Below, piece after piece: positions 1 through 6,482 of a stretch of DNA of 6,482 nucleotides. Each line of letters begins with the position of its first letter. Positions within the stretch are counted from its first letter, which is position 1. The translations under genes and the position numbers were made by a program. The stretch is from assembly GCF_006345805.1 (NCBI RefSeq), contig NW_021829351.1, positions 1-6,482 of the forward strand, in the 5' to 3' direction. The notes under the pieces were generated by a model that searched no databases, was not told the origin of the DNA, and saw only the letters and a list, made by a program, of their open reading frames with translations. Source of the DNA: Octopus sinensis (lineage: Eukaryota).

Positions 1-228
1 TTAGCCGGAACTGTAACCTCAATTTCCATTTCTATAAAAGCTTCCATCCTACTTGAAAACGGCTTCAAACAAGAAAAATCAACCATCGACATCATAACAA
101 GCAGCATCATCGTTGTTCGGAGCTGCTAATATCCTAAGGAAAGTAACTTCGTCTCTGAAGATCTGATCAATTTTCCACTTGTCAACACCTGCACTCTGTG
201 TAAATATGACCAAATCAATACTGACAGC

Positions 229-229
229 A

Positions 230-267
<38 letters not shown>

Positions 268-410
268 TATTATTATGATTATTATTATTGTTGTTGTTGT
301 TGTTGTTATTATTATTATTATTGTGTTGTTGTTATTATTATTATTATTATTATTATCATTCCTACCATCGTTCTTGTTGTTGTTGCTGCTGGTGCTGTTG
401 TTGTTGTTAC
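229..410. repeat. Compound (ATT)n/(GTT)n trinucleotide microsatellite
   Basis: Long runs of ATT and GTT directly visible; they produce the poly-I/V/L and poly-C/Y ORFs at 179-482. Confidence 0.97.
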
Positions 411-420
411 CATTTATTGA

Positions 421-637
421 GGCTGCGAAGTGGCTTAATCGTTAGCGTGCCTGACAGTATTTCGCCTGTCGCTATGTTGTGAGTTCAATTTCCACCGAAG
501 TCGACTTTGTCTTTCATCCTTTAGAGATCGATAGATTAGGTACCAGTGAAACACTGGGGGTCGATGTAATCCCCTAGTCCCCTCCCCACAAAGTTTATGC
601 CTTGTGCCTCCAGTAGACAGGATTATAGACAGGATTA
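421..637 (+). mobile_element. tRNA-derived SINE, family A (octopus-type), diverged
   Basis: A-box-like TGGCTTAATCG at 431-441 and B-box-like GTTCAATTTCC at 483-493. Body GTCGACTTTGTCTTTCATCCTTTAGAGATCGATAGATTAGGTACCAG matches a recalled abundant octopus SINE. It runs into an (ATT)n tail, and a second diverged copy lies at ~1876-1950. Confidence 0.85.
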
Positions 638-786
638 TTATTATTATTATTATTATTTATTATTATTATTATTAATTATTATTATTATTATTATTATTAT
701 TATCATTATTATTATTATTATTTATTATTATTATTAATTATTATTATTATATATTATTTTATTATTATTATTATTATTATTATTAG
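633..786. repeat. (ATT)n microsatellite, expanded tail of SINE A
   Basis: About 150 bp of imperfect ATT repeats directly after the SINE 3' end. Confidence 0.95.
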
Positions 787-1223
787 CTGAATTACCCGGC
801 GTTGTCAGGTTACTGCTGTTCTTATTCGATTAGTAAACAATAAGTATGAAGATATATTTTTTTCTCATGATTATTTCAAAATATCTATTTTATTTACAAA
901 TATCCAAATTGTAATGATAATAGAATTTACAACAGAAAATCTGTCAATCTTGAAGCACCTCAAGGTAAACAATATTCATTGTGTAATTTTTTGTTGGTGT
1001 CGAAATGGATAAATTGTTGTTGCTTCCAACTCGTGAGCGACCAAAATAGAGTTGGTCGTGGGAGAAGAATGTAGTAGAGAGATGAAGTCCAACTACCTCG
1101 AGGGATTGACCCTAAGATTTGTTAGTTTAAATACCAAAACTTAATTTGACTAGAAGCTGAAGCCTCCTAAATTCAAATGCTATGAGAGGAAATTTTGTAA
1201 TAAAGACATTTTCTTTTCAGTGT

Positions 1224-1241
1224 CTATATATATATATATAT
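1224..1241. repeat. (TA)n microsatellite
   Basis: TATATATATATATATATA directly visible. Confidence 0.9.
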
Positions 1242-1416
1242 TACACGCATTTTTCTCTTTCCTTGTTTCTCTCCTTGTTTATTTTTCTGTGTATTTTTCT
1301 GTCGAAGAGCGTAGGCTCGAAACATGAAAGACTTGTTCTATTTCTATTCCTGAGTGCCATACTAATACATTTGTTTGTTTGTTCTCCACCTGGTTTATTT
1401 TCGTAAACCTTCTCGT

Positions 1417-1417
<1 letters not shown>

Positions 1418-1452
<35 letters not shown>

Positions 1453-1476
1453 AGTGTGTGTGTGGTGTATGTGTGT
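1418..1476. repeat. (TG)n microsatellite
   Basis: Long TG run; gives the HTHT ORF on the - strand. Confidence 0.95.
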
Positions 1477-1609
1477 ATTAAATGGTGGGGTCACCAGCGT
1501 GTCCGCATATGAAATTTATGCTCAAGCGGGAACGTGTGGGAGCGATTATCGTGTTTGTTTTCTTTAATAGTTTTTTTTCTTTTACAAATATCTTTTCTTC
1601 CCCCGACAG

Positions 1610-1615
1610 ACCTGG
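1610..1615 (+). other. Candidate 6-nt microexon ACCTGG
   Basis: Polypyrimidine tract 1571-1604, CAG at 1607-1609, then ACCTGG and donor G|GTGAGA at 1616-1621. Splice-signal pattern only; no transcript evidence. Confidence 0.45.
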
Positions 1616-1819
1616 GTGAGAAACAACAGATCTGGAGAGGAAACCTTTTCAACACTTAAAAACGGCTCCTCCACCACTTCAAACCCCACCTCCACCATAC
1701 CTTATTAGAACTGACATGTTAAATGTAATTACGGCGGTATCGTCCTCTAATTAGATCTGAGTTTTTCGGAAACTTTAATTACATCGTCATTATAAGAAGT
1801 GACAATTGTAATAGCTGTG

Positions 1820-1950
1820 ATGGCGAACTAAGCAACAATCACTCTGAAGGAGTTTCACATAAAGATACTTTGTGATGTTTCTTCCGGCAGTTTATATTCT
1901 GGGTTCAAATGCTAAGGAGCTCAAATTTGCCTTTTCGTCGTTTCGGGGTT
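1820..1950 (+). mobile_element. Highly diverged 5' fragment of SINE family A
   Basis: 1876-1950 (TATATTCTGGGTTCAAATGCTAAGGAGCTCAAATTTGCCTTTTCGTCGTTTCGGGG) aligns by eye to the B-box and body of the copy at 458-528. The head at ~1820 is uncertain. Truncated at the family B fragment. Confidence 0.6.
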
Positions 1951-2123
1951 ACTCTACTCTTTTACTCTTTTACTTGTTTCAGTCATTCGACTGCGGCCAT
2001 GCTGGAGCACCGCCTTTAGTCGAGCAAATCGACCCCCCAGGACTTATTCTTTGTAAGCCTAGCACTTATTCAATGGCTCTTTTTTGCCGAACCGCTAAGT
2101 TACGGGGACGTAAACACACCAGC
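1951..2123 (-). mobile_element. 3' half of SINE family B (5'-truncated)
   Basis: The reverse complement closely matches 3815-3985 (GCTGGTGTGTTT.CGTCCCC...CTTAGCGGTTCGGCAAAA...GCTCCAGCATGGCCGCAGTC.AATGACTGAAACAAGTAAAAGAG) and ends in a GTAAAAGA-type tail. Confidence 0.93.
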
Positions 2124-2209
2124 TTCTTCTTCTTTTGCTTCTTCTGCTCCTTCTTCTTCTCCTTCTCATTCTCCTCCTCCTCCTCCTCCTCCTTCTTCTT
2201 CTTCTTCTA

Positions 2210-2255
<46 letters not shown>

Positions 2256-2260
2256 TTCTT
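2124..2260. repeat. (TTC/TCC)n microsatellite, i.e. (GAA)n on the - strand; probable retroposon tail
   Basis: Directly visible; gives the poly-F/S and poly-R ORFs. Confidence 0.95.
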
Positions 2261-2744
2261 CCAATCAGGACTCCCGCCATTAGCCACAAAGAATAATCTC
2301 TAATTCGAGCCTACTCTAAGCTACTAAGAATACATGTATGGCAATTTGAAGATCCACCCACCACACGCGATAGACTGGCGGTTGCACGGGTGCGAAAGCT
2401 ACGTTGTTATCCTCATTCCGTAAACGGTGGCTTTTTTAACGAGTGGAGAACTGAACCATCCTGGGGTACAGAGGATTCGCAATCCAAACTAGGGCCTGAA
2501 AGTTTTACCACACCATAGTGGGTTACACCATGGCTCCTCTGTTTTGTGGCAGAAGTAGGAAGAAAGAGTGAGAGAAAGTTGTGGTGAAAGAGTACAGCGG
2601 GGTTCGCCATCACTCCCCTGCCAGAGCCTCGTGGAGCTTAGGTGGTTTTGCTCAATAAACACTCACAATGCCCGGTGTGGGAATCGAAACCACGTTCTTA
2701 CGACCGCGAGTCCGCTGCCCTAACCGCTGGGCCATTGCGCCTCC
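2261..2744 (-). mobile_element. tRNA-derived SINE, family C (tRNA-Arg-like head); 3' boundary inferred
   Basis: The - strand starts GGAGGCGCAATGGCCCAGCGGTTAGGGCAGCGGACTCGCGGTCGTAAGAACGTGGTTTCGATTCCC. A-box TGGCCCAGCGG (2724-2734), D-stem GCCC/GGGC, B-box GGTTTCGATTCCC (2679-2691). 2545-2744 matches a recalled octopus SINE. 2261-2545 is included only because it leads into the (GAA)n tail. Confidence 0.8.
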
Positions 2745-2749
2745 ACCGC

Positions 2750-2779
2750 TGTTGTCGTTGATGATGGTGGTGGTGGTGG

Positions 2780-2814
<35 letters not shown>

Positions 2815-2820
2815 TTGTTG

Positions 2821-2852
<32 letters not shown>
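2750..2852. repeat. (GTT)n/(GGT)n compound microsatellite
   Basis: Directly visible; gives the poly-N/T and poly-L/V ORFs. Confidence 0.95.
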
Positions 2853-2854
<2 letters not shown>

Positions 2855-2949
2855 TCTTCATCCTATCACGTGTTGACGACAGCAGTAGTTGTATTCCTTT
2901 ATGGTAAAATGTATGAGCGTAAAATATATGCGGCTTAGGTGCGTAAATA

Positions 2950-3004
2950 TATGTGTGTGTGTATGTTGTGTGTATTGTGTACGTATATGTGTATGTGTGT
3001 GTGT
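2950..3004. repeat. Degenerate (TG)n/(TATG)n repeat
   Basis: Directly visible. Confidence 0.8.
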
Positions 3005-3108
3005 TTAAATTTATTTTATATTTTATTTTTGTAGCAATCATTTATTTATTCATTTTTGTTGCTAATTTATTTTTACTGCATTTCTCTCATTAATTTGATG
3101 ACTTTCAG

Positions 3109-3114
3109 ACAACG
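3109..3114 (+). other. Candidate 6-nt microexon ACAACG
   Basis: AG-free, U-rich zone 3035-3106 with CTAAT at 3062-3066, TTTCAG acceptor ending at 3108, then ACAACG and donor G|GTAAGA at 3115-3120. No transcript evidence. Confidence 0.5.
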
Positions 3115-3211
3115 GTAAGAAATTTTCAAAAACTCCACTGTATAATAAATACTACAATGCAAAACCGATAATAACACCCAACGATAAATAACAACTGCAA
3201 AAACATCTACG

Positions 3212-3238
3212 ACAACAACAACAACAACAACAACAACA
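3212..3238. repeat. (ACA)n microsatellite
   Basis: ACAACAACA run directly visible. Confidence 0.9.
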
Positions 3239-3562
3239 GTAAAGCAATGACAATATGAAGGAAAACCAAAAACAACATCAATTAATACGTATATAGACTT
3301 TAGCGGGGGTGGGAGAATATAACCAACCAATGGAGTTAAATAGAAAACAAAATCAGACACTTAGTCACGCAGAGAATGAGAATGTAAGCGAGAACTACTG
3401 ATATAGAGAGACGTCTAGGACGCGAATGAAAGAGGAGGGATGTGATAGAGATTGAAAGAGAGAGTGTGAGATAAGAAGGAGTGAGAAAATGAAGGAATGG
3501 TTAGTAAATTGTTAGATAGCTAGGGAAAACGAATGAATATTTTTCTTTATGTAGTTAGTATA

Positions 3563-3985
3563 GGCGCAGGAGTGGCTGTGTGGTAAGTAGCTTGCTAACC
3601 AACCACATGGTTCCGGGTTCAGTCTCACTGCGTGGCATCTTGGGCGAGTGTCTTCTGCTATAGCTTCGGGCCGACCAATGCCTTGTGAGTGGATTTGGTA
3701 GACGGAAACTGAAAGAAGCCTGTCGTATATATGTATATATATATATATATAAGTGTGTGTGTATATGTTTGTGTGTCTGTGTTAGTCCTCCACCAACATC
3801 GCTTGACAACCGATGCTGGTGTGTTTGCGTCCCCCTCACTTAGCGGTTCGGCAAAAGAGACCGATAGAATAAGTACTGGGCTTAGAAAGAATAAGTCCCG
3901 GGGTTGATTTGTTTGGCTAAAAGTGGTGCTCCAGCATGGCCGCAGTCAAATGACTGAAACAAGTAAAAGAGAAAGAGAAAGAGTA
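3563..3985 (+). mobile_element. Full-length tRNA-derived SINE, family B (octopus-type, CORE-like motif, internal microsatellite)
   Basis: Head GGCGCAGGAGTGGCTGTGTGG with A-box at 3573-3583 and B-box GGTTCAGTCTC at 3616-3626. TGGCATCTTGGGCGAGTGTCTT resembles the start of the CORE domain. Internal (AT)n/(GT)n at ~3726-3780, AAAAGAG-type tail, and a second copy at 1951-2123. Confidence 0.92.
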
Positions 3986-4088
3986 CTTGGAGTAAACAGA
4001 CGTATGATAGAGTTGCTTACTCATGGCCAGAGACACACGCAGGCATATTCATGCAAACAAAGGCATTCATTCGTTCCCCATACACAAA

Positions 4089-4178
4089 TAGAGAGTGGGT
4101 GAGAGGGAGAGAGGGAGAGAGAGTGAGAGAGAGAGAGTGACTGAGAAGCAGAGAGGGTGAAAAAGAGAGACAGACAGA

Positions 4179-4214
<36 letters not shown>

Positions 4215-4268
4215 TAAAGTGAGTGTGGAGAGAGAGACTGAGTGCGACTGAGAGACAGACAGACAGAT

Positions 4269-4299
<31 letters not shown>

Positions 4300-4354
4300 G
4301 TGAGAGAGAGAGTGACTGAGAAGCAGAGAGAGTGAAAAAGAGAGACAGACAGAG

Positions 4355-4393
<39 letters not shown>

Positions 4394-4540
4394 GAGATAG
4401 AGAGAGAGAGAGAGATAAAGTGAGTGTGGAGAGAGAGACTGAGTGCGACTGAGAGACAGACAGACAGATAGAGAGAGAGAGAGAGGGAGAGAGAGAGATA
4501 GTCAGACAGGCAAGCAGATAGATAGACAGACAGGTAGGCA
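4089..4540. repeat. Compound (GA)n/(GATA)n/(GACA)n array containing a ~180-200 bp tandem duplication
   Basis: Unique anchors repeat: GTGACTGAGAAGCAG at 4137 and 4312; GATAAAGTGAGTGTGG at 4213 and 4414; CTGAGTGCGACTGAG at 4238 and 4439. Confidence 0.95.
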
Positions 4541-5482
4541 GATATTGGTATTTTGATGTCTGTATATGTAGAGAGACATGCGAAGAAGTGACGCGTTGAT
4601 ATCTAAGCGTTTGCTAGGCTTTGGGAACATAGATGACGGTTTAGCTACGTCACACTTGCTACGTTGAAATATATAAACGAATGCAGTATCGCTTATACAC
4701 ATACGCCTGTATGTATGTGATGTATGTGTGTATTTAAGGATGTGTGTGTTTGTGTGTGTATGTGTTTGTTACTCTTGAACAAGTATGTTGTTGACAGTGA
4801 CTTCGACGCTTCGGCTAGCTAAACCATCGTCAGATTGCGATGCCTTAGAGTTGATCTTGCCTTTATATAGTCTCTGTTGAATTAAAATCTTCCCTGGGTG
4901 TGTGAGATTGAGTGGGGCTGTAATCAAATTTTTATGGTTGGTTGTTAGTGAAAGGTGTTCTAGAAAATTTTTAATGGATTCAATTTGGGGTTATGTTATT
5001 GTTTATAATTTATTCCTGTAAACAAGTGTGTAGGGGTTTCTCTTTCAAAAGATAGGCACAAGGTGTGGTAGTATCTGTGTTGCTTTTGGTATTACTGGAT
5101 TTAATCCTTTTGCTTTGACAATGTAAAGGTCAAAAGTAAAAAAGGCCCAGTATGTAAACCATGAGTGCGTCAACTTTTTTCCGAAGCCACTGTCGACAAC
5201 ATTCTTGTTTAAGAACAATGAAATTATTGCGTCTGGGGAGAGTCATTTTCCTTTTGTGCCTTATTATGTAACACACTCACCGGAAAATTTCCACGTTTTT
5301 CTTATTTTTATTGTCCTAAAATTTTCGTTGCGTCTTGCAGACTTTTCAATAGTTTTGACTCTCTGAATGAATTTGTACTCTACAAAATTATAGATTATCC
5401 ATCAGATTAGCTTAATAAAAAATCGTGTCTATAATAACCAACACATATATTGATCCGAGTTTGTACGATTGTGTATAGAAGA

Positions 5483-5766
5483 ATATATTAATCAAGGAAA
5501 TTTCAACATAAATAATAATATATATATATATATTATCAGTCATAATAAAGGGTAAAATTAGTTAATTAATTAATAATTAATAATTTTACCAATATAATCA
5601 TTAATTTCAATAAATCAAAATAAAAAAAACGTGAAAATTTCATTAATATATATATATTATCAATAATAATGAAGAATAAAATTAGTTAATTAATTAATAA
5701 TTAATAATTTTACCAAATATTAATCAATGAAATTTCAACATAAATAATAAAACGTGAAAATTTCAT

Positions 5767-5798
<32 letters not shown>

Positions 5799-5855
5799 TA
5801 TCAATAATAATATTAAAGAGTAAAATTAATTAATTAATAATTAATAATTTTACCA
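5483..5855. repeat. AT-rich minisatellite: 3 diverged units (periods 124 and 140 bp), each ending in a ~40-bp quasi-palindrome
   Basis: TAATTAATAATTAATAATTTTACC ends at 5590, 5714 and 5854. AAACGTGAAAATTTCATTAATATATA and GAAATTTCAACATAAATAATAA each occur twice. Confidence 0.9.
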
Positions 5856-5953
5856 AGTAGTTCGGTATGTTAAAAGAACCATTATCGGTAAAAGAACTAT
5901 TATCTGTCAGATAAGTATGTTTCATTTTTCAGTGCTCTCAAATTGAAAATCTT

Positions 5954-6047
5954 GAATTACTGTACTGAAGAAGAGAATGGGAGAGTAGAAATATGATTTT
6001 ACATTTTTCACATCTCCCTTACTCTGAAACGCGTATACAGTTAATTC
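5954..6047 (+). ncRNA. Type I hammerhead ribozyme motif (Penelope-like/retrozyme-type minimal stem III)
   Basis: Stem I GAATTACTGTA (5954-5964) pairs with TACAGT-T-AATTC (6036-6047): 11 bp with one bulge. Core CTGAAGA at 5965-5971. Stem II 5972-5984/6013-6025 has 11 of 13 pairs plus a distal hairpin. GAAA at 6026-6029, palindromic ACGCGT stem III, and cleavage triplet GTA at 6033-6035. Confidence 0.85.
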
Positions 6048-6212
6048 GTTATTTTTTCTCTTTACCTGCGTGAGTTGTTGAGTATTGCTGTCTGGGAGAT
6101 TTTCTTATGGTCGTGAAATAGTAGTTTAACTGCTATTTCTAAAATTTCAGTGTGTGGTGAAGCAAATTTTGCTGAACCCTAATTTAATTATACTCATAAT
6201 TATAGAATTTTT

Positions 6213-6222
6213 GTATATATAT

Positions 6223-6288
<66 letters not shown>

Positions 6289-6303
6289 GTATGTATGTAT
6301 ATA
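6213..6303. repeat. (TA)n/(TATATG)n/(TATG)n microsatellite
   Basis: Directly visible. Confidence 0.95.
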
Positions 6304-6306
6304 TTG

Positions 6307-6343
6307 TTTGGGTTTTTTCCGACCCCGTAACTTAGCGTTCGGC
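6307..6343 (+). mobile_element. Short relic of the SINE family B central segment
   Basis: CCCCGTAACTTAGCGTTCGGC (6323-6343) equals the reverse complement of 2086-2107 (CCCCGTAACTTAGCGGTTCGGC) minus one G. Confidence 0.6.
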
Positions 6344-6352
6344 CTGTGACCA

Positions 6353-6375
6353 GTTATATATATATTATATATATA

Positions 6376-6452
<77 letters not shown>

Positions 6453-6453
6453 T
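6353..6453. repeat. (TA)n microsatellite
   Basis: About 100 bp of imperfect TA repeat. Confidence 0.97.
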
Positions 6454-6482
6454 ATGCAATTACTTTTTCAGTTATAGGACTG

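What the first reader, a model, noticed from the sequence alone, without database searches (positions are those of the whole stretch)
5954..6047. Structurally complete type I hammerhead ribozyme with an unusually long stem II and a palindromic stem III
Seen: all conserved core nucleotides are present in the right order (C3 U4 G5 A6 A7 G8 A9 at 5965-5971; G12 A13 A14 A15.1 at 6026-6029; U16.1 and A17 at 6034-6035). Stem I has 11 bp with one bulge. Stem II is a ~54-nt hairpin (11/13 bp, a 3x3 internal loop, then 7/8 bp closing a 6-nt loop). Stem III is only AC-GC-GU within the palindrome ACGCGU. Established: hammerheads of Penelope-like elements and metazoan retrozymes have this minimal palindromic stem III and cleave mainly as dimers. 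Predicted cleavage is after A6035 (GUA). The A-U pair at 10.1-11.1 and the GUA triplet are tolerated but non-optimal. Activity is not shown.
Basis: partly seen in the sequence, partly recalled or inferred. Interest (0 to 1): 0.85.

Follow-up and report, generated by a model that had tools for sequence, protein, structure and literature searches.

The report
Decayed hammerhead ribozyme in octopus-like repeat
The motif is a real type I hammerhead ribozyme sequence, but this copy is a worn, 5'-truncated member of a repeat family with thousands of copies that looks like a non-coding passenger of Penelope-like retrotransposons, so it is a variant of a known kind and not a new ribozyme.

Summary
CUGAAGA is at 5965-5971, GAAA at 6026-6029 and ACGCGU at 6029-6034. 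A17 is 6035, helix I has 11 bp with one bulge, and helix II is a 54-nt hairpin. A simple hammerhead descriptor finds only this site in the window and none in 1000 dinucleotide shuffles.

The motif lies in a 5'-truncated copy (5906-6217) of an interspersed repeat with at least 2385 candidate copies in a 2.72-Gb animal genome. The family consensus is a better hammerhead than the window copy. It has G10.1-C11.1, N7 is the only core position that varies between subfamilies, and helix II shows more compensatory changes than the controls do.

The insertions look Penelope-like: scattered 5' truncations, partial tandems, inverted truncated partners and (TA)n at the 3' end. None of 48 insertions that carry the hammerhead extends upstream past the predicted cleavage site of a preceding unit.

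No Rfam hammerhead model detects the family. Other repeat families in this genome carry the same long-helix-II, palindromic-helix-III design, and two of them are young (98-99% identical copies).

Self-cleavage was not tested, and no autonomous partner was found.

The parts
5906..6217 (+). 5'-truncated copy of the repeat family. It covers unit positions about 446-573, then 1-197, with a private 13-nt deletion after about 6045. The unit is numbered from the predicted cleavage site.
   Evidence: BLAST of the family unit against the window; copies in the genome
5954..5964 (+). Helix I, 5' strand (positions 2.11-2.1)
5965..5971 (+). Core C3 U4 G5 A6 A7 G8 A9 (CUGAAGA)
   Evidence: N7 is A, U, C or G among copies
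5972..6025 (+). Helix II: 4 bp (AGAG/CUCU), an internal loop where loop 2 normally sits, then an extended hairpin with a 6-nt loop
6026..6029 (+). Core G12 A13 A14 and A15.1
6029..6034 (+). Helix III palindrome ACGCGU. Within one molecule it gives A15.1-U16.1 capped by CGCG. Between two molecules it gives 6 bp.
   Evidence: RNAcofold
6035..6035 (+). A17. Predicted cleavage lies between 6035 and 6036.
   Evidence: Position in the motif. Cleavage itself was not tested.
6036..6047 (+). Helix I, 3' strand, with bulged U. The outer 2 bp are created by the private deletion.
5522..5892 (-). Three tandem copies (124-bp period) of the family's AT-rich 3' tail (unit about 200/233-299) in inverted orientation. 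Together they form an inverted, 5'-truncated partner lying head-to-head with the main copy.
6214..6304 (.). (TA)n-type microsatellite directly after the 3' end of the insertion, as in most copies

Best explanation
The site is a genuine type I hammerhead ribozyme sequence with the metazoan minimal-helix-III design. It is carried by a non-coding, non-autonomous retroelement family of about 573-bp units that was probably spread by Penelope-like element (PLE) enzymes. In the family's source RNA, helix I runs 6 bp to a bulged U. Helix II runs 4 bp to an internal loop and then continues as a long hairpin. Helix III is one A-U pair capped by the palindrome CGCG, so a stable helix III forms only when two hammerheads pair through ACGCGU. 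Such a dimer would cut after GUA, which is 6035/6036 in the window. That would give RNA starting at UACAG with a 5'-OH and an upstream fragment ending in a 2',3'-cyclic phosphate. The window copy is a dead insertion. It is 5'-truncated at unit position about 446 and lacks any partner hammerhead nearby. It carries private mutations (G10.1 to A, C11.1 to U at a CpG, and a 13-nt deletion). The sequence match, the family context and the insertion architecture are shown. Dimeric cleavage, its role in making the template's 5' end, and PLE mobilisation are inferred.
For: Motif and chance:
- There is one descriptor hit in the window and 0 in 1000 shuffles.
- The fold has z = -4.56.

Family:
- At least 2385 first-look candidates at 83-89% identity to the window copy.
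- The consensus reads CUGAAGA-GGAG...CUCC-GAAA-CGCG-UA, so it has G10.1-C11.1.
- At least 12 genomic copies match a strict 30-base core/stem pattern exactly, against 0 for the reversed-pattern control.
- N7 is the only core position with a shared variant: A 29, U 16, G 2, C 2. None of the 11 non-CpG core positions has a minor allele at 15% or more.

Pairing over 45 copies:
- 92.1% of cells are paired.
- 10 pairs have changes on both sides, against 3.9 +/- 1.4 in shuffles (0 of 500 reach 10) and 2-7 in slid controls.
- Specific cases: 10.3-11.3 goes from A-U to G-C in L066 and both L079 copies. A U-A pair restores a mismatch in L066 and L079:2011-2113. G-C goes to U-A in L033 and in one further copy.

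Geometry and dimer:
- 6 bp in helix I, 4 bp in helix II and a 1-bp helix III with a palindromic tetraloop match the published canonical metazoan type I design (PMC4209133, PMC7229834).
- The co-fold dimer is -61.3 kcal/mol against 2 x -26.9, with ACGCGU paired between molecules.

PLE-like context:
- Scattered 5' ends, partial tandems, inverted truncated partners and (TA)n at 3' ends, as described for PLEs (PMC8557442).
- The genome has canonical PLE-type hammerheads.
- It also has at least 4846 GIY-YIG candidates with open frames up to 883 aa.

Possible trace of cleavage:
- The 5' ends of 48 hammerhead-bearing insertions run from unit position 504 back to 22, at about 8 per 100 nt over the last 300 nt. 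None lies beyond the upstream cleavage site. P is about 3e-4 if that density continued.
Against: - No Rfam hammerhead model scores the window or consensus-like copies even at E <= 10, while positive controls in the same run do score: L039 at 48 bits and L046 at 34 bits.
- Genomic copies are mostly neutral relics. Core divergence (0.051) is only slightly below the background (0.077).
- Several changes look like decay, not selection. C11.1 sits in a CpG. G10.1 is A in about a quarter of copies, usually opposite C.
- Subfamily 2 carries an uncompensated U-U mismatch in helix II and an A-A mismatch in outer helix I.
- Each insertion has only one hammerhead, so a dimer would need a second transcript.
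- Only 2 of about 29 unbiased copies start at the cleavage site itself.
- No RT/GIY-YIG element with this sequence was found. Six PLE 3' regions show no similarity.
- Published PLE hammerheads cleave poorly in vitro (PMC4209133).
Confidence: 0.75

Rival explanations
1. Vestigial hammerhead. The family descends from a hammerhead-bearing element, but the ribozyme no longer works in it. What selection keeps is the long hairpin, for example as a reverse-transcriptase recognition structure or a small-RNA precursor.
For: - The compensatory changes are concentrated in helix II, including its extension, while helix I has only one.
- About a quarter of copies have A10.1, usually opposite C.
- There is one hammerhead per insertion.
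- Inverted duplications centre on the hairpin (L085).
- PLE hammerheads have low in vitro activity (PMC4209133).
- Naiad PLEs thrive without canonical hammerheads (PMC8557442).
Against: - All 13 invariant core positions are intact in the consensus.
- The only core position that varies between subfamilies is N7, the free one.
- The palindromic helix III and the 6-bp/4-bp geometry are kept.
- Unrelated repeat families in the same genome show the same full design.
- Rfam miRNA hits to the hairpin are insignificant, with E of 4-5.
Confidence: 0.13
2. Classical non-LTR retrozyme. On this reading the family lives as tandem arrays whose transcripts self-cleave to 573-nt monomers. These are circularised and copied by rolling-circle reverse transcription.
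For: - Partial tandems of up to about 1.4 units are found.
- The upstream limit of insertions lies at the cleavage site.
- A sister family in the genome does form direct arrays with 532-535-bp spacing at 99% identity.
- Retrozymes are reported to be PLE derivatives (10.64898/2026.07.22.740005).
Against: - None of 48 insertions holds two hammerheads, and no arrays appear among the top hits.
- The unit (573 bp) is longer than the published 170-400 nt (PMC7229834).
- A circular template predicts no fixed upstream limit.
Confidence: 0.08
3. Chance resemblance. An AT-rich hairpin-bearing repeat happens to contain CUGANGA and GAAA in the right places.
For: - The hammerhead consensus is short, and chance matches occur in large databases (PMC3088659).
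- Rfam models do not score it.
Against: - 0 hits in 1000 shuffles.
- The family consensus is closer to the canonical motif than this copy is.
- The palindrome and the helix lengths match the published design.
- The design recurs in unrelated families with different sequences.
Confidence: 0.04

Closest known systems
Canonical metazoan type I hammerheads with minimal palindromic helix III (newt/axolotl satellite HHR_Amex1, Schistosoma, PLE hammerheads; PMC4209133, PMC7229834, Forster et al. 1988 as cited there)
   Same: Type I topology and a full 13-nt conserved core. Helix I runs 6 bp to its loop or bulge, and helix II runs 4 bp to its loop. Helix III is a single A-U pair capped by a palindromic tetraloop, so it is expected to act as a dimer. 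The family consensus has G10.1-C11.1.
   Different: Loop 2 is replaced by an internal loop that continues into a hairpin of about 40 nt, making helix II 54 nt in all. The cleavage triplet is GUA, not GUC. [quoted passage not shown] Rfam RF00163 does not detect it.
Penelope-like elements and their pseudo-LTR hammerheads (PMC8557442, PMC4209133)
   Same: Variable 5' truncation, partial tandem copies that give terminal direct repeats, inverted 5'-truncated partners, association with (TA)n, and a hammerhead near the repeated part.
   Different: No RT or GIY-YIG ORF lies in or next to any copy examined. Each insertion has only one hammerhead. Six PLE 3' regions from this genome share no sequence with the family.
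Metazoan non-LTR retrozymes (PMC7229834; 10.64898/2026.07.22.740005)
   Same: A small, AT-rich, non-coding repeat with a type I hammerhead, thought to be mobilised by PLE enzymes.
   Different: The unit is 573 bp, against 170-400 bp. No arrays of two or more full units were seen. An unrelated sister family in the same genome does show arrays of about 534 bp.
'HHR_half_core' cases in Naiad PLEs (PMC8557442, Methods)
   Same: The two halves of the core lie 35-50 nt apart or more, so standard RNAmotif descriptors miss them.
   Different: Those cases were not resolved into a full three-helix structure. Here all three helices can be drawn and helix II covaries.

Membership tests
Hammerhead ribozyme, type I | Core C3 U4 G5 A6 N7 G8 A9 ... 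G12 A13 A14 | tested here: met
   Window 5965-5971 and 6026-6028. Intact in the family consensus.
Hammerhead ribozyme, type I | A15.1-U16.1 pair and H17 (not G) at the cleavage site | tested here: met
   A6029-U6034 and A6035. The pair is A-U in 43 of 45 copies.
Hammerhead ribozyme, type I | Helices I and II flank the core, with helix I open-ended | tested here: met
   Minimum-free-energy fold. 93% of helix I cells and 84-97% of helix II cells are paired over 45 copies.
Hammerhead ribozyme, type I | A stable helix III | tested here: inconclusive
   One molecule gives only 1 bp plus a CGCG loop (or 2 bp with an impossible 2-nt loop). The co-fold predicts a 6-bp helix between two molecules. This is a prediction only.
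Hammerhead ribozyme, type I | G10.1-C11.1 closing pair | tested here: not met
   The window has A5972-U6025. The family consensus has G-C. Over 45 copies the counts are G-C 17, G-U 10, A-U 1 and unpaired 15.
Hammerhead ribozyme, type I | Score at or above the gathering threshold of an Rfam hammerhead covariance model | tested here: not met
   No hammerhead hit at gathering or at E <= 10 for the window or for copies L010, L019 and L032. Controls L039 and L046 scored 48 and 34 bits.
Hammerhead ribozyme, type I | Compensatory base changes in the helices | tested here: met
   10 pairs have changes on both sides, against 3.9 +/- 1.4 in shuffles (0 of 500) and 2-7 in slid controls. The support is modest, because the copies are related and some changes are CpG decay.
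Hammerhead ribozyme, type I | Site-specific, Mg2+-dependent self-cleavage | not testable with these tools
   This needs transcription and cleavage assays.
PLE-associated hammerhead (Cervera and de la Pena 2014) | Palindromic 15.2-16.2 / loop 3 | tested here: met
   ACGCGU.
PLE-associated hammerhead (Cervera and de la Pena 2014) | Location in the flanking repeats of an element that encodes RT and GIY-YIG endonuclease | tested here: not met
   No long ORF in the window. The copies examined hold only the non-coding unit, which the unit BLAST covers end to end. Six PLE 3' regions have no similarity.
PLE-associated hammerhead (Cervera and de la Pena 2014) | Unpaired nucleotide between A9 and 10.1 | tested here: not met
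   In the consensus, A9 is followed directly by G10.1, which pairs with C11.1.
PLE-type insertion | Variable 5' truncation, partial tandems, inverted truncated partners and a microsatellite target | tested here: met
   The window itself shows an inverted partner (5522-5892) and (TA)n (6214-6304).
Non-LTR retrozyme | Tandem arrays (dimers to multimers) of 170-400-bp units, each with a hammerhead | tested here: not met
   None of 48 insertions holds two hammerheads, and the unit is 573 bp.
Non-LTR retrozyme | Linear and circular monomer RNAs in tissues | not testable with these tools
   No transcript data are available here.

The most novel reading that the evidence does not exclude
This genome, probably a cephalopod's, may hold a whole class of dimer-dependent hammerheads in which loop 2 has grown into a 45-65-nt hairpin. 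The class is spread over several repeat families with hundreds to thousands of candidate copies each. Two of those families have top copies 98-99% identical, and one forms tandem arrays of about 534 bp. Rfam and the standard descriptors largely miss the class. The hairpin extension may have a function of its own in PLE-mediated copying or in circular-RNA biology.
Probability: 0.3. Interest if true: 0.6.

Novelty: new variant of a known kind. Interest (0 to 1): 0.4.

Why it matters
Hammerheads in Penelope-like elements and retrozymes are well known, so the ribozyme itself is no surprise. Two points are useful. First, a family with thousands of candidate copies and a fully drawable hammerhead escapes every Rfam hammerhead model, because helix II is 54 nt long. 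Second, the same design recurs in unrelated and partly very young repeat families of this genome. That suggests hammerhead censuses of cephalopod-like genomes undercount. It may also shed light on the unresolved 'half-core' motifs reported in some PLEs. The young tandem family would be a better subject than this relic for testing whether such ribozymes shape the RNA templates of PLE-driven retrotransposition.

Tried and rejected
- Rfam at gathering and at E <= 10 on the window and on consensus-like copies gave no hammerhead. The weak miRNA and snoRNA hits (E about 4-7) are noise.
- ARAGORN on the window and on seven loci found no tRNA, so a tRNA-derived SINE head is not supported.
- I looked for insertions whose 5' ends pile up exactly at the cleavage site. 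Only L062 and L084 of about 29 do. Several others stop 10-30 nt upstream, inside helix II or the core. That direct signature of cleavage is therefore not there. Only the outer limit is.
- I searched for an autonomous partner. Six 3' regions of GIY-YIG-bearing elements share nothing with the family and hold no Rfam hammerhead.
- Exact-pattern scans of the metagenome and prokaryote genome collections found nothing, as expected for an animal repeat.
- At first I read the window's A-U at 10.1-11.1 and G-C at 5981-6016 as selected compensatory changes. I rejected that reading. Each is unique to this copy, and one partner is a CpG transition.

Full report
**1. The observation**

- CUGAAGA is at 5965-5971 and GAAA at 6026-6029.
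- The palindrome ACGCGU is at 6029-6034, and A17 is at 6035.
- Helix I pairs 5954-5964 with 6036-6047, giving 11 bp with one bulged U.
- Helix II is the 54-nt hairpin 5972-6025.

The minimum-free-energy fold of the stretch forms helix I and the long helix II at -26.9 kcal/mol. Its z-score is -4.56, and none of 200 shuffles folds as well.

I wrote a simple descriptor to test for chance. It requires CUGANGA, at least 4 bp closing a helix II of up to 80 nt, GAAA, A15.1-N(2-10)-U16.1-H17 and at least 5 bp of helix I. It finds this site alone on either strand of the window. It finds nothing in 1000 dinucleotide-preserving shuffles.

**2. What the window is**

The window has no ORF longer than 143 aa and is full of microsatellites and interspersed repeats. 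It is contig C5822 of a 2.72-Gb assembly with 13,516 contigs. The size, the repeat content and the thousands of GIY-YIG hits point to an animal. I suspect an octopus from the assembly statistics, but I did not verify that.

**3. The motif belongs to a repeat family**

- A 121-nt query around the motif finds 270 first-look candidates. The best 40 are 84-94% identical.
- The 312-nt stretch 5906-6217 finds 2385 candidates, at 83-89% identity.
- Aligning oriented copies with their flanks gives a unit of about 573 bp. I number it from the predicted cleavage site, so U1 is the T of TACAG. The hammerhead then occupies about U488-573 plus U1-16.
- The window copy covers U446-573 and U1-197. It is 5'-truncated, and it lacks 13 nt (CAGAGCCGGGTGG) that the other aligned copies have after window position about 6045.

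**4. The consensus is a better hammerhead than the window copy**

The consensus reads UACUGUA-CUGAAGA-GGAG...CUCC-GAAA-CGCG-U-A|UACAGUUAAU, so it has the canonical G10.1-C11.1 pair.

The window's A-U at that position occurs in 1 of 45 copies. C11.1 lies in a CpG and is often U. G10.1 is A in about a quarter of copies, usually opposite C. The window therefore combines two independent decay events. The G5981-C6016 pair is likewise unique to the window.

At least 12 genomic copies match a strict 30-base pattern exactly. The pattern covers the core, the base of helix II, helix III and the start of helix I. The reversed-pattern control gives none. In the held loci, 13 distinct copies still pass the full descriptor.

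**5. Evidence for constraint**

Genomic copies are mostly neutral relics, so little should be expected from them, and the signal is modest.
- Non-CpG divergence from the consensus is 0.051 in the core and 0.077 outside the hammerhead.
- None of the 11 non-CpG core positions has a variant shared by 15% or more of copies.
- N7, the one free core position, is A in 29 copies, U in 16, G in 2 and C in 2.
- Over 45 copies, 92.1% of the cells in my structure are standard pairs.
- Ten pairs show changes on both sides. Column shuffles give 3.9 +/- 1.4 (0 of 500 reach 10), and slid controls give 2-7.

Examples of the double changes:
- 10.3-11.3 goes from A-U to G-C in L066 and both L079 copies, with A-C intermediates in L088 and L035.
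- A U-A pair restores the subfamily-2 U-U mismatch in L066 and L079:2011-2113.
- G-C goes to U-A in L033 and in the copy at C1:92917934.

Against this, subfamily 2 carries an uncompensated U-U mismatch in helix II and an A-A mismatch in outer helix I. The double changes at helix III are CpG decay.

**6. Geometry and the dimer**

In the consensus, helix I has 6 bp before its bulged U. Helix II has 4 bp before a 3x3 internal loop (AAU/UAA). Helix III is A15.1-U16.1 capped by CGCG.

This is the published canonical metazoan type I layout: helix I 6 bp, helix II 4 bp, and helix III 1-2 bp with a small palindromic loop that is active as a dimer (PMC4209133). It also matches the axolotl HHR_Amex1 description of a single pair capped by a palindromic tetraloop (PMC7229834). 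The difference is that loop 2 continues into a further hairpin of about 40 nt.

RNAcofold of two copies gives -61.3 kcal/mol against 2 x -26.9, with the two ACGCGU segments paired to each other. The consensus behaves the same way. This is a prediction, not a measurement.

**7. Rfam**

No hammerhead family scores the window at gathering or at E <= 10 on a 301-nt slice. None scores the consensus-like copies L010, L019 and L032. In that same run L039 scores 48.2 bits and L046 scores 34 bits for RF00163. L046 carries an insert of about 63 nt in helix II. I read that as a limit of the models, not as evidence against the motif.

The genome does hold canonical PLE-type hammerheads of the form GUAC-CUGAAGA-GACCC...GGGUC-GAAA-CAUGUG-UC-GUAC.

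**8. Insertion architecture**

- Insertions end at U197 or at about U285-305. Most are followed directly by (TA)n.
- Their 5' ends are scattered.
- Many have a 5'-truncated copy upstream. It lies in the same orientation, giving terminal direct repeats, or is inverted head-to-head.
- The window shows the inverted form. Positions 5522-5892 are three tandem 124-bp copies of the family's AT-rich tail on the opposite strand. Positions 6214-6304 are the (TA)n.
- This is the pattern described for Penelope-like elements: pseudo-LTRs, inverted 5'-truncated copies and (TA)n targets (PMC8557442).
- The genome has at least 4846 GIY-YIG candidates with open frames up to 883 aa.
- No copy of the family that I examined carries an ORF. 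Six 3' regions of GIY-YIG-bearing elements show no similarity to it.

**9. A possible trace of cleavage**

Among 48 independent insertions that contain the hammerhead, the 5' ends run from U504 back to U22 of the preceding unit. Their density is about 8 per 100 nt over the last 300 nt. None lies beyond the upstream U1, and none contains two hammerheads.

If that density continued, the chance of seeing none in the next 100 nt would be about 3e-4. The limit is tied to position, not to length, because it holds for both 3'-end classes. This fits a template RNA whose 5' end lies at or just after a hammerhead cleavage site. It fits equally a transcription start inherited from the master copy.

A pile-up exactly at U1 is not seen. 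Only L062 and L084 start there. Several copies stop 10-30 nt upstream, inside the hammerhead.

**10. The long helix II is not unusual here**

Run over all 292 kb of held loci, the descriptor finds five motifs that are unrelated in sequence to this family. All have a helix II of 48-80 nt. Three have perfect 6-nt palindromes between A15.1 and U16.1: CAUAUG, CGGCCG and CAAUUG.

The CAAUUG type has at least 927 candidates. Its best 40 are 99% identical, and many lie in direct tandem at 532-535 bp spacing. It is a young, retrozyme-like array family.

The CAUAUG type has at least 1740 candidates at 98-99% identity, often as inverted pairs.

The window's family is about 8% diverged from its consensus. 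It is an older member of a recurrent design.

**11. Verdict**

This is a hammerhead of the known metazoan/PLE kind with an extended helix II, sitting in a dead copy of a non-autonomous repeat.

The sequence match, the family, the architecture and the modest covariation are shown. Dimeric self-cleavage, its role in defining the template's 5' end, and mobilisation by PLE enzymes are inferred. In the searched library only two to four papers mention hammerhead ribozymes together with octopus or cephalopods, and those listed do not appear to describe such motifs in cephalopods.

Noticed in passing
L089:2250-2390 (- strand); genome C6:12735521-12735661: An unrelated hammerhead-like motif with a helix II of about 58 nt, a 7-bp helix I and the palindrome ACAAUUGU. 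Its family has at least 927 candidates, the top 40 are 99% identical, and many lie in direct tandem at 532-535 bp spacing. It looks like a young retrozyme-like array family.
   Followed up: partly
L008:1940-2060 (- strand); genome C4601:8611-8731: Another long-helix-II hammerhead-like motif (GAAGG...CCUUC, palindrome ACAUAUGU, GUC site). Its family has at least 1740 candidates at 98-99% identity, often as inverted pairs 200-300 bp apart.
   Followed up: partly
L040:1902-1978 (+) and L088:1202-1261 (+): Two further descriptor hits with long helix II in flanks that were not selected for them. One has the palindrome ACGGCCGU. Copy number was not checked.
   Followed up: no
L089:1765-1846 (+): CUGACGA ... 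GAAA with the palindrome ACAUAUGU and a 4-bp helix I, about 1.5 kb downstream of a GIY-YIG ORF end and about 100 nt before a (TA)n run. It has an A-A mismatch at 10.1/11.1, so it is doubtful as a hammerhead.
   Followed up: partly
L085:1253-1789: Two copies of the family lie head-to-head as a near-perfect palindrome whose centre falls inside helix II. This looks like a snap-back or template switch at the hairpin during copying.
   Followed up: no
window 1958-2126 and 3812-3978: An inverted pair of a different repeat of about 170 nt, 87-89% complementary, about 1.7-1.9 kb apart. Stretches near 2600-2750 (- strand) and 3555-3640 look tRNA-like by eye, but ARAGORN finds no tRNA.
   Followed up: partly
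window 4075-4508: A purine-rich GA/GATA-type low-complexity block containing a duplication of about 190 bp (family D1). It coincides with a strong GC and AT skew.
   Followed up: no
window 5522-5892: The inverted tail of the family is itself triplicated with a 124-bp period. Each unit holds an AT-rich hairpin (GTAAAATTA...TAATTTTAC) that also ends most full copies of the family.
   Followed up: partly
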